Shown here one piece after another: positions 1 through 64,000 of a stretch of 64,000 bases of DNA. Position numbers and translations under genes: made by a program. Position 1 is the stretch's first letter; every line of letters begins with the position of its first letter. Source of the stretch: an uncultured Desulfospira sp. (GTDB lineage: Bacteria > Desulfobacterota > Desulfobacteria > Desulfobacterales > Desulfobacteraceae); contig OY760175.1 in NCBI GenBank assembly GCA_963663165.1, forward strand, positions 6,677,035 through 6,741,034, given 5' to 3'. The notes below the pieces were generated by a model. The model saw only the letters and a program-made list of their open reading frames with translations. It was not told the origin of the DNA and did not search any database.

Positions 1-61
1 GCCCGGGAAAAAAGACAAGCCCCGGTATCTGATGGACTGGTTAAAGGAGATATTTAAATGA
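1..61 (+). CDS. 3' end of an upstream gene, probably penicillin-binding protein 1B (partial)
   Basis: Frame from position 2 reads PGKKDKPRYLMDWLKEIFK* and overlaps the next ATG (ATGA). The 'WxKxxF' tail resembles PBP1B C-termini and the next gene is LpoP-like. Confidence 0.45.
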   Translation, partial: PGKKDKPRYLMDWLKEIFK

Positions 62-645
62 AATACGGATTTTTTTCCAGGACGGCCTTTATCTTACCGG
101 CCCTGTTTTTATTTGCCTGTGCCCAGCCCCGTCCGTCAAACGTGCCCAGGTCCTATATCCCACCGGACAATATCCCCCGGATTGAAACGCCCGGCACCCC
201 GTCAACACCTGAACCATCAGATTCTACCTCTCAAACTGCGGCACCTGAGGCGCCTTTAAAGTCCTCGGCACCGGATTCTTCCATGACGGTGGCATCCTAT
301 TTCCCCTCTGCGCCTGCGGTGGAAAAAAAACGGCCACAGGTTTTAAGATCAATGATTGACAGGGCCAACACCCAGATCAGACAAGGCCAGCCCGCCCAGG
401 CTTTCCAGACCCTGGAGCGCGCCCTTTCCATAGACGGCCAGGACCCGTTGGTCTGGCATCTGATGGCCAAGGCCCAGCAGGATCAAGGCCAGTACGGACA
501 GGCCAAGTCCCTGGCCGAAAAATCCAATACCCTGGCCGGGAGCGATTCATCTTTAAAGAAAAAAAACTGGCAGATCATTGCCCAGGCCCTGGACAAACAG
601 GGAAAGTTCCAAGAGGCTGAACAGGCAAGGCTCAGGGCCCGTTAA
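58..645 (+). CDS. TPR-repeat lipoprotein, LpoP-like PBP1B activator
   Basis: Lipobox-like LFAC, long Pro/Ser-rich linker, C-terminal TPRs (AFQTLERALSID...LVWHLMAK). Confidence 0.7.
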   Translation: MKYGFFSRTAFILPALFLFACAQPRPSNVPRSYIPPDNIPRIETPGTPSTPEPSDSTSQTAAPEAPLKSSAPDSSMTVASYFPSAPAVEKKRPQVLRSMIDRANTQIRQGQPAQAFQTLERALSIDGQDPLVWHLMAKAQQDQGQYGQAKSLAEKSNTLAGSDSSLKKKNWQIIAQALDKQGKFQEAEQARLRAR

Positions 646-678
646 CCCATTAACATTAAATATTGAAGGGAGAGCATC

Positions 679-942
679 ATGGGAAACATCAGTGAAATTG
701 ACATGCGCGTCATCAAGATCAAATTGATTGACGGGACCCAGATTAATGCTTCCATCAATCTGAACAGGGAACCGGGGTATGACCGGTTAAGCGATATTGT
801 GGCCAGCAGCAGAGAACCGTTTTTAATCGTGTTCAACGGAACGTCTTACCATAAAGAATTTGACCACCCCGTCCACCACGACACCCTGTTTGTGAACAAA
901 GACCACATCTTATGGGCATCGCCGGACGATACCGCGAAATGA
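679..942 (+). CDS. Small hypothetical protein
   Basis: 87-aa ORF with GGAG RBS; no recognisable catalytic motif. Confidence 0.7.
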   Translation: MGNISEIDMRVIKIKLIDGTQINASINLNREPGYDRLSDIVASSREPFLIVFNGTSYHKEFDHPVHHDTLFVNKDHILWASPDDTAK

Positions 943-1189
943 TCCCTGTGGGCCGATAACTATTGGACAAATTTATATTTTTCCTTTAGGGTAGGCGTCA
1001 ATTGTAATGAGGCATATGTTCATACAGGGGCCTTTCAACGGTCCCTATCCTGGCCGGATACCGGCCCGGGGAGCTGTCTATCAGGCAATTTACAATGGTT
1101 AATGCCCGGTTTACCGGGAAAAATTTAAAAAAAATCCCGGAAGCCTCCGGGGCAACGGATACGGCAGGACAGCCGGTCCGAAAAGGAAA

Positions 1190-1720
1190 ATGCTTATGAC
1201 TGAAGCAATCAAATCAGGGGACACCATTGCAGTGGATTACACTGGCAAACTTGAAAACGGAGAAGTGTTTGATACATCCGAAGGCAGGGACCCCCTGGTA
1301 TTTACGGTTGGATCGGGAATGCTGATCAAGGGCTTTGACGAGGCCGTCATCGGAATGAAAACCGGGGACTCCAAAACCGTTAACATTCCGCCGGAAATGG
1401 GGTACGGCCCCAGAGATGAAAATGCCATGGTGGAACTTCCCCGGAATCAGTTTCCCGATGATTTTCCCATGGCCGAAGGGCAGCAGCTCCAGCTTCAGGA
1501 CCCCACCGGACGGCCTGTGCCGGCAAAGATCGTCAGCTTTACCGACGATACGGTAAAAATGGACGTCAATCATTTCCTGGCCGGCAAGACCCTGACCTTT
1601 GACATCACCATCGCAAAGACCGGCGTCACCCCGCCGGCCTCGAGCTGCGGCAGCTGCGGTACCAATGACTGCTGCTCAAGCTGCTCAGGCGCCCCAGGCG
1701 GCTGCGGCACGGATTCATAA
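1190..1720 (+). CDS. slyD: FKBP-type peptidyl-prolyl isomerase SlyD
   Basis: VDYTGKLENGEVFDTS, GFDEAVIGM, DVNHFLAGKTLTF motifs; Cys-rich C-terminal tail. Confidence 0.92.
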   Translation: MLMTEAIKSGDTIAVDYTGKLENGEVFDTSEGRDPLVFTVGSGMLIKGFDEAVIGMKTGDSKTVNIPPEMGYGPRDENAMVELPRNQFPDDFPMAEGQQLQLQDPTGRPVPAKIVSFTDDTVKMDVNHFLAGKTLTFDITIAKTGVTPPASSCGSCGTNDCCSSCSGAPGGCGTDS

Positions 1721-1739
1721 GCCGCTGCCCGGTCAATGT

Positions 1740-1834
1740 TTATATGAAAGTCTCACTAACAAGCTGAAAAGACTATCATTTTTCGTTATGGGCGGTGCTT
1801 GGTTGGATAACCAAGGCGGCCCGTGGCCGTTATA
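1740..1834 (+). repeat. Modular two-hairpin repeat, copy 1 (solo)
   Basis: ttatatgaaagtct...agactatc-attttc-gttatgggc...gcccgtggccgttata; matches 11 other copies. Confidence 0.9.
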
Positions 1835-1841
1835 TCATAAG

Positions 1842-1878
1842 GCCCGGAATCCTTAACCAGGGTTCCGGGCTTTTTTTA
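1842..1878 (+). terminator. Intrinsic terminator downstream of slyD
   Basis: gcccggaa...ttccgggc stem followed by a T run. Confidence 0.75.
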
Positions 1879-1887
1879 TTTCAAATA

Positions 1888-1948
1888 GTCCTGTTCAGGC
1901 ATTGAAAGCGTGAAAATGAGCGAAGATGAGGCACTGCTGAACCGTTAC
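1888..1948. mobile_element. Partial copy of the GTAAC-ended MITE
   Basis: 1915-1948 is the reverse complement of 4707-4740 with 2 mismatches. Confidence 0.65.
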
Positions 1949-2149
1949 AACGCCTCTTTAACCGACAAGCCTAAACCCAAATCGCCAGCTAAATTAATAT
2001 GCTTTCCCTGGAACGTCACTGTCCTAGGAGTTGCCCCAGATTTTTCTTGCACGGCCCAGTCATAGCCGGTATAAGTTCACCATAAAAAAAACGAGTTGAA
2101 CCGATCCGAAGCAAAATCCGGTTAACCTTTTTCAAAAGGGGTTGGACTT

Positions 2150-4681
2150 ATGCGAAAAACAAGTTTTATCCTTGTCTTTACGGTTGTCTTTCACCAGTTT
2201 CTGTTAATGGCGGCGTGGCCGTCAACCGGAGTGGTCCTGGTGGATTTCGGGCCGGCACAGGCGCAAAACAGCTTTGGCCTGCCGGGGTGGGACAGCGTTA
2301 AGACGGATATTTATACACTGAATGTGGATATCGGCCCCGGGGGAACATCCATATCAGTGGGAGATAACGAAGCCTACAACTATCAGCAGGTCAGCGGCGG
2401 CGACCGGGCCTATGCCCAGGGAGATATCATCCGGGTCACCTGGTACAATGATTCAGCAGCAGAGGTCTCCTTTACCCCGAAAATCAGTTTCAATGATCCG
2501 GACAGGCCGATCAGTGGCGCTGAAGGGGACTGGTATGACATGGGAACCACGGTCGTCGGCCCCTACGGAACCGCTTTCTCCGAGTACACGGTCACCGGGG
2601 GTTCCGCCGGGATTTACAGCCTGGTCAATGTAAACGTTAATTACCAGAACCATCAGGCTTTAATCTGCGATAAGATAGAGCTCATTTCTGCCCAGGACAT
2701 GTTCCGTGTGACCGTGGAAAAGTCCGGTGACGGCAGCGGAATAGTGACCAGCGAACCGTCAGGCCTGGACTGCGGTGCCCTGTGCAGTGAAAGTTTTTTT
2801 CCAGGCCTGGTTGTTGAACTGGCGGCAAGCGCTTTTGAGGGATCCAAATTTTCCGGCTGGAGCGGGGATTGCAACGGGGATTGCAGCGGGGAACAGACCT
2901 GCCGCCTGATCCTGGATGATGATAAAACCATAAACGCCCAGTTTACCGGCGGCCTTCCCATTGCCGATTTCCAGGTGGATCAGGCCATGGGCACCGCCCC
3001 GTTTACCGCCGTGTTCACGGACAATTCTTCCAACGACCCGGAAAGCCTGCAATGGGATTTCAACAATGACGGCATCATTGACGCCACTGGGCAAAATCCC
3101 TTTTTTCAATACACTGAACCGGGTGTCTACACCGTTTCCCTGACTGCCGCCAATGCCCTGGGAAGCCATACAACAATCAAAAAATATTTGATAACTGTCA
3201 TGGACCACGAAGGCGGCACCGTCTATGAAATCGGTCCTGAAAAGCCATACGATTCAACCCATGATGTGGCGCTGTGGCAGTTAACGGCAGGGGATGTGGT
3301 CCGGATATATGCCAAACCGGACCGGGAACCCTACAGGGAAAAATTTATTGCCGCCGGAACCGGAACGTCCTCCAATCCCATCCGCATCATCGGCATCCCG
3401 GACGATGATGGGAACAAACCCGTTTTTTACGGTTATAATGCCGTGGACAATCCAAACTACGGCAACTATTACTGGAATGAGGACCGCCAGGTCATCCTGA
3501 TCGGGCAGTACGGTTCAAAATCCGCTGAGCATTTGATTCTGGAAGGCTTTGAGGTTCACGGCGCCGTTTATGGCGATTCCTACACCGACGATGCCGGCCA
3601 GGCCTGTTATTATGCTTCCAATGCCAGCGGTATCCGGGTGTCCGTAGGCACAGTGACCATCAAAGATTGCGAAGTCCACGGCAATGAAAACGGTATTTTT
3701 TCTTCCAACACGGACAACCTGCTCATTGAAGGCTGCGCCGTTTATGACAACGGGGTCCATACCAGTTCCTATCTGCAGCACAACCTTTATCTTGGCGGCG
3801 GCGCCCAAAGCCTTGTCACGGTCCAGTATTGTCACATCAAAGATCTGTTGAACAGCGGGCAACAGGCCAAATTCAGGGCCGAAACCCTGATTTTCAGGTA
3901 CAACTGGGTGGAAGGCGGCAAAAACAGCGTGCTTGATCTGGTGGAGGATGCCGGCAACGGTGTTTCCAATGCCTATGTTTATGGCAATATCCTCATCAAA
4001 CCCGCCTATGCCGATAATGGCAGAATGATTCATTTTGGCGGAGATCAATATGATGCCGACCGGACCGGCACCCTGTTTTTTTTCAACAATACCTGCGTTG
4101 TGAAAACCACCAACCGGAATGTATATCTGTTTCAAATCACAGAAGACAGGGCCAATGTTATTGCGGACAACAACATTTTTTATCAGCCCCCCCACATTCC
4201 CACCTCCCTTTATTTATATGATACCAGCCGGGAACCCAACCTTACCGGAGAAAACAACTGGGTGCCGGACGACACCCTTGGAACCAGCCTCTTATCTTCA
4301 AGCCTGTCCGGCGAGGACCCGGGATTTGAGGATGCCGGAAATGACGATTATCATCTGGCAGAAGAATCCCCGGCAAAGGACATTGTTGAGGACTATACAT
4401 TCCCGGACGCAATGGTGCCTGACCGGCAATACGTGATGCACCAGGCGTCTGAGCCCCGCCCTGATGACGGCCGGCTGGATCTGGGGGCATATGAATCAGC
4501 GGGCTCGTCTTGTCCGGGGGATCTGGATCATAACGGCCGTGTAGATGCCTTTGATCTCATCCTGCTGGTGGCTGATTTCGGCAAAACCAGTGCCGTTGAA
4601 GATGTTGACGGTGACAACGATATGGATGGAAAGGATCTGTACCAGATGGCTGCCGGATTTAACCAGGCGTGTCCCCCCTGA
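2150..4681 (+). CDS. Secreted multidomain protein: repeat domain, PKD domain, parallel beta-helix, C-terminal dockerin/EF-hand-like tail
   Basis: Signal peptide; 'GSGIVTSEPSGLDCG...FSGWSGDC' repeat; PKD 'WDFNNDG...YTEPGVYTVSLTA'; beta-helix repeats; 'GDLDHNGRVDAFDL...DVDGDNDMDGKDL'. Confidence 0.8.
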   Translation: MRKTSFILVFTVVFHQFLLMAAWPSTGVVLVDFGPAQAQNSFGLPGWDSVKTDIYTLNVDIGPGGTSISVGDNEAYNYQQVSGGDRAYAQGDIIRVTWYNDSAAEVSFTPKISFNDPDRPISGAEGDWYDMGTTVVGPYGTAFSEYTVTGGSAGIYSLVNVNVNYQNHQALICDKIELISAQDMFRVTVEKSGDGSGIVTSEPSGLDCGALCSESFFPGLVVELAASAFEGSKFSGWSGDCNGDCSGEQTCRLILDDDKTINAQFTGGLPIADFQVDQAMGTAPFTAVFTDNSSNDPESLQWDFNNDGIIDATGQNPFFQYTEPGVYTVSLTAANALGSHTTIKKYLITVMDHEGGTVYEIGPEKPYDSTHDVALWQLTAGDVVRIYAKPDREPYREKFIAAGTGTSSNPIRIIGIPDDDGNKPVFYGYNAVDNPNYGNYYWNEDRQVILIGQYGSKSAEHLILEGFEVHGAVYGDSYTDDAGQACYYASNASGIRVSVGTVTIKDCEVHGNENGIFSSNTDNLLIEGCAVYDNGVHTSSYLQHNLYLGGGAQSLVTVQYCHIKDLLNSGQQAKFRAETLIFRYNWVEGGKNSVLDLVEDAGNGVSNAYVYGNILIKPAYADNGRMIHFGGDQYDADRTGTLFFFNNTCVVKTTNRNVYLFQITEDRANVIADNNIFYQPPHIPTSLYLYDTSREPNLTGENNWVPDDTLGTSLLSSSLSGEDPGFEDAGNDDYHLAEESPAKDIVEDYTFPDAMVPDRQYVMHQASEPRPDDGRLDLGAYESAGSSCPGDLDHNGRVDAFDLILLVADFGKTSAVEDVDGDNDMDGKDLYQMAAGFNQACPP

Positions 4682-4706
4682 TACCGGACTTTTTTCTATG
4701 AAAATT

Positions 4707-4858
4707 GTAACTGTTCAGCAGTGCCCCATCTTCGCTCATTCAGGCCTTCTCACATAGCAAAAGTATGCTACGAAGTCCTGACTAAACAAATATGAAGCAC
4801 TGATGAACAGTTACGGACCCTGGTTTTGCTTAGTTTTCAGCATTAGCTGAATAGTTAC
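4707..4858. mobile_element. MITE-like element with 13-bp TIRs and an 8-bp target-site duplication
   Basis: Ends GTAACTGTTCAGC / GCTGAATAGTTAC (1 mismatch), flanked by direct TGAAAATT at 4699-4706 and 4859-4866; extra internal end at 4797-4814. Confidence 0.75.
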
Positions 4859-4866
4859 TGAAAATT

Positions 4867-5394
4867 TTATATGAAAGTCTCACTAACATCCTGCGAAGAC
4901 TTTCATTTTTTGTTGTGGACGATTCTTGGTTGGATAATCCAAGCCGTCCGTGACGGTTTTATATGAAAGTCTGACTAACTACCCGTAAAGACTTTCAATA
5001 TTTGTTGTGGGCGGTGCTTGGTTGGATAACCAAGACGGCCCGTGGCCGTTATAAGAAACTGGAGACAAGAAACAAGAGACAAGAGGGCGAAGCACCTGCG
5101 GTGCCCAATTTATAGTCTACCGTTGCTGGTATCTTCAGTTTCATTATTCGTTGTGGGCTTGTGGCCCGTGGCCGTTATATGAAAGACTCAGCAACCTTTT
5201 GAGTTCTTTCAATATTTGTTGTGGGCGGTTCTGGGTTGGATAACCAAGGCGGCCCGTGGCCGTTTATAAGAAACTGGAGACAAGAAACAAGAGACAAGAG
5301 GGCGAAGTACCTGCGGTTCCCAATTTATAGTCTACCGTTGCTGGTATCTTCAGTTTCATTATTCGTTGTGGGCTTGTGGCCCATGGCAGTTATA
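4867..5394 (+). repeat. Tandem array of five modular two-hairpin repeat units (copies 2-6)
   Basis: Units start at TTATA 4867, 4959, 5049, 5175, 5264 and the array ends at TTATA 5390-5394; hairpin-1 order is short, short, long, short, long. Confidence 0.92.
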
Positions 5395-5517
5395 TAAATA
5401 ATTGGATTCAATCTTTGTTAAATCGTACTGAATTCATTTGGCGATTACGCTTTGGGCCTCTGAAAAAACTTCATTGGCTGGTATTCCAGGACGTAGCCCT
5501 TGCTGATATTCTTTATT

Positions 5518-5742
5518 TATTCCTTGCATCATAAGCTGTTTGATAAGGGCGCATTCTCCTTGGGGTATGATCATACCATCCTTGTCTCGGAAGAGGTGAG
5601 TGGGGCTACCGGTTTGAATGAACAGTTGCTGAAATTTCATGGCAAAAAATTAGCAAGGCCCATTCGTGATTCTTATAAGGTTTGCGAAGATTCTATTGCA
5701 TGGCACAATAATGAAGTTTTATATGGGGATTTTCGTGAATAA
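5518..5742 (+). pseudogene. C-terminal fragment of an HNH restriction endonuclease
   Basis: SLHHKLFDKGAF...FHGKKL...IAWHNNEV resembles the end of HNH restriction nucleases; N-terminal part absent. Confidence 0.55.
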
Positions 5743-5777
5743 CCATAAAACCATCCGGCAAAGCGACTTCATCCAAA

Positions 5778-5834
5778 TACAGTCCAGATAAGGAACATTG
5801 CGAGGCTGATTTTAAAACCAAAAGGAAACGATGA
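5778..5834 (+). pseudogene. 3' remnant of a DUF4258-type toxin gene
   Basis: YSPDKEHCEADFKTKRKR* overlapping (ATGA) a YgiT-type zinc-finger gene, the usual pairing. Confidence 0.45.
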
Positions 5835-6075
5835 ATTCTACTATTGATCAATGTCCGGTTTGCGGAGGCAAAAAAAAGCATGGGACTACGACGTTTACTG
5901 TAGATCTGGAGTCAACCCTGGTCGTTATTAAAAAAGTTCCGGCGACGATTTGTGCCCTGTGTGGTCATGAGTGGCTGTCCCCGATGATACGGTTAAGGCC
6001 ATTGAGCATATTGTCCAAGAAGCAAAAAATGAATATCGGATGGTTGAGGTGAGCCAGTACAGGGAAATTGCATAA
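5831..6075 (+). pseudogene. YgiT/MqsA-type zinc-finger antitoxin, frameshifted
   Basis: CPVCGG...VPATICALCGHEW; after ctgtccccgat (~5980) the natural tail DDTVKAIEHIV...EVSQYREIA* continues in another frame. Confidence 0.7.
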
Positions 6076-6145
6076 TTCCCCATGATGCATTCTAACAGTT
6101 GGGCGGTCGCCTTGGTCTGGGTTAGGTCATCCTGGCGTTGAAGAT

Positions 6146-6425
6146 TCATGCTAAACCGGACCGTATTTCATCTATTGCCTTTGGCAGCGCTTCAACCAGG
6201 TACAGGGGCAGGGACAGCAGGGTGTAATTGGCGGTTTCGATGCCAGCTGCCGTGTTGATCTGGTGGGAAAAATCCTGGAGGCTGTGGGGATTTAAGTCAA
6301 ATCTGACGGCAAGAGGAATGCCCTTTTGGGTGACAAACTGCTGGAGGGACTTTAAAGCGCCGCTTTTTCCTGATTTCACCTCTACCGGGATGATCAGCGG
6401 ACCATGGGAGATAACGTAATCTACC
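6146..6425 (-). pseudogene. C-terminal fragment of an AAA/DUF4143-type ATP-binding protein
   Basis: VDYVISHGPLIIPVEVKSGKSGALKSL...LLSLPLYLVE; no N-terminal ATPase domain. Confidence 0.65.
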
Positions 6426-6560
6426 TTATTGGTTTTTGAACTCTCTGGGTTCCATAAAAAAGACTTTATGAAAAAAGGATCGCGAAATCAAGGTGGTAAA
6501 AAATTACCTGTCCTAATTTCATCATAAGGGCCTTTGGCAACGGCAGAAATGGCTTAACAG

Positions 6561-6617
6561 TTGAAAACACCCCCGTATTTTATGGTGTTAGATATTAAAA
6601 TACGGGGGTGTTTTCAA
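6561..6617. repeat. Perfect 22-bp inverted repeat
   Basis: ttgaaaacacccccgtatttta / taaaatacgggggtgttttcaa with a 13-nt spacer. Confidence 0.85.
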
Positions 6618-6777
6618 GAGTTGATATATCTAATGGCTTTCGGTTACAATCTTTATTTGAAAACAAAGCGTGAAAAATGGTAAGGATGGAACCTGTTCTT
6701 GAAAAGTGATACGTTGCCTTGATTCAAACGGTGGGGCAAAAACAGGTTATAATTTTGTTTTAAAAAAGGACAAGAAG

Positions 6778-7836
6778 ATGAGTGTTACCCTCAAAACAAT
6801 AAGAACGGTCTGCCTGGCTTTGGCGGTGATGGTTGCCGCAGGCCTGGTGGCCGCGTCCCAGGGATTTGCCGGCGATAAGACCTACCATATCCGGTTCAGT
6901 ACCTGGCATGTGCCCACAGGCGCTGATGTGCAGAAGCTGTGGATTCCCGTACTCGAAGAAATGAAAAAGAAAAGCAACGGCCGCCTGACCTATACCATGT
7001 ATGCCGGCGGCGCCTTAGGGAAAGGCCCGGACCATTACGATATTGTTAAAACCGGATTGTCCGACATGGGGTACGCCACCTTGAGCTGGACTCCGGGCCG
7101 GTTCCCCTTGTCCGATACCCTGTCCGCGCCGGTGACCTGTCCGTCCAAGATCAAGGCATCCATTGCCGGCAGGGCCATGTATGATAAAATTTTGAGCCCT
7201 GAATTTAAGGGGATCCATGTGCTTGAAATCAACAATTGTGTCATGGCCCATTTGTGGACCACCAAACCGGTCCGGACCATGGAAGACCTTAAGGGGATGA
7301 AGATCAGGAGTCCGGGCGGCCTTCAGACCAAGGCCATTCAGGCCCTGGGCGCTACCCCGGTATTCATGCCTTTGGGGGATGTGTACCTGTCCATGGAAAC
7401 CGGTGTGATTGACGGTGTGGTGACCTGTCCGGCCCTGGTCCGGGCCTTTAAGTTGCATGAGGTTTCCAAATACTGTGTTCCCACCTCCTTTGGCTGCGTA
7501 TCAGAAGGGCTGTTCATGAACCAGAAATTTTACGATAAACTGCCCGATGACCTTAAGGCCATTGTGGATGACGTGGGCGGCAATGCCTATCAGGTTGCCG
7601 GGATGTTTGACGAAACCTGGTACAACTTTGTCATGGCCCAGATCAGAAAAACCGTCAAGGTCGACCCCCTGTCTGCAGACGAACAGGCCCGCTGGGACAA
7701 TGCCTTTAGGGACATGCTGGTGAACTGGTCCGATGAGCTTGAGAAAAAGGGCCTGCCCGCCCGGAAGGCCTTGACCATGTTTAAGGAGGAACTGGGTAAG
7801 GTAGGGGTGGATTTTAATGCATGTCCGGAGTTTTAA
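6778..7836 (+). CDS. dctP: TRAP transporter substrate-binding protein (DctP family)
   Basis: Signal peptide; EDLKGMKIRSPG, LGATPVFMP...LSMETGVIDG; ATG 6778 preferred over GTG 6706. Confidence 0.9.
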   Translation: MSVTLKTIRTVCLALAVMVAAGLVAASQGFAGDKTYHIRFSTWHVPTGADVQKLWIPVLEEMKKKSNGRLTYTMYAGGALGKGPDHYDIVKTGLSDMGYATLSWTPGRFPLSDTLSAPVTCPSKIKASIAGRAMYDKILSPEFKGIHVLEINNCVMAHLWTTKPVRTMEDLKGMKIRSPGGLQTKAIQALGATPVFMPLGDVYLSMETGVIDGVVTCPALVRAFKLHEVSKYCVPTSFGCVSEGLFMNQKFYDKLPDDLKAIVDDVGGNAYQVAGMFDETWYNFVMAQIRKTVKVDPLSADEQARWDNAFRDMLVNWSDELEKKGLPARKALTMFKEELGKVGVDFNACPEF

Positions 7837-7912
7837 AAGGATGAGGGATGAAGGATGAAAGGGGACCTCATTCCTTTTAGTCTGACCCCTTAACCCAACA
7901 GGGATATTTAAA

Positions 7913-8473
7913 ATGGATCGGATGGCTGGCTTTGTTGCGGCCTTTAAGGTTTTTGTGGAAAAATTGGCCCGGATGGCCCTTTACCTTGGCATGGGCTGGG
8001 TCCTGGTGATGATGCTGGTGACCACGGTGGATGTGGCCGGCCGGTATTTTTTGTCCAAACCCCTGCCCGGGGCCATTGAACTCGGGCAGATCATGCTGGC
8101 GGTGTTCGGCATCCTGGGCATGGCCTATACCCATTTTTCCGGGGCCAATGTCCGGGTGACCATGTTTACCCGGCTGTTCGGGCCAAGGGTTCAAAGCGCA
8201 TTGGAGGTCCTGGCCGGTGTCCTTTGCCTTCAGGTCATGCTCATGCTCACCTGGTACGGCGGCGTGACCGCCATGGAAGAGCTTGCCGCCGGCACCACCA
8301 CGGACCAGTTGAAAATACCCATTTATCCCCTGTACTGGCTTTTGAGCGTGGGCGCAGGCCTTTTAAGCCTTGTGATCCTTTCCCGGATCATGGAAAAGGG
8401 GCTTGAAATAGGAGGCCGGAGACCGGAAACGGGAGACCGGAAGAGAAAGACAGGGGGCGATAGACCGGTTTGA
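7913..8473 (+). CDS. dctQ: TRAP transporter small permease
   Basis: Four TM segments, DVAGRYFLSKPLPGAIEL; position between dctP and dctM. Confidence 0.88.
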   Translation: MDRMAGFVAAFKVFVEKLARMALYLGMGWVLVMMLVTTVDVAGRYFLSKPLPGAIELGQIMLAVFGILGMAYTHFSGANVRVTMFTRLFGPRVQSALEVLAGVLCLQVMLMLTWYGGVTAMEELAAGTTTDQLKIPIYPLYWLLSVGAGLLSLVILSRIMEKGLEIGGRRPETGDRKRKTGGDRPV

Positions 8474-8598
8474 ACTTTTTGAGGCGAGAAAAAAGGGAAA
8501 AGGGATGGCGGATCAAATGCAGCGGGGAGCTGTTTGCCTTTTTTGTCCCCCCGATTGCTGATTTCCGGTTTCCGGCCTCCGGTCTCCGGCCTCCGGTC
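8411..8598. repeat. Inverted pair of imperfect heptamer tracts
   Basis: ggaggccggagaccggaaacgggagaccgg (from 8411) opposite tttccggtttccggcctccggtctccggcctccggtc (8562-8598). Confidence 0.7.
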
Positions 8599-8609
8599 AG
8601 GAATTCTTC

Positions 8610-9911
8610 ATGGCCCCCCAGTTAATCGGCATTATCGGCATTGCAGGGCTTTTTTTGCTGCTGCTCATTGGCATGCCCATTGGCTTTTCCCTGGCCTTTG
8701 TGGGGTTCTGGGGGATTGGCGCACTCACCGATGTGTCCGTGGCCCTGCCGTGTCTGTTACGTTCCTTTTACGGGACCTTTACCACCTATTCGTTTACGGT
8801 GATTCCGCTGTTTGTCCTCATGGGGGAACTGGCCACGGTATCGGGGTTGAGCCGGGGCATTTACACGGTGGCGGACAAATGGTTTGCCCGCCTTCCCGGA
8901 GGCCTTGGCATTGCCACCATTGGTGCATGTTCGGGATTTTCCGCCATTTGCGGATCTTCTGTGGCCACGGCTGCCACCCTGGGCAAGGTGGCCTTGCCGG
9001 AAATGGCCCGGTATCACTATGACACCCGCCTGTCCACGGGGGCTGTGTCTGCCGGCGGAACCCTGGGATTTCTGATCCCGCCCAGTATCGGGTTTGTGGT
9101 TTACGGGATTTTAACGGAACAGTCCATTGGAAAGCTTCTGGTTTCAGGGTTCATCCCCGGGATCATCCTTGCCCTGGCCTATGCCGGCATTATTGTGGCC
9201 TGGGCCATGATCCATCCCGAGGCCGCGCCCGTGAACACCGAAAAGGTCAGTTTAAAAGAAAAGCTGGCCTGCCTGAAAACCGTCTGGGAACTGGTGGTGG
9301 TGTTTTTGCTGGTCATGGGGGGAATTTATCTGGGATTTTTTACCCCTACCGAGGCCGGGGCCGTGGGCGCGTTTTTCCTGCTCGCCGTTACCCTGCTGCG
9401 CCGCAAGCTTTCACGGCCTGCCATGGTTGAGGCCATGAAGTCCACCACAAAGGTATCGGTCATGATTTTCATGATCCTGGCCGGGGCTTACGTGTTTACC
9501 TATTTCATGGCCCTGACCATGATTCCTATGAACCTGTCCGTTGCCCTGTCACAACTGGCCATGTCCCGGTATGTTGTCCTTGCCGTCATTCTTATGGGCT
9601 ACCTGGTCCTGGGCTGTTTTCTGGATGCCACCTCCATGATGGTGTTGACCCTGCCGGTGATTTTTCCAACGATTTTAAAACTGGGGTTCAACCCCATTTG
9701 GTTCGGGGTGATCTCGGTTCTCATGATGGAGGCAGGGCTCATTACCCCGCCCCTGGGGCTGAATATTTTTGTGATTTCCGGCGTGGCCGGTGTGCCCATG
9801 GAAACGGTTTTCAGAGGCGCGGTTTATTTTCTCCTGGCCATCTTTGCCGTGGTGGTCCTGGTCACGATATTTCCCGGGCTGGTACTTTTTTTGCCCGGTA
9901 TTATGGGGTAG
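8610..9911 (+). CDS. dctM: TRAP transporter large permease
   Basis: IPLFVLMGEL, GSSVATAAT, GGTLGFLIPPS, FTPTEAGAVG, GLITPPLGLN motifs. Confidence 0.93.
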   Translation: MAPQLIGIIGIAGLFLLLLIGMPIGFSLAFVGFWGIGALTDVSVALPCLLRSFYGTFTTYSFTVIPLFVLMGELATVSGLSRGIYTVADKWFARLPGGLGIATIGACSGFSAICGSSVATAATLGKVALPEMARYHYDTRLSTGAVSAGGTLGFLIPPSIGFVVYGILTEQSIGKLLVSGFIPGIILALAYAGIIVAWAMIHPEAAPVNTEKVSLKEKLACLKTVWELVVVFLLVMGGIYLGFFTPTEAGAVGAFFLLAVTLLRRKLSRPAMVEAMKSTTKVSVMIFMILAGAYVFTYFMALTMIPMNLSVALSQLAMSRYVVLAVILMGYLVLGCFLDATSMMVLTLPVIFPTILKLGFNPIWFGVISVLMMEAGLITPPLGLNIFVISGVAGVPMETVFRGAVYFLLAIFAVVVLVTIFPGLVLFLPGIMG

Positions 9912-9977
9912 GGTGAGTGCTTTGCCTGTGCTTTAAAAATAAATTTTGAATTTTTACAAGAAGGTATTTATTTACTG

Positions 9978-10007
9978 TTGCTCATTGGTAAACGCAAATG
10001 GTATAAT
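9978..10007 (+). promoter_or_regulatory. Sigma70-type promoter of higBA, probably leaderless
   Basis: TTGCTC-N18-TATAAT with extended TG, 8 nt before the ATG and no RBS. Confidence 0.55.
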
Positions 10008-10015
10008 TTTTATTA

Positions 10016-10294
10016 ATGATAAAAAGTTTTAAACACAAAGGGTTAAAGAAATTTTTTACCACCGGCAGCACCGCCGGGATAAATCCGAACCATGCGCCAA
10101 AGATAGAGGTGCAATTGCAGGCATTGCACACGGCAATTGGTATTGATGATATGGATATCCCGGGTTGGCGCCTGCATCCCCTAAAGGGGGAGCTTGAGGG
10201 GCAATGGGCGATAGAGGTCAGTGGCAATTGGCGGATTGTTTTTGAGTTTGAAGATGGTCACGCAAATGTCGTTGACTACAGGGATTACCATTAA
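10016..10294 (+). CDS. higB: HigB/RelE-family toxin
   Basis: MIKSFKHKGLKKFF...GWRLHPLKG...VSGNWRIVFEF...VDYRDYH. Confidence 0.92.
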   Translation: MIKSFKHKGLKKFFTTGSTAGINPNHAPKIEVQLQALHTAIGIDDMDIPGWRLHPLKGELEGQWAIEVSGNWRIVFEFEDGHANVVDYRDYH

Positions 10295-10308
10295 AAAAAG
10301 GGAACCAT

Positions 10309-10617
10309 ATGGAGATAGAACAATTCAAACCTATCCATCCGGGAGAGTTTATAAAGAGGGTTTATATGGAACCTTTTAAAATCGGCTCTAATGAATTAAG
10401 CCGGAGATTAAAGGTCAGCTCCGGGGCTGTCAGCCGTTTGCTGAACGCTAAAATGGATATTTCTCCGGCCATGGCATTAAAACTTTCCCAGGTGCTGGGC
10501 AGGTCGCCGGAAAGCTGGCTGCTCATGCAGGGAAATTACAATTTATGGAAGGAACGGCAGCAATTGGATTTGACCTTATATGAACCAATTGATTTTGCCC
10601 AATTGCAAGCCGGTTAA
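10309..10617 (+). CDS. higA: HigA-family antitoxin
   Basis: PIHPGEFI, HTH, ISPAMALKL...SPESWLLMQ. Confidence 0.92.
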   Translation: MEIEQFKPIHPGEFIKRVYMEPFKIGSNELSRRLKVSSGAVSRLLNAKMDISPAMALKLSQVLGRSPESWLLMQGNYNLWKERQQLDLTLYEPIDFAQLQAG

Positions 10618-11082
10618 CCATTGTGCCAATGCCACGGGCGGCAGATTTTCTCCAACAGATTACTGCCCTCGTTGAGGATTAGCCCCAAAAGGCTCATGCC
10701 GAAGATGCCCACAAACATCAGTCTCCGGTCTCTTTTCTTCCGGTCTATCGTTTTCTTACATTGTCTAATTTACAAACGGTATCCCAAAACTATGCCGGTT
10801 ATAAATGCGGTTCCCCTGGTGTTTGTGCAAAACCCTGTTGAAAAATGTGTGGATAAAGATTATTTTTGAATGAGCCCCTGACAGGGGCCCGTCGTTTGAG
10901 CATGGGAACCGCCGGGAATCAAGGACAATGAACACCTGAATTCCGGCTGGCTGTTAAGCCTGCTTGATTTCAAACGGCTTGGCCAACAAGTGGATACCCC
11001 ATGGCCGGACGGACCTTGGCGACTGATATTCTAAAGTCCCATCCGCATTTAATTTGTTGTCTTCGATAAAGGAGGAAAGCTG

Positions 11083-11499
11083 ATGGCAAAGTGGATGACC
11101 ATAAAAGAGGCGCTCGAAGAACTCGATATGTTTGCCCTTTATGATGATGTGATTGAGTCCTGGATCAATGAGCTTGAAAACTTGGCCCCCCTTGAGGTGG
11201 ACCTCAATGATCTGCTGGAGGAACATGATGAGGAGTATGAATTTTTCCAGGATCAGGACGGGGACTGGGCTGAAAGCTTTGAGCGGAACTTAAAGGAAGC
11301 CATTACCATTATCCTGGAAGAGCAGGGCCATATCATTGATGATGAATTTTCCAACGGGGCCATGGATGATGAGGATATGGAAGACTTGTATGAGGACGGG
11401 TTTGACGAGGACCCGGAAAAATCAGACCGCAGGCATGGGGCGGATATGGACGATTACGATGATTACGACGGTTACGATAAAGAAGACGATTATTACTAA
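11083..11499 (+). CDS. Highly acidic hypothetical protein
   Basis: Strong RBS AAGGAGG; Asp/Glu-rich 138-aa ORF. Confidence 0.75.
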   Translation: MAKWMTIKEALEELDMFALYDDVIESWINELENLAPLEVDLNDLLEEHDEEYEFFQDQDGDWAESFERNLKEAITIILEEQGHIIDDEFSNGAMDDEDMEDLYEDGFDEDPEKSDRRHGADMDDYDDYDGYDKEDDYY

Positions 11500-11589
11500 C
11501 GGCCACGGGCCGCCTTGGTTATCCAACCAAGCACCGCCCACAACAAATATTGAAAGTCTTCTCAGGACCTTAGTGAGACTTTCTTATAA
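11497..11589 (-). repeat. Modular two-hairpin repeat, copy 7 (solo, inverted)
   Basis: taacggccacgggc...gcccacaacaaatattgaaagtct...agactttcttataa; its TAA is the stop codon of the upstream ORF. Confidence 0.9.
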
Positions 11590-11617
11590 AAAAACTCTGG
11601 TGACTTAAGGATGCTTT

Positions 11618-12316
11618 ATGCAGATCAAACAATTCAAATACTCAGCAGATAATTTTGGTTATCTGATCTGGTCGGACCGCACCTGTATGGCCGTGGACCC
11701 CGGCGCTGTGGCACCCATGCTGGAATTTACCGAATCCAGCGGCCTTGATCTGGCACTGGTCACCAATACCCATCATCATCCGGACCATACGCCGGGAAAT
11801 AAAGAAATTCTTAAAAAAACCGGGGCCCGGTTCCTGGACTGCCAAGGGTTTTCCGACGGGCAGCAGATTGTCCTGGGCCAGGAGCCGGTTTCGGTTATCC
11901 TGACACCGGGGCACACCCTGGATTCGGTCTGCTTTGCCGCCTCTGATTTTCTGGTTACCGGGGATACCTTGTTTAACGGCACCGTGGGGAACTGTTTTTC
12001 AGGGGACCTGGACGCGTTTTTTTATTCTTTGAAAAAGCTGATGGCATTTCCTGAACAGACCCAAATTTATGCCGGCCATGATTATGTCCAGGAGGCCATG
12101 GCCTATGCCCGGATCATTGAAAAGGACAACCCCGATATTGATGCCTTCCTGGCATCTTACAGCCGTGATCCCGTGGTGTCCACTCTAGCCGATGAATTCA
12201 AAGTGAATCCCTATATCCGGTTTAATACCGACGCCGTAAAAAAACTTCTCAAGGACAGGGGACTTGCCTGCAAAACCGAACTTGAGCGGTTTAAATCCGT
12301 TATGGAAGTCTATTAA
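11618..12316 (+). CDS. gloB: Hydroxyacylglutathione hydrolase (glyoxalase II)
   Basis: THHHPDH, TPGHT, TGDTLF, GHDY, STLADEFKVNPY motifs. Confidence 0.88.
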   Translation: MQIKQFKYSADNFGYLIWSDRTCMAVDPGAVAPMLEFTESSGLDLALVTNTHHHPDHTPGNKEILKKTGARFLDCQGFSDGQQIVLGQEPVSVILTPGHTLDSVCFAASDFLVTGDTLFNGTVGNCFSGDLDAFFYSLKKLMAFPEQTQIYAGHDYVQEAMAYARIIEKDNPDIDAFLASYSRDPVVSTLADEFKVNPYIRFNTDAVKKLLKDRGLACKTELERFKSVMEVY

Positions 12317-12438
12317 AAATTTGACACCGGCCGGTTTGTTTTTATTGTTAATTACGGCAGGCCAAAAAAATCGGCTGCCTTAAAACGAAATTAAACACAA
12401 CAGGGCGGACCCGGCAACAAAGGGTGAACCAAAGACCG

Positions 12439-13293
12439 ATGACTGACATTAAAAGCGGACCTGAACCCGACGTTGAAAAGAGAATAAAAGCCCTTGGCCG
12501 GCAGGTGACCATTGAGTACCACCAATGCAGCCGAAAGGTTCTGCTGAGCCGGGAAGCGGTTGAACAGGCCATGCTGAGGGCCGCCAAGGTCAGCGGCGCC
12601 ACGGTGGTGTCTGCGTCTTTTCATGAATTTGAGCCCCAGGGGGTCAGCGGTGTGGTGATTATTGCCGAATCCCACTTGACGGTTCATGCCTGGCCTGAAT
12701 ACCGGTATGCGGCCGTGGATATTTTTACCTGCGGCAGCCATCATATTTTTGAGCCGGCCATAGAAGCCCTGAAACAGGCCTTTCAGTCCGGAAAGATGAT
12801 GATATCTTCGGACCTTTCACGGGGATTTATGCCTGAAGAACCAAATCCCCATGAAAAAATCGCCCAAAAGCCGGCAGATGACCTTGAAGTCCGGCTGGTT
12901 AAAACCGTTCCGGTGGATGTGTTGATAACCCTTTACAAGGAAGCCGGCTGGTGGGACGGCAACAGCAGCAATATTGAATTTTTGCGGCGGCTGGCAATGG
13001 ATTCGGCCCTGTTTGCCGCAGCCTTTGTCAACGGGAAAATGGTGGGCATGGGCCGGGCCCTGTCTGATCTGGTCAGTGATGCCTATATTCAGGACGTGAC
13101 TGTGCTGAAGGCCTACAGGGGGCATGGCATCGGAGAGAAAATCATTCAAACGCTGATTGACGGATTAAAGAGAAACGGGGTGGACTGGATCGGGCTGGTG
13201 GCCGAACCCGGCACCTTTGAATTCTACGAGAAACTGGGGTTTAACAAGCTTGAAGGATATCTTCCCCTGAAGTTGGGGAGCAAGGAGACATAA
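12439..13293 (+). CDS. S-adenosylmethionine decarboxylase-like (SpeD/SpeH) domain fused to a GNAT acetyltransferase
   Basis: FEPQGVSGVVIIAESHLTVHAWPE...DIFTCG (pyruvoyl site ES) then GNAT motif YIQDVTVLKAYRGHGIG. Confidence 0.85.
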   Translation: MTDIKSGPEPDVEKRIKALGRQVTIEYHQCSRKVLLSREAVEQAMLRAAKVSGATVVSASFHEFEPQGVSGVVIIAESHLTVHAWPEYRYAAVDIFTCGSHHIFEPAIEALKQAFQSGKMMISSDLSRGFMPEEPNPHEKIAQKPADDLEVRLVKTVPVDVLITLYKEAGWWDGNSSNIEFLRRLAMDSALFAAAFVNGKMVGMGRALSDLVSDAYIQDVTVLKAYRGHGIGEKIIQTLIDGLKRNGVDWIGLVAEPGTFEFYEKLGFNKLEGYLPLKLGSKET

Positions 13294-13299
13294 TTTAAG

Positions 13300-14235
13300 A
13301 TGCATACCCGATGTACCCAGGTATCATGTGATCATATGGAACAGACCATAAACTTTCCCTTTAAAAAAGGATTTACGCTTTCGGACATGGCGCTGATTAC
13401 GTCCTATCAGGAGCAGTACGCCCCCATGTCATGTGAATATAACTTTGCCAACCTGTTTGCCTGGAACGAGGCCTATACCCATTTGTGGTGTACCTATGAA
13501 GACCGGGTTCTCATTTATGACACCGCCCATAACCAGGCCTTTATGCCCATGGGGGAAGATTTCACCCCTGAAGAACTGTCCGGTCTTGCCCAATACCTGA
13601 TCCGGGCGGGGCTATGCCCGGTCATCGGCCTGGTCTGCCGGGATTACCTGGAGTATTACCCGGAAGTTGAGAAGTTCTTTGCGGTGGAAGAAAACAGGGA
13701 CCATGCCGAGTACCTTTATCTGACCCGAAAACTGCACTCCCTGCGGGGCACCAAACTCCACAAAAAGAAAAACCTGATCGCCCAGTTTAGTAATTTGTAT
13801 CCCAACTACCGGATCAAAACCCTGGGACCCGAGGATTTAGAAGAGATAGAACACTTTTCAAGACAGATGCTGGACCGGATGGACTCGCCGGATCAAAACC
13901 TTGAGAATGAGTACCGGGCCATTGTGAAGACAATGGAATATTTCAACGAGTTGAATATGGAAGGGCTCAGCCTGAGTGCGGAGGGCCGGATGATCGCCTT
14001 TAGCCTGTTCAGCCGGCTGAACCCGTTCACCTATGACATCCAGTTTGAAAAATCAGATTATGAATACAAAGGGGCATCCCAGGTGATTAACTGGGAAACC
14101 GCCAAATTCTTGAAGGGAAAATGCCGGTATCTGAACCGGGAACAGGATCTGGGGATTAAAGGGCTGCGCCAGGCCAAGCTGTCGTATGACCCGGAGGCGC
14201 TGTTTATTCCCTATGTATTAAGATTTAAACAATAG
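13300..14235 (+). CDS. DUF2156 / phosphatidylglycerol lysyltransferase-like domain protein
   Basis: CEYNFANLFAW, LRGTKLHKKKN, FEKS, YLNREQDLGIKGLRQAKLSYDP. Confidence 0.85.
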   Translation: MHTRCTQVSCDHMEQTINFPFKKGFTLSDMALITSYQEQYAPMSCEYNFANLFAWNEAYTHLWCTYEDRVLIYDTAHNQAFMPMGEDFTPEELSGLAQYLIRAGLCPVIGLVCRDYLEYYPEVEKFFAVEENRDHAEYLYLTRKLHSLRGTKLHKKKNLIAQFSNLYPNYRIKTLGPEDLEEIEHFSRQMLDRMDSPDQNLENEYRAIVKTMEYFNELNMEGLSLSAEGRMIAFSLFSRLNPFTYDIQFEKSDYEYKGASQVINWETAKFLKGKCRYLNREQDLGIKGLRQAKLSYDPEALFIPYVLRFKQ

Positions 14236-14272
14236 TAAGACAGGATACCGGGCATTTTTTTGTCCGGCATCC

Positions 14273-15190
14273 TTATCGGCAGCCGATAGCGCCTTTGCCG
14301 CTTTCTTTGATCCTGAACATTTCCTGGTCGGCCAGGCCCAGCAGGCTTTTAACGTCGGTGGCATCGTCGGGAAAGGTGGCGATGCCGTAGCTGGCGCTTA
14401 AATTGACATTGCATCCGTCGCCCCGCAGGTAGATGGTCTGCGCCATGCGGTCCTGAATGTTCTCGGTCTTTTGAAGGGCCTTTTCCTTATCATATCCCGG
14501 CAGCACCGCCACAAATTCGTCTCCGCCGTAGGCAACCCCGTAGCAGGGTTCTGAGATGGATTCAAGGATGGTCTGGGCCACCTCATGGATGGCCCGGCTG
14601 CCGTTCAAATGGCCGTAGGTATCCACCACATGCTTGAAATTATCGATGTCCATGAACAGCAGCGAGAACGGGGTGCCGGTCATTTTGCTGCTTTCCAGCA
14701 GCCGCTTGAGTGCATCGTAAAGGTAGCGGGTATTATATAATCCGGTTAAATCGTCATGGATGGCCAGGTACCGAAGTTCCTGGTTGATCCGTTTTAATTC
14801 TTTTCGCGAGTGGCTCAGCTCTATCTGCGTTTTGACCCGGACCAGCAGTTCGGTCACATTAAAGGGTTTGGAGATATAGTCTACGGCCCCCACCTGAAAC
14901 CCTTCCACAATGCTTTCCGTGTCGGTTTTGGCTGTAAGGAAAATGATGGGAATGTCCCGGAATTCAGAAGACCCCTTAAGGTGCCGGCAGACCTGAATTC
15001 CGTCCATTTCCGGCATCATGATGTCCAGTAAAATCAGATCCGGTGGATTTAAGGCAATGTCTTCTATGGCCGATTTGCCGTCAATGGCCACGCTGACCTC
15101 ATAGTCACTGCTGAGGACTTCCACAAGGATGTCAATATTGGCCTTTGTGTCGTCAACCACCATGACCGTAAAATTTTCAAGGCTGCTCAC
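14273..15190 (-). CDS. Response regulator receiver plus diguanylate cyclase
   Basis: VVDD, LLDIMMP receiver; HDDLTGLYN, DIDNFK, GGDEF. Confidence 0.92.
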   Translation of the reverse strand: MSSLENFTVMVVDDTKANIDILVEVLSSDYEVSVAIDGKSAIEDIALNPPDLILLDIMMPEMDGIQVCRHLKGSSEFRDIPIIFLTAKTDTESIVEGFQVGAVDYISKPFNVTELLVRVKTQIELSHSRKELKRINQELRYLAIHDDLTGLYNTRYLYDALKRLLESSKMTGTPFSLLFMDIDNFKHVVDTYGHLNGSRAIHEVAQTILESISEPCYGVAYGGDEFVAVLPGYDKEKALQKTENIQDRMAQTIYLRGDGCNVNLSASYGIATFPDDATDVKSLLGLADQEMFRIKESGKGAIGCR

Positions 15191-15334
15191 GGGGGATTAC
15201 CTTTTCTGATTGCGGTTATTTCGTCGGGTTTTTGAATTTAGATATCGTAACGTAATGAACCGATCATACCATCATCAGGTGAAAGAGTAAATGCCGGCGG
15301 TCATGAATTTTTTGGGGGAGAAATTTAAAAAAGG

Positions 15335-15436
15335 GAAACGGGAAGAAAGGAGGCCGGAGAGCAGCAAACAGGAGGCCGCATATTGCGACTCCCTTAGGTT
15401 TACGCATCCGGTCTCCGGTCTCCGTTATTTCGTTTT
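15335..15436. repeat. Heptamer-arm inverted element with a 25-bp core
   Basis: Purine arm ...ggaggccggaga... and pyrimidine arm ccggtctccggtctcc; core 15383-15407 matches 45864-45888 inverted (19/25). Confidence 0.55.
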
Positions 15437-16246
15437 TCAGCTTTCCTTTACCGGCCCGAACAGCCCTTCCCGGTAGCCGGTGATATATTCCATGCAGTAT
15501 TCGTCCTGTCCTTTCAAGGCCTCTGTGGCGTAAATCAGCCCCATCATGTGCTTGTGCAGGGGATTGATAATGGCCGAATCCATGCCCGCGCCCATGGCCA
15601 GGATCAAAAAGGCCTGGTTGACGAATTTCCGGGCCGGCAGGTTAAAGGAGATGTTTGAGGCCCCCCCGGTGATGTGAATGTCCGGATACCGCTGCTTGAT
15701 TTCTTTCATGACCGTTAGAATCGGGTTGATCCCGTCTTCGGACGTACACAGCATTTCAACCAGGGGGTCAATGTGAAGGCGGGATGGGGCAATATTATGG
15801 GTTTTGGCTTTTTCCATAATGGCCTCAAATACCTCAAGCCGTTTTTCAGCGGTTTGGGGAATTCCGGTATCGTCGCATAACAGGGCCACGCATTCCCACG
15901 GGGTGTCGGCAATTTTAGGGAAAATCACATCAACCTTGTCCCCTTCCATGGACACGGAGTTGATCAGGCCGGGCCTGCTGCAAAAATCCATGACTTGAGC
16001 GCAGATTTTTGCATCAGGGCTGTCGATGGCGATAGGAACTTTTGTGACTTCCTGGACCAGGCCGATGAGCCATTCCATGGTTTCAAGTTCAATTTTAACA
16101 TCTGTGGATGCACAAACGTCAATATAGCTGGCACCAGCTTCGGCCTGAGCCGCTGCTATGGTTTTAATAAATTCTGCGTCTTTTTCAGCAATGGCCTTTC
16201 CCACTGACGGGATGGCCCCGTTAATTTTTTCCCCGATAATGATCAT
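15437..16246 (-). CDS. Methyltetrahydrofolate:corrinoid methyltransferase (AcsE-like pterin-binding)
   Basis: MIIIGEKING, IAIDSP, INSVS, IDPLV, SNISFNLP, GMDSAI. Confidence 0.9.
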   Translation of the reverse strand: MIIIGEKINGAIPSVGKAIAEKDAEFIKTIAAAQAEAGASYIDVCASTDVKIELETMEWLIGLVQEVTKVPIAIDSPDAKICAQVMDFCSRPGLINSVSMEGDKVDVIFPKIADTPWECVALLCDDTGIPQTAEKRLEVFEAIMEKAKTHNIAPSRLHIDPLVEMLCTSEDGINPILTVMKEIKQRYPDIHITGGASNISFNLPARKFVNQAFLILAMGAGMDSAIINPLHKHMMGLIYATEALKGQDEYCMEYITGYREGLFGPVKES

Positions 16247-16281
16247 AGGAATTACCTCCTTGGCGTTGGTCTGTATTCGGG

Positions 16282-17259
16282 TTAAAACAGTTTCTGCCCG
16301 ATTTCCTGGATAAATTTACTGGTGGTTTCATATACACCGGGGAATGAACTGTAGGGACCTCCCTGGGTCAGACAGGGGATAAAATACTGGTTGCCGTAAG
16401 CCTTTATGGCCTTTTCAACATGTTTTTCAATGTTTTCGGCGGTCCAGTCAACGGTATCGATGACCCCGCTGTCCAAGCCTCCCATAAAGGTAATTTGGCC
16501 GCCATATTCTTTGATCATTTTCGGGATGTCGTTGGTGGTCATGACGCCCTGCCAGATATCAATGCCCATGTCAATCATATGGGGCACCAGGTTTTCGGCG
16601 TAGGAATCGCTGTGGTGGACAATCAGTTCTATCCCGTTGTCTTTCCAGAATTTATAGGCCCGTTTGTAAGGTTCAACATAAAACTCGTTGAACATGTCCG
16701 GAGACAGGAAGGATGATATCTGTCCGCCCCAGTCGTCGTGGTGAAAGATGGCATCGGGTTTGATCCGGGCAATCACCTCTTTGGCGTATGAAATTTCATA
16801 ATCAACCAGAAAATTAATGAGTTCATGCATCAGTTCCGGCTCTTCATACAGGCTCATCATGGCATCTTCCATGCCCATGAGGTAATGGGTCATCTCAAAT
16901 GTGCCCGGGGCATAAAAGACCGTGACAAACTGCTCCTTCCTGTCCACGGCGTTTGCATGGGCAACGGCCGCGGCCCAGTCATCATCGTTTGTGTTGATGA
17001 TCGGAGCCTTAACCACTTCTTTCCATTTGGTGATATCTTGCAATACCCGGTGTTCGTCATCGTGAACCGGAAAGGCACCGAGCTGGTCTTCAGGCCAGTC
17101 AAACGTAACGCCCCATTCGTTTACAAGCCTGCCGCCACGCTCCGGACGCTTCCGGAAAGGGGCTTCAACAATAATCTCCATAAACTCGTATTGATTGACA
17201 AACCGGTCTGGAGAACCACCCTTAATGGTCTCCAATAAATTTTCTTTTTTGCTCAACAT
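16282..17259 (-). CDS. Uroporphyrinogen decarboxylase-family (MtaA/CmuA-like) methyltransferase
   Basis: HDDWGGQ...SPDMF.EFY.P, HHSDS, FMGG motifs; corrinoid operon context. Confidence 0.85.
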   Translation of the reverse strand: MLSKKENLLETIKGGSPDRFVNQYEFMEIIVEAPFRKRPERGGRLVNEWGVTFDWPEDQLGAFPVHDDEHRVLQDITKWKEVVKAPIINTNDDDWAAAVAHANAVDRKEQFVTVFYAPGTFEMTHYLMGMEDAMMSLYEEPELMHELINFLVDYEISYAKEVIARIKPDAIFHHDDWGGQISSFLSPDMFNEFYVEPYKRAYKFWKDNGIELIVHHSDSYAENLVPHMIDMGIDIWQGVMTTNDIPKMIKEYGGQITFMGGLDSGVIDTVDWTAENIEKHVEKAIKAYGNQYFIPCLTQGGPYSSFPGVYETTSKFIQEIGQKLF

Positions 17260-17277
17260 GGTTTCGTTCTCCTGTAA

Positions 17278-17922
17278 TTAGTTGCCCATCATTTCAGTAA
17301 CGAGTGATTTTGCCTTTGCCGCAGCCGTGCCGGCATCCGGTGCATACATATCAGCGCCGATCTCAAGAGCAAATTCTTCGGTGACCGGTGCCCCGCCGAC
17401 AACGACCTTGAATCCGTTTGAAGGGGTGTTTTTGAGGGCCGCCACGGTCTGCCTCATGGCCCCCATGGTCGTGGTCAGCAGGCCCGAACAGGCGACAATT
17501 TTAACATCTTCGTTGGCCTTAACCGCTTCTATAAATTTTTCTGCAGGCACGTCAACCCCTAAGTCCACCACGGTAAACCCGACACTTTCAAGCATCATGG
17601 CCACCAGGTTTTTCCCGATATCATGAAGATCCCCCTGGACTGTACCGATAATGCAGGTGCCCAAAGAGGTGCTGCTGTCCCCTGCCAGATGGGGTTTTAG
17701 AACCTCTACCCCCTTTGACATGGCTTTGGCGGCAATGAGCATCTCAGGGACAAAAATTAGATTTTTTGAAAATTTTTCCCCCACAATCCCCATGGCATCA
17801 ATCATGGCCTGTAGAAGATCAAGGGCGTTCAACCCATTGCCCAAGGCGTCTTCAATGCCCTGGGCGATCAATTTGGTTTTGCCTTTTTCTACAAATTCCT
17901 GGACTTGTTCTATGGTTGCCAT
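17278..17922 (-). CDS. Cobalamin-binding corrinoid protein
   Basis: IFVPEML cap; GDLHDIGKNLV, DLGVDV, SGLLTTT, VGGAP. Confidence 0.93.
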   Translation of the reverse strand: MATIEQVQEFVEKGKTKLIAQGIEDALGNGLNALDLLQAMIDAMGIVGEKFSKNLIFVPEMLIAAKAMSKGVEVLKPHLAGDSSTSLGTCIIGTVQGDLHDIGKNLVAMMLESVGFTVVDLGVDVPAEKFIEAVKANEDVKIVACSGLLTTTMGAMRQTVAALKNTPSNGFKVVVGGAPVTEEFALEIGADMYAPDAGTAAAKAKSLVTEMMGN

Positions 17923-18066
17923 TGTTCAATTCCTTGTCTTTTTATGGTCTGGTTACCGCCTGTGCGGGTTGGTAAACTGCACGGGCTCTAATGTTTTTGT
18001 TCCCCCTTTTTAAATGGCAGGGGCGCCGGGTTATGGCCTGTCAACGCTTCGGTTGACATAATCATA

Positions 18067-18084
18067 AGGCAATATTTATGCCGG
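18067..18084 (-). promoter_or_regulatory. Sigma-54 (-24/-12) promoter of the corrinoid operon
   Basis: Minus strand ccGGcataaatattGCct (GG-N10-GC), next to a divergent sigma-54 activator. Confidence 0.7.
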
Positions 18085-18271
18085 GGCACTCTTTTTTTTA
18101 TTTTGATTTAACAGATTGAAATTGTACCTGTTTTTTTTGAATAAAAACAGGTTGTCCTGAGTTGAATGGTTATGATATATAATAATATTATTTGATTTTA
18201 TAACTTGCGGGCAAGGCTGGGGTTGACCGTGAATACGGTTTGTCATTTACCATTTTTAAAAGGGGGCATCA

Positions 18272-21200
18272 ATGACACTGCTTGAAAAAGACTGGGATAA
18301 GATGGATCGTGACGATCAAATTATCGCGGTGTCGGCCACGTTAATTGCACCGCCTGTGTCCCTGGATATCTGGGCCAAAGCCGCATCCCTGCCGTCTGTC
18401 AAAGTGCTTCAGCAGGCCCAGCACTTTATCGAACAAAAGGTCATGAAAACCTATGACCCCCTGGGGATTGGATACTATTATTTCAAAGATCCGGATTTGA
18501 TTCAAAACATCCTGGGCTGGTTCGGGGCTGACCAAACCGAAAAAATTGCACGGAGGCTGGTGGATATTGTCCGGTCTGATTATCCGGAAGGCCCGGCCCA
18601 GTGGATGGCCCTGGCCTACATTTATCAGACCGCATATATTGAGCCGCCGGATGCCACGGTACTGATCAAGGCGGCTGAGCACTGCCTTGAACTCAATCTT
18701 CAGGAAGATGCGTCGGTATATTATCAGCTGGTTATTGATCTGATGTCTTTGCCGCCGGATGATCCAACGGCCAAAGGGGCGTATATTGATGCCGTGATCG
18801 GCCTGTTCCGCCACAGTGGCAGCACAATCCCGCTGGACCAGCAGCAGCGCCTGCTGTCCACGGCCCTGGCCTATTCAACATCTATTAAGGATGACCAGCG
18901 TGCCGCCCCGGTCCTGGCCTATCTGGGCAAGGTGTTCAAGCGGCTTGGCAATTATGATCAGGCCGCCGATATGTATGATAAGGCATGGCAGAAAGCTTCA
19001 AAAACCGGTTCTAAACAGGTAAAACGGTATGTGGCCCTGGCCTCGACAGATTTTTTATTCTGGCAGGGCCGTCTGTCCGATGCCATCAAGCGGTATGAAT
19101 ATGTCCTTGGCAATTTAGAAGAACTGCCCGAAGATGAATCTTCTTTGCTGGCCTGCGCCCACCTCGGATGGATTTACGGAAAATGCGGCCAGACCGGGCG
19201 GGGAATCGGGCTGATTAACTCTGTTTTAGGAAAAGCCGCTGAATTAAAACTGGTCCGTTTGACCATCTACGCCAAGGTCCTGTCCGTCAACAGCCTCCAC
19301 GACGCCAGAAAAAATGCCGAAGCCGAACCTATTATTAAAGAGCTGCTTGAGGTTCCCCCTGAACGGCTGGATAAATGGGTCCTCTGGCCCCTTTATGCGG
19401 CAAGGGCCTATGTATACGCCTGTCGGGGGGAGTATCAGACCAGCTTTGAAATGCAAAGTAAAGTTTATGAAATCGCCAGTCAGCTTGGCAACTTCCATCA
19501 CCGGGGCCCCATCAATTTTGAGTCTTTGGATATGTTGGAGGAAAATGGGTTTGTTCATCCCCAGATGAATTACGACGATGAAGTTAAGCGGGTCATCAAC
19601 TGGCCGGATATCTATATGCAGGGGGTGGGATACTATTACCGGGCAAGACGGGTGCTCAAGCAGAACGGATCATCCAAAGCCGCCCATGACGATTTAAAGT
19701 TAAGCATTTCCCTGCTCACACAGTCCGGTGCCAAACTGGATCTGGCCTATTCTCAGATCTTGCTGGGCAAGCTGCTCATTAAGCAGGGATGTCAAAAAGA
19801 GGCACAAGACTATTTAAAAAAGGCGTGGGCCGTGCTTCGGTTTACCAATGAAAGGCTGTTTCCCCAGGATCTTCGTTCTTTTGTCCATGGCCTGAACGGG
19901 GACGGATTTTTCCTCAACCCCCTGATTGAAATCAGTGAAACACTGGGCAGTATCCGAAACAGAAAAAATCTGCTCAATCATATCATCACGCTGACCTTGC
20001 AGTTAACCGGGGCGGAACGGGGTGCTTTTTTCAGCCAATCCAAACAGGGCGGTATCGAAATGATTGCCAGCCGGAATTATGACCCCGAGCAGTTTTTCTC
20101 CCAAGGGTCGCAAAGGGCCATGCCCAATATAAAAAAGGTGATGGAGACGGGGGATGATATCGTCAAACGGCTGGCGGGGGGGGCAAATCATTCAGACCAG
20201 GCGGCCAAAAAATATTCGGGCTGGCAGATCACCTTTCCGGTCAAGCTGCAGGGCAAGGTGCTGGGTGCATTTTTACTGGAACGGAATCTGGACGGCTTTA
20301 CCATATCCGAAAGAACCCGGTCGCTTCTCAAGGCCATCTCCACCCAGGTGGCCGTTGCCCTTGACAATGTCCAGGCATACGAGAAAATCGCAGAGTTAAA
20401 GGACCAGCTCGAAGCCGAAACCCTGTTTTACCGCAATGACCCGTCAACCACGAGACAGGCCAAAGATATCATAGGCGATTCCGCCAAGATAAAAGAGGTG
20501 CTGGCCAAAATTTATGATGTGGCCCCGTCCGATTCCACGGTTCTGATCATTGGAGAGACCGGTGTGGGAAAGGAGCTGGTGGCCAAGGCCATTCATCAGC
20601 TGAGCCTGCGGTCCGGCGGCCCGTTTATTCCCATCAGCATCACTTCGCTGAATGAGAACCTCATCAGCAGCGAGCTCTTCGGCCATGAGAAAGGGGCCTT
20701 TACCAATGCCATGCGGACCCATCACGGCCGGTTTGAACTGTCCAACAACGGGACGCTGTTTTTAGATGAGATCAACTCCCTTTCTTTGGATGTGCAAAGC
20801 AAGCTGTTGCGGGTATTAGAGGAGAAATCCTTTGAGCGGGTGGGTGGTTCTTCTCCCATCAAAACCAATTTCAGGCTCATTGCCGCAACCAATCAGGGCC
20901 TTGATGTGGCGGTAAAAAAAGGGCTGTTCCGGCCGGATCTGTATTACCGGCTTAATGTCTACCCCATCATCGTGCCGCCACTGCGGGAACGAAAGGAGGA
21001 TATCCCGACCCTGGTCTCCTTTTTTGTTTCCCAGTACAATAGAAAATTTGACAAAGATTTCAGGCATATCAACAAAAAGTCCATGAAAAGCCTGATGGCC
21101 TACCACTGGCCGGGAAATGTCCGTGAGCTGAAGCACACCGTGGAGCGGGCCGTTCTGTCCTGTAAGAACAAGCTTCAACTCAGTTTCCCGAACATTACCC

Positions 21201-21400
21201 CTTCTGAAATCGACCCCAACGAAACCCGGTTCATGCCCCTTAAAGAAAATGAACGCCTTCACATTTTAAAGGCCCTAGGCCATTGCAACTGGAAAGTCAG
21301 CGGCAATGACGGTGCGGCAAAGCTGCTCGGGCTTCATCCCCAGACCCTGTATTCCAAAATAAAACGGCTGGGCATCAAAAAGAACGTTTCTATGGTTTAA
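18272..21400 (+). CDS. Sigma-54-dependent transcriptional activator with TPR-like and GAF domains
   Basis: GETGVGKE, SELFGHEKGAFTNA, LFLDEI, RLIAATN, WPGNVREL, C-terminal Fis-type HTH. Confidence 0.92.
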   Translation: MTLLEKDWDKMDRDDQIIAVSATLIAPPVSLDIWAKAASLPSVKVLQQAQHFIEQKVMKTYDPLGIGYYYFKDPDLIQNILGWFGADQTEKIARRLVDIVRSDYPEGPAQWMALAYIYQTAYIEPPDATVLIKAAEHCLELNLQEDASVYYQLVIDLMSLPPDDPTAKGAYIDAVIGLFRHSGSTIPLDQQQRLLSTALAYSTSIKDDQRAAPVLAYLGKVFKRLGNYDQAADMYDKAWQKASKTGSKQVKRYVALASTDFLFWQGRLSDAIKRYEYVLGNLEELPEDESSLLACAHLGWIYGKCGQTGRGIGLINSVLGKAAELKLVRLTIYAKVLSVNSLHDARKNAEAEPIIKELLEVPPERLDKWVLWPLYAARAYVYACRGEYQTSFEMQSKVYEIASQLGNFHHRGPINFESLDMLEENGFVHPQMNYDDEVKRVINWPDIYMQGVGYYYRARRVLKQNGSSKAAHDDLKLSISLLTQSGAKLDLAYSQILLGKLLIKQGCQKEAQDYLKKAWAVLRFTNERLFPQDLRSFVHGLNGDGFFLNPLIEISETLGSIRNRKNLLNHIITLTLQLTGAERGAFFSQSKQGGIEMIASRNYDPEQFFSQGSQRAMPNIKKVMETGDDIVKRLAGGANHSDQAAKKYSGWQITFPVKLQGKVLGAFLLERNLDGFTISERTRSLLKAISTQVAVALDNVQAYEKIAELKDQLEAETLFYRNDPSTTRQAKDIIGDSAKIKEVLAKIYDVAPSDSTVLIIGETGVGKELVAKAIHQLSLRSGGPFIPISITSLNENLISSELFGHEKGAFTNAMRTHHGRFELSNNGTLFLDEINSLSLDVQSKLLRVLEEKSFERVGGSSPIKTNFRLIAATNQGLDVAVKKGLFRPDLYYRLNVYPIIVPPLRERKEDIPTLVSFFVSQYNRKFDKDFRHINKKSMKSLMAYHWPGNVRELKHTVERAVLSCKNKLQLSFPNITPSEIDPNETRFMPLKENERLHILKALGHCNWKVSGNDGAAKLLGLHPQTLYSKIKRLGIKKNVSMV

Positions 21401-21455
21401 AGGCAGATGGGAGACGGAAGACGAAAGGCTTTAGACCGGGGGCTCCCCGGCTGAT

Positions 21456-22861
21456 TCAGTTATGGGTTTTGGCAGGGTTGCCCAAGGATTTAAGCACAAT
21501 GTCATCTCGGGTCTGGTACCGGCCGTCAGGGCCGGGATGGGTCATCAGGCCGCTGCCAGCCTTAAAGTCCAGGGGGCCTTTTGTGAAAAGATCCATGACC
21601 TCTATTTTTTTTCTCCGTTTTTGGGCAATGGCTGCGGTTAACAGATCGGCTTTAATCTTGAGGGTTTCAACCCGGGCCCAGTACGGGGCGAAATCAGGGC
21701 CGGCAACGGAGTTTAACAGCCAGCCGATCATGTTTTTAACCGGCGGCCGGGCAGTATACTGTTTATAGTAGTCCGCTGCCCGGCTTAAATCGGCCGGGTG
21801 GCACCCGTCTGCTTCAATCAGCAGGCAAAATACCGCTTCATCCCGGACAGTGTCAGATGGGGCTTCAGGCCCAGAAAGCAGATTCCCCTTGAAAAACCGG
21901 GGAAAGATGCCCGTGAAGGGTCAACCCGGTCCGGGGGGATGGCCATCACGTCAAGCAATTGTCCGGGGGTAAGGCTTTCCAGAGTATTTTTCAGCATAAG
22001 GTATTCGGATATCAGCCCAAGCCGTAAGGATAAAGCGGATGGGTCAATCTGCCGGGCCATGTGGTCAAGCTGCTCAAGGGTTTTTTCACCGCACCGGTCT
22101 GAACAGATTCCGGTAAATGCCGCTTCCATCCAGGATTCGAGAAGATGGGCAAATAGCAATTTGTCAAATAGTAACCGGGCATCTTGAAAGGCTTTTTTAT
22201 AAAATACGAAAAGAAGGATAAACTCATCTGCGGGGTCCTGCCGGCCTGAATAGACCCCCCATAAAAAATACTGGTTATAAATCCGGGTTAAGGATTTGAA
22301 GGGGGGGGAATTTAAAAAAAGGATGTCATGGTGAATGAGGGTATCGGGTGAAAGGTCACACACGGTATCAAGCTGTGAAAGTTCCCTGATAATTTGTCTG
22401 CTGGCCGTTATTTTTTCAAAGGCCTCTGTGATGGGACCAGGATCATTCAACAAGTCCTCCAATCGGGCCAGTACAGGGCCTGAATCCTTTGGAAAATCCG
22501 TGTCGTTCAGCTGCCTTAAAAACGCATATCCGCCATCTTTTGGGCAGGCCGCATCGGCGTTGTGAAAGTCATTTTCCACCTGTGGGCGGTCATGCCCCAG
22601 CCAGACCAGAACACCACCAGAGACAAGGGCCCAGATCAGAATACCCGCTCTTGCCCCAGACCCGCCTGGCATGCGGCGTCGGCAAATAAGGAGGACAACA
22701 AATATCACAGCCGGAAAAATCATGGCCCCGTAAAGGATGGTTTCAATGGAAAAAAGAGCCTGGTTCACGACCAGAAGGTTGACATGAAAGGCCAATACGG
22801 CCAGGTGAACCAGCAACAGCAGGAAAGCGATGATCGTCAATATAAAAAAGATGGGTTTCAT
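21456..22861 (-). pseudogene. Membrane-anchored hypothetical protein, frameshifted near 21830
   Basis: Three N-terminal TM segments from MKPIFF; after ...MKRYF the reading continues as LLIEADGCHPADLSRAADYY...NMIGWLL in another frame to the stop at 21456. Confidence 0.6.
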
Positions 22862-22864
22862 TAG

Positions 22865-23914
22865 CAACTGCACCGGCGCAACGATGAAATTTTGGACCCC
22901 GCCCATGTCCTCAAGGTCCGGATCGGCCTTCATCTAGGCCAGGTATCGGTCCAGAACGATGTGGATTTTGATCTGTTCGGCCGCCACGTCAACCGGGCCT
23001 CCCGGGTGGAGGGACTGGCCCGGGGCGGCCAGATTTACATGACCTATCCCGTGTTTGACAGTGCCAAAGGGTGGCTGGAATCCCAGGGCGGTAAACAACT
23101 GGTCTGGAAAAAACACGGCCGGTATTTTTTAAAAGGGATCAAGGAAGCCGTAGAGATTTATGAAGTGGCGGATTCGGCAATCCAAAACCCAAAGCCGCCG
23201 GCCAATGCCAGGAAAAAGACTGGCCTGCCGTCATGGGTGGTCATGGTTTTACTGGTCCTGGCCGGTGTCATCGCCTCCTTCGGGGTCAAATATTTTCAAC
23301 GTACCGAGGTCTGGCTGGTTGATTTCTATCCGAAACAGGCCCTGTTCAACCGGACCCATAAGCCCCTGGTGCTGGAGGAATCCAAGGACAAATCCCCGCG
23401 TAAACTGGCAGATCCCGTGCCGGCCGGGCAGTACCTGATCTATTACAAAGTGGCCAAAGGGGTCCGGTTTTTCGGCCCCCTTGAGGTAAAGCGCGGTGAG
23501 AACCGGATCAAAGTGGACTTCAAGGAATACCGGCTGCCCGCCAAAAGCGCCCGGATCAGCCTGACCCCGGAAAACGGGGACACAGACCAGGTTAATTTTT
23601 CAAAAGAGTATACCTATACCCTGTTTGATGCCGTCAATCAGCCCCATGATATGGCCTGCACCCTTTCCTTTACCCTGGACGGCCGCCCTGCAGGAGAGGT
23701 GCCGGACCAGTACGCATTCACCATCAAATGGCAGCTGAATTTAAACCAGAAAATGGTGGCCGACGGCAGCAAGACGCTGACATCCATTAAATCAGATGGC
23801 AAACGCCACCGGTTTGACACGGTGATCTTCAAGGATGATATCCATCAATTTGAATTGAATTTCACCACCATCCGCAACCATGCCCAAGTGGATATCAGTG
23901 GGGTGTTTTTGTAA
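22865..23914 (+). pseudogene. 5'-truncated adenylate/guanylate cyclase domain protein with a TM segment and C-terminal domain
   Basis: Begins mid-domain (QLHRRN...LKVRIGLHLG...DLFGRHVNRASRVEG); the N-terminal metal-binding Asp motifs are missing and an in-frame TAG lies at 22862. Confidence 0.75.
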
Positions 23915-24079
23915 AGGGAGGGGGGCTGTAATTGACCTTGCCTTAAGCGTGATATTTTGGTAGGTATACGTGTTTATAATACGCAAGAGGTATTTTAAAA
24001 TCCGGCCGGCTGTTTGCGTTGTGAATAAGCCGGCCGGAATGTATTCATAAACACACTTTTTCCTTTCCGGAGGCCCTTT

Positions 24080-25549
24080 ATGTCCAATATTCTACCGAAC
24101 CAGGGACTGTCTTTTGATGATGTCCTTCTGGTTCCCGATTATTCAGCCATCCTGCCTGACGAGGTTCAGACCAGGACCCGGCTGACCAAACAGCTTGATT
24201 TGAATATCCCCATTGTCAGCGCGGCTATGGATACGGTCACCGAGGCACTGACCGCCATCAGCATGGCCAGGGCCGGAGGGCTCGGGTTTATCCACCGGAA
24301 CCTGAGCATTGAAGACCAGGTCATCGAAGTGGACCGGGTGAAGAAATCCGAGTCCGGCATGATCGTGGACCCGGTGACGGTCAGCCCGGATGTGCCCATT
24401 TCAGAAGTTCTCAACATCATGGCCAAATACCGGATCTCCGGTATTCCGGTAACCGAAGGCGAAAAACTTGTGGGCATTGTGACCAACCGGGATCTGCGGT
24501 TTGAAACCCAGCTTGCCAAACCCACCAGGGAGGTCATGACCAGTGAAAACCTGGTAACGGTCACGGAAAAATGCTCCCTGGAAGAATCCAAGATCATGCT
24601 CCACAAACACCGGATTGAAAAACTTTTGGTGGTGAACAAGGAAGGAAAACTCAAGGGGCTGATCACCATCAAGGATATCGAAAAAATTAAAAAATACCCC
24701 AATGCCTGCAAGGACTCTTTCGGGCGTCTTCGGGCCGGGGCCGCCATCGGGGTGGGATCGGACATGATGGACCGGGTTCAGGCGCTGCTCAAGGCCGGCA
24801 CCGACGCCCTGGTCATTGACACCTCCCATGGCCATTCTAAGAACGTTATTGAGGCGGTAAAGCGGATCAAAAGTGATTTTCCCGACGCCCAGGTGGTGGC
24901 CGGCAATGTGGCCACGGAAAAAGGGGCCAAAGCCCTGATTGACGCCGGGGTGGATGCGGTTAAAATCGGCATCGGGCCGGGGTCCATCTGTACCACAAGG
25001 ATCGTGGCCGGCGTGGGGGTTCCCCAGTTGACCGCCGTGATGAACTGCAAGGAAATCTCCAAGGCCACCGGTGTCCCCCTCATTGCCGACGGCGGGATCA
25101 AGTTTTCCGGGGATATCTCCAAAGCCCTGGGCGCCGGGGCCCATTCGGTCATGCTCGGCTCCCTTCTGGCCGGAACCCAGGAAAGTCCCGGGGAAATTGT
25201 CATCTACCAGGGCCGTTCCTATAAAGCCTACCGGGGGATGGGGTCTGTGGAGGCCATGAAAAAAGGCAGCTCCGACCGGTATTACCAGAAAGATACCCTG
25301 GAAAATGAAGAGCTGGTTCCCGAAGGTATAGTGGGCCGGATTCCCTACCGGGGAACCGTCAGGGAAAATATTGTCCAGATGATCGGCGGGCTGAAAGCCG
25401 GTATGGGGTATCTTGGGGCCGCCGACATTGAAGATCTTCATGAAAAGGCGAAATTTGTCAGAATCAGTGCTGCAGGCTTAAGGGAAAGCCATGTCCATGA
25501 TGTGGTGATTACCAAGGAAGCGCCCAATTACAGAGTCGAAAGCAGCTAA
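24080..25549 (+). CDS. guaB: IMP dehydrogenase
   Basis: LSFDDVLL, SAAMDTVT, CBS pair, GIGPGSICTTR, YRGMGS. Confidence 0.98.
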   Translation: MSNILPNQGLSFDDVLLVPDYSAILPDEVQTRTRLTKQLDLNIPIVSAAMDTVTEALTAISMARAGGLGFIHRNLSIEDQVIEVDRVKKSESGMIVDPVTVSPDVPISEVLNIMAKYRISGIPVTEGEKLVGIVTNRDLRFETQLAKPTREVMTSENLVTVTEKCSLEESKIMLHKHRIEKLLVVNKEGKLKGLITIKDIEKIKKYPNACKDSFGRLRAGAAIGVGSDMMDRVQALLKAGTDALVIDTSHGHSKNVIEAVKRIKSDFPDAQVVAGNVATEKGAKALIDAGVDAVKIGIGPGSICTTRIVAGVGVPQLTAVMNCKEISKATGVPLIADGGIKFSGDISKALGAGAHSVMLGSLLAGTQESPGEIVIYQGRSYKAYRGMGSVEAMKKGSSDRYYQKDTLENEELVPEGIVGRIPYRGTVRENIVQMIGGLKAGMGYLGAADIEDLHEKAKFVRISAAGLRESHVHDVVITKEAPNYRVESS

Positions 25550-25582
25550 GGGGGTTGAACAAAAAGTCCCCCTTCGGCTGTT

Positions 25583-25880
25583 TTATAAGAAACTGGAGAC
25601 AAGAAACAAGAGACAAGAGGGCGAAGCACCTGCGGTGCCCAATTTATAGTCTACCGTTGCTGGTATCTTCAGTTTCATTATTTGTTGTGGGCGGTTCTTG
25701 GTTGGATAATCCAAGCCGTCCGTGACGGTTATAAGAAACTGGAGACAAGAAACAAGAGACAAGAGGGCGAAGCACCTGCGGTGCCCAATTTATAGGCTAC
25801 CTTTGCTGGTATCTTCAGTTTCATTATTCGTTGTGGGCGGTTCTTGGTTGGATAACCAAAGACGGCCCGTGGCCGTTATA
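25583..25880 (+). repeat. Tandem pair of long-form modular repeat units (copies 8-9)
   Basis: Two ~147-bp units joined at TTATA 25729-25733; long hairpin 1 plus long hairpin 2. Confidence 0.92.
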
Positions 25881-25989
25881 GAAAAATCTGCAATCCTCAC
25901 AACCTTAAGCCGGTAACGGTTGCAGATTTTTCTGCGCCTTGCACCCGGGCAATTTTTTGTCCGAACACCATCTCCCCAAAGGTCAAAAA

Positions 25990-28900
25990 ATGAGTGAATT
26001 ATCTTCCAATTTCTACCATCTTCATGTTCATACGGAATTTTCCCTGCTGGACGGGGCCATCCGGATAGATTCTCTGATTAAACGGTGTCTTGAATACGGC
26101 ATGGATGCCGTGTCCATGACTGACCACGGCACCATGTTCGGGGTGGCCGCATTCTACGAAAAGGCGCGTAAAGCCGGGATTAAGCCGGTCCTGGGCTGTG
26201 AGGTCTATGTGGCGCCCAGGACCCTGAACGACCGGACCCAGCTGGACCATAAGGGGTTAAACCACCTGGTGCTGCTGGCAAAGGACAGGGAAGGGTACGC
26301 CAACCTGTGCAAGCTGGTCTCCATTGCCCAGCTCAAGGGGTTCTATTATAAACCCCGGATCGACCGGGCGCTTTTATCTGAACATGCCGGGGGGCTCATC
26401 GGCCTGTCCGCCTGTCTCAAAGGGGATATCCCCCAGGCCATTATTGAAGGCAATATGGAAAAGGCCGATAAAGCGGCCGAGTACTACCTGAAAACCCTGG
26501 GGGAAGGTAATTTTTTTCTGGAAATCCAGGAAAACGGCATGGAGATCCAGCACCGGGTCAACGAGGGAATTTATGACATGAGCCGGCGGCTGTCCATTCC
26601 CATGGTGGCCACCAATGACTGCCATTATCTGTCAAGGGAGGACAGCACGGCCCATGAGGTCCTGCTGTGCATCCAGACGGGCAACACCCTGACCGACCAG
26701 AACCGGTTCAAGTTTGATTCCGATCAGCTTTACTTTAAATCCCAGCAGGAGATGGTGGACAGTTTAGGCCGGTACCCCGGGGCCATTGAAAACACTTGTG
26801 ACGTTATTTCCCGGTGCAATGTGGAATTTGACGACAAGTCCTACCACTTTCCCCGGTATGCCCAGACCGATGATATTTCAGAAGATGAGCTGTTCAAAGA
26901 AAAGGCCATGGCCGGGTTTGAAAAGAAACTTTCCCTGCTCAAGAAACAGAACCCGGACCTTAACGAAAAAGAATACCGGGACCGGATTGATTATGAAATC
27001 GGCATTATCCTGGACATGGGCTTTCCAGGCTACTTTCTTATTGTGGCCGACTTTATCGAACAGTCCCGGAAGATCGGCGTTCCCGTAGGGCCGGGCAGGG
27101 GGTCTGCAGCCGGTTCCATGGTGGCCTATGCCATGGACATTACCGCCCTTGACCCCATTGAGCACGGCCTGATTTTTGAGCGGTTTCTCAACCCGTCAAG
27201 GATATCCATGCCGGATATTGACGTGGATTTCTGCATTGAAGGCCGGGACCGGGTTTACAAGTATGTGATTGACCGGTACGGCGGGCCTGAAAACGTCTGC
27301 CAGATCATCACCTTTGGAAAGCTTAAGGCCAAGGCCGTTATCCGGGACGTGGGCCGGGCCTTAGGGGTGCTGCTCTCCGAAGTGGATGAAATTGCCAAGA
27401 TGATTCCGGACAATGCCAAGAACCTGACCAAGGCCATTGAAGAGGTGCCGGCCATCCGGGAAAAATGCCAAGAGTCCGAGCAAAAGACCCAGATGCTCGA
27501 GATTGCCCTGCTCCTTGAAGGGCTGCCCCGGCACGCCTCCACCCATGCGGCCGGCGTGGTGGTGGCGGACAAACCCTTAAACGAATACCTGCCGTTGTTC
27601 CGTGGAAAAGAGGGCGAGACCATCACCCAGTTTGACATGAATTATGTCGAACAGCTCGGCCTGGTCAAGTTTGACTTTTTAGGCTTGCGGAACCTGACGG
27701 TGATTAAAAACTGTATTGAACTGATTGAACAGCAGGGGAAAACGCCGCCGGATCTTCTGGAACTTAACTATAAAGATCAAAAAACCTTTGACCTGTTGCA
27801 GAATTCCGATACCACCGGGGTGTTCCAGCTTGAAAGTTCCGGCATGAAGGACCTGATCTCACGGCTCAAGCCCGCTTCCTTTTCAGACATTGTGGCCCTG
27901 GTGGCCCTTTACCGGCCAGGCCCGTTAGACTCGGGCATGGCCGATTCATACGTGGAAAGAAAGCATGGCCGAGAAGAGGTGACCTATCTTTTCGGGGAGC
28001 TGGAACCGGTCCTCAAGGAAACCTACGGGGTAATCCTGTACCAGGAACAGGTCATGAAAATCGCCGGTGTCCTGGCCAGCTACTCCATGGCCGATGCCGA
28101 CGGCTTACGAAAGGCCATGGGAAAGAAAAAGCTGGATCTCATGGAAAAGCACCGCAAGCTGTTCATGGAAGGGGCCAAAAAGAACGGCCATGATCCGGCA
28201 AAGGCTGAAGAACTGTTCAACCTCATGGAAAAATTCGGCGGGTACGGGTTTAACAAGTCCCATTCGGCGGCCTATGCCCTGATCGCCTTTCAGACCGCTT
28301 ATCTGAAGGCCAATTTTACCCTGGAGTTTATTGCCGCCCTCATGACCAGTGAGCGGGGCAATTCCGATGCGGTCCTCAAATACATGGATGAGTGCCGGAA
28401 TCATGACATCAAGGTCCTGCCCCCGGACGTCAACAAAAGCGATGCCCATTTTACCGTGTCCAATGAGTGCATAAGGTTCGGCCTGGCCGCCATCAAGGGG
28501 GTCGGGGATGCGGCCATTGAGTCCATTATTGAGGCAAGGCAGGCAGAGGGGCCCTTTGAAAGTTTGTACGAATTCAGTGAGCGGGTCAACGGGTCCAAGG
28601 TCAATAAGAAAGTTTTAGAAGCCCTGATCAAATGCGGGGCCTTTGACTCCACCGGCGCCAAACGAAGCCAGATGATGGCAGTGCTTGAGGATGTGGTGGA
28701 ACACGGCAGCCGGATACAGAAGGAAAAGGCCGACTGCCAGCTGGACCTGTTTGCCGATTCCGGCATGGGAACGTCCCTGCCGGTCAGTATTCCCAAATTG
28801 CCGGACATGGAGGAGTGGGAGGATACCCACCTGCTGGAACTGGAAAAAGAGGCGTTGGGCTTTTACATCACCGGCCATCCCATGGACAAGTACCGGGATA

Positions 28901-29514
28901 TCATTGAAAAGTTTGCCAGTGTCAACACCCTGTCGGTCCAGGAAAAGGCCGATAAAACCATGATCCGCATCGGCGGTTCCATTAAAGTGACCAAGCTTCA
29001 CAAGACCAAAAAAGGGGACATGATGGCCTTTTGCGTCATTGAAGATCCTTACGCCTCTCTGGAAGTGGTGGTGTTCCCCAAGGTCTATGCCATGGTTCAC
29101 CCCATCCTGTCCCAGGAACAGATCATTATCCTGGAAGCCGAAGTTCAGAAAAAAGAAAATCTGGTCAAGCTGCTGGCTGAAAAGATCGTGCCCGTGGAAA
29201 ACGCGGCCAGGGAGTGGACCTCAGGGGTGATGATCCATGTGGATGCCCAAAAGGTGGATGCAAAGCTGATTGAATCTTTAAAACCCATCGTTACCCGGCA
29301 TCCCGGGGACTGTCCCGCCTTCATGAAAATCAAGACCTCTCCCGAGGGCCCGGAAATCCTGGTCAAGCTTTCCGACCAGTACATGACCAGCTCCGCCCCC
29401 GGCTTTTTCAAGGAAGTGGAGGATCTGCTGGGCAAGGGCGCCATTGAAACCCAGTGCGCTCCGGTCAAAAATAAGGTTAGGGAGAAGAAGCCCTGGCAGA
29501 AAAGAAGTAACTAA
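25990..29514 (+). CDS. dnaE: DNA polymerase III alpha subunit
   Basis: HLHVHTEFSLLDG PHP domain, GPGRGSAAGS, MPDIDVDF, GYGFNKSHSAAY. Confidence 0.98.
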   Translation: MSELSSNFYHLHVHTEFSLLDGAIRIDSLIKRCLEYGMDAVSMTDHGTMFGVAAFYEKARKAGIKPVLGCEVYVAPRTLNDRTQLDHKGLNHLVLLAKDREGYANLCKLVSIAQLKGFYYKPRIDRALLSEHAGGLIGLSACLKGDIPQAIIEGNMEKADKAAEYYLKTLGEGNFFLEIQENGMEIQHRVNEGIYDMSRRLSIPMVATNDCHYLSREDSTAHEVLLCIQTGNTLTDQNRFKFDSDQLYFKSQQEMVDSLGRYPGAIENTCDVISRCNVEFDDKSYHFPRYAQTDDISEDELFKEKAMAGFEKKLSLLKKQNPDLNEKEYRDRIDYEIGIILDMGFPGYFLIVADFIEQSRKIGVPVGPGRGSAAGSMVAYAMDITALDPIEHGLIFERFLNPSRISMPDIDVDFCIEGRDRVYKYVIDRYGGPENVCQIITFGKLKAKAVIRDVGRALGVLLSEVDEIAKMIPDNAKNLTKAIEEVPAIREKCQESEQKTQMLEIALLLEGLPRHASTHAAGVVVADKPLNEYLPLFRGKEGETITQFDMNYVEQLGLVKFDFLGLRNLTVIKNCIELIEQQGKTPPDLLELNYKDQKTFDLLQNSDTTGVFQLESSGMKDLISRLKPASFSDIVALVALYRPGPLDSGMADSYVERKHGREEVTYLFGELEPVLKETYGVILYQEQVMKIAGVLASYSMADADGLRKAMGKKKLDLMEKHRKLFMEGAKKNGHDPAKAEELFNLMEKFGGYGFNKSHSAAYALIAFQTAYLKANFTLEFIAALMTSERGNSDAVLKYMDECRNHDIKVLPPDVNKSDAHFTVSNECIRFGLAAIKGVGDAAIESIIEARQAEGPFESLYEFSERVNGSKVNKKVLEALIKCGAFDSTGAKRSQMMAVLEDVVEHGSRIQKEKADCQLDLFADSGMGTSLPVSIPKLPDMEEWEDTHLLELEKEALGFYITGHPMDKYRDIIEKFASVNTLSVQEKADKTMIRIGGSIKVTKLHKTKKGDMMAFCVIEDPYASLEVVVFPKVYAMVHPILSQEQIIILEAEVQKKENLVKLLAEKIVPVENAAREWTSGVMIHVDAQKVDAKLIESLKPIVTRHPGDCPAFMKIKTSPEGPEILVKLSDQYMTSSAPGFFKEVEDLLGKGAIETQCAPVKNKVREKKPWQKRSN

Positions 29515-29771
29515 TCAAAGTCGTCTAGATTAAGGTTATCCAGATCCGACAAATCCATCCCCTTGATCAGCTCCTCATCATCGGGGATCATATCATCACT
29601 GATAATGGGTGTTTTAGGCCGTTTGGCCCTTGATTGGGCTCCGGTTTGAACTTCGGGTTCTTCCGGTGAAAAACGCTTCATCAGGGCAATGCCGGCCTGA
29701 TATACCATAAACCCGAGTCCGGCTGTATTAAGCCCGATAAGAAGGACTCCCACGATATTTTTTGCCGCCAT
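29511..29771 (-). CDS. Small membrane-anchored hypothetical protein
   Basis: N-terminal TM helix, acidic tail. Confidence 0.6.
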   Translation of the reverse strand: MAAKNIVGVLLIGLNTAGLGFMVYQAGIALMKRFSPEEPEVQTGAQSRAKRPKTPIISDDMIPDDEELIKGMDLSDLDNLNLDDFD

Positions 29772-29922
29772 TGACCTGTCCTAGAAAATTATGGGGTTTT
29801 TGACTTTTTGGTAATAAAGATTCTCTGATGCTTTTGTTTGACCTGACTTTCATTAGTGATTATATATTACAAAATCATATATAAATACAAGAAATTCATC
29901 TTAAAAGAATAAAAGGATTGAT

Positions 29923-30693
29923 ATGAGCTGGCTTGGGAAAATGATCGGAGGGACCATCGGATTTGCTTTGGGAGGCCCGTTAGGCGCTGTGGCGGGCGCG
30001 GCTTTCGGCCACACCTTTGTTGACAAAAGAGAGGATGAATACCTTCGTTCCATTCCCGGGGGCAGCCAGCGGGCCTCACTGTCTTCCAATGAAGAGGCCC
30101 AGCTGGTATTTTTTACGGCAGCATTTTCCATGCTGGCCAAGTTGTGCAAGGTTGACGGCCGGGTAACGGAAAATGAAATCAAGGCTGTGGAAGCGTTCAT
30201 GAAAAACGATCTTCAGCTGGATGCCAGCAGCCAGGAAACCGCCAAGAATATTTTCCGCCAGGCGGTCAACTCCCCGGAGCCCTTTGACGCCTTTGCCAGG
30301 CAGTTTTATTCGGTGTTCCGGTCCCAGCCCCACATTACCAACCTGATGCTGGACATGCTGTTCCGGGTGTCCACGGCAGACGGGCGCATCTCTGAAAACG
30401 AAGAATCCCTGATCCGGACGGCCTTTCGGATCTTCAACTATTCCGATGCTGATTTTGCCAGGTTCCAGGCCAGGTACGTGAAAAAATCAGACCCTTATTA
30501 TGCGGTCCTCAAGCTTGATGAAACCGCCTCTGATGAAGAGGTAAAAAAACAGTACCGGCAGCTGGTCCGGGAATACCATCCCGATAAAATAGAGGCCAAA
30601 GGGCTTCCCGAAGAGTTTGTCAAATTTGCCAATGACAAATTCAGGGAGGTTCAGGAAGCCTACGAGCACATCCGAAAACAGCGGGGTTTTTAA
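29923..30693 (+). CDS. djlA: Co-chaperone DjlA (TerB-like plus J domain)
   Basis: WLGKMIGG...GGPLGA...GH, KVDGRV, C-terminal J domain with HPD. Confidence 0.9.
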   Translation: MSWLGKMIGGTIGFALGGPLGAVAGAAFGHTFVDKREDEYLRSIPGGSQRASLSSNEEAQLVFFTAAFSMLAKLCKVDGRVTENEIKAVEAFMKNDLQLDASSQETAKNIFRQAVNSPEPFDAFARQFYSVFRSQPHITNLMLDMLFRVSTADGRISENEESLIRTAFRIFNYSDADFARFQARYVKKSDPYYAVLKLDETASDEEVKKQYRQLVREYHPDKIEAKGLPEEFVKFANDKFREVQEAYEHIRKQRGF

Positions 30694-31745
30694 AAAAGCC
30701 CCTTTTCCTTTGCAATGGCCATGTAGGTTTCAACGATGTTTTGGGGCGGTTCCCACCGCTCCGTGTCTTTCTTTTCGCCAAGAGACAAGGCGTCAAATTC
30801 ACAGACCGTGACGCACAGCCCGCAGCCGATGCACCGGTCCGTGTTGACCGTGGCGGTATCGTCAATGTCAATGGCGTCCATGGGGCAGATGTCCTCACAG
30901 GCGGCACAGGCGGTGCATTCATCTTCATTGACCCGGGCCTGGTAATTGGAGTTTACGATTTTGGCCGGGGCCTCGGTTTTTTTGATGTTGCTTAAGACCT
31001 GGCAGCAGCAGTCGCAGCAAAGGCAGATGTTGATGGGACTGACCGTGTTGGACGGCTGGGGAACAAGGCCTTGTTTGACGCCTTGTCGGACAATATCGAT
31101 GGCCTCATCCTGGGTGATGGTCCGGCCGATGCCCCGGGCTTCATAGATATAGGCCCCGCCCCCGAAGACCAGGCAGGCCTCTTTCATTTTGCCGCACCCT
31201 TTGCCCACCATGTCATGCTCCCTTCTGCAGATGCAGGGGGCCACCAGAATCTTGGACTGGGACCGGATCAGGTTTTCCACATGCTCGTGGTCCATGACGT
31301 TAAGTTCGGTGTGTATGGATTTTTCAACGGGTACCACCCGAAGCTGCTGGGTCTTGGTGGCGGTCATTTCCTTCATCAGATAGGGGACATATTCGTTGAA
31401 ATCTTTGATCAGCTCCTTGGTCAGCCGGTTGACCTGGTATTCCCAGATGCCCACCACAAACTGAAGCAGCATGTAGGATTTATTTCCCCCTTTGCTGATT
31501 TCAACAATCAGCCCTTTTTTTGCCATTTCCGCCAGCATGGGCTCAACGGTTTCAAGATCTTTTCCGGCCCGGTCTGCAATGGATTTGGCCGGTTCCGGCA
31601 TCATGAACAAAGACAGGTCAAGCGCTGCCTCTTCAGGCGTGAACAATTGCTTGAGAATCCGTAATTCAACCCCGGATTCGGTGGCCGGGAATCCCCCGGG
31701 GGTTTTGTCCAGGTGAAGGGCCAGCTTTTTGTATACATCCGTCAT
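30690..31745 (-). CDS. 4Fe-4S dicluster binding protein
   Basis: PCICR, ICLCCDCCC, two CxxCxxCxxxC motifs. Confidence 0.88.
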   Translation of the reverse strand: MTDVYKKLALHLDKTPGGFPATESGVELRILKQLFTPEEAALDLSLFMMPEPAKSIADRAGKDLETVEPMLAEMAKKGLIVEISKGGNKSYMLLQFVVGIWEYQVNRLTKELIKDFNEYVPYLMKEMTATKTQQLRVVPVEKSIHTELNVMDHEHVENLIRSQSKILVAPCICRREHDMVGKGCGKMKEACLVFGGGAYIYEARGIGRTITQDEAIDIVRQGVKQGLVPQPSNTVSPINICLCCDCCCQVLSNIKKTEAPAKIVNSNYQARVNEDECTACAACEDICPMDAIDIDDTATVNTDRCIGCGLCVTVCEFDALSLGEKKDTERWEPPQNIVETYMAIAKEKGLF

Positions 31746-31772
31746 AAAATGAATCCTCCGTTTTTTTTAAGC

Positions 31773-31858
31773 GGTTAGCAGTTAGCCTTTAGCTGTCAGC
31801 CTTGTTGTATCAAGCCAAACGCAGGCAGCTAAAAGCTAATGGCTAAAAGCTAATGGCT
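31773..31858. repeat. Inverted heptamer tracts (ttagc.. / ..gctaa)
   Basis: gttagcagttagcctttagctgtcagcc opposite ggcagctaaaagctaatggctaaaagctaatggc. Confidence 0.6.
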
Positions 31859-33187
31859 TTTAGGTGTTCCATACAGGTTTAAATCAGTGTCGTACCGGTT
31901 CAGGACCACATCAATGATTTGTCCTTTCACCGGGGGACCGCTTTTGCCCGGCTCAAGATGGATGGTCAGGTAATTGGATGTGACGGCTTTAAGGGCACCT
32001 GTTTTGCGGTCTTTTCTGTGCTGGACCAGGCCCTTTAAGGTCCGGCCCATATTTTTTTGGATAAATGCCTTGCGTTTTTGCTGGCCAAGTTCCCTCATGG
32101 CCAGGCAGCGCTCTTTGATGACGTCATTTTTGACCTTGTCCGGGTAGTGAAAGGCCGGGGTCCCTTTCCGGGGGGAGAAGGGAAACACATGAAGATAGGA
32201 AACCGGCAGGCCCTCAATTAAATTGTAGGTGTTTTTAAACTGTTCATGGGTTTCCGACGGGAACCCGATCAGGGTATCCACCCCGATGCCGGCATAGGGC
32301 AGTTTGGCATGAATCCGCTCAATTTCATTGGCAAAAAACGTCCGGGTATAGGGCCGGGTCATTTTTTTCAGGATACCATCGTCACCGGACTGAAGGGGAA
32401 TATGGAAATGATCGCAAAGAATGGCGCTCTCTCCTGAAAGATCAATGAGGGCCGGGTCAAGTTCTCTGGGTTCTATGGAACTTAGCCTGATCCGGTCCAC
32501 GGGTTTTAACCGGTTTATTTCCATGATTAGATCGGTCAGGCTGGTTTGAGGGGTCAGGTCCCGCCCGTACAACCCGGTATGGATCCCGGTGAGGATCACC
32601 TCTTTGAACCCGGAATCGGAAAGCTTTGTCAAGTGGGAAAAGACCTGTTCCGGCTTCATGCTCACCGAGGCCCCCCGGGCATGGGGGACAATACAATAGG
32701 TGCAAAAGGCATTGCACCCGTCCTGGATTTTGAGATAGGCCCGGGTCATGCTCCCCTTTACCGCATCCTCAAAGGCGTGGAAACAATTGGACGGGGTGTG
32801 GTCCACGGCAAAGAATTCAAATATATCTTTGTGTTGTGATTTGGTCGCAAGCAGGTCTTGGGCCAGTTCCGGGATTCTGGTTTTTTCCCTGTGGCAGACC
32901 AGGTGATGAACCCCGTCAATCTCACGGATCTGGTCCGGGGCGGTCTGGACATGGCAGCCGGTGACCACCATTACGGCATGGGGGTGTTTGCGGATCAAAT
33001 GGCGGACCGCCTGCCGGGACTGCATCCCGGCCTTGGATGTAACGGTGCAGGTGTTGACGATGCAAAGATCGCAGGGCTCCTGCCGTCCGGCCTGAGACCA
33101 GCCGGCCTTGACCAGGCAGGCGGCAATCCCGTCGGATTCATACTGGTTGACCTTGCAGCCAAGGGTTTTGATGGTAAAGGTTTTCAT
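31850..33187 (-). CDS. mtaB: tRNA t6A37 methylthiotransferase MtaB
   Basis: TLGCKVNQYES, NTCTVT, KIQDGCNAFCTYC radical-SAM motif, HVFPFSPRKGT. Confidence 0.93.
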   Translation of the reverse strand: MKTFTIKTLGCKVNQYESDGIAACLVKAGWSQAGRQEPCDLCIVNTCTVTSKAGMQSRQAVRHLIRKHPHAVMVVTGCHVQTAPDQIREIDGVHHLVCHREKTRIPELAQDLLATKSQHKDIFEFFAVDHTPSNCFHAFEDAVKGSMTRAYLKIQDGCNAFCTYCIVPHARGASVSMKPEQVFSHLTKLSDSGFKEVILTGIHTGLYGRDLTPQTSLTDLIMEINRLKPVDRIRLSSIEPRELDPALIDLSGESAILCDHFHIPLQSGDDGILKKMTRPYTRTFFANEIERIHAKLPYAGIGVDTLIGFPSETHEQFKNTYNLIEGLPVSYLHVFPFSPRKGTPAFHYPDKVKNDVIKERCLAMRELGQQKRKAFIQKNMGRTLKGLVQHRKDRKTGALKAVTSNYLTIHLEPGKSGPPVKGQIIDVVLNRYDTDLNLYGTPKSH

Positions 33188-34251
33188 TTTATAATCCCGC
33201 TTCCCAGCACCCGGTTCCCTTTGTAGAATACCGCAGCCTGGCCCGGGGTGATGGCCCCCTGGGGGGTGTCAAACACCACGTGGCCTGAAAAAATCCCATC
33301 CGTTTTTTCATGAACCGTCAGGACGGAAGGGGCTTCTTTGTGGCCGTACCGGATACGGGTCATCAGATTCATGCCCGATAAGGGCGGGGGGCTTTCAGGG
33401 TCATTCCAGATCACCTGCTCAACCGGCATTCCCTGCTGGTATAAATCCGGTTTAAAACAGACATGGAGGGTATTGGTCTCCGGGGTAATTTGTTTAACAT
33501 AATAGGCCTTTGGGGCAGGGCAGTTGATCCCTTTTCTCTGGCCCACGGTAAAGGAAAAAAGGCCCTGGTGCCGGCCGACTGTCTTGCCGTCCATGTCCTG
33601 GATATCCCCGGCCCTGGGCGAGATGCCGGTTTGTTTGAGAATAAATTGGGAAAAGTTATCCTGGTTGATAAAGCAGATATCCTGGCTTTCCCTGGCATGA
33701 ACCGGTGTCAGGCCCTTGGCCTCAACCATCTGCCGGACCTGCTCCTTGGTATATTCCGCCAAAGGGAAGATAATCCGGTTCAAGGTCCGGGGGGAAAGCC
33801 TTGACAGAAAATAGGACTGGTCCTTGAGGTGGTCTGCCGCCTTTTCAAGCCATGGCACCGGGATGTTTCTCTTCGGAAAAGAAATCGGATTGACCACCCG
33901 GGCATAATGGCCGGTGGCCAGATAATCAGCCCCGAGCTTGGCGGCATGGGATAACAGGCTGCCGAATTTGATGGTATGGTTGCAGATCAGGCAGGGATTC
34001 GGGGTCTGCCCTTTCAGGTAGGTGGATATGAAATAATCAACCACGGATCGTTGGAATTCTTCTGTTAAGTCAACGGTAAAAATTTTAAACCCCAGCTGCT
34101 TTTCTATAGAAGGGATGTCGGTTTTTTCCGGTTCATACCCGGTTAAAAAGTGGATGCCGAATACCTTTTGAGTCTGTTGCCTGATCAGGAGCCCTGCAGC
34201 TAAAGAGTCAATTCCGCCGCTGATGGCCACGGCGATGACACGGGAATCCAT
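33184..34251 (-). CDS. mnmA: tRNA 2-thiouridine synthase MnmA
   Basis: SGGIDS, TPNPCLICN, ATGHY, KDQSYFL, ESQDICF, TPGQAAVFY; start set at ATG 34251. Confidence 0.95.
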   Translation of the reverse strand: MDSRVIAVAISGGIDSLAAGLLIRQQTQKVFGIHFLTGYEPEKTDIPSIEKQLGFKIFTVDLTEEFQRSVVDYFISTYLKGQTPNPCLICNHTIKFGSLLSHAAKLGADYLATGHYARVVNPISFPKRNIPVPWLEKAADHLKDQSYFLSRLSPRTLNRIIFPLAEYTKEQVRQMVEAKGLTPVHARESQDICFINQDNFSQFILKQTGISPRAGDIQDMDGKTVGRHQGLFSFTVGQRKGINCPAPKAYYVKQITPETNTLHVCFKPDLYQQGMPVEQVIWNDPESPPPLSGMNLMTRIRYGHKEAPSVLTVHEKTDGIFSGHVVFDTPQGAITPGQAAVFYKGNRVLGSGIIK

Positions 34252-34252
34252 C

Positions 34253-34684
34253 TCACGAAACAGTGTCGGCGGTTTTGCTGAAAAGGCCCATGGCCCGGGA
34301 CGGGCAGGTGAGAATACACAACTCGCACACCGTACACTTATCCTGGTCAAAGATCACTTCCATCTCCGGCCGCTTGATGTAAAGGGCTTCGGTAGGACAG
34401 ACTGCGGTACAGGCGCCGCAATGGGTGCAGATGGTCTCGTCTTTATAAATTTGCTGTTCAGGGTGGGAAACGGTGACCCCCTGGCTTTTTAAAAACTGGA
34501 TGCCTTTTTTGAAATCCGCCTTGGATGTGGAGGAAATTTCCAGAACCATAAAGCCTTCCCGTTTATTGGAAATATCCGCCCTCAGGATGTTAACCATCAG
34601 ATCGTAGGTCTTGCAAAGTTCATATACCAGGGGGTTTCTGGCAACCTCGGCCGGGAAATTCAATATGGTGATTTTGGAATACAA
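34253..34684 (-). CDS. NIL domain plus 2x[4Fe-4S] ferredoxin protein
   Basis: NILRA motif; CTHCGACTAVCP, CTVCELCILTCP. Confidence 0.88.
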   Translation of the reverse strand: MYSKITILNFPAEVARNPLVYELCKTYDLMVNILRADISNKREGFMVLEISSTSKADFKKGIQFLKSQGVTVSHPEQQIYKDETICTHCGACTAVCPTEALYIKRPEMEVIFDQDKCTVCELCILTCPSRAMGLFSKTADTVS

Positions 34685-34755
34685 CGTCTTTTCTCCGTAT
34701 GTTACCTCAAAAGTTTGAGTTTACCCTTTGACAAAAAAAAATCAATAAACGTACA

Positions 34756-34851
34756 ATAACGGTCACGGACCGTCTTTGGTTATCCAACCCGAGGATCGGT
34801 CCATAACAAAAAATAAAAGTTTTTACAGGCTGGTGGTGAAACTTTTATATA
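34756..34851 (-). repeat. Modular two-hairpin repeat, copy 10 (diverged, inverted)
   Basis: Minus strand tatataaaagttt...aaactttta-ttttt-gttatggaccg...cggtccgtgaccgtta; paired substitutions in both stems. Confidence 0.8.
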
Positions 34852-34907
34852 GAATGTTTATATAATAAACGGCTTGAATCCACAATGCTCTTTTAAGGGG
34901 CACGATC

Positions 34908-37103
34908 ATGAACTCTGTTGCATTTGAACTATCCAGCTACGCGCTCAAAGCCTTTTCCGGTTTTTCCAAAGCAAGGATACGGGTAAAGGGAGAAGAGAAT
35001 ATCCCCCAAGGGTCGGTGATTTTCTGTGCCAACCATTTTACCCGGATTGAAACCATCTTTCTGCCCTATCATATCCATGCCCTCACCCATAAAAAGGTCT
35101 GGTCCCTTGCCTCCAAGGAGCTGTTTGAGGTTCCCTTGATTGAAGGACTGTTACATTACTTCGGGGCGGTATCCACCGGGGCGCCCAACCGGAATGACCA
35201 GATTCTAAAGACCCTGATCCCCGGGGATGCCCACTGGATTATTTTTCCTGAAGGCATGATGGTGAAAAACAAAAAGCTGGTAAAGCAGAACCAGTTTCTT
35301 TTAAAGGATGATACCCATGACCTGCTGCGCCCCCATACCGGGGCGGCTGTCCTGGGGCTGACCTGTGCGTATTTTAAACAGCGCCTTAAACGGCTTGAGC
35401 AAAGAGGGGGCGGCCCTGAGCTGGAATACCTGAAGGCCCGGTTCGGCATAACGGATATGGACAGGGCCGTCACCACCAGCACCCATATTGTTCCGGTGAA
35501 TATCACCTATTATCCGGCAAGGCCCCGGGAAAATGTGCTGGCCTCCGTTGCCGGGCTTCTCATGAAAGAGCCCTCTGAGCGGGTCATGGATGAACTCATG
35601 ACCGAAGGGGGATTTCTTTTCGGCGGGGTGGATATCACCATCCGGTTCGGGCCTGCCCTGGACATGCGCCCGCATCTGAACCATTTTTATATTGAAAGCA
35701 TGCTGGCCGCAAAACGGCGGGTGAGGATCAGCCGTGATCCCACGGCCAGGCAGATCGTCAGGCATACGGCCCAGGACATCATGGAAGATTACATGGGCCG
35801 TGTGTATGCCATGACCACGGTCAATTACGATCACATCATGGCCGGTATTCTCAAACACCTGCCCTACCGGCCCGACGGGGTAGATGTCTACGAGTTCAAA
35901 TGCAAGCTGTTTTATGCGGTCACGGAGCTTAAAAAAAGACGGCTTTGCCATCTGGCCGGCCAGTTTGATTATAACCAGATTCATCTGCTCACCGATGACC
36001 GGTTTAAGCGGATCTCCGGGTTCATGGATTTGGCCGTACAGACCGGCGTGATCCAGATCCAGGAATCCCGGTTGTTCAAAGACCATAAACGGTTTACCCA
36101 AGTGGCCCATTTTCATGCTGTCCGGCTGAAAAATCCCATTCTGGTCATGGCCAATGAAATAGAGCCCCTGGCCCGGGTGGAAGAAGTCTTAAAGATTGTG
36201 GCGCGAAAATCCTTTGAAGATATCCGTGATGCGGTCCGGTATAAGCTCAAGGAAAAGATCAATTCTGATTTTGCCCAGGATTATGCAAGGTTTTATGATG
36301 AAGAAGAATCCAAGGGAAAAGAGGTGGGCAGTCCCCTGTTTCTTGAACAGCCTTCCTATAAAAAAGAGGGTAAACAGCCCATCGGCATTCTTCTCATCCA
36401 CGGATACATGGCCGCTCCCATGGAGATGAAACAGTTTGCCCAATTCCTTCATGCCCAGGGTTTCACGGTTTTTGTGCCCCGGACCAGAGGGCATGGCACA
36501 AGCCCTGAAGACCTGGCCCGGACCACCCATGAGCAGTGGATCGAATCCGTTGAGGAAGGGTTTGCGGCCCTGGACCATACGTGCCGCCGGACCGTTATCG
36601 GCGGATTTTCAACCGGTGCGGGCCTTGCCTTGGAGCTGGCCACCCGGGTCAGGGATTATGCGGCGGCCTTTGCCATTTCCCCACCCATGCGGCTCAATGA
36701 TCTCGGGGCCTTTTTTGTCCCGGCCATCCATACCTGGAACAGCATGATCCGGAAAATGAACATGAGCGCCATGACCAAGGAGTTCATTGTCAACTCGCCG
36801 GAAAATCCCCACATCAACTATCCGCGAAACCCCATTGCCGGGGTTCATCAGCTGGAAAAACTCATGGACCGGCTCGAACCCAAACTCAAGACCCTTAAAA
36901 AGCCGGTGCTGGTGGCCCTGTCCCGAAAAGACCCGGTGGTCAGCGTCAAGGGCGCTGAAAAAATGTTCAAGCTCATCGGTTCTGAGCGAAAAGAATTTTA
37001 CCTGTTTGATTATGACCGCCACGGGATCATCAACGGCAAAGATGTGGAAAGGGTTTACCAGGCCGTGCTGAATTTTATTAAAGGGTGGGTGGGGCAACCT
37101 TAG
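34908..37103 (+). CDS. Glycerolipid acyltransferase (PlsC-like) fused to an alpha/beta hydrolase
   Basis: NHFTRIE and FPEG acyltransferase motifs; LLIHGY, GFSTG, DPVV, RHGI hydrolase motifs. Confidence 0.85.
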   Translation: MNSVAFELSSYALKAFSGFSKARIRVKGEENIPQGSVIFCANHFTRIETIFLPYHIHALTHKKVWSLASKELFEVPLIEGLLHYFGAVSTGAPNRNDQILKTLIPGDAHWIIFPEGMMVKNKKLVKQNQFLLKDDTHDLLRPHTGAAVLGLTCAYFKQRLKRLEQRGGGPELEYLKARFGITDMDRAVTTSTHIVPVNITYYPARPRENVLASVAGLLMKEPSERVMDELMTEGGFLFGGVDITIRFGPALDMRPHLNHFYIESMLAAKRRVRISRDPTARQIVRHTAQDIMEDYMGRVYAMTTVNYDHIMAGILKHLPYRPDGVDVYEFKCKLFYAVTELKKRRLCHLAGQFDYNQIHLLTDDRFKRISGFMDLAVQTGVIQIQESRLFKDHKRFTQVAHFHAVRLKNPILVMANEIEPLARVEEVLKIVARKSFEDIRDAVRYKLKEKINSDFAQDYARFYDEEESKGKEVGSPLFLEQPSYKKEGKQPIGILLIHGYMAAPMEMKQFAQFLHAQGFTVFVPRTRGHGTSPEDLARTTHEQWIESVEEGFAALDHTCRRTVIGGFSTGAGLALELATRVRDYAAAFAISPPMRLNDLGAFFVPAIHTWNSMIRKMNMSAMTKEFIVNSPENPHINYPRNPIAGVHQLEKLMDRLEPKLKTLKKPVLVALSRKDPVVSVKGAEKMFKLIGSERKEFYLFDYDRHGIINGKDVERVYQAVLNFIKGWVGQP

Positions 37104-37135
37104 GGGTTTCGTTTGACACAGCGGGGCATGCAATG

Positions 37136-37513
37136 ATCAGAATGGTTCCGGAAGACTCCCGGAATCGGTCATCAGTTCCTGGATGCGCTGGAAAAACCGG
37201 CCAGGGTCGTCGGTCTTGATCCCGAACAGGTAGTCCCGGATAAAGGCTTTTCCCTTTTCCGGGTCACGTCACAGACCATGCTCAGGGCAATGATGGACAA
37301 AAAGGGAACCGCTCCGGGAGCCTTGCCCTGGCCTAGGGCAAACGCCCCCAATATGCTGAAAATGGCAATGGAGGTTACAGGCCACAGAATAAGGCGATTG
37401 CATTCATAGGGCCACGGCATATATCCCCCGCCCCCGGGCCGGACCTTTTCGCGGCCGTGAAGATCATTACAAAAATTACGCAACATATTGAAAACCGGCC
37501 TGAATGCTTCAAA
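37136..37513 (-). pseudogene. Degraded membrane-protein gene
   Basis: AAGGAGG RBS plus signal-like start, TM-like segments and a protein-like tail (AFIRDYLFGIKTDDPGRFFQRIQELM) spread over different frames. Confidence 0.35.
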
Positions 37514-37642
37514 ATGAATCCTCCTTGAACGGGTATCAGGAAGACTTTTATCACGGTTTTGAATACAGGGAAAGACAGAACAGGTCCTGATAAGGTATTT
37601 AGGGGATGCCTGTTATTGGGGGGGGGGGCGGTCAAAGGCCCC

Positions 37643-38152
37643 TTATCGGGAACCGGAAATCTTTTTGATCACATCCCTGGGCAGCCGGGTTTCATGGTAA
37701 CTGCCCCTTAAATACACCCGTTCAGCCGGTCTGGCACACTGGATTTTAAAATGAAAATCATTGAGCTTGGCGTAAAAACGCTGAAACACTTCGGAATCGG
37801 TTTCCAGGTTGACCCGGCAGTTGTTCTTGAGGTGAAATTGTTCTGCCGCATGGTGGACCAGCATATAAAAACAGGCGGCTGACAGGTATTTGCAGCCTAG
37901 TTCCCGGTATATCTCAGGGTAGAATTTGGACACGTAAATACTGCCTGAAAAGATTTCGTGGGACAGGATCAATGACCTTGAAACCTGTTTTCCGGTTTGC
38001 CTGAGGCAAAGGGCATATTCAATGCAGGTCTCATCCTGCTCAAAAAAAAGCGAAAACCGGTCCAGGAGCCTGGGCATTTGCCGGATTAAAAAGGCGCTTT
38101 CCGGAATATGGCCGGAGACGTCCGGGGTAAGGCTGCCTTCCAGGTCTTTCAT
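37643..38152 (-). CDS. Hypothetical protein
   Basis: 169-aa ORF with AGAGGGG RBS. Confidence 0.7.
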   Translation of the reverse strand: MKDLEGSLTPDVSGHIPESAFLIRQMPRLLDRFSLFFEQDETCIEYALCLRQTGKQVSRSLILSHEIFSGSIYVSKFYPEIYRELGCKYLSAACFYMLVHHAAEQFHLKNNCRVNLETDSEVFQRFYAKLNDFHFKIQCARPAERVYLRGSYHETRLPRDVIKKISGSR

Positions 38153-38275
38153 ATGTCCCCTCTTTGTGTAAGACAGAGAGGATTCTGTATGCCCACCAAA
38201 AGGCTGTCTGAATTACAGTTGATAAAGTTTAACGAAGGGCACCGTATCGGATTTAACTGTTTAAGTCAAAAAGAA

Positions 38276-38312
38276 AAAAGGGGAGGAGAACCAAAGGCTC
38301 TCCTCCCCTTTT
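38276..38312 (-). terminator. Intrinsic terminator after the fusA operon
   Basis: aaaaggggaggaga...tctcctcccctttt stem with A/T runs. Confidence 0.7.
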
Positions 38313-38339
38313 AAAGGCATACAAGATTAACGCGCCGTC

Positions 38340-39035
38340 TTATTCTTCTGCCGGCATCATGGTGGCGGGATCCAGTGTAAACCGGGAACTGGTCCGTTCG
38401 CCGTCTTTGAGGACGACCGTTTCGATTTTGTTGTCCACGGGGTTCAGGAACAAGGCTTTGTCAAACAGGGCATCATGGGTGGCCAACTGAACCGGAAACC
38501 CGTCTTTATTGAGCCCTTCTTCCCGGTGGCTTTTCATGGCAAACCAGATAGATATGGAAAATTCCTGGTTTAAATCGCTTAATCTTGTGAGCAGTTTTGT
38601 ATTGTCCTGGTCAAAGTTAATGCCGTCCAGGACCATGATGGAGGGAAGGTCCATGCCCACAGACTTAAAGCTGGTGAGATAGTCCTTGATTTTTTCAGTA
38701 TCAAAGGTGTTTTCGTTGTAGCTGATCCCGACCTTGTGGGGATTGATGTCCTCCCAGAGCAGTTCGGCTTTTCTGGGGTCCACATACCCGATGGAATCAA
38801 TCAGGTTGGTGTACCCTTCGGTATATCTTAAGTTGATCTTTTCAATGGTATCTTCCAGGCTCACATGAAGGACTTTCCGGTCATTTAAAAGCTGGGTTAA
38901 GGCAATTTGAACCAGAAATCTTGTCTTGCCGACACCGGCCCTGGACAGGACGGCACCAAACCGGATACCACTGATATTGTCGCAGCCGATTGTCTTTTCA
39001 ACCGGGCTTTTGAGAATGAGGTCTTGTTTTAACAT
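38340..39035 (-). CDS. P-loop (RecA-like) cytoplasmic protein
   Basis: SRAGVGKT Walker A-like, VLHVSL, MVLDG Walker B-like. Confidence 0.75.
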   Translation of the reverse strand: MLKQDLILKSPVEKTIGCDNISGIRFGAVLSRAGVGKTRFLVQIALTQLLNDRKVLHVSLEDTIEKINLRYTEGYTNLIDSIGYVDPRKAELLWEDINPHKVGISYNENTFDTEKIKDYLTSFKSVGMDLPSIMVLDGINFDQDNTKLLTRLSDLNQEFSISIWFAMKSHREEGLNKDGFPVQLATHDALFDKALFLNPVDNKIETVVLKDGERTSSRFTLDPATMMPAEE

Positions 39036-39047
39036 GGGGTCCTCTCT

Positions 39048-41132
39048 TTATTTTTTTTGGGCTTTTTCTTCCTGTTTTTGTTTGATGATCCCTTCGGCCA
39101 CGGACTGGGGAACCTGCTTGTACGTGGAAAATTCCATGGTAAACTGGGCCTTTCCCTGGGTGGCGGATCTTAAGACGGTGGAAAAGCCGAACATATCCGA
39201 CAGCGGGACCTGGGCCTCAATGACCGACATGACCCCTTCTTCCTGGGAACCTTGGATAATTCCCCGTCTCTGGTTGATCAGCCCCATGCAGGAACCTTGA
39301 AATTCGTTGGGGGTTTCAATGACCACCTTCATGATGGGTTCTTTGATCACCGGTTTGGCCTTGGCATAGGCTTCAAGGAACGCGCCCCTAGCTGCCGCCT
39401 GGAAGGCCATTTCAGAGGAGTCTACCGAATGGTAGGCCCCGTCTTCGATGGTTACCCGGATGCCGGTCACCGGGAATTCCAGCCGGGGCCCTTTGGCCAT
39501 ACAGGCTTCAAACCCTTTTTGGCAGGCCGGAATATACTGGGTCGGGATTCTGCCGCCGGTGATCTTGTTGACAAATTCAAACTGGTCTTCATAGGGTTCA
39601 ATAAACCCGGCCACCCGGCCGAACTGGCCGGCGCCGCCGGTCTGTTTCTTGTGGGTGTAGTTGAACACCGCCTTCTGGGTAATGGTTTCCCGGTAAGCCA
39701 CCCGGGGCTGCCCGGTGGTGACCTCGGCTTTGTATTCGCGCTTCATGCGCTCCACATAAACTTCTAAGTGAAGTTCTCCCATGCCCTGGATGATGGTGTC
39801 GCCGGTTTCGTTGTCCACATAGGTTTTAAAGGTGGGATCTTCCTTGGTAAACCGGTTCAGGGCCTTGGACATATTGATCTGGGCCTTGTTGTCCTTGGGA
39901 ACAATGGCCAGGGAGATGACCGGTTCCATCACATGCATGGCCATCATGGACAGGTTGACCCCGGGCGAGGCAAAGGTATCGCCAGAGGCACAGTCAATGC
40001 CGAACATGGCCCCGATATGCCCCGCCGGCACGGAGTCCACATCCTCCATCTGGGAGGAGTGCATCCGGATCAGGCGGCCGATTTTTACTTTTTTGCCGTC
40101 CCGGCTGTTGATCAGGGTGTCCCCTTTGTTGATGCAGCCCTGGTAGACCCGGATATAGGTCAGCTGGCCGTACTGCCCGTCTTCAAGTTTAAAGGCTAAG
40201 GCAACGGTGGGCTTGTCAAAGTTGCTTTCCAGGACAACGGTTTCCTCGTTATTGTCCATGTCAATGGCTTCGTTTTGAATGTCAAGGGGGGAGGGCAGGT
40301 AGTCCACCACGGCGTTAAGCAGGGGCTGAACCGCCTTGTTTTTATAGGCAGACCCCATAAATACCGGGGTCATTTCCCGGGCAATGGTCCCGGTCCTGAC
40401 GGCTGTTTTGACCATCTCTTCGGTAATCTCACTTTCTTCGAGGATCGCATCGGTCAGCTCTTCGGAGAACAATGATACCGCATCAATCATTTCTTCCCTT
40501 GCGGCGGCGGCCTCATCCATCATGTCTTCAGGGATGGGCTTTTCAACCATTTTTTCCCCGTTATCCCCTTCAAAATAGTAGGCCTTCATGGCCACTAAGT
40601 CCACCACGCCTTCGTGCTTGTCTTCAAGGCCGATGGGAAGCTGCATCATAACCGAGTTGTGCCCGAGTTTGTCCTTAAGCTGCCGGGAGACCCTGGCCGG
40701 GTTGGCACCGGACCGGTCACATTTGTTGACAAATGCGATACAGGGGACTTCGTACCGTTTCATCTGCTGGTCAACGGTAATGGACTGGGACTGAACCCCT
40801 GAAACAGAGCAGAGAATCAGCACCACACCGTCTAAAACCCTTAAAGACCGTTCAACCTCTACCGTGAAATCCACATGGCCCGGGGTGTCAATGATGTTGA
40901 CCCCGTAGCCGGCCCACTCGCAATGGGTAGCGGCAGAGGCAATGGTAATTCCCCGTTCCTTTTCCAGTTCCATGGAATCCATAATGGCACCGGCACCGTC
41001 TTTTCCCCTGACCTCATGGATCTGGTGAATTCTATCTGTATAAAAAAGGATTCTTTCTGTAAGCGTGGTCTTCCCGGAATCAATATGGGCACTGATTCCA
41101 ATGTTTCGTACCTTTTTTAAGTCTCTGATCAT
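39048..41132 (-). CDS. fusA: Elongation factor G
   Basis: [47 protein letters not shown]. Confidence 0.98.
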
Positions 41133-41526
41133 TTTGTTTATGTCCTCTTGAATAAAAAAATTACCCGCAGCAATAAATCGCCAAAACTATCAAAGGCATT
41201 GCTCTATAATATTTTTACTAAATTATGATTACGATTTTATTAAATTTGGACTTTAATCAACTTATACATTTTATATTTTATTAAAAGGTGTGTCAAATAC
41301 ACCTTTGAACGAATATTGTCAATATATATTTTTAATATTGCATTTAATCAACAAATTTATTACTAAGGTAGTGGATGCCCCATATATGATGCCCCATATA
41401 TAAAGTTAAGTTCCGTTTAACGCTCATGGGCCGATCTGGAGGTTATCTTCAGGCCTTTCACAACAACATGAATGAAGGATGCCTTAGCCCCTTTCCAGGC
41501 GCTTTCATTATAAACTGATCTGGAGT

Positions 41527-42609
41527 ATGGTTTTGAAAAAATACCTTATCTTGATTGTCAGTATTCAGATGATTCTTTTAACCTTTATCTGGGCACTTCC
41601 CGGGTTCGCCGCCACTGAAAAAGAACTGTTTGAAAAAGGGGTGGCCCTTTTAAAAGCGGAAAAGTATCAGCAGGCAGTGGAGACCTTCACCAAGGTCATT
41701 GAAATCCTGCCTAATGCGGCAGACGCCTATAAGAACCGGGGCGTTGCCTATATGAAACAGAAAAGATATGACCTTGCCGTGGCTGATTTTTTAAAAACCC
41801 TTGAGATCCAGCCGGAATTAAAGGGGATCTATTCCAACATGGGGGTGGCCCGGTATTACCAGAGAGATTATGCCAAGGCCATTGAAAATTACAACCAGGA
41901 GCTGGAAAAATCTCCGGGCAGCTACTTTACCTATTTTAACCGGGCCATCTGCTGGTCGGAACTTAAACAATATGACAAAAGCCTTGCCGATGTGAATAAA
42001 ACCCTTGAGATTGTACCGGATTTATACCCGGCCATCTGCATGAAAGGGGACCTTTACGTCAAGATGGGGCAGATGGATAAGGCCAAACAGTCCTATGAAC
42101 AGGCCATTGAGGTCAGCCCTGACCAGACCTATGCCAAGACCCGTATGGCTGAATTACAGCAGGCTGACTCCCGGGCCAGAGTGGCCAGCCAAACCCCTCC
42201 TGCTGCAGAGGCGGCATCTAAAGAACCATCGGATCAGGGATCTCCCGGGGTGATGGCAATGCCTTCAAGCCCGAAACCGGCCGCTCCCCCGGCAACGGTT
42301 GCCGCCAAAACCGTTCAACCCAGACCAGATCAGGGCGGCAATGTATCGGGCCAGACCGGCACGGGCAGAGTCTATGAGCTTCAGACCGGGGCCTACCGGG
42401 TGGAGGAAAACGCCAGGGCGACCCTTGAAAAATTAAAGGAGATGGGCATTGATTCCAGGATCGTGGTCGCGTCTTCAAGCGACGGCAAATCCTGGTATAT
42501 GGTCAGAGCCGGAAGTTATCCCACCTATGCTTCAGCCAAGGAAGCAAAGACCTCTTTTAAGGAAAAGACCGGTATGGACACGGTGGTGAAATCAGCCATC
42601 AACCAGTAA
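41527..42609 (+). CDS. TPR plus SPOR domain periplasmic protein
   Basis: Signal peptide, about five TPRs, Pro-rich linker, YELQTGAYR...WYMVRAGSY SPOR domain. Confidence 0.88.
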   Translation: MVLKKYLILIVSIQMILLTFIWALPGFAATEKELFEKGVALLKAEKYQQAVETFTKVIEILPNAADAYKNRGVAYMKQKRYDLAVADFLKTLEIQPELKGIYSNMGVARYYQRDYAKAIENYNQELEKSPGSYFTYFNRAICWSELKQYDKSLADVNKTLEIVPDLYPAICMKGDLYVKMGQMDKAKQSYEQAIEVSPDQTYAKTRMAELQQADSRARVASQTPPAAEAASKEPSDQGSPGVMAMPSSPKPAAPPATVAAKTVQPRPDQGGNVSGQTGTGRVYELQTGAYRVEENARATLEKLKEMGIDSRIVVASSSDGKSWYMVRAGSYPTYASAKEAKTSFKEKTGMDTVVKSAINQ

Positions 42610-42618
42610 CCTCAATTT

Positions 42619-42656
42619 TAAACACGCCCCGTCAAAACGGGGCGTGTTTTCTTTTT
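42619..42656 (+). terminator. Intrinsic terminator
   Basis: aaacacgccccgt-caaa-acggggcgtgttt followed by a T-rich run. Confidence 0.8.
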
Positions 42657-42681
42657 CGCACCCTTTCAGGACAATCTAACC

Positions 42682-43995
42682 ATGGGCATTTACAATGCGG
42701 TCAGTTTCTGCGGGATTTTTATCCTGATTTTTTTGATGTGGGGGATTTCAAGATTTGTCTTTAAAAACAGGGCCCGGGTAAATATTAAGCTGCTTTGCTG
42801 GGGCATCGCCCTTCAGCTGGCAGTGGCGGTTTTTCTGTTCCTTGTGCCGGCCGGGGTGGTTTTGTTTCAGGCCGTCAACGACGTGGCCATCAAGATCCTT
42901 GAGACCTCTTCTCAGGGGATTGAATTCGTCTTTGGTCCCCTGGCCCTGCCGCCGGGCCGGCAAGGGTCTTTGGGGTTTATCCTGGCCTTTCAGGGATTTC
43001 CCACCATTATCTTTTTTTCCGCCTTAATGTCCGTGCTGTATTATTATCCGGTGCTGCCCTTTGTGATCCGGCTGTTTGCCGGGATTTTTACCCGGTTAAT
43101 GAAAATATCCGGGGCCGAGTCCCTGTGTGCGGCCGGTAACATTTTTGTGGGGGTCGAGTCGGCCCTGGCCATCAAACCTTATATTGAAAAAATGACCCGG
43201 TCTGAGCTGTGCACGGTCCTCACCGCCGGCATGGCCACGGTGGCCTCTAATGTCCTGGCCCTGTACGTCTTCACCCTTCAAGAGCAGTTTGCCTCCATTG
43301 CCGGCCATTTGATTTCCGCCTCTTTTTTATCGGCCCCGGCCGCTCTGGTCTGCTCCAAACTGATAATGCCGGAAACCGGTACACCAGAGACTTTAGGAAT
43401 GAATGTCGACGTTCATTATGAGCGGGACAACAGTCTGTTTGAGGCCATTATCAGCGGGTCATCAGCAGGCATTAAAGTGATTTTATCCATTTCAGCCCTG
43501 CTCATCGCCGTTTTAGGTCTGGTGGCTCTGGCGGACCTGTTTCTTAAATTTATCGGGGATATCCTGGGGCAGATGGCCGGTTTTGAATTTAATTTGTCGT
43601 TAAAAAATATTCTGGGCTTTGTGTTTTATCCCCTGACCCTGGTCATTGGCGTGCCCATGGAAGATGTCCCCCTGATTTCCAAAATTATCGGGGAACGGCT
43701 TATCTTAACGGAAGTGGCCTCTTACAAGGATCTGGCCCTGGCCTTGGCCCAGAACAGCCTGGTTCACCCAAGGTCCGCCGTGGTGGCCTCCTATGCCCTG
43801 TGCGGATTCGCCCATGTGGCGTCCATGGCCATTTTTGTGGGGGGATTGACGGCCCTGGCACCGGACCGGACAAGGGATGTGAGCAGCGTGGCCGTTAAGG
43901 GGCTGATTGCCGCCACCTTTGCCTGTTTGCTCACGGCCTGTGCCGCCGGCACCTTTTATGTGGACGGCGGCCTGCTCTTAGGGGGGCAGGGATGA
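42682..43995 (+). CDS. CNT/NupC-family nucleoside transporter
   Basis: FPTIIFFSAL, SGAESL...NIFVG, MTRSEL, GMATVA, YALCGFAH. Confidence 0.92.
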   Translation: MGIYNAVSFCGIFILIFLMWGISRFVFKNRARVNIKLLCWGIALQLAVAVFLFLVPAGVVLFQAVNDVAIKILETSSQGIEFVFGPLALPPGRQGSLGFILAFQGFPTIIFFSALMSVLYYYPVLPFVIRLFAGIFTRLMKISGAESLCAAGNIFVGVESALAIKPYIEKMTRSELCTVLTAGMATVASNVLALYVFTLQEQFASIAGHLISASFLSAPAALVCSKLIMPETGTPETLGMNVDVHYERDNSLFEAIISGSSAGIKVILSISALLIAVLGLVALADLFLKFIGDILGQMAGFEFNLSLKNILGFVFYPLTLVIGVPMEDVPLISKIIGERLILTEVASYKDLALALAQNSLVHPRSAVVASYALCGFAHVASMAIFVGGLTALAPDRTRDVSSVAVKGLIAATFACLLTACAAGTFYVDGGLLLGGQG

Positions 43996-44687
43996 CTCTG
44001 AACGGCCCGGAGGGGTTCACCCGCCACCTGGAAAAAGGGCTGGCCAGGGCAGGCCTTTGCGTCACCGATCAGCAGATGGACCTGATGGCGGCCCATGCCG
44101 CAGAACTTTTGGCCTGGAACAAAAAGATCAACCTCACCGCCATTACCCGGCCGGACCAGGTGGCGGAAAAGCATTTTGTGGATTCTCTCATAATCGCAAA
44201 GATGATGCAGCCCCTGACCGCGGTGCTGGATATAGGGTCCGGCGGCGGGTTTCCGGCCATCCCTTTAAAAATCGTCCTTCCCAAGATTCGTTTTATCCTG
44301 GTGGACAGTTCCAGAAAAAAAGTCAACTTTCTCAAGCATGTGATCCGGACCCTGGGCCTTGACGGGATTGAGGCGGTTCACGCCCGGGTGGAGGACCTGC
44401 ACCAGGACCCGGAATACGAAGGGCAGTTTGACGCGGTCATATCAAGGGGTTTTGCCAGCCTTGAAAAATTCGCAGACCTTTCCCTCCCGTTCCTGAATCC
44501 CGGCGGGATCATCCTGGCCATGAAGGGCCCTAACGGCGTGGCAGAGATCACCCCGGATCTGGAGACCCGGTTTGAAATTCAGATAGATTCATACCAGCTT
44601 CCCTTTGAGAAATCCGATCGGTGCCTGATTCAAATGGCGGACGGACAAGAGACAAGAGACAAGAAACAAGAGACAAGAAACAAGTAG
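43992..44687 (+). CDS. rsmG: 16S rRNA m7G527 methyltransferase
   Basis: WNKKINLTAI, HFVDSL, LDIGSGGGFPAIPL, KKVNFL; the tail is encoded by a heptamer tract. Confidence 0.95.
   Translation: MTLNGPEGFTRHLEKGLARAGLCVTDQQMDLMAAHAAELLAWNKKINLTAITRPDQVAEKHFVDSLIIAKMMQPLTAVLDIGSGGGFPAIPLKIVLPKIRFILVDSSRKKVNFLKHVIRTLGLDGIEAVHARVEDLHQDPEYEGQFDAVISRGFASLEKFADLSLPFLNPGGIILAMKGPNGVAEITPDLETRFEIQIDSYQLPFEKSDRCLIQMADGQETRDKKQETRNK
44644..44684 (+). repeat. Heptamer tandem tract (GACAAGA/AACAAGA)
   Basis: gacaagagacaagagacaagaaacaagagacaagaaacaag; same heptamers as inside the long modular repeat. Confidence 0.85.
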
Positions 44688-44688
44688 G

Positions 44689-44760
44689 GTAGAGTGGGCA
44701 AAAGCGCAGCGTTGCCCACCATTGACGCAAACGGCGGGCACAAAAAGCGTGGGCCAGCAC
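44689..44760. repeat. GTAG-type REP-like hairpin with a degenerate partner
   Basis: GTAG-a-gtgggcaa...ttgcccac followed by ggcgggcacaaaaagcgtgggcc. Confidence 0.45.
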
Positions 44761-44832
44761 GCTGTCCTGACGGTGTCGGCCCTGACTTTTCAGGTCAGGG
44801 CCGATGGGGTGACGAGGGGTATCTTTTTTCTA

Positions 44833-45393
44833 TTAGTTCTTTCTGCGGACTAATGCGAGAACACCAACGGCCGAACCTAAGAGCAGGAAACTGCCGGGTA
44901 CGGGAACGGCTGCTGTTTCGACGGTCAGGGCAACCTTGTCAAAGGTAAAGGCGGCAGAAGATAACCCGGAAGAGTATTCTGTGTCCCCAAACTCCAATTT
45001 AAAATCAATGGTTGTGCCGGTTATATCTGCCGTGGTTAGGGTAAAAATGTCAGTCTTTTCTGAAGTAGACCAGAACGTTAAGCCAAGCCAGGCCTCATTT
45101 ATTCTTGTTGTGGCTATCTGGAGTGACTGCCCTGCCCCAAGGGTAACTTCAAGGGTTATCGATATGATGTCATCAAGGCTTGACAGAGATGCACCCGAGT
45201 CTGAAGCAGAAGATAAATCGAAAGAATAATTCACTGCTGACACCAGGTTCCCTTCATTGATGCCTGCAGTATCTTCCGCGACTACCGTGATGTCATCAGG
45301 ATCATAGGTCCAGGTGCAGATATCGGCTTGGGCAGCAGCCGAGATTCCAAGAATAAAACAAACAACAGCGCAGGTGCATAAAAACTTTTTCAT
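44833..45393 (-). CDS. PEP-CTERM/VPLPA-CTERM-type surface protein
   Basis: Signal peptide, Ser/Thr/Asp-rich body, C-terminal VPVPGSFLLLGSAVGVLALVRRKN. Confidence 0.85.
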   Translation of the reverse strand: MKKFLCTCAVVCFILGISAAAQADICTWTYDPDDITVVAEDTAGINEGNLVSAVNYSFDLSSASDSGASLSSLDDIISITLEVTLGAGQSLQIATTRINEAWLGLTFWSTSEKTDIFTLTTADITGTTIDFKLEFGDTEYSSGLSSAAFTFDKVALTVETAAVPVPGSFLLLGSAVGVLALVRRKN

Positions 45394-45498
45394 TTTCCGT
45401 TGAGCTCCTTACTTTTTTGGGTCAAAGGGGTGATTTTCATTAAACAATATCTAATCGTTTTTCAATCGCTTCTAAACTATTCTTGACGACTTTTCTAA

Positions 45499-45516
45499 TG
45501 CAATATTCGCGCCCAG
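45499..45516 (-). promoter_or_regulatory. Sigma-54 promoter of the PEP-CTERM-type gene
   Basis: Minus strand ctgGGcgcgaatattGCa (GG-N10-GC). Confidence 0.55.
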
Positions 45517-45731
45517 TTGATTGAATGCTGGCTAAAAAAAGAATAACCATCTGAAATTCGATAAAATACCAATGAACTGATGCCGGTGTTATGGCCTTTT
45601 AAATTCAGGGCGAGACAGGAAGAAAGGTAAAAAAGGTTATAATAGTGGGAAAAAAAAGTGATAATAATAGGTAAATTTTTTCATACTGAAGAGATCCTGA
45701 ATTTTGCCGCGCGGCCGATACCAGGCTGTGC

Positions 45732-45928
45732 ATGTGGACAGAGTGGACATGGTGGACAGAAGTGGACCTGGCCAGGGCTTTGATCTGTCCGCAAAGTCCA
45801 CCTCGTCCACTTTGTCCACCAGAAATTTTGCGGATTAAACACCGCCCTCACCAGGTCAAGGGAATGCGCAAACCCTGCGGATTCGCAACTCCGGTCTCCC
45901 GTTTCCGGTCTTCGGTCTCCATTCTTCC
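45732..45928. repeat. Inverted ~9-mer tracts (gtggac.. / gtccac..) followed by a heptamer pyrimidine tract
   Basis: gtggacaga gtggacatg gtggacagaa gtggacc opposite gtccacctc gtccacttt gtccacc; then ctccggtctcccgtttccggtcttcggtctcc. Confidence 0.65.
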
Positions 45929-46014
45929 GCCTTGATATTCCTTGACTTTCCAGGTGCCAACCATTAAAAAGAAAAGTTTGATATTTATAATAAAAATCAC
46001 CCCGTGGAGGAATA

Positions 46015-48813
46015 ATGGATTATAAAAAAACACTTAACCTGCCTTCAACCTCGTTTGCCATGAAGGCCAACCTTCCGGCCCGGGAACCGGCCATGCTCAA
46101 AGAGTGGGAAGATAAAAAAATTTATGAAAAACTCAGAGAACAATCCAAAGACAGGCCAAGCTTCATCCTCCATGACGGGCCTCCCTATGCCAACGGCCAC
46201 CTTCATATCGGGCACGCCATAAATAAGATATTAAAGGATGTCATTGTCCGTTCCCGGCAGATGATGGGATTTAACGCCCCCTACGTACCGGGATGGGACT
46301 GCCACGGCCTTCCCATTGAGCATAACGTGGACAAAAAACTGGGTAAAAAGAAAAAAGAGATGACACCGGTTCAGGTGCGGCAGGAGTGCCGGGCCTATGC
46401 CGCCAATTTTGTGGACATCCAGAGAGATGAATTCAAGCGGTTCGGCGTGGCCGGGGAATGGGATGATCCCTACCTGACCATGAATTATCCTTATGAGGCG
46501 ACCATTGCCAGGGAATGCGGGGAATTCGCCCTGTCCGGGGACATGTTTCTTGGCAAAAAACCCATTTACTGGTGCTGTTCATGCGAGACCGCCCTGGCTG
46601 AGGCGGAAATTGAATACCATGACCATACGTCACCGTCCATCTATGTCAAGTTCCCCTTCAAGGAAGACTTATCCGGCCTGGTGCCGGGAATCGGATCCAA
46701 AGAGGTGTTTATCGTCATCTGGACCACCACCCCCTGGACCCTGCCGGCCAACCTCGGGGTCTGCCTCCATCCGGATTTTGTCTACTGTGCCGTGGAGACC
46801 AAAGAACACGGGGTCCTGATCATGGCCCGGGAACTGGTTGAAACGGTCATGGAAACCTTTGGCTTTACCGGGTATACCATCTTAGGGGATATTCAGGCCG
46901 CAGATCTTGAAAACAAAAAGTGCCGCCATCCCTTTTATGACCGGGATTCTTTGATTATTTTAGGCAACCACGTCACCCTGGACGCCGGTACCGGATGTGT
47001 CCATACGGCCCCCGGCCATGGGGCCGATGACCATATCGTGGGAAACCGGTACGGCCTGGACTGCTATTCTCCGGTAGAGGACAACGGGGTGTTTTCCCCT
47101 GATGTGGACCAATTTGCCGGCCAGTTTATCTTCAAGGCCAATGAAGCCATTATTGAGCATATGACTGGGCTTGGGGTCCTGATCAAAAGTCAGGACATGT
47201 CCCACTCCTATCCCCATTGCTGGCGGTGCAAAAAACCGGTGATTTTCCGGGCCACACCCCAGTGGTTTATCTCCATGGACAAGCTGGGACTGCGCCAAAA
47301 AAGTCTGGAAGAGATCAACAACGTTCAATGGATCCCGTCCTGGGGAAGGGAGCGGATTTTTTCCATGATCGAAAACCGGCCGGACTGGTGTCTGTCCCGC
47401 CAGCGCTCCTGGGGGGTTCCCATTCCCGTGTTCCACTGCAAATCCTGCAAAACGGTCTATGTGACGCGGGAGTCCGTGGATAAGATCCACGCCCTGTTCA
47501 CTGAGCACTCTTCGGATATCTGGTTTGAAAAGGATGCTGATTTTCTCATGCCCGAAGGCGCGGCCTGTGAGAAATGCGGCTCCACCGAATTTACCAAGGA
47601 CGCCAATATCCTGGATGTCTGGTTTGACTCCGGGACCAGCCATGCCGCGGTGTTGATGGAGCGGGAAGGGCTGTCCCGGCCGGCCGACCTTTACCTTGAA
47701 GGCAGCGACCAGCACCGGGGATGGTTTCACTCCTCCTTGCTCACCGCCGTGGGCCGGACCGGAAAGGCCCCTTACAAGGCCGTTCTCACCCATGGGTTTG
47801 TGGTGGATGAAAAGGGCAATAAAATGTCCAAGTCCGTGGGCAACGTGGTGGCCCCTGAGAAGGTGATCAAGCAGTACGGGGCCGATGTATTAAGGCTCTG
47901 GACGGCATCCGCGGATTACCGGGGGGATGTGAGTATTTCCGACAACATCATCCGGCAGCTGTCCGATGCCTACCGGCGGATCCGGAACACCTGCCGGTAC
48001 ATGCTGGGCAATTTCTACGATTTTGATTTTAAAACCCAGGAACGGCCGGTGGCCGGCATGGGCGAACTGGACCGGTTTATCCTCCACAAGCTTCACCGGG
48101 TAGTCCGGATCTGCCGCAAGGCCTATGACGACTATGAATTTCACATCATCTACCACACCCTTCATAACTTTTGCGTGGTGGATCTGTCGGCATTTTATCT
48201 GGATATCATCAAGGACCGCCTTTATGCCTCTCACCCGGATGACCCGGCAAGACGGGATGCCCAGACGGTCATGGCCCTTATTCTCGATGCCCTGGTCCGG
48301 CTGATGGCCCCCATTCTGTCCTTTACGGCAGAGGAGATTTATCAGCTCATGCCGGTCAGGGGAGATAAGAAAGAAAGCGTTCACATGGAAGATATGGTTG
48401 CGCTGGACCCGGCCTGGGAAAACCAGGAACTTGCCGACAAATGGGAGCTTATCCTGGGACTGCGCACAGAAGTCACCAAGGCCCTGGAAGAGGCCAGAAA
48501 AGGCAAACTCATCGGCCATCCCCTGGATGCGGCCGTTGATATCAAGCTTACCGATACAACATTAAAAGCGGTGGTGGAAACCCTTCCCGAATCATTAAGC
48601 GATATTTTTATTGTGTCCCAGGCACAGCTGGTGGCTGATCTGCCGGCTGACAGCTTTAAGGGAAAAGAGATTGCGGGACTTGAAATTTGCGTCAGAAAGG
48701 CCAAAGGGGATAAATGTGAGCGGTGCTGGCGGTTTGACCCGAGTACCGGGGCGCATCCGGATTATCCGGGCACCTGTCAGCGGTGTTCACAGGTTTTGGA
48801 AAAGATGGGTTAA
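46015..48813 (+). CDS. ileS: Isoleucine--tRNA ligase
   Basis: [38 protein letters not shown]-terminal Zn finger. Confidence 0.98.
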
Positions 48814-48824
48814 GTGATTGAAAG

Positions 48825-49319
48825 ATGGGATTTTCCTTGGAAACTTTCCGGCTTGTTCTGGTCAGTGGGGCGGTTATCCTCATTGACCAGATCACCAAGT
48901 ATCTGATTGCCCTCTATATCCCGTTGTATACCCGCATCCCCGTGATCGACCATTTTTTTGACTTAACCCATGTGCTGAACCCGGGCGGGGCTTTCAGTCT
49001 GCTGGCAAATCAGCCGGTCTGGGTCAGAAAAACGGTCTTTTTGTTTTTATCATCCCTTGTGGCGTTATTTGTCTTGTGGTTTTATAAAAAAACTGCAAAA
49101 ACAATGACATGTTTATCCTACGGTCTTGCCCTGATTTTCGGCGGGGCCGTGGGGAATCTCATTGACCGGTTCAGATACGGAAAAGTTCTGGATTTTCTGG
49201 ACTTTTATATTGGATCGGCCCACTGGCCGGCGTTTAATGTGGCAGACAGCGCCATCAGTATCGGCATGGTCATCCTGGTGTATCATGTCATGTTTAATAA
49301 AATCCCGAATATGAATTAA
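48825..49319 (+). CDS. lspA: Lipoprotein signal peptidase II
   Basis: DQITK, NPGGAFS, GAVGNLIDR, FNVADSAI. Confidence 0.96.
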   Translation: MGFSLETFRLVLVSGAVILIDQITKYLIALYIPLYTRIPVIDHFFDLTHVLNPGGAFSLLANQPVWVRKTVFLFLSSLVALFVLWFYKKTAKTMTCLSYGLALIFGGAVGNLIDRFRYGKVLDFLDFYIGSAHWPAFNVADSAISIGMVILVYHVMFNKIPNMN

Positions 49320-49414
49320 CTTAGGCCAAAAGGCGCAAGGTGTATGGGCCAAAGTTTTTAATTTTTTGGCCTGAATCCCTTTTAAGCCCGCAAGGCCTGA
49401 AGAAAGGCAGTTTA

Positions 49415-50185
49415 ATGCATCCCATACTCATCGACATCGGCGGGATCAGGCTTCATACGTACGGTCTTTTTGTGGCGTTAGGGTTTATGACGGCCCTCTG
49501 GTTTTCCAAAAAAAACGGTAAATTTTACGATATTAACGGACAGGACTTAAGCGACCTGTTTTTTGTCATTTTGATTTTTGCCATCATCGGGGCAAGGCTG
49601 CTGTATGTGATGGTCAGTTATAAAACCTTTGTGTCCAACCCCCTTGAGGTGTTCAAGATCTGGAACGGCGGCCTGGTTTTTTTCGGCGGGTTTATTGCGG
49701 CTGTCGGGGCGGCCGCGGTAACGCTAAAGAAAAAAGGGCTACCCGTGTGGAAGACCGCCGATGTGGTCTGTCCGGGCATTGCCCTGGGCCATGCCGTGGG
49801 CCGAATCGGCTGTTTTTTTGCCGGCTGCTGTTACGGCAAACCGTGCAGCCTTCCCTTTGCCGTTAAGTTTACCAACCCTGAAAGCCTGGCCCCCCTCAAT
49901 ATCGGGCTGCATCCCACCCAGCTGTACATGGTCCTGTCCAACCTGATTTTGTTCTTTATCCTGGTGGGCCTTCAGCGCCATAAACGGTTCCACGGCATGA
50001 TATTTCTGGTATATGTCATGCTGTATTCGGCCTTCAGGTCCGTCATTGAGACCCTCCGGGGGGATTTTCGGGGGGATTTTTTCTTTGATTTCATGTCGGT
50101 CTCCCAGGGCATCGGGCTTCTGGTCTTCCTGGTATCCCTTGTTCTGATCATCCGGTTGTCCCAATCCGCCAATGGCCGTCATTAA
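49415..50185 (+). CDS. lgt: Prolipoprotein diacylglyceryl transferase
   Basis: GARLLYV, IWNGGLVFFGG, GRIGCF, HPTQLY; start set at ATG 49415. Confidence 0.95.
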   Translation: MHPILIDIGGIRLHTYGLFVALGFMTALWFSKKNGKFYDINGQDLSDLFFVILIFAIIGARLLYVMVSYKTFVSNPLEVFKIWNGGLVFFGGFIAAVGAAAVTLKKKGLPVWKTADVVCPGIALGHAVGRIGCFFAGCCYGKPCSLPFAVKFTNPESLAPLNIGLHPTQLYMVLSNLILFFILVGLQRHKRFHGMIFLVYVMLYSAFRSVIETLRGDFRGDFFFDFMSVSQGIGLLVFLVSLVLIIRLSQSANGRH

Positions 50186-51425
50186 GCATAACCAGCTTGC
50201 CGATTACCTGGGCCGGCCGGACAACACCGGACTTCCCGGGGTGATCCTGGTCTGCGGCGAAGCCTTTCTGGCCAACCAGGCGGTGAAGGCGCTGTCAGAT
50301 GTGTTGTTCAAGGACGGGGGACGGCAGTTCGGCCTTGAAAACATGGACGGGACCACCGCTGCCATGGGCGACATCATTGAGCAGGCCGCCACATTTTCTT
50401 TTCTGACCGGGCCAAAAATGATCCTGGTAAAAAATGCGCCCCTGTTTGGCGCCGTCGCCGGTACCGGCGGTATTTCCTACGCCGAGAAAGACCTGGATCT
50501 TTTGACCCGGACCATTGAAAACGGGGTGGCGGAGCAGCATTTTCTGGTGTTTGTCACGCCAACCCAGGACCGGCGCAAAAAGATCTATAAAACCATTGAA
50601 GCCCATGGCCTGGTGGTGGACTGTACCGTTCCTTCGGGGGCCGGCAAAGCCGATTTAGAGGCCCAGTCTGCGATTTTAAGGACCATTGCCGCCAGGGTGC
50701 TGTCAACAGCTGGCCGGCAGATGGACCAGAACGCCTTAGCCGCATTAATGGACCTGACCGGGTTTCATCCCGAGCTGTTTGCCCGCAACCTTGAAAAATT
50801 GATGGCCTATGCGGGCAAAGACAGCCGGATCAACCTGTCCCATGTCAAGGCCGTTATTCAAAGGGACAAAAAAGACCCCATCTTTCACCTGACCAATGCG
50901 GTGTTAGACCGGAACACCCAGCAGGCCCTGTTCTATGTTTCGTCTCTGTTTAAAGACCAGTTCCATCCCCTACAGATCTTAAAATCCCTGGAAAATCAGA
51001 TCAGAAAGCTTCTTGCGGCAAAATTCGTTGTGGCGGGCCTTTCCAAAACCCATTCCGGGATCGGCTCAGCCCTTACCAATTATAACCTTTTCAGACAGCA
51101 GGTGTCGCCCCTGATTTTATCCGCCGACCAGGAAATGAAGGCCATCCTGGACCGGGAAGAAGCGGTTTTTCATGACTTGGCGGACACGGGCGAAACCGGT
51201 TCAAAGAAAAAAAAAGAAGCCGGTTCAGATCTTTTTCTTGCACCCAACCCCAAAAGTTTATACCCTGTATTCCAGTTGTTTCTTAAAACTCGGAATTTTA
51301 CCCTTATTGAAATAGAACAAGCTCTGGCAAATCTCGCTGATTTAGATCATCAATTTAAAACATCGGCGCTCGACGCGAAAACCGGTATCGAAACCTTTAT
51401 CATCAAGTTTTGCCGGAAATCATGA
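50172..51425 (+). CDS. holA: DNA polymerase III delta subunit
   Basis: LVCGEAFL, NLEKLMAY, IFHLTNAV, HPLQIL, LADLDHQFKT. Confidence 0.8.
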   Translation: MAVIKHNQLADYLGRPDNTGLPGVILVCGEAFLANQAVKALSDVLFKDGGRQFGLENMDGTTAAMGDIIEQAATFSFLTGPKMILVKNAPLFGAVAGTGGISYAEKDLDLLTRTIENGVAEQHFLVFVTPTQDRRKKIYKTIEAHGLVVDCTVPSGAGKADLEAQSAILRTIAARVLSTAGRQMDQNALAALMDLTGFHPELFARNLEKLMAYAGKDSRINLSHVKAVIQRDKKDPIFHLTNAVLDRNTQQALFYVSSLFKDQFHPLQILKSLENQIRKLLAAKFVVAGLSKTHSGIGSALTNYNLFRQQVSPLILSADQEMKAILDREEAVFHDLADTGETGSKKKKEAGSDLFLAPNPKSLYPVFQLFLKTRNFTLIEIEQALANLADLDHQFKTSALDAKTGIETFIIKFCRKS

Positions 51426-51450
51426 ACAAAAATGGGGAGGTTATAGAAAA

Positions 51451-52866
51451 ATGCTTAGAAAAACAAAGATTGTCGCCACCATCTCCAACCTGAACTGCTC
51501 TGTTGAGTTTATCCAGGGCCTTTACAAAGCCGGGATAAACGTCGTCCGCCTGAATACAGCCCACATGACCCATGAGGATGCCCTGGAAGTGATCAACAAT
51601 ACCCGGGCCGTATCTGACAAAATCGGCATTCTCCTGGACACCAAGGGGCCGGAGATCCGGACCTGCGATGCCAAAACACCGCTGTTAGTCCGCCATGGCG
51701 ATTCCATTAAAATCAAAGGGGCCCCCGGTGAAATTTCTGAGGGCGATACCATCTGTGTCTCCTATGAACACTTTGTCAATGACGTGCCGGTGGGCAGTTC
51801 CATCCTGATTGACGACGGGTGCATTGCCCTGGCCGTAATGAAAAAAGAGGACGACCACCTGGTCTGTTTCGTTGAAAACGACGGGACCATCCATGCCCGC
51901 AAAAGTATCAACATCCCGTCGGTCCATGTCAGGCTGCCGGCCTTAAGTGAAAAAGACCGGGGGTTTATAAGGTTTGCGGCCAAGAACAACCTTGATTTCA
52001 TCGCCCATTCTTTTGTCAGGAACAAGCAGGATGTGGCCGCGGTCCAGGAAATACTGGACCAGGAAAAATCCCCGGTCAAGATTATTGCCAAAATCGAGAA
52101 TGCCCAAGGGGTTGACAACCTTAATGAGATCCTTGATCTGGCATACGGGGTCATGATTGCCCGGGGCGATCTGGCCGTTGAAATTCCCACGGAAAGAATT
52201 CCTCTCATTCAAAAGCAGATTGCCAGAACCTGTGTTGAACGGCGCAGGCCCGTAATCGTTGCCACCCAGATGCTCCACTCCATGATCGAATCCCCGAGGC
52301 CCACCCGGGCTGAAGTGTCCGACGTGGCCAACGCCTGCCTGGACCATGCCGATGCCCTCATGCTGTCCGGGGAAACCGCTTCGGGCAAATACCCTGAAGT
52401 AGCGGTCAGGACCATGGCGAAAATTGCTCAGGAGGTGGAAGACAAACGGTCCAGTTTTATTGACGTGCCCTATACCGAAGAAAAGAAAATTACGGCCTAC
52501 CTGGCCAAGGCTGCCGTAAAGGCGGCGCTCCGGCTTAATACCAGGGGAATCGTGGCCGATTCCATCAGCGGAAACACCATTCTGGCCTTAGCGGCCTACC
52601 GGGGAGACAATCCCATTTATGCCCAGGTGTATGACATGCAGGTCATGCGGTGGCTGTCTCTGTCTTACGGGGTGTATGCCGACTATATTCCTCTTGGCGG
52701 CGACACGAAAAAAGCACTTCAGGACAGCATCTGCCGTCTGGTGGTAGAAAAGAAACTCAAGGATGATACCCTGATCATTGTCTTGTCCGGAAGCTTCGGG
52801 CCTCAGCAGGGCGCATCCTTTATCGAGGTCTCCAGGGTGGGGAATTTTAAGACCATGTGCAAATAG
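51451..52866 (+). CDS. pyk: Pyruvate kinase
   Basis: RKTKIVAT, DTKGPEIRT, IAKIEN, MIARGDL, ATQML.SM, MLSGETA. Confidence 0.97.
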   Translation: MLRKTKIVATISNLNCSVEFIQGLYKAGINVVRLNTAHMTHEDALEVINNTRAVSDKIGILLDTKGPEIRTCDAKTPLLVRHGDSIKIKGAPGEISEGDTICVSYEHFVNDVPVGSSILIDDGCIALAVMKKEDDHLVCFVENDGTIHARKSINIPSVHVRLPALSEKDRGFIRFAAKNNLDFIAHSFVRNKQDVAAVQEILDQEKSPVKIIAKIENAQGVDNLNEILDLAYGVMIARGDLAVEIPTERIPLIQKQIARTCVERRRPVIVATQMLHSMIESPRPTRAEVSDVANACLDHADALMLSGETASGKYPEVAVRTMAKIAQEVEDKRSSFIDVPYTEEKKITAYLAKAAVKAALRLNTRGIVADSISGNTILALAAYRGDNPIYAQVYDMQVMRWLSLSYGVYADYIPLGGDTKKALQDSICRLVVEKKLKDDTLIIVLSGSFGPQQGASFIEVSRVGNFKTMCK

Positions 52867-52973
52867 AGACTTTACTTTCTGCATTCTGTGTACTAAATAA
52901 TACGGGAAAATTTGAAAATGCGGCTTTACCAGCACCATCGGATTTGCCTGAAAACCCAAGTTGGAGAAAGAAA

Positions 52974-53807
52974 ATGAAACGAATTTTTTTTGCAGTTTTA
53001 TTGCCTGTTGCCCTGTTTTCCGGAACCGTTTTGGTTCATGAAGCGTGTTCCCAGGAAGCTTTCATCCTGCCTGCCGGCACCATGACCCTTTCCCCGCCGG
53101 AAAATTATGATGCAAAAAAATCCTGGGTTGTGTTTCCCCACTCAACCCATTTCAAATTCCCCTGCCAGAGCTGCCACCATGAATGGGCGCCTGGAGAAGA
53201 TGTTAAATCCTGTTCTTCAGCCGGGTGCCATGAGGAATTCTGGCCAGAAGCCGCTGACGGAAAGGGCGGCAGCCTGTCACTGACCGCTGCCTATCACCGG
53301 GCCTGTCGGGACTGCCATCGGGAAGAGCTGGCCAGGCTGGATAAAAAAGCAAAGGCCGAATACAAGGCCCCCATTGCCTGTGACGGCTGCCATCCGGCAA
53401 CCCAGGGCCCCAAAGTCAATACCATGAGCGATTTTCACGTGCCCGTCGGCACCATTACCCTTGAGCCCCCGGAAGGGGCCGATGCCAAACGGTCTTCGGT
53501 TGACTTCCCCCATGATACCCATTTCGGGTTTGCCTGCGGTGAATGCCACCATACATGGGACGGTATCAGCGAGGTCCAGAACTGCACCACCTCGGGCTGT
53601 CACGACCAGACAGAACCTGCCGACGGCAAGCGGAACATCAATGACCCGGGCAACCAGAAGTACTACCTGGCCGCCTACCATAAACTGTGTCTCTACTGCC
53701 ACAGGGATTTGAAAAACGAACGGGCCGCCCTTGAAAAAGCAGGGGTGACCGATGAAAGCAAACTGCCTGCTGTTGGCCCCACCGCATGCGCGGAGTGCCA
53801 TCAATAA
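52974..53807 (+). CDS. Octaheme class III (c3-family) cytochrome with two tandem tetraheme domains
   Basis: Signal peptide; VxFPHxxH twice; six CxxCH and two CxxxxCH heme motifs. Confidence 0.9.
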   Translation: MKRIFFAVLLPVALFSGTVLVHEACSQEAFILPAGTMTLSPPENYDAKKSWVVFPHSTHFKFPCQSCHHEWAPGEDVKSCSSAGCHEEFWPEAADGKGGSLSLTAAYHRACRDCHREELARLDKKAKAEYKAPIACDGCHPATQGPKVNTMSDFHVPVGTITLEPPEGADAKRSSVDFPHDTHFGFACGECHHTWDGISEVQNCTTSGCHDQTEPADGKRNINDPGNQKYYLAAYHKLCLYCHRDLKNERAALEKAGVTDESKLPAVGPTACAECHQ

Positions 53808-53837
53808 GATTTAGCCAGAGCGTTTTACTCAAATACA

Positions 53838-53876
53838 ATTGCCGCAGGAAGTCATTTTCCTGCGGCAGTTTTTTTT
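53838..53876 (+). terminator. Intrinsic terminator
   Basis: ttgccgcaggaa...ttcctgcggcag followed by a T run. Confidence 0.8.
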
Positions 53877-54099
53877 GAGAGACTGAAGGTGTTTAGGCTG
53901 AAGGCTGTTAGGGTAAGCAAAGGCCAGCAGGGTAGGGTAGGCGTGTTCTTTTTGAATGCTGTCGTTTAGTTGAAGTGAAGGTAAAATAATTCCTTTTAGG
54001 AAGTTGAAAAACGGTTTGAACTGACAGGGAAAGTCTATGGCAATTGTCTATTGAAAAACAAAACCGGTCCCATAAATAGCCCTCACCTCAAACGTCTTT

Positions 54100-54284
54100 T
54101 TATAAGAAAGATATCAATAAGCTATTGAGTTCTTTCGACTTTTGTTGTGGGTTGTACCTCAGTGCTGATATGTCAGGTCAGCCCGTGGCTGTTATATGAA
54201 AGACTCAGCAACCTGTTGAGTGCTTTCAATATTTGTTGTGGGCGGTTCTTGGTTGGATAACCAAGACGGCCCGTGGCCGTTATA
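54100..54284 (+). repeat. Tandem pair of modular repeat units (copies 11-12)
   Basis: Units 54100-54196 (novel hairpin-2 insert) and 54192-54284 joined at TTATA. Confidence 0.88.
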
Positions 54285-54476
54285 TGCACTTATTGTCCTG
54301 AATCCGGAACTTTTCCCTTGCCCCTCTCGGTTTACACGCACTTTAAACAGGTTGCTCCCCAAATTTGCCGCAGAGAGCCCTTTTTCTAAATTTCCAATGG
54401 CTTCAATGAGATGATGATTCTCCAAACTCATTTTCTTTGCCCACTTCTTAAACCATTTTGTGCATAATTTTTTCAT
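54285..54476 (-). pseudogene. RelE/ParE-family toxin truncated by the repeat
   Basis: TKWFKKWAKK...ANLGSNLFKVRV..EGQGKSSGFRTI then runs into repeat sequence; no antitoxin follows. Confidence 0.75.
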
Positions 54477-54948
54477 AAATAACTATAACTTTTTGTGGTA
54501 CACTTTTCAAGTATCTGCACACAACATCTTGGTGTAAAATTATGGTGAAGATAATTGGATAGAGCCGGATATATGAGACAGCAACAGCACTCAAACACGG
54601 GAAGTTTGGGGTTATCTTCCAACCGAAAAATGGGCCTTGCTTTGAAGGTAGTCCGCATCTCAAACACCTCGATTCAATCTGCCAGATTTTCGGTCCAGGC
54701 GGTCACCAATAATAAAAGTAGCCGTCGCCACTTCGAAAAAGGCTTGGGAGTCCTTAGATACCATTATGTTGCGAGTGGGTCTAACCTGTTAAATTTAAAG
54801 GCGATTTTAGCTATTCACATTGCAAATCAATATTGTATTAAAATTCAACACGTTAAAAGTTATTTTAGAAATTTTAAAGATCAGTGGCAACATAATTTTT
54901 TGTTTTACTACATACCCCTCCAAAGATAGCAAAAGCTGCTTCAGTGGT

Positions 54949-55968
54949 TCATAAACTGTCAAGCCAGGCAAGGATTTCAGCACTATTTCCCCAGTCGATT
55001 AACTCATCAATTTTTTTGTCATGAGTTATTTTCGATTGCATGTATTCCATGAGCGTATTTTGGACTTCCCGTTTTTTTGACAGATCCAGCTGCAGATAGG
55101 TCATTGTTGATTCAATACTTTGATGACCAAGACGATTTTTGATATCCGATACCGGAGCACCTGAACTGACCATGTTGACCGCGCACGAATGCCTGAAGCA
55201 GTGAGCCGGGCTCAGTCCTTTCAGCCGTTTTTCCGGCAAGGCCAAGGTCAAATACTTCCTGCAAATTTTATTAATTCCATGTCTGGTCATTTCCCGCTTC
55301 CGTTGATTGATAAACAGCCTATGGGCAAATAAAGGGATGGGATCTACCCTGTGATTGCTGATATAGTCCGAGATCAAGGAGGCGGTTCTGGAGCATAGAT
55401 TAATCAACCGGTATCGGTTTCCCTTTCCCAGGACCGCAATGGTTTCGTTTTCGGGGTCAAAATAATCAAATTCCAATGTGGCAATTTCACTGGCCCGGGC
55501 ACCGGAGTCATAAAGCAGATGGAGAATGGTAAAATCCCTCATGCCTTCTTTCTTTTTCAGATCAACGGCACTGAAGACTTTCATGATTTCTTCAGGATAT
55601 AAAAATCCCATCACCTTTTTTTGAGCTCTTTTCTGAGGGATGTTCAGGAGCCTATCGGCAATTCGTTTTTTATCCGGATGCATGAAGCGGATCATCTTGG
55701 CCAAAGACTTAATCACGGCCAGGCGTTGGTTTCGAGTCTGCACGCTATTTTTTCGGTTTTTTTCCAGATGCTGGAGAAAGGCAAGCACTGCATCCACCGT
55801 TAAGTGTTCGATTTTCAATGACTTGATTTTTATTGAGTGATGATTCGCCAGAAAATGCAGAAATAACGACAGGCTCTGCTGGTAAGCTTGAACACTTTGT
55901 TTGCTCGTCCCTTTTATCGAGGGCAAGTATTCATAAAAATACTGGTGCAGGCAACTTGTCAATCTCAT
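54949..55968 (-). CDS. Tyrosine recombinase (RitC-like)
   Basis: TRNQRLA, GARASE, GKG, HCFRHSCA, LGH, TMTY. Confidence 0.92.
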   Translation of the reverse strand: MRLTSCLHQYFYEYLPSIKGTSKQSVQAYQQSLSLFLHFLANHHSIKIKSLKIEHLTVDAVLAFLQHLEKNRKNSVQTRNQRLAVIKSLAKMIRFMHPDKKRIADRLLNIPQKRAQKKVMGFLYPEEIMKVFSAVDLKKKEGMRDFTILHLLYDSGARASEIATLEFDYFDPENETIAVLGKGNRYRLINLCSRTASLISDYISNHRVDPIPLFAHRLFINQRKREMTRHGINKICRKYLTLALPEKRLKGLSPAHCFRHSCAVNMVSSGAPVSDIKNRLGHQSIESTMTYLQLDLSKKREVQNTLMEYMQSKITHDKKIDELIDWGNSAEILAWLDSL

Positions 55969-56942
55969 GCACCCTCGCTTTTTGATTTCGAAAAATCAAA
56001 CAGTTGCCAACGGTGCTCAGCATCCAGTACCTTCAAATAATAGGTTGTGTATTTGTATTTGCTGTGCCCCATATAAGCCGCCAGTACAGGCAGGGCATTT
56101 TGGCAGGATTTTCCTTGCTGTTTTATCCTTTTCAGCGTGTTCACAGCAAACGAATGCCGCAGGGAATGATGTGAAGGCTGGCTGAAGTTTGTAGTACCGA
56201 TTATTTTCCGGGAGTGATCAAAATTAATATCTGTGAGAGCCTGTTTAAATCTGCGATTTATAAACATACGTACCAGTTTTTTCCCTTTCACCTTTACCAG
56301 CAAAAAAGGGCTGTCATCCTCATCAGGGAATAACCGGCGAACTTTTAGCAGGTTGTTGATTTCATAGGCTACGGCTTTGGGTATAGGGATCAATCGATCT
56401 TTTCTAAATTTTGTCTTTTCAATATAGATTGTTCTTTCTTCGGGCCTGTAATGGGTTTTCAATAAATTAAGTGTCTCCGAGGTTCTAAGTCCGCACCGGG
56501 CCATCAACAAAAAGGCTATATAAGCACTGAAATCTGACACATAGAATCTCTGGCTTGTCCGCATCGACTTGATTACAGCTTTGAGAAAACGGTCTGTTTC
56601 TTCCGGAGAAAATATAAAAGGAATAACGTGATTTTCCTGTAGCTCAGTGATTTCCTGCAACGGATTTTCCAGGATCACATCTTTGCGTATAAGATAATTG
56701 AAAAAGATCTTGAGCATTCTAAAAATCGTATTTATGGACCGGGGTTCAAGATCAAGTTCTGCTCTGAACCGGATAAAAAACAGCGGATCAAAGGATGTCC
56801 AAGTCACTTGTTTTTCAGACACATATCGATCAAGTACCCTAAGACCGTACATCATTGAGGTGTTTGAGTACCCCAGTTGAAAACGATATGTGATAAAATC
56901 CTCCATTTGTTCAGCCAAGAAACTTTTAAAACGTTTCATCAA
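55965..56942 (-). CDS. Tyrosine recombinase (RitB-like)
   Basis: CGLRTSE, TKFRKDRLIP, HSLRHSFAVNTL, LPVLAAYMGH, TTYYL. Confidence 0.92.
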   Translation of the reverse strand: MMKRFKSFLAEQMEDFITYRFQLGYSNTSMMYGLRVLDRYVSEKQVTWTSFDPLFFIRFRAELDLEPRSINTIFRMLKIFFNYLIRKDVILENPLQEITELQENHVIPFIFSPEETDRFLKAVIKSMRTSQRFYVSDFSAYIAFLLMARCGLRTSETLNLLKTHYRPEERTIYIEKTKFRKDRLIPIPKAVAYEINNLLKVRRLFPDEDDSPFLLVKVKGKKLVRMFINRRFKQALTDINFDHSRKIIGTTNFSQPSHHSLRHSFAVNTLKRIKQQGKSCQNALPVLAAYMGHSKYKYTTYYLKVLDAEHRWQLFDFSKSKSEGA

Positions 56943-57813
56943 GGATAACCTCCCGCATCAGGCCGATATGAATGCTCAGATACTTTTTTGTCGAATCGAG
57001 GCTTTTATGTCCCATCATTTCTTTGATTTCATAGATGGACATACCGGACTCCAACATATTCTGGGCAAATGAATGCCGCAGCCAGTATGTGCTTGATCCA
57101 AGATTGTTTTTCGTCATGCATTCTTTTATATCTCGGGGGATATCGCTCCTGTTGGCCGGTTTATAAGGTGGTGTCAACTGTAAAAATAGAACTCGGGATT
57201 GAGTTTCAGGTCTCCCGCCCACAATATAGGCAGTGATCGCTTTGATTATGTTATCGGGAAGGGGAAGATGAGCAGGATTGCAATTTTTTCTTGAACGGAT
57301 AAAAATCTCTTTCTGTCTAAATGAGATGTCATCCAGAGTTAGCAACCTGATTTCTTTCGGCCTTAACCCCAGATAACATGCCAGATGCAGGGTGGCATTG
57401 GTGCGAAGGTCTTTTGCTGTTGACAGGTCCAGACTGTCAAACAACTTTTGAATTTCATGAGTGCGCAAAAATTTGGGCGGCTTTGGTGGTCCGAACTCCG
57501 GAGGGCTTACCACTAAAGCGCCAAGGTCCTTTTTAAGATCTCCGTGTTGATAAAGGTACTTTAAAAATCTTCGTACATGTGACCGGTGCGTCCTGCATGT
57601 CCCGGGAGCACGCCCCTTGTTGCAGACTGCTAAAAATTGATCGACCTGGTCAATGGATATGTTGCCCAAAGAGGTGTTTTCCCCCTGAAGATAGGCCGCA
57701 AAATTTGTTAATGTCCTTTTTGTATAGGACACCGCATCCCCGGAAGCTTGATCTCGACAGTAGTCCAGGTATTTCTCCACTGCTTTGGTGACCTTATTGT
57801 CAACTTCCATCAT
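56926..57813 (-). CDS. Tyrosine recombinase (RitA-like, short)
   Basis: GLRPKE, YWLRHSFA, MGH, TKKY; start set at ATG 57813 behind GGAGG. Confidence 0.88.
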   Translation of the reverse strand: MMEVDNKVTKAVEKYLDYCRDQASGDAVSYTKRTLTNFAAYLQGENTSLGNISIDQVDQFLAVCNKGRAPGTCRTHRSHVRRFLKYLYQHGDLKKDLGALVVSPPEFGPPKPPKFLRTHEIQKLFDSLDLSTAKDLRTNATLHLACYLGLRPKEIRLLTLDDISFRQKEIFIRSRKNCNPAHLPLPDNIIKAITAYIVGGRPETQSRVLFLQLTPPYKPANRSDIPRDIKECMTKNNLGSSTYWLRHSFAQNMLESGMSIYEIKEMMGHKSLDSTKKYLSIHIGLMREVILDETF

Positions 57814-58285
57814 GGCTGCCTCCAAAAGATTGCAGGACAAGGCTGCGGATGGTTGCCGGATCGTGCAGTTCCATGTCTTTTTGGCTTTGAAGGGGGGCTG
57901 CTGAGGGCAGAGCCACTCTTTCCGGAAGGGACAATACTTGGAAAAGGTTGCCGTCAAATGCGACCAGGTTCTTGTCAATCAAGGCATTCCTGGCAAGGAT
58001 GTAGTCATCAACACAAATCCTGAGCAGGGTGCAGATTTTATCATAGCCGTAATAGGACAGCCCATGACGATCCGCCACGATAATCAAAAACAGGTACAGC
58101 AGGAGCTGATGATGATCCAGGCTTGCCCAGAATCCGTCCCGCAGGAACCGGTGTTCGATAAAAGCAAAGCTTCCTGCAATTTTTCTGATGCGGCAGGGAT
58201 CTATGGGATTTTTTGCAATGGACGCACGAAAACGGCGTTGGGGCTTTTGATTCCGATTTTTGGCTTTATTTTGTCCGGTCTCCAT
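57800..58285 (-). CDS. Putative winged-helix DNA-binding protein of mobile elements
   Basis: SFAFIEHRFL...LLLYLFLIIVADRHGLSYYGYDKICTLL...ARNALIDKNLV; AAGGAGG RBS; overlaps the RitA-like gene. Confidence 0.65.
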   Translation of the reverse strand: METGQNKAKNRNQKPQRRFRASIAKNPIDPCRIRKIAGSFAFIEHRFLRDGFWASLDHHQLLLYLFLIIVADRHGLSYYGYDKICTLLRICVDDYILARNALIDKNLVAFDGNLFQVLSLPERVALPSAAPLQSQKDMELHDPATIRSLVLQSFGGSHDGS

Positions 58286-58332
58286 GGCATTGCCTCCTTG
58301 AAATGATCGTTAAAGGCAATTTACCCTTTTTC

Positions 58333-58941
58333 TCAGGGGGGATCAGGCCCCGTTTGTTGTTGGAACCGGCTTTTTCCATGATGTTTTTTTTGAGGGCGAG
58401 GGCCAAACCCTAACGGCGGTGGCAGGATATCCAAATGTGAAGCGGCAAGTTCCCGGAGATGGGGTAAAACAAACTCAACCCCAAGTGCAGATCTCAATGA
58501 TGATAAGGTTGCCTGACCATCATTGGATAAGGACGGAATCAGGTCGATTAATAAAATCAAACTTACATGAATCAAAAACAGTCTGTGCCTCATCCATCGC
58601 AAGACACCAGGCAGGCCGATATCTGGACGCATATTGTCTGCTGCGGCCTCCTGGCTTGGTGCTGCTTCGATCTGATTGATGACCGTTTCCGCCTCCATCA
58701 GTGTCCCTGGCAGACGTGAGGACAGGCAATCGGGCAACAGCCCGAAGGTGGTCCTGCCATCCGGACAATACCACCGGGCGATTTTTGCACCGTCGGGATA
58801 CTTTCTGCAATAGGTCCCATGCCTGGCAAATTTGCAGCCACCTTCCGGATGTAACGGGCACCGATCCAGTTTTGCATCTTTCCATGCCTCCTCCTCTATA
58901 TATTGTTCAACAGGAATGTCGGTGGCGAATCGGAGCTGCAC
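58333..58941 (-). CDS. Cys/His-containing mobile-element accessory protein (DUF6431-like)
   Basis: CPLH...C...RHGTY.RK...IARWYCP...TFGLLPDCL, followed by a helical region ending LRWM. Confidence 0.6.
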   Translation of the reverse strand: MQLRFATDIPVEQYIEEEAWKDAKLDRCPLHPEGGCKFARHGTYCRKYPDGAKIARWYCPDGRTTFGLLPDCLSSRLPGTLMEAETVINQIEAAPSQEAAADNMRPDIGLPGVLRWMRHRLFLIHVSLILLIDLIPSLSNDGQATLSSLRSALGVEFVLPHLRELAASHLDILPPPLGFGPRPQKKHHGKSRFQQQTGPDPP

Positions 58942-58970
58942 GACTTTAACCTTGCGTTAAAATTCAAAAT

Positions 58971-59396
58971 ATGAAACATTTTCCCATGGCAAAGATCGGT
59001 CGCAATACACCATGCCCTTGCGGCAGCGGTAAGAAATATAAGAAGTGTTGTTTGTCGTTGCAGTCAGCGGGAACTCAACCCAAGCCCTATCCTGCCGGGT
59101 TTACACCAGTTTACACGGAATTGGATCTGCTTTCAAACAGTGTGATTGATCTGATCGATGAAAACAAATTCGACGAGGCAGAAGCTGTATCAAAGAGATT
59201 ATTGCATGAATATCCAGATCAGATTGACGGCTTTCACAGGTTGGGACAGGTCTATGAAGCTCAGGGAAAAAAGCATGAAGCGGGAGAATACTATCAAAAA
59301 GCCGCAGATTTTGCCCGGACAATGCCGGGTTTTGATCCGGAAACTGTTGAACGCTTCCTTTTAAAAGCAAAGAAATATAGGGAAGAAGCAAAGTAG
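58971..59396 (+). CDS. SEC-C motif plus TPR protein
   Basis: [23 protein letters not shown]-like [10 protein letters not shown]...YYQKA. Confidence 0.88.
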
Positions 59397-59666
59397 AAAA
59401 ACTATATCCAAAGAAAATAACTCATTTAGAACTTTTTATAGAAGAAAATCTCGCTACAAAAAAAAGTCGCAACATAAATACCATTATTGTGGGGTCTGAA
59501 TTTACTAATTTTCATCAAGCTCATACAGATGTTTTGGAATTTCTTTACACGATTTAAAAATGCTGATAATGCTGGTATGGAATTCGGTAGATATAAAGAC
59601 GATAGCCGCTTCGGTTATCAATCGTTTTTTCATGATATGCGGTTAGATATCAGGTCAGACAAGATA

Positions 59667-59890
59667 GCCGGACCCGGTCAACTCCTTGTTCGCTCGGACT
59701 CACGGGAGCGGGCTGGCAAATTGCCCGATAATATGGTACGGCTTAAGCTTTGCTTCGCTGCCGCAGAACTTCGTTATGGCTGACAAAGCGAAGCAAAGCT
59801 TAAGCCGTAGTCAAAGGAGAATTTACCACCCCACTTTCCCGGGCCGTGGAACAGCCCGCTACACCGGGCAAGCCGGTGAGCTTAATATTA
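59667..59890. repeat. Long nested inverted-repeat structure with a perfect 23-bp stem; attC-like ends
   Basis: tacggcttaagctttgcttcgct (59737) / agcgaagcaaagcttaagccgta (59787); outer pairs agcgggctg/cagcccgct and cccggt/accggg. Confidence 0.7.
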
Positions 59891-59934
59891 AAAATCAAAC
59901 ATGGAAATGTTCCCAAAATCAAAAAAATACTTAT

Positions 59935-59989
59935 TGTTCCCGCATAGGGAACTTTTATATTGACATTAATCAGGGAACGTAATAATAAT
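59935..59989 (+). promoter_or_regulatory. Promoter and palindromic operator of the second higBA module
   Basis: GTTCCC-N5-GGGAAC palindrome, TTGACA at 59960, extra GGGAAC half-site, TAATAAT -10 region. Confidence 0.65.
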
Positions 59990-59995
59990 TGAGTT

Positions 59996-60295
59996 ATGCA
60001 TGTAATAGCCAGACCTCAATTGATACAGTTTTACCAGCGAGAAGGATGCAAAGATGCAAAAGGGCCTATTGATGCATGGTGGCATGAAGCCAAAAAAGCG
60101 ACCTGGCAATCCTGGCCAGAAATAAAAGCACAATATGGATCAGCCAGTATTTTAAAAAACAACCGTATTGTCTTTAATTTAGGAGGCAACAAGTACCGCT
60201 TGGTGGTAAAAATCAATTTTCCAACTCAGACTGTTTTTATCCGGTTCGTTGGGACCCATAAAGAGTATGATAAAATTAATGCGGAGGAAATATAA
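59996..60295 (+). CDS. higB: HigB-family mRNA interferase toxin
   Basis: MHVIA...AWW...W....IK..YGSAS....RIVFNLGGNKYRLVV....FIRFVGTHKEYDKI. Confidence 0.92.
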   Translation: MHVIARPQLIQFYQREGCKDAKGPIDAWWHEAKKATWQSWPEIKAQYGSASILKNNRIVFNLGGNKYRLVVKINFPTQTVFIRFVGTHKEYDKINAEEI

Positions 60296-61506
60296 TGATT
60301 AACAAACTTATAAAAACAGAAGAAGACTATAGTTTAGTTCTATCCCGCATTGAAGATTTGATGGATGCTGAAGCAAATACGCCTGAAGCGGAAGAGCTTG
60401 AACTGCTTGCCACACTAGTCGAGCTTTATGAAGATGAACATTATGCGATGGACACACCAGACCCTATAGATGCAATAAAATTTAGAATGGAACAATTGGG
60501 AGTCAATCAGCAAGGTTTGGTACCATTTATTGGCAGCAAGAGTAAAGTCTCTGAGATCCTAAATAAAAAAAGGCCACTAACTCTCTCAATGATGCGATCT
60601 CTTCATCAAAATTTGGGAATACCTGCTGAAATTTTCCTACAAAAAACAGTTGGGAGTTTTCCCAAGGCAATTCCCAATATTGAATGGCATCTCTTTCCAT
60701 TGAAAGAAATGTCAAAACGAGGGTGGATTCACCCAGCAAAGAACTTAAAAGACTCAGCTGAAGAAACGATACGGCTTTTTATTAACAATTGTTGTCCAAA
60801 TGGAGAAACGATTGAAGCTTGTTTTAGAGAAAATTCAGGGAATCGAACGAACGCAAAAACAGATAGTTATGCACTTAACTCATGGTGCATGAGGATCATG
60901 GCGCTTGCCCAAAAAAAATCTCTACAAAAAAAATTTAATCACGCAAATTTCACACCTGACAACCTTAGGGAGATAGCTAAATTAAGTTTTTTTGATGAGG
61001 GGCCCTTACTTGCCCGGGAGTTTCTCGAGAAACATGGAATCCATCTAATCATTGAAAGACACCTACCAAAAACATATTTGGATGGCGCTGCCTTATTACT
61101 TGAAGATGCAACACCTGTTGTTGGATTAACACTGCGATATGATAGAATTGATAATTTTTGGTTTTGCCTGCTTCACGAATTAGCCCATATTGTATTGCAT
61201 CTTGGCAAAGAAAATCAAAATTTATTTGTAGATGATATGGATGTCAGAATACCTGGAAAAGGAAAACAAAGCGATATTGAAGGCGAAGCGGATTTCCTTG
61301 CTATTGAATCTTTAATTCCGAATCAAGTTTGGTCCACGGCTGCTGCAAAATCAAATCCTACAAAAAAAAATGTGCTTGAATTAGCTGAATATCTAAAAAT
61401 TCACCCAGCTTGCATTGCCGGTAAAGTTAGATTTGAGCAAAATAATTTTCGGTTGTTATCCAAATTAGTTGGATCAGGTAAAATTAGGACTCTTTTCGGT
61501 GTCTGA
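60295..61506 (+). CDS. HigA-type HTH antitoxin fused to an ImmA/IrrE metallopeptidase domain
   Basis: PDPIDAIKFRMEQ, SKVSEILNKKRPL, TYLDGAA, RYDRIDNFWFCLLHELAH (HExxH). Confidence 0.9.
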   Translation: MINKLIKTEEDYSLVLSRIEDLMDAEANTPEAEELELLATLVELYEDEHYAMDTPDPIDAIKFRMEQLGVNQQGLVPFIGSKSKVSEILNKKRPLTLSMMRSLHQNLGIPAEIFLQKTVGSFPKAIPNIEWHLFPLKEMSKRGWIHPAKNLKDSAEETIRLFINNCCPNGETIEACFRENSGNRTNAKTDSYALNSWCMRIMALAQKKSLQKKFNHANFTPDNLREIAKLSFFDEGPLLAREFLEKHGIHLIIERHLPKTYLDGAALLLEDATPVVGLTLRYDRIDNFWFCLLHELAHIVLHLGKENQNLFVDDMDVRIPGKGKQSDIEGEADFLAIESLIPNQVWSTAAAKSNPTKKNVLELAEYLKIHPACIAGKVRFEQNNFRLLSKLVGSGKIRTLFGV

Positions 61507-61562
61507 TTTTTTACTAAAACCACCTTAAAATCTTATATTGAAACCACCTGTTTCTTAGAAAC

Positions 61563-61685
61563 GTTAAACAAGAAAAATGAACCGGATAAAGCCGGTTATT
61601 TTCAAAGTTCACGGACACCGTACACCGATCAATCAGACTGCGTCAGCTTGATCGGTGCACGGCGCCGGTCAGCACCGCGATTATG
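61563..61685. repeat. attC-like imperfect hairpin
   Basis: gacaccgtacaccgatcaa / ttgatcggtgcacggcgcc; top-strand A-C mismatches become G-T pairs on the bottom strand. Confidence 0.45.
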
Positions 61686-61797
61686 CTCCCACACCACCAA
61701 ATCAAAATCTCACACGATCTGGTGTGAAATACAACCTGCTTAACCCTGATGCTTCTTTGTCATTTTTTAATTGCATTACAAAAATAGTTTTGTTAAA

Positions 61798-61827
61798 TTG
61801 AGCGTGCTCAATGAATGAGCGTAATCA
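61798..61827. promoter_or_regulatory. Candidate TetR operator
   Basis: Palindrome TTGAGC-gt-GCTCAA and a second TGAGCGTAATCA just upstream of tetR. Confidence 0.5.
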
Positions 61828-61851
61828 AAATTACCATTTTTGAAGGGAACA

Positions 61852-62481
61852 ATGGATAGTAAAGAAACCAGTACCGGAAGCCGGAGGCTTATACAAAAAG
61901 AGGAGACGCGAAAAATCATCCTTGAGAGATCCCGGGAGCTTTTCAATGAGCTGGGTTTTGACAAAACTTCCACGCGGGCCATCGCAACACGGGCTGGTGT
62001 GGGCGTCGGAACGGTCTTCAGCCATTTTCCGGACAAGTCATCACTGCTTATTGCCGCATTATTGGATGATCTGACTTCCACCCAGGCAAACGCCATGAAA
62101 AGCATGCCCAAAGACGCTAATGTGTGTGACCGATTTCTTCATCTTGCCCGGTTTTTTTACACCTATTATTCAAAACGCCCTGATCTGTCCCGGACATTGT
62201 TAAAGGAACTCTGGTTTGTAAAAGGGGAATGGGGAGGGAAACTGACCACACAAGCTTTTGAATTCGTTCTTCTGGTCAGCAATATGCTGGAACAGGCAAA
62301 GGAAAGAAAGGAGATTCGGCCCGAAGCCGACACCCTCCTGTGCGCCAGGGCCTTTTTCTCTCACTATTTGATTGTCCTTTATGAAGGACTAAACAGTTCC
62401 GAAGTCGATGTAAAAACCATGCTCGACACACTGAAAGGTATGCTCAATCAGCTTCTGATCGGGGTGGGGCAAAACCATTGA
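61852..62481 (+). CDS. TetR/AcrR-family transcriptional regulator
   Basis: ETRKIIL...LFNELGFDKTSTRAIATRAGVGVGTVFSHFPDK. Confidence 0.92.
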   Translation: MDSKETSTGSRRLIQKEETRKIILERSRELFNELGFDKTSTRAIATRAGVGVGTVFSHFPDKSSLLIAALLDDLTSTQANAMKSMPKDANVCDRFLHLARFFYTYYSKRPDLSRTLLKELWFVKGEWGGKLTTQAFEFVLLVSNMLEQAKERKEIRPEADTLLCARAFFSHYLIVLYEGLNSSEVDVKTMLDTLKGMLNQLLIGVGQNH

Positions 62482-62498
62482 TATTAAAGGAAAATAAA

Positions 62499-63509
62499 GT
62501 GCAATTAAAATATATGTATTCGTTCTTTAAAACATTCAAAATACCAGGGCTTTTTTCCGTGTTTTCAGACTTTAAAAGGATCGTCAGATATCACTTTCTG
62601 TACGCTGCGGTTGAATCCGGGCTTCTTGAGGCATTGAGAATCCCTTGTTCCAGGAACGACCTGATTGAAAAACTGGAGGTTAAAAACCCGGACATATTGG
62701 ATGCCTTGCTCAAAGTCGGTATTTCTATTAAAGAACTGAACTGCAAAATGGATCGCTATGGAATCAGGGGTAAAAGATCTCGTGCTATGGTTGGTGCATA
62801 CGGGGATACCCTGTCAGCAATAATTCAGGCCAATGTGACTTATTATAACAATTCATACCGCCATGCTGCAGCCAGGATGAAAGGCGCTGCTTTGGGTGAT
62901 GACCTTAAATGGGCCGGTGATATTGTTGCAAGATTTTCTAAACTCTCAGACCCCGTGATCAATACGTTTCTGTCGGACATCGTGCCAACGGTTCCGGGAT
63001 TGCGGGTCCTGGACATCGGATGCGGATCAGGTCTTCTTTTAAAAAGCATTTCGCAAATTAATCCGGATCTGTCCGGCTTGGGGATTGACGTCGATGACGC
63101 CGCAGCCAGGCAGGCGATGCAGAATATGGAAAAGTGGGAACTTCAGGACAGGTTTGAGATTATCAAGGGGGATATCAGGGATCTGCCGGAAAATATCCCC
63201 CTTTTTGATCTGATTACCCTGGTTAACGTTGTATACTATTTCCCACTTGAACAGCGTCCCGAACTTTTCAAAACGCTGCGAGCCAGACTGGCACCCGGTG
63301 GTAGCCTTGTTATCATCATGAACATGCAGGGAAAAGACTCTGATTTCGGGGCGGCCAACCTGAATATGGCCAACGCTTCCATCCAAGGGGTCACATTGCT
63401 GCCTGATCCGGTGAGACTCAGGGAACAGCTTAGGGCGAGCGGGTTTTCAACCGTTAGAGTTTCAGACCTGATGCCGGGCAGTTCGTTCGTGGGTATGCAA
63501 GCAAAATAA
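62499..63509 (+). CDS. Class I SAM-dependent methyltransferase
   Basis: VLDIGCGSG, GIDVD, FDLITL, LAPGG motifs; N-terminal dimerisation-like region. Confidence 0.88.
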   Translation: MQLKYMYSFFKTFKIPGLFSVFSDFKRIVRYHFLYAAVESGLLEALRIPCSRNDLIEKLEVKNPDILDALLKVGISIKELNCKMDRYGIRGKRSRAMVGAYGDTLSAIIQANVTYYNNSYRHAAARMKGAALGDDLKWAGDIVARFSKLSDPVINTFLSDIVPTVPGLRVLDIGCGSGLLLKSISQINPDLSGLGIDVDDAAARQAMQNMEKWELQDRFEIIKGDIRDLPENIPLFDLITLVNVVYYFPLEQRPELFKTLRARLAPGGSLVIIMNMQGKDSDFGAANLNMANASIQGVTLLPDPVRLREQLRASGFSTVRVSDLMPGSSFVGMQAK

Positions 63510-64000
63510 AAATACGGGTGGATTTTGGTTTGACACTCACTTCAAGTAATTTCCAACAGCAAATATGCATCGGGTTTCTCCAGTGATGTAAAAAGTTATG
63601 CAAAGAACTTAATCAAAGGCAAAAGCATGATACAAGATAAAAGACAAATTCAAATCAAGGCACCTTCTCATGCTATCTTAATGGGTGCCACGGGGTCGGC
63701 CCAAGCATAATGAAATAAATAAAGCGAGTTAAATCATAAAAACGCCAAAAAAATGGCCTTATTATTGCTTTTTGAGGGCCAAAAAGGGCAATATAGAATA
63801 ACAAGAAGAATATCCAACAATCAAATGAGAATGGTCACAAAAAATCATGGAAAAATTGAAGATAATTTGCAAGATATGTCAGGTTTGAGGCAGAAGTTCC
63901 CCTGTTTATCTCGCAAATAATCGTGAAACTCCTGCCTCCCCACCCAATAACAGGGCAGGAGATATGCTATCAGAAGTTCTGAAAAACGAAAGTTTTTTTT

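Follow-up and report, generated by a model that had tools for sequence, protein, structure and literature searches.

The repeat units that recur between the genes of the window (the whole stretch of 64,000 nucleotides analysed here) are in all probability MITEs of an IS110-family IS with IS1111-like features, mobilised in trans and stacking on one another by way of a guide that matches their own end. The initial annotation regarded them as an unrecognised class; they are instead a variant of a described kind of element, the IS110-family MITE. Throughout, G000 denotes the 6.74-Mb genome that contains the window, C1 its contig, G001 a sister genome and "mini" a single repeat unit. The strands of units are those of the initial annotation, and the transposase of the parent IS reads on the opposite strand.

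Repeat units of the window and their relatives

All 12 copies reported earlier for the window were recovered at their places. A pattern match gives a single mini of 91 nt at 1741..1831 (+). The five-unit array begins with unit 1 (4868..4958, +), of the short type and joined through four T to unit 2 (4960..5050, +), which is also short and is joined through two T to unit 3 (5051..5176, +); the latter combines a long hairpin 1 containing 7-mer repeats with a short hairpin 2 whose length class is that of the parent IS. Unit 4 (5177..5264, +) is again of the short type and unit 5 (5265..5391, +) of the long type, and we infer that unit 5 is the oldest of the five because the original target flank is retained there. 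A single mini at 11498..11588 (-) and a tandem pair of the long type at 25584..25877 (+; units 25584-25730 and 25731-25877) both correspond to orthologous sites that are empty in G001, while the old and diverged single unit at 34758..34851 (-) has an orthologous site that is occupied there too. A tandem pair at 54101..54281 (+; 54101-54193 and 54194-54281) completes the set.

Several other features of the window lie near these units. Directly before the array, at 4705-4862, is a second, unrelated repeat with terminal inverted repeats, present at 81 loci of G000, many of them 152-158 bp long and 98-100% identical, with a mini within 60 bases at 12; it has the look of a further young MITE. Runs of 7-base repeats occur between genes at 8411-8594, 15395-15427, 44633-44692 and 45878-45932; they resemble the runs that flank four-helix-bundle genes, and hairpin 1 of the long units is filled with similar words. 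Toxin-antitoxin-type genes (HigB/RelE families), one of them beside a protein with an IrrE-like peptidase domain, are found at 10016-10617, 54192-54476 and 59996-61506.

The family is far larger than the window suggests. The right-half pattern matches 270 times in the 6.74 Mb of G000 as against twice in 2 Mb of order-3 Markov sequence, and a profile search returns 263 loci above 30 bits, nearly all of them intergenic. ORFs of at least 200 aa cover 76% of G000 and contain 3 of the 263 loci. By a strict pattern there are 209 units at 158 loci, made up of 118 singles, 32 pairs, 6 triples, one four-unit and one five-unit array. Of 24 further genomes from the same family, 18 have matches to a covariance model built from 27 units, several of them with 75 to more than 100 each, and so has 1 of 16 genomes outside that family; viral contigs searched with the scaffold pattern gave none. 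Between genera the scaffold and its spacings remain constant and the loops are wholly different.

Read in the orientation of the IS, a mini consists of an AA core, a left end (C-NNN-CAYG, a hairpin, CAC-AAC, six bases and an inverted repeat), a short filler, and a right end made up of the inverted repeat, TATA and the AA core. Unit 2 of the array may serve as the example (all features +). Its hairpin 1 (4964..4997) has arms at 4964-4972 and 4989-4997 that are the subterminal inverted repeats. The earlier impression of a repeat with no real TIRs is not supported, as the autonomous element carries a perfect 10-bp pair. Its hairpin 2 module (5004..5048) is the extended IS left end and begins with an internal GTT, a repeat of the terminal G-TT; a terminal 5-bp hairpin (5036..5048) adjoins the TT core (5049..5050; AA in the orientation of the IS), which is common to unit and target. 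This terminal hairpin is perfect in 162 of the 173 mid-length modules of G000 and in none of the 19 short ones. Both stems covary among the 27 units, which come from several genera (0.207 as against 0.142 in shuffled alignments, a level reached in 0 of 500 shuffles), although these are related sequences and not independent ones. The claim that only one strand folds well stands for RNA energies at the base of hairpin 2 and fails for DNA, where the two strands are about equal.

The length of hairpin 2, counted from the internal AAC to the true core, is 23-25 bases in the IS and 23-24, 43-51, 57-64 or 80 bases in the minis of G000, with the motifs and spacings that flank it fixed on both sides. 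One unit of G000 has a clean end at the internal GTT, as a second, degenerate one seems to have, which fits the use of that site as a spare core. At 25 places on C1 (e.g., 2377426, +) an extra hairpin of 19 bases lies within the loop of the terminal hairpin. Another unit follows none of these 25 ends as compared to 67 of 194 short ends, one further diverged end being followed, and the minis that carry the extra hairpin may be older founders of arrays.

The parent element and its RNA

The initial annotation saw no cognate enzyme within the window and named IS110 among the enzymes worth seeking elsewhere, and it is an enzyme of this family that was found outside the window. The parent IS is an IS110-family element of 1,738 bp, present in G000 as three copies and one end fragment. 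The copies lie on C1 at 4130996-4132733 (-), 4366465-4368202 (+) and, in interrupted form, 4960282-4963903 (+), and are identical over their aligned length. The copy at 4366465-4368202 splits a host gene whose frame resumes on the far side after an additional A at the junction, and the interruption in the copy at 4960282-4963903, of about 1.9 kb, follows directly after the RNA region. The transposase is a DEDD/Ser protein of 419 aa (PF01548 and PF02371) that matches NF033542 with 238 bits against a cut-off of 140, and its catalytic D22, E73, D109/D112 and S310 align with those of IS621. About 110 nt of non-coding DNA precede the gene and about 370 nt follow it.

The ends of this element tie it to the minis. 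On the strand opposite to that of the initial annotation the left end reads AA-C-CCC-CATG, a small hairpin, CAC-AAC, six bases and TGAAAC, and the right end reads GTTTCA-TATA-AA; the two are the two halves of a mini, with the same fixed motifs at the same spacings, the subterminal inverted repeats form a perfect 10-bp pair, and the transposase gene with its roughly 370 non-coding bases occupies the position of the loop of hairpin 1. The minis thus lack the gene and carry both ends of the cognate IS, as do MITEs of the MITEPpu9 type.

The transposase was found in 20 of 121 genomes of the family. Of 70 transposase loci examined, a number that takes in duplicates and contig-end fragments, 46 have the left-end pattern, the most distant of them at 54% protein identity, and its carriers include records of Desulfobacter, Desulfobacterium, Desulfatibacillum, Syntrophus and Desulfomonilaceae; it was found at none of the 14 loci with 36-42% protein identity. 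One IS110 relative of 42% identity (L215, in genome G021) has a similar left-end layout, but its long non-coding region lies upstream of the gene. In a plasmid collection the best 25 matches are 36-40% identical. The flanks change at both IS ends among the assembled contigs of four runs, and no end-to-end circle joint is listed among these contigs. In genome G005 copies of the IS sit within arrays of minis.

Downstream of the gene, about 140 nt after the stop codon, lies a conserved RNA motif whose stems covary (0.459 as against 0.220 when shuffled, 0 of 500; 23 sequences), and which does not occur in G000 outside the three IS copies. Five variable bases before an invariant AAC form the guide. 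In 25 distinct guide-target pairs (from 41 loci, with duplicates removed) the guide agrees with the bases on the left side of the core in 23, 23, 23, 15 and 6 cases, counted outwards from -1 to -5. Averaged over the 10 guide types, 3.41 of 4 bases match, as compared to 1.44 after permutation (0 of 20,000), a figure that overstates the certainty because related elements are not independent; the guides AGTAG, AAACC, GTAAG, CAACT and CCGTA each fit their own site. Judged from these alignments, the RNA appears to present a structured loop that matches the target, which is a mark of the IS110 family. A conserved CATAT-AAAA segment of the RNA matches the right end plus the core; this is a match and not covariation, because the right end is invariant. 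Neither a right-target nor a right-donor guide was identified in the RNA, and the target logo is nearly uninformative on the right.

Insertion, targets and the growth of arrays

Comparison of empty and filled sites, as the initial annotation had proposed, indicates that this family of IS110-type MITEs is real and recently mobile. About 1.2 Mb of G001 was fetched, and its flanks are ~93% identical to those of G000. Empty orthologous sites number 22 (13 of 73 G001 loci and 9 of 159 G000 loci) and occupied ones 17 (8 of 73 and 9 of 159); 9 are unclear, and the remaining 184 could not be mapped, on account of the extent of G001 that was covered. In the cleanest pair the two sites differ by exactly 91 bases, the unit running from TATATGAAAG to GGCCG with the TT shared on both sides, and the empty sites in general place insertion precisely at the shared TT (AA) core. 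Nine of the 13 empty sites of single units could be read by eye, and the left T run is longer by one in six, by two in two and unchanged in one. At the 22 empty sites of minis, as at the flanks of the IS, no target duplication longer than the short core accompanies insertion, with a variation of about one base in the T/A run. Slippage of the core along runs of A would explain the variable number of T.

A rival reading takes the units for domesticated structured RNAs or regulatory modules, with arrays kept for a function. The copies common to G000 and G001, the position of units at gene boundaries and the ease with which hairpin 2 forms as RNA on one strand through G-U pairs all lean in that direction. 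Among mapped sites, however, the 22 empty ones exceed the 17 shared ones, and the conserved bases of the units are the bases of the IS ends; Rfam, moreover, offers no match (none in the window at the gathering score and none in 4800-5450 at E<=1). We regard such a functional array as highly unlikely, and a free-standing array of structured RNAs finds no support, although an incidental influence of single copies on the genes beside them is conceivable.

Hairpins at both ends and the lack of a target duplication beyond the core would also suit peel-and-paste or rolling-circle transposition by an HUH enzyme (IS200/IS605, RAYT, IS91) or copying by a reverse transcriptase (RT), and G000 has 14 Y1 matches. 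None of the six Y1 loci whose flanks were read is bracketed by unit ends, however, and Y1, Y2 and RT families were not found in the high-copy genome G009 (80% complete), nor was the IS110 family there. An IS110 element with the same ends exists, and the HUH or RT reading is to our minds the least probable of those considered, close to being dismissed. The Y1 enzymes also show no link to copy number, and RT and IS91 were tried without success as mobilising enzymes. Four-helix-bundle (IVS) genes, which the 7-mers of the long units had brought to mind, were not bracketed by units at any of the 5 hits in G000 or of 30 loci in the family; two 23S rRNA genes of G000 (C1 1024977-1025291 and 3719718-3720032) have an intervening sequence with a four-helix-bundle ORF. 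G000 has no match to GxxExxY, and no mobile enzyme was recognised by eye among the ORFs between 38 close pairs of loci.

The targets themselves follow the logo (T)TT|A-K-W-N-R-R-A-A, which is like the unit's own left end, and the initial annotation's view of a non-autonomous mobile element that enters T/A-rich sites, its own ends included, is borne out. Of the 158 targets in G000, TAT accounts for 64, ACT for 40, AAT for 25 and ATA for 11, the respective background shares being 1.4, 0.4, 1.9 and 2.8%; the 40 ACT sites have 39 different flanks. The second half of that view, a folded single-strand intermediate, is not needed, as the data are explained without one, but a local fold of hairpin 2 is still conceivable.

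A tyrosine recombinase (XerC/D, an integron integrase or the three-recombinase element of the window) acting on such a folded single strand has to be weighed at this point, given that the crossover adjoins TT and the arm is similar to Xer arms, that no complete tyrosine recombinases other than XerC and XerD were found in the high-copy genomes G009 and G019, and that one array of G000 lies directly behind xerD. Against this, the third base after TT is G or C in the likely dif of G000, and at this position the targets are 1% G and 1% C; an integron integrase was not found in G009, G019 or G020; and the units show no replichore bias (77 versus 81). Nor do 263 dispersed loci with a target logo that fits neither arm resemble a Xer-exploiting element (IMEX). 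Since it also leaves the ends shared with the IS and the guide covariation unexplained, we consider a tyrosine recombinase a very improbable agent. The likely dif lies at C1 744264 (-), at the switch of KOPS-like 8-mers and near the GC-skew maximum, with xerD at 683979 and xerC at 698778. An integron-type integrase of 464 aa is encoded at C1 4194963-4195562, and no attC-like site was found in the surrounding 25 kb. In the window, 54949-57978 (-) holds three successive tyrosine recombinase genes, an arrangement that we take to be RIT-like; some 16 such trios, of three sequence families, occur in G000, and no link between them and the minis was found.

Under the IS110 reading, arrays stack head to tail because the guide RNA matches the minis' own end. 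The guide of G000 is AATAT followed by AA and the right end of the unit is CATAT-A-AA, so that the end of a unit is itself a target, in a register that leaves two T. The joint is accordingly not the single shared TTATA that had been described: of 86 junctions in G000, 54 have two T, 23 three, 6 four and 3 either one or six. In G005 the guide is ATATA, shifted by one base, and 48 of 54 junctions have three T, with ATA targets at 12 of 16 array ends; this explains three-T junctions, and the idea that they always represent insertion at the other end was rejected. Two further genomes with the AATAT guide were examined at 15 loci each: G110, with at least 150 minis, has two T at 12 of 18 junctions and TAT at 9 of 14 targets, and G062, with at least 128 minis, has two T at 10 of 19 and TAT at 4 of 8. 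The junctions of G017 (AATAT) are mixed (four with two T, four with three and one with four), and in G004 (AGTAG) TAG occurs at 0 of 13 mini targets. The guide ATAAT of G095 does not match the element's own end, and that genome has four IS copies and only three weak minis.

The resident guide is thus followed in G005, G110 and G062 and partly in G000, and not in G017 or G004. That the landing motif or the junction register follows the guide in three of four other readable genomes supports mobilisation in trans, because the minis carry no RNA of their own. Within G000 the resident guide accounts for only 64 of the 158 targets (those with TAT), and TAT was read by eye at only one of nine G000-specific insertions; the 40 ACT and 25 AAT targets require past guides or looser pairing. 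Both motifs correspond to guides of other relatives, and the passage of several guide variants through the lineage of G000 is the simplest reading. The mini-rich genomes G001, G009, G013, G019 and G022 gave neither a transposase match at E<=1e-60 nor a match to the RNA-bearing right end, and the presence of the transposase in 4 of 10 high-copy as against 1 of 14 low-copy genomes is not significant (Fisher p=0.12). A test of array growth by T runs in G000 agreed with prediction only in part, with 4.13 T for singles, 4.75 for two-T pairs (p=0.007) and 5.38 for three- and four-T pairs (n=8), the last being opposite to what was predicted.

A model of trans-mobilisation and its known counterparts

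How the minis move can be proposed from IS110 biology, in particular from the excerpts of PMC11208160, PMC12288879, bioRxiv 2024.04.26.591405, PMC13626964 and bioRxiv 2025.10.25.684509 that deal with binding of the RNA by the transposase, formation of a circle at the core and insertion. The transposase and bridge RNA of an intact copy would act in trans on a mini, whose two ends would be joined into a circle at the core, and the circle would then recombine into a target. The choice of target would depend on only three to four bases plus the core, and insertion sites would be plentiful because so little is needed. With a guide of AATAT or ATATA the right end of a mini would be a perfect target and new units would stack on old ones, the register of the guide deciding between two-T and three-T junctions.

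A bolder extension, which we put forward tentatively and think somewhat less likely to be right than wrong, combines a split donor, a single guide of three to four bases and a drifted guide to account for runaway stacking and for old landing motifs that record lost guides. The hairpin that keeps the core and the left inverted repeat apart, at 23-80 bases free in its length, might be looped out in the complex, with the RNA segment CACAAC pairing beyond it and so restoring the usual 11-base spacing between the repeats, and drift of a guide to match the element's own end might set off the stacking of minis. The invariant ACAAC of the RNA could pair with the far side of hairpin 2, or it could form a small invariant stem within the RNA; because of this alternative, and because nothing covaries, the split donor is offered as a hypothesis. 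Caution is also called for because mutation of the palindrome of ISPpu9 did not stop the formation of circles, according to the portion of PMC12288879 that describes it.

Searches of the literature found no description of this repeat or of its IS clade, and the sole IS110-family MITE that they returned was MITEPpu9; a name registered in ISfinder is possible. This module (ssr9) and its parent ISPpu9, of Pseudomonas putida KT2440, make up the closest known system, and the comparison that follows draws on excerpts of PMC12288879. Both cases comprise an IS110-family IS and a non-autonomous module that has copies of the IS ends at its borders, both recombine at a shared dinucleotide, and copies of the module lie beside the IS, some of them in tandem. 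A short palindrome, GCCC-N4-GGGC, a few bases inside the left end of ISPpu9 has the same pattern in several of the relatives described here. ISPpu9 differs in its AG core and its specific REP target, where the present elements have an AA core and a loose, one-sided target of three to four bases. MITEPpu9 has 8 copies and encodes a small RNA, whereas the minis number in the hundreds, form arrays of up to 8 and are nearly bare ends; in the IS110 group, according to the same excerpts, the bridge RNA lies upstream of the gene, in contrast to its downstream position here.

That downstream position is one of several likenesses to the IS1111 group (ISEc11, ISPa11), as the latter is characterised in parts of bioRxiv 10.1101/2024.04.26.591405 and PMC11208160: a DEDD transposase, a long downstream non-coding region, subterminal inverted repeats, a three-base extension of the right end and a multi-branched RNA on the donor side. 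The inverted repeat is 10 bp here as compared to the usual 11-13 (range 7-17) given for the group in the relevant section of PMC11208160. In IS1111 elements the left repeat is set 7 (or 6) bases in from its end and the right repeat 3, in the account excerpted from bioRxiv 10.1101/2024.04.26.591405. The right end of the present elements fits this spacing, but the left extension amounts to 6-7 bases only when the count starts at the internal AAC; the true left end is a further 23-25 bases outward in the IS and a further 23-80 in the minis, which sets them apart from IS1111 proper. The protein is 419 aa long, and most relatives of 36-42% identity are without these ends.

With IS621 (excerpts of PMC11208160; PDB 8wt6) the parent element has in common its domains, its catalytic residues, conservative recombination at a two-base core and RNA segments that match the target and donor sides of the core, but in sequence the two transposases are distant (E 3.5e-9). 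IS621 is described in the same excerpts as recognising 11 bases of the target, to the left and right of a CT core, and here only the left guide was found. What is unusual in the present family is its loose one-sided targeting, by which its own end becomes targetable, together with the hairpin, 23-80 bases long, by which the core is separated from the left inverted repeat. On the reading that we prefer, a very abundant repeat family of sulfate-reducer-type bacteria is explained as the by-product of a bridge recombinase, and it offers evidence from nature of gene-less cargo being moved in trans by an enzyme of this kind and of junctions whose form depends on a single base of guide register. The target motifs of old copies would allow the guide RNAs of the past to be read from a genome. 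In its loose, one-sided targeting of an AA core and in the variable hairpin at its donor end, the family differs from both IS621 and ISEc11.
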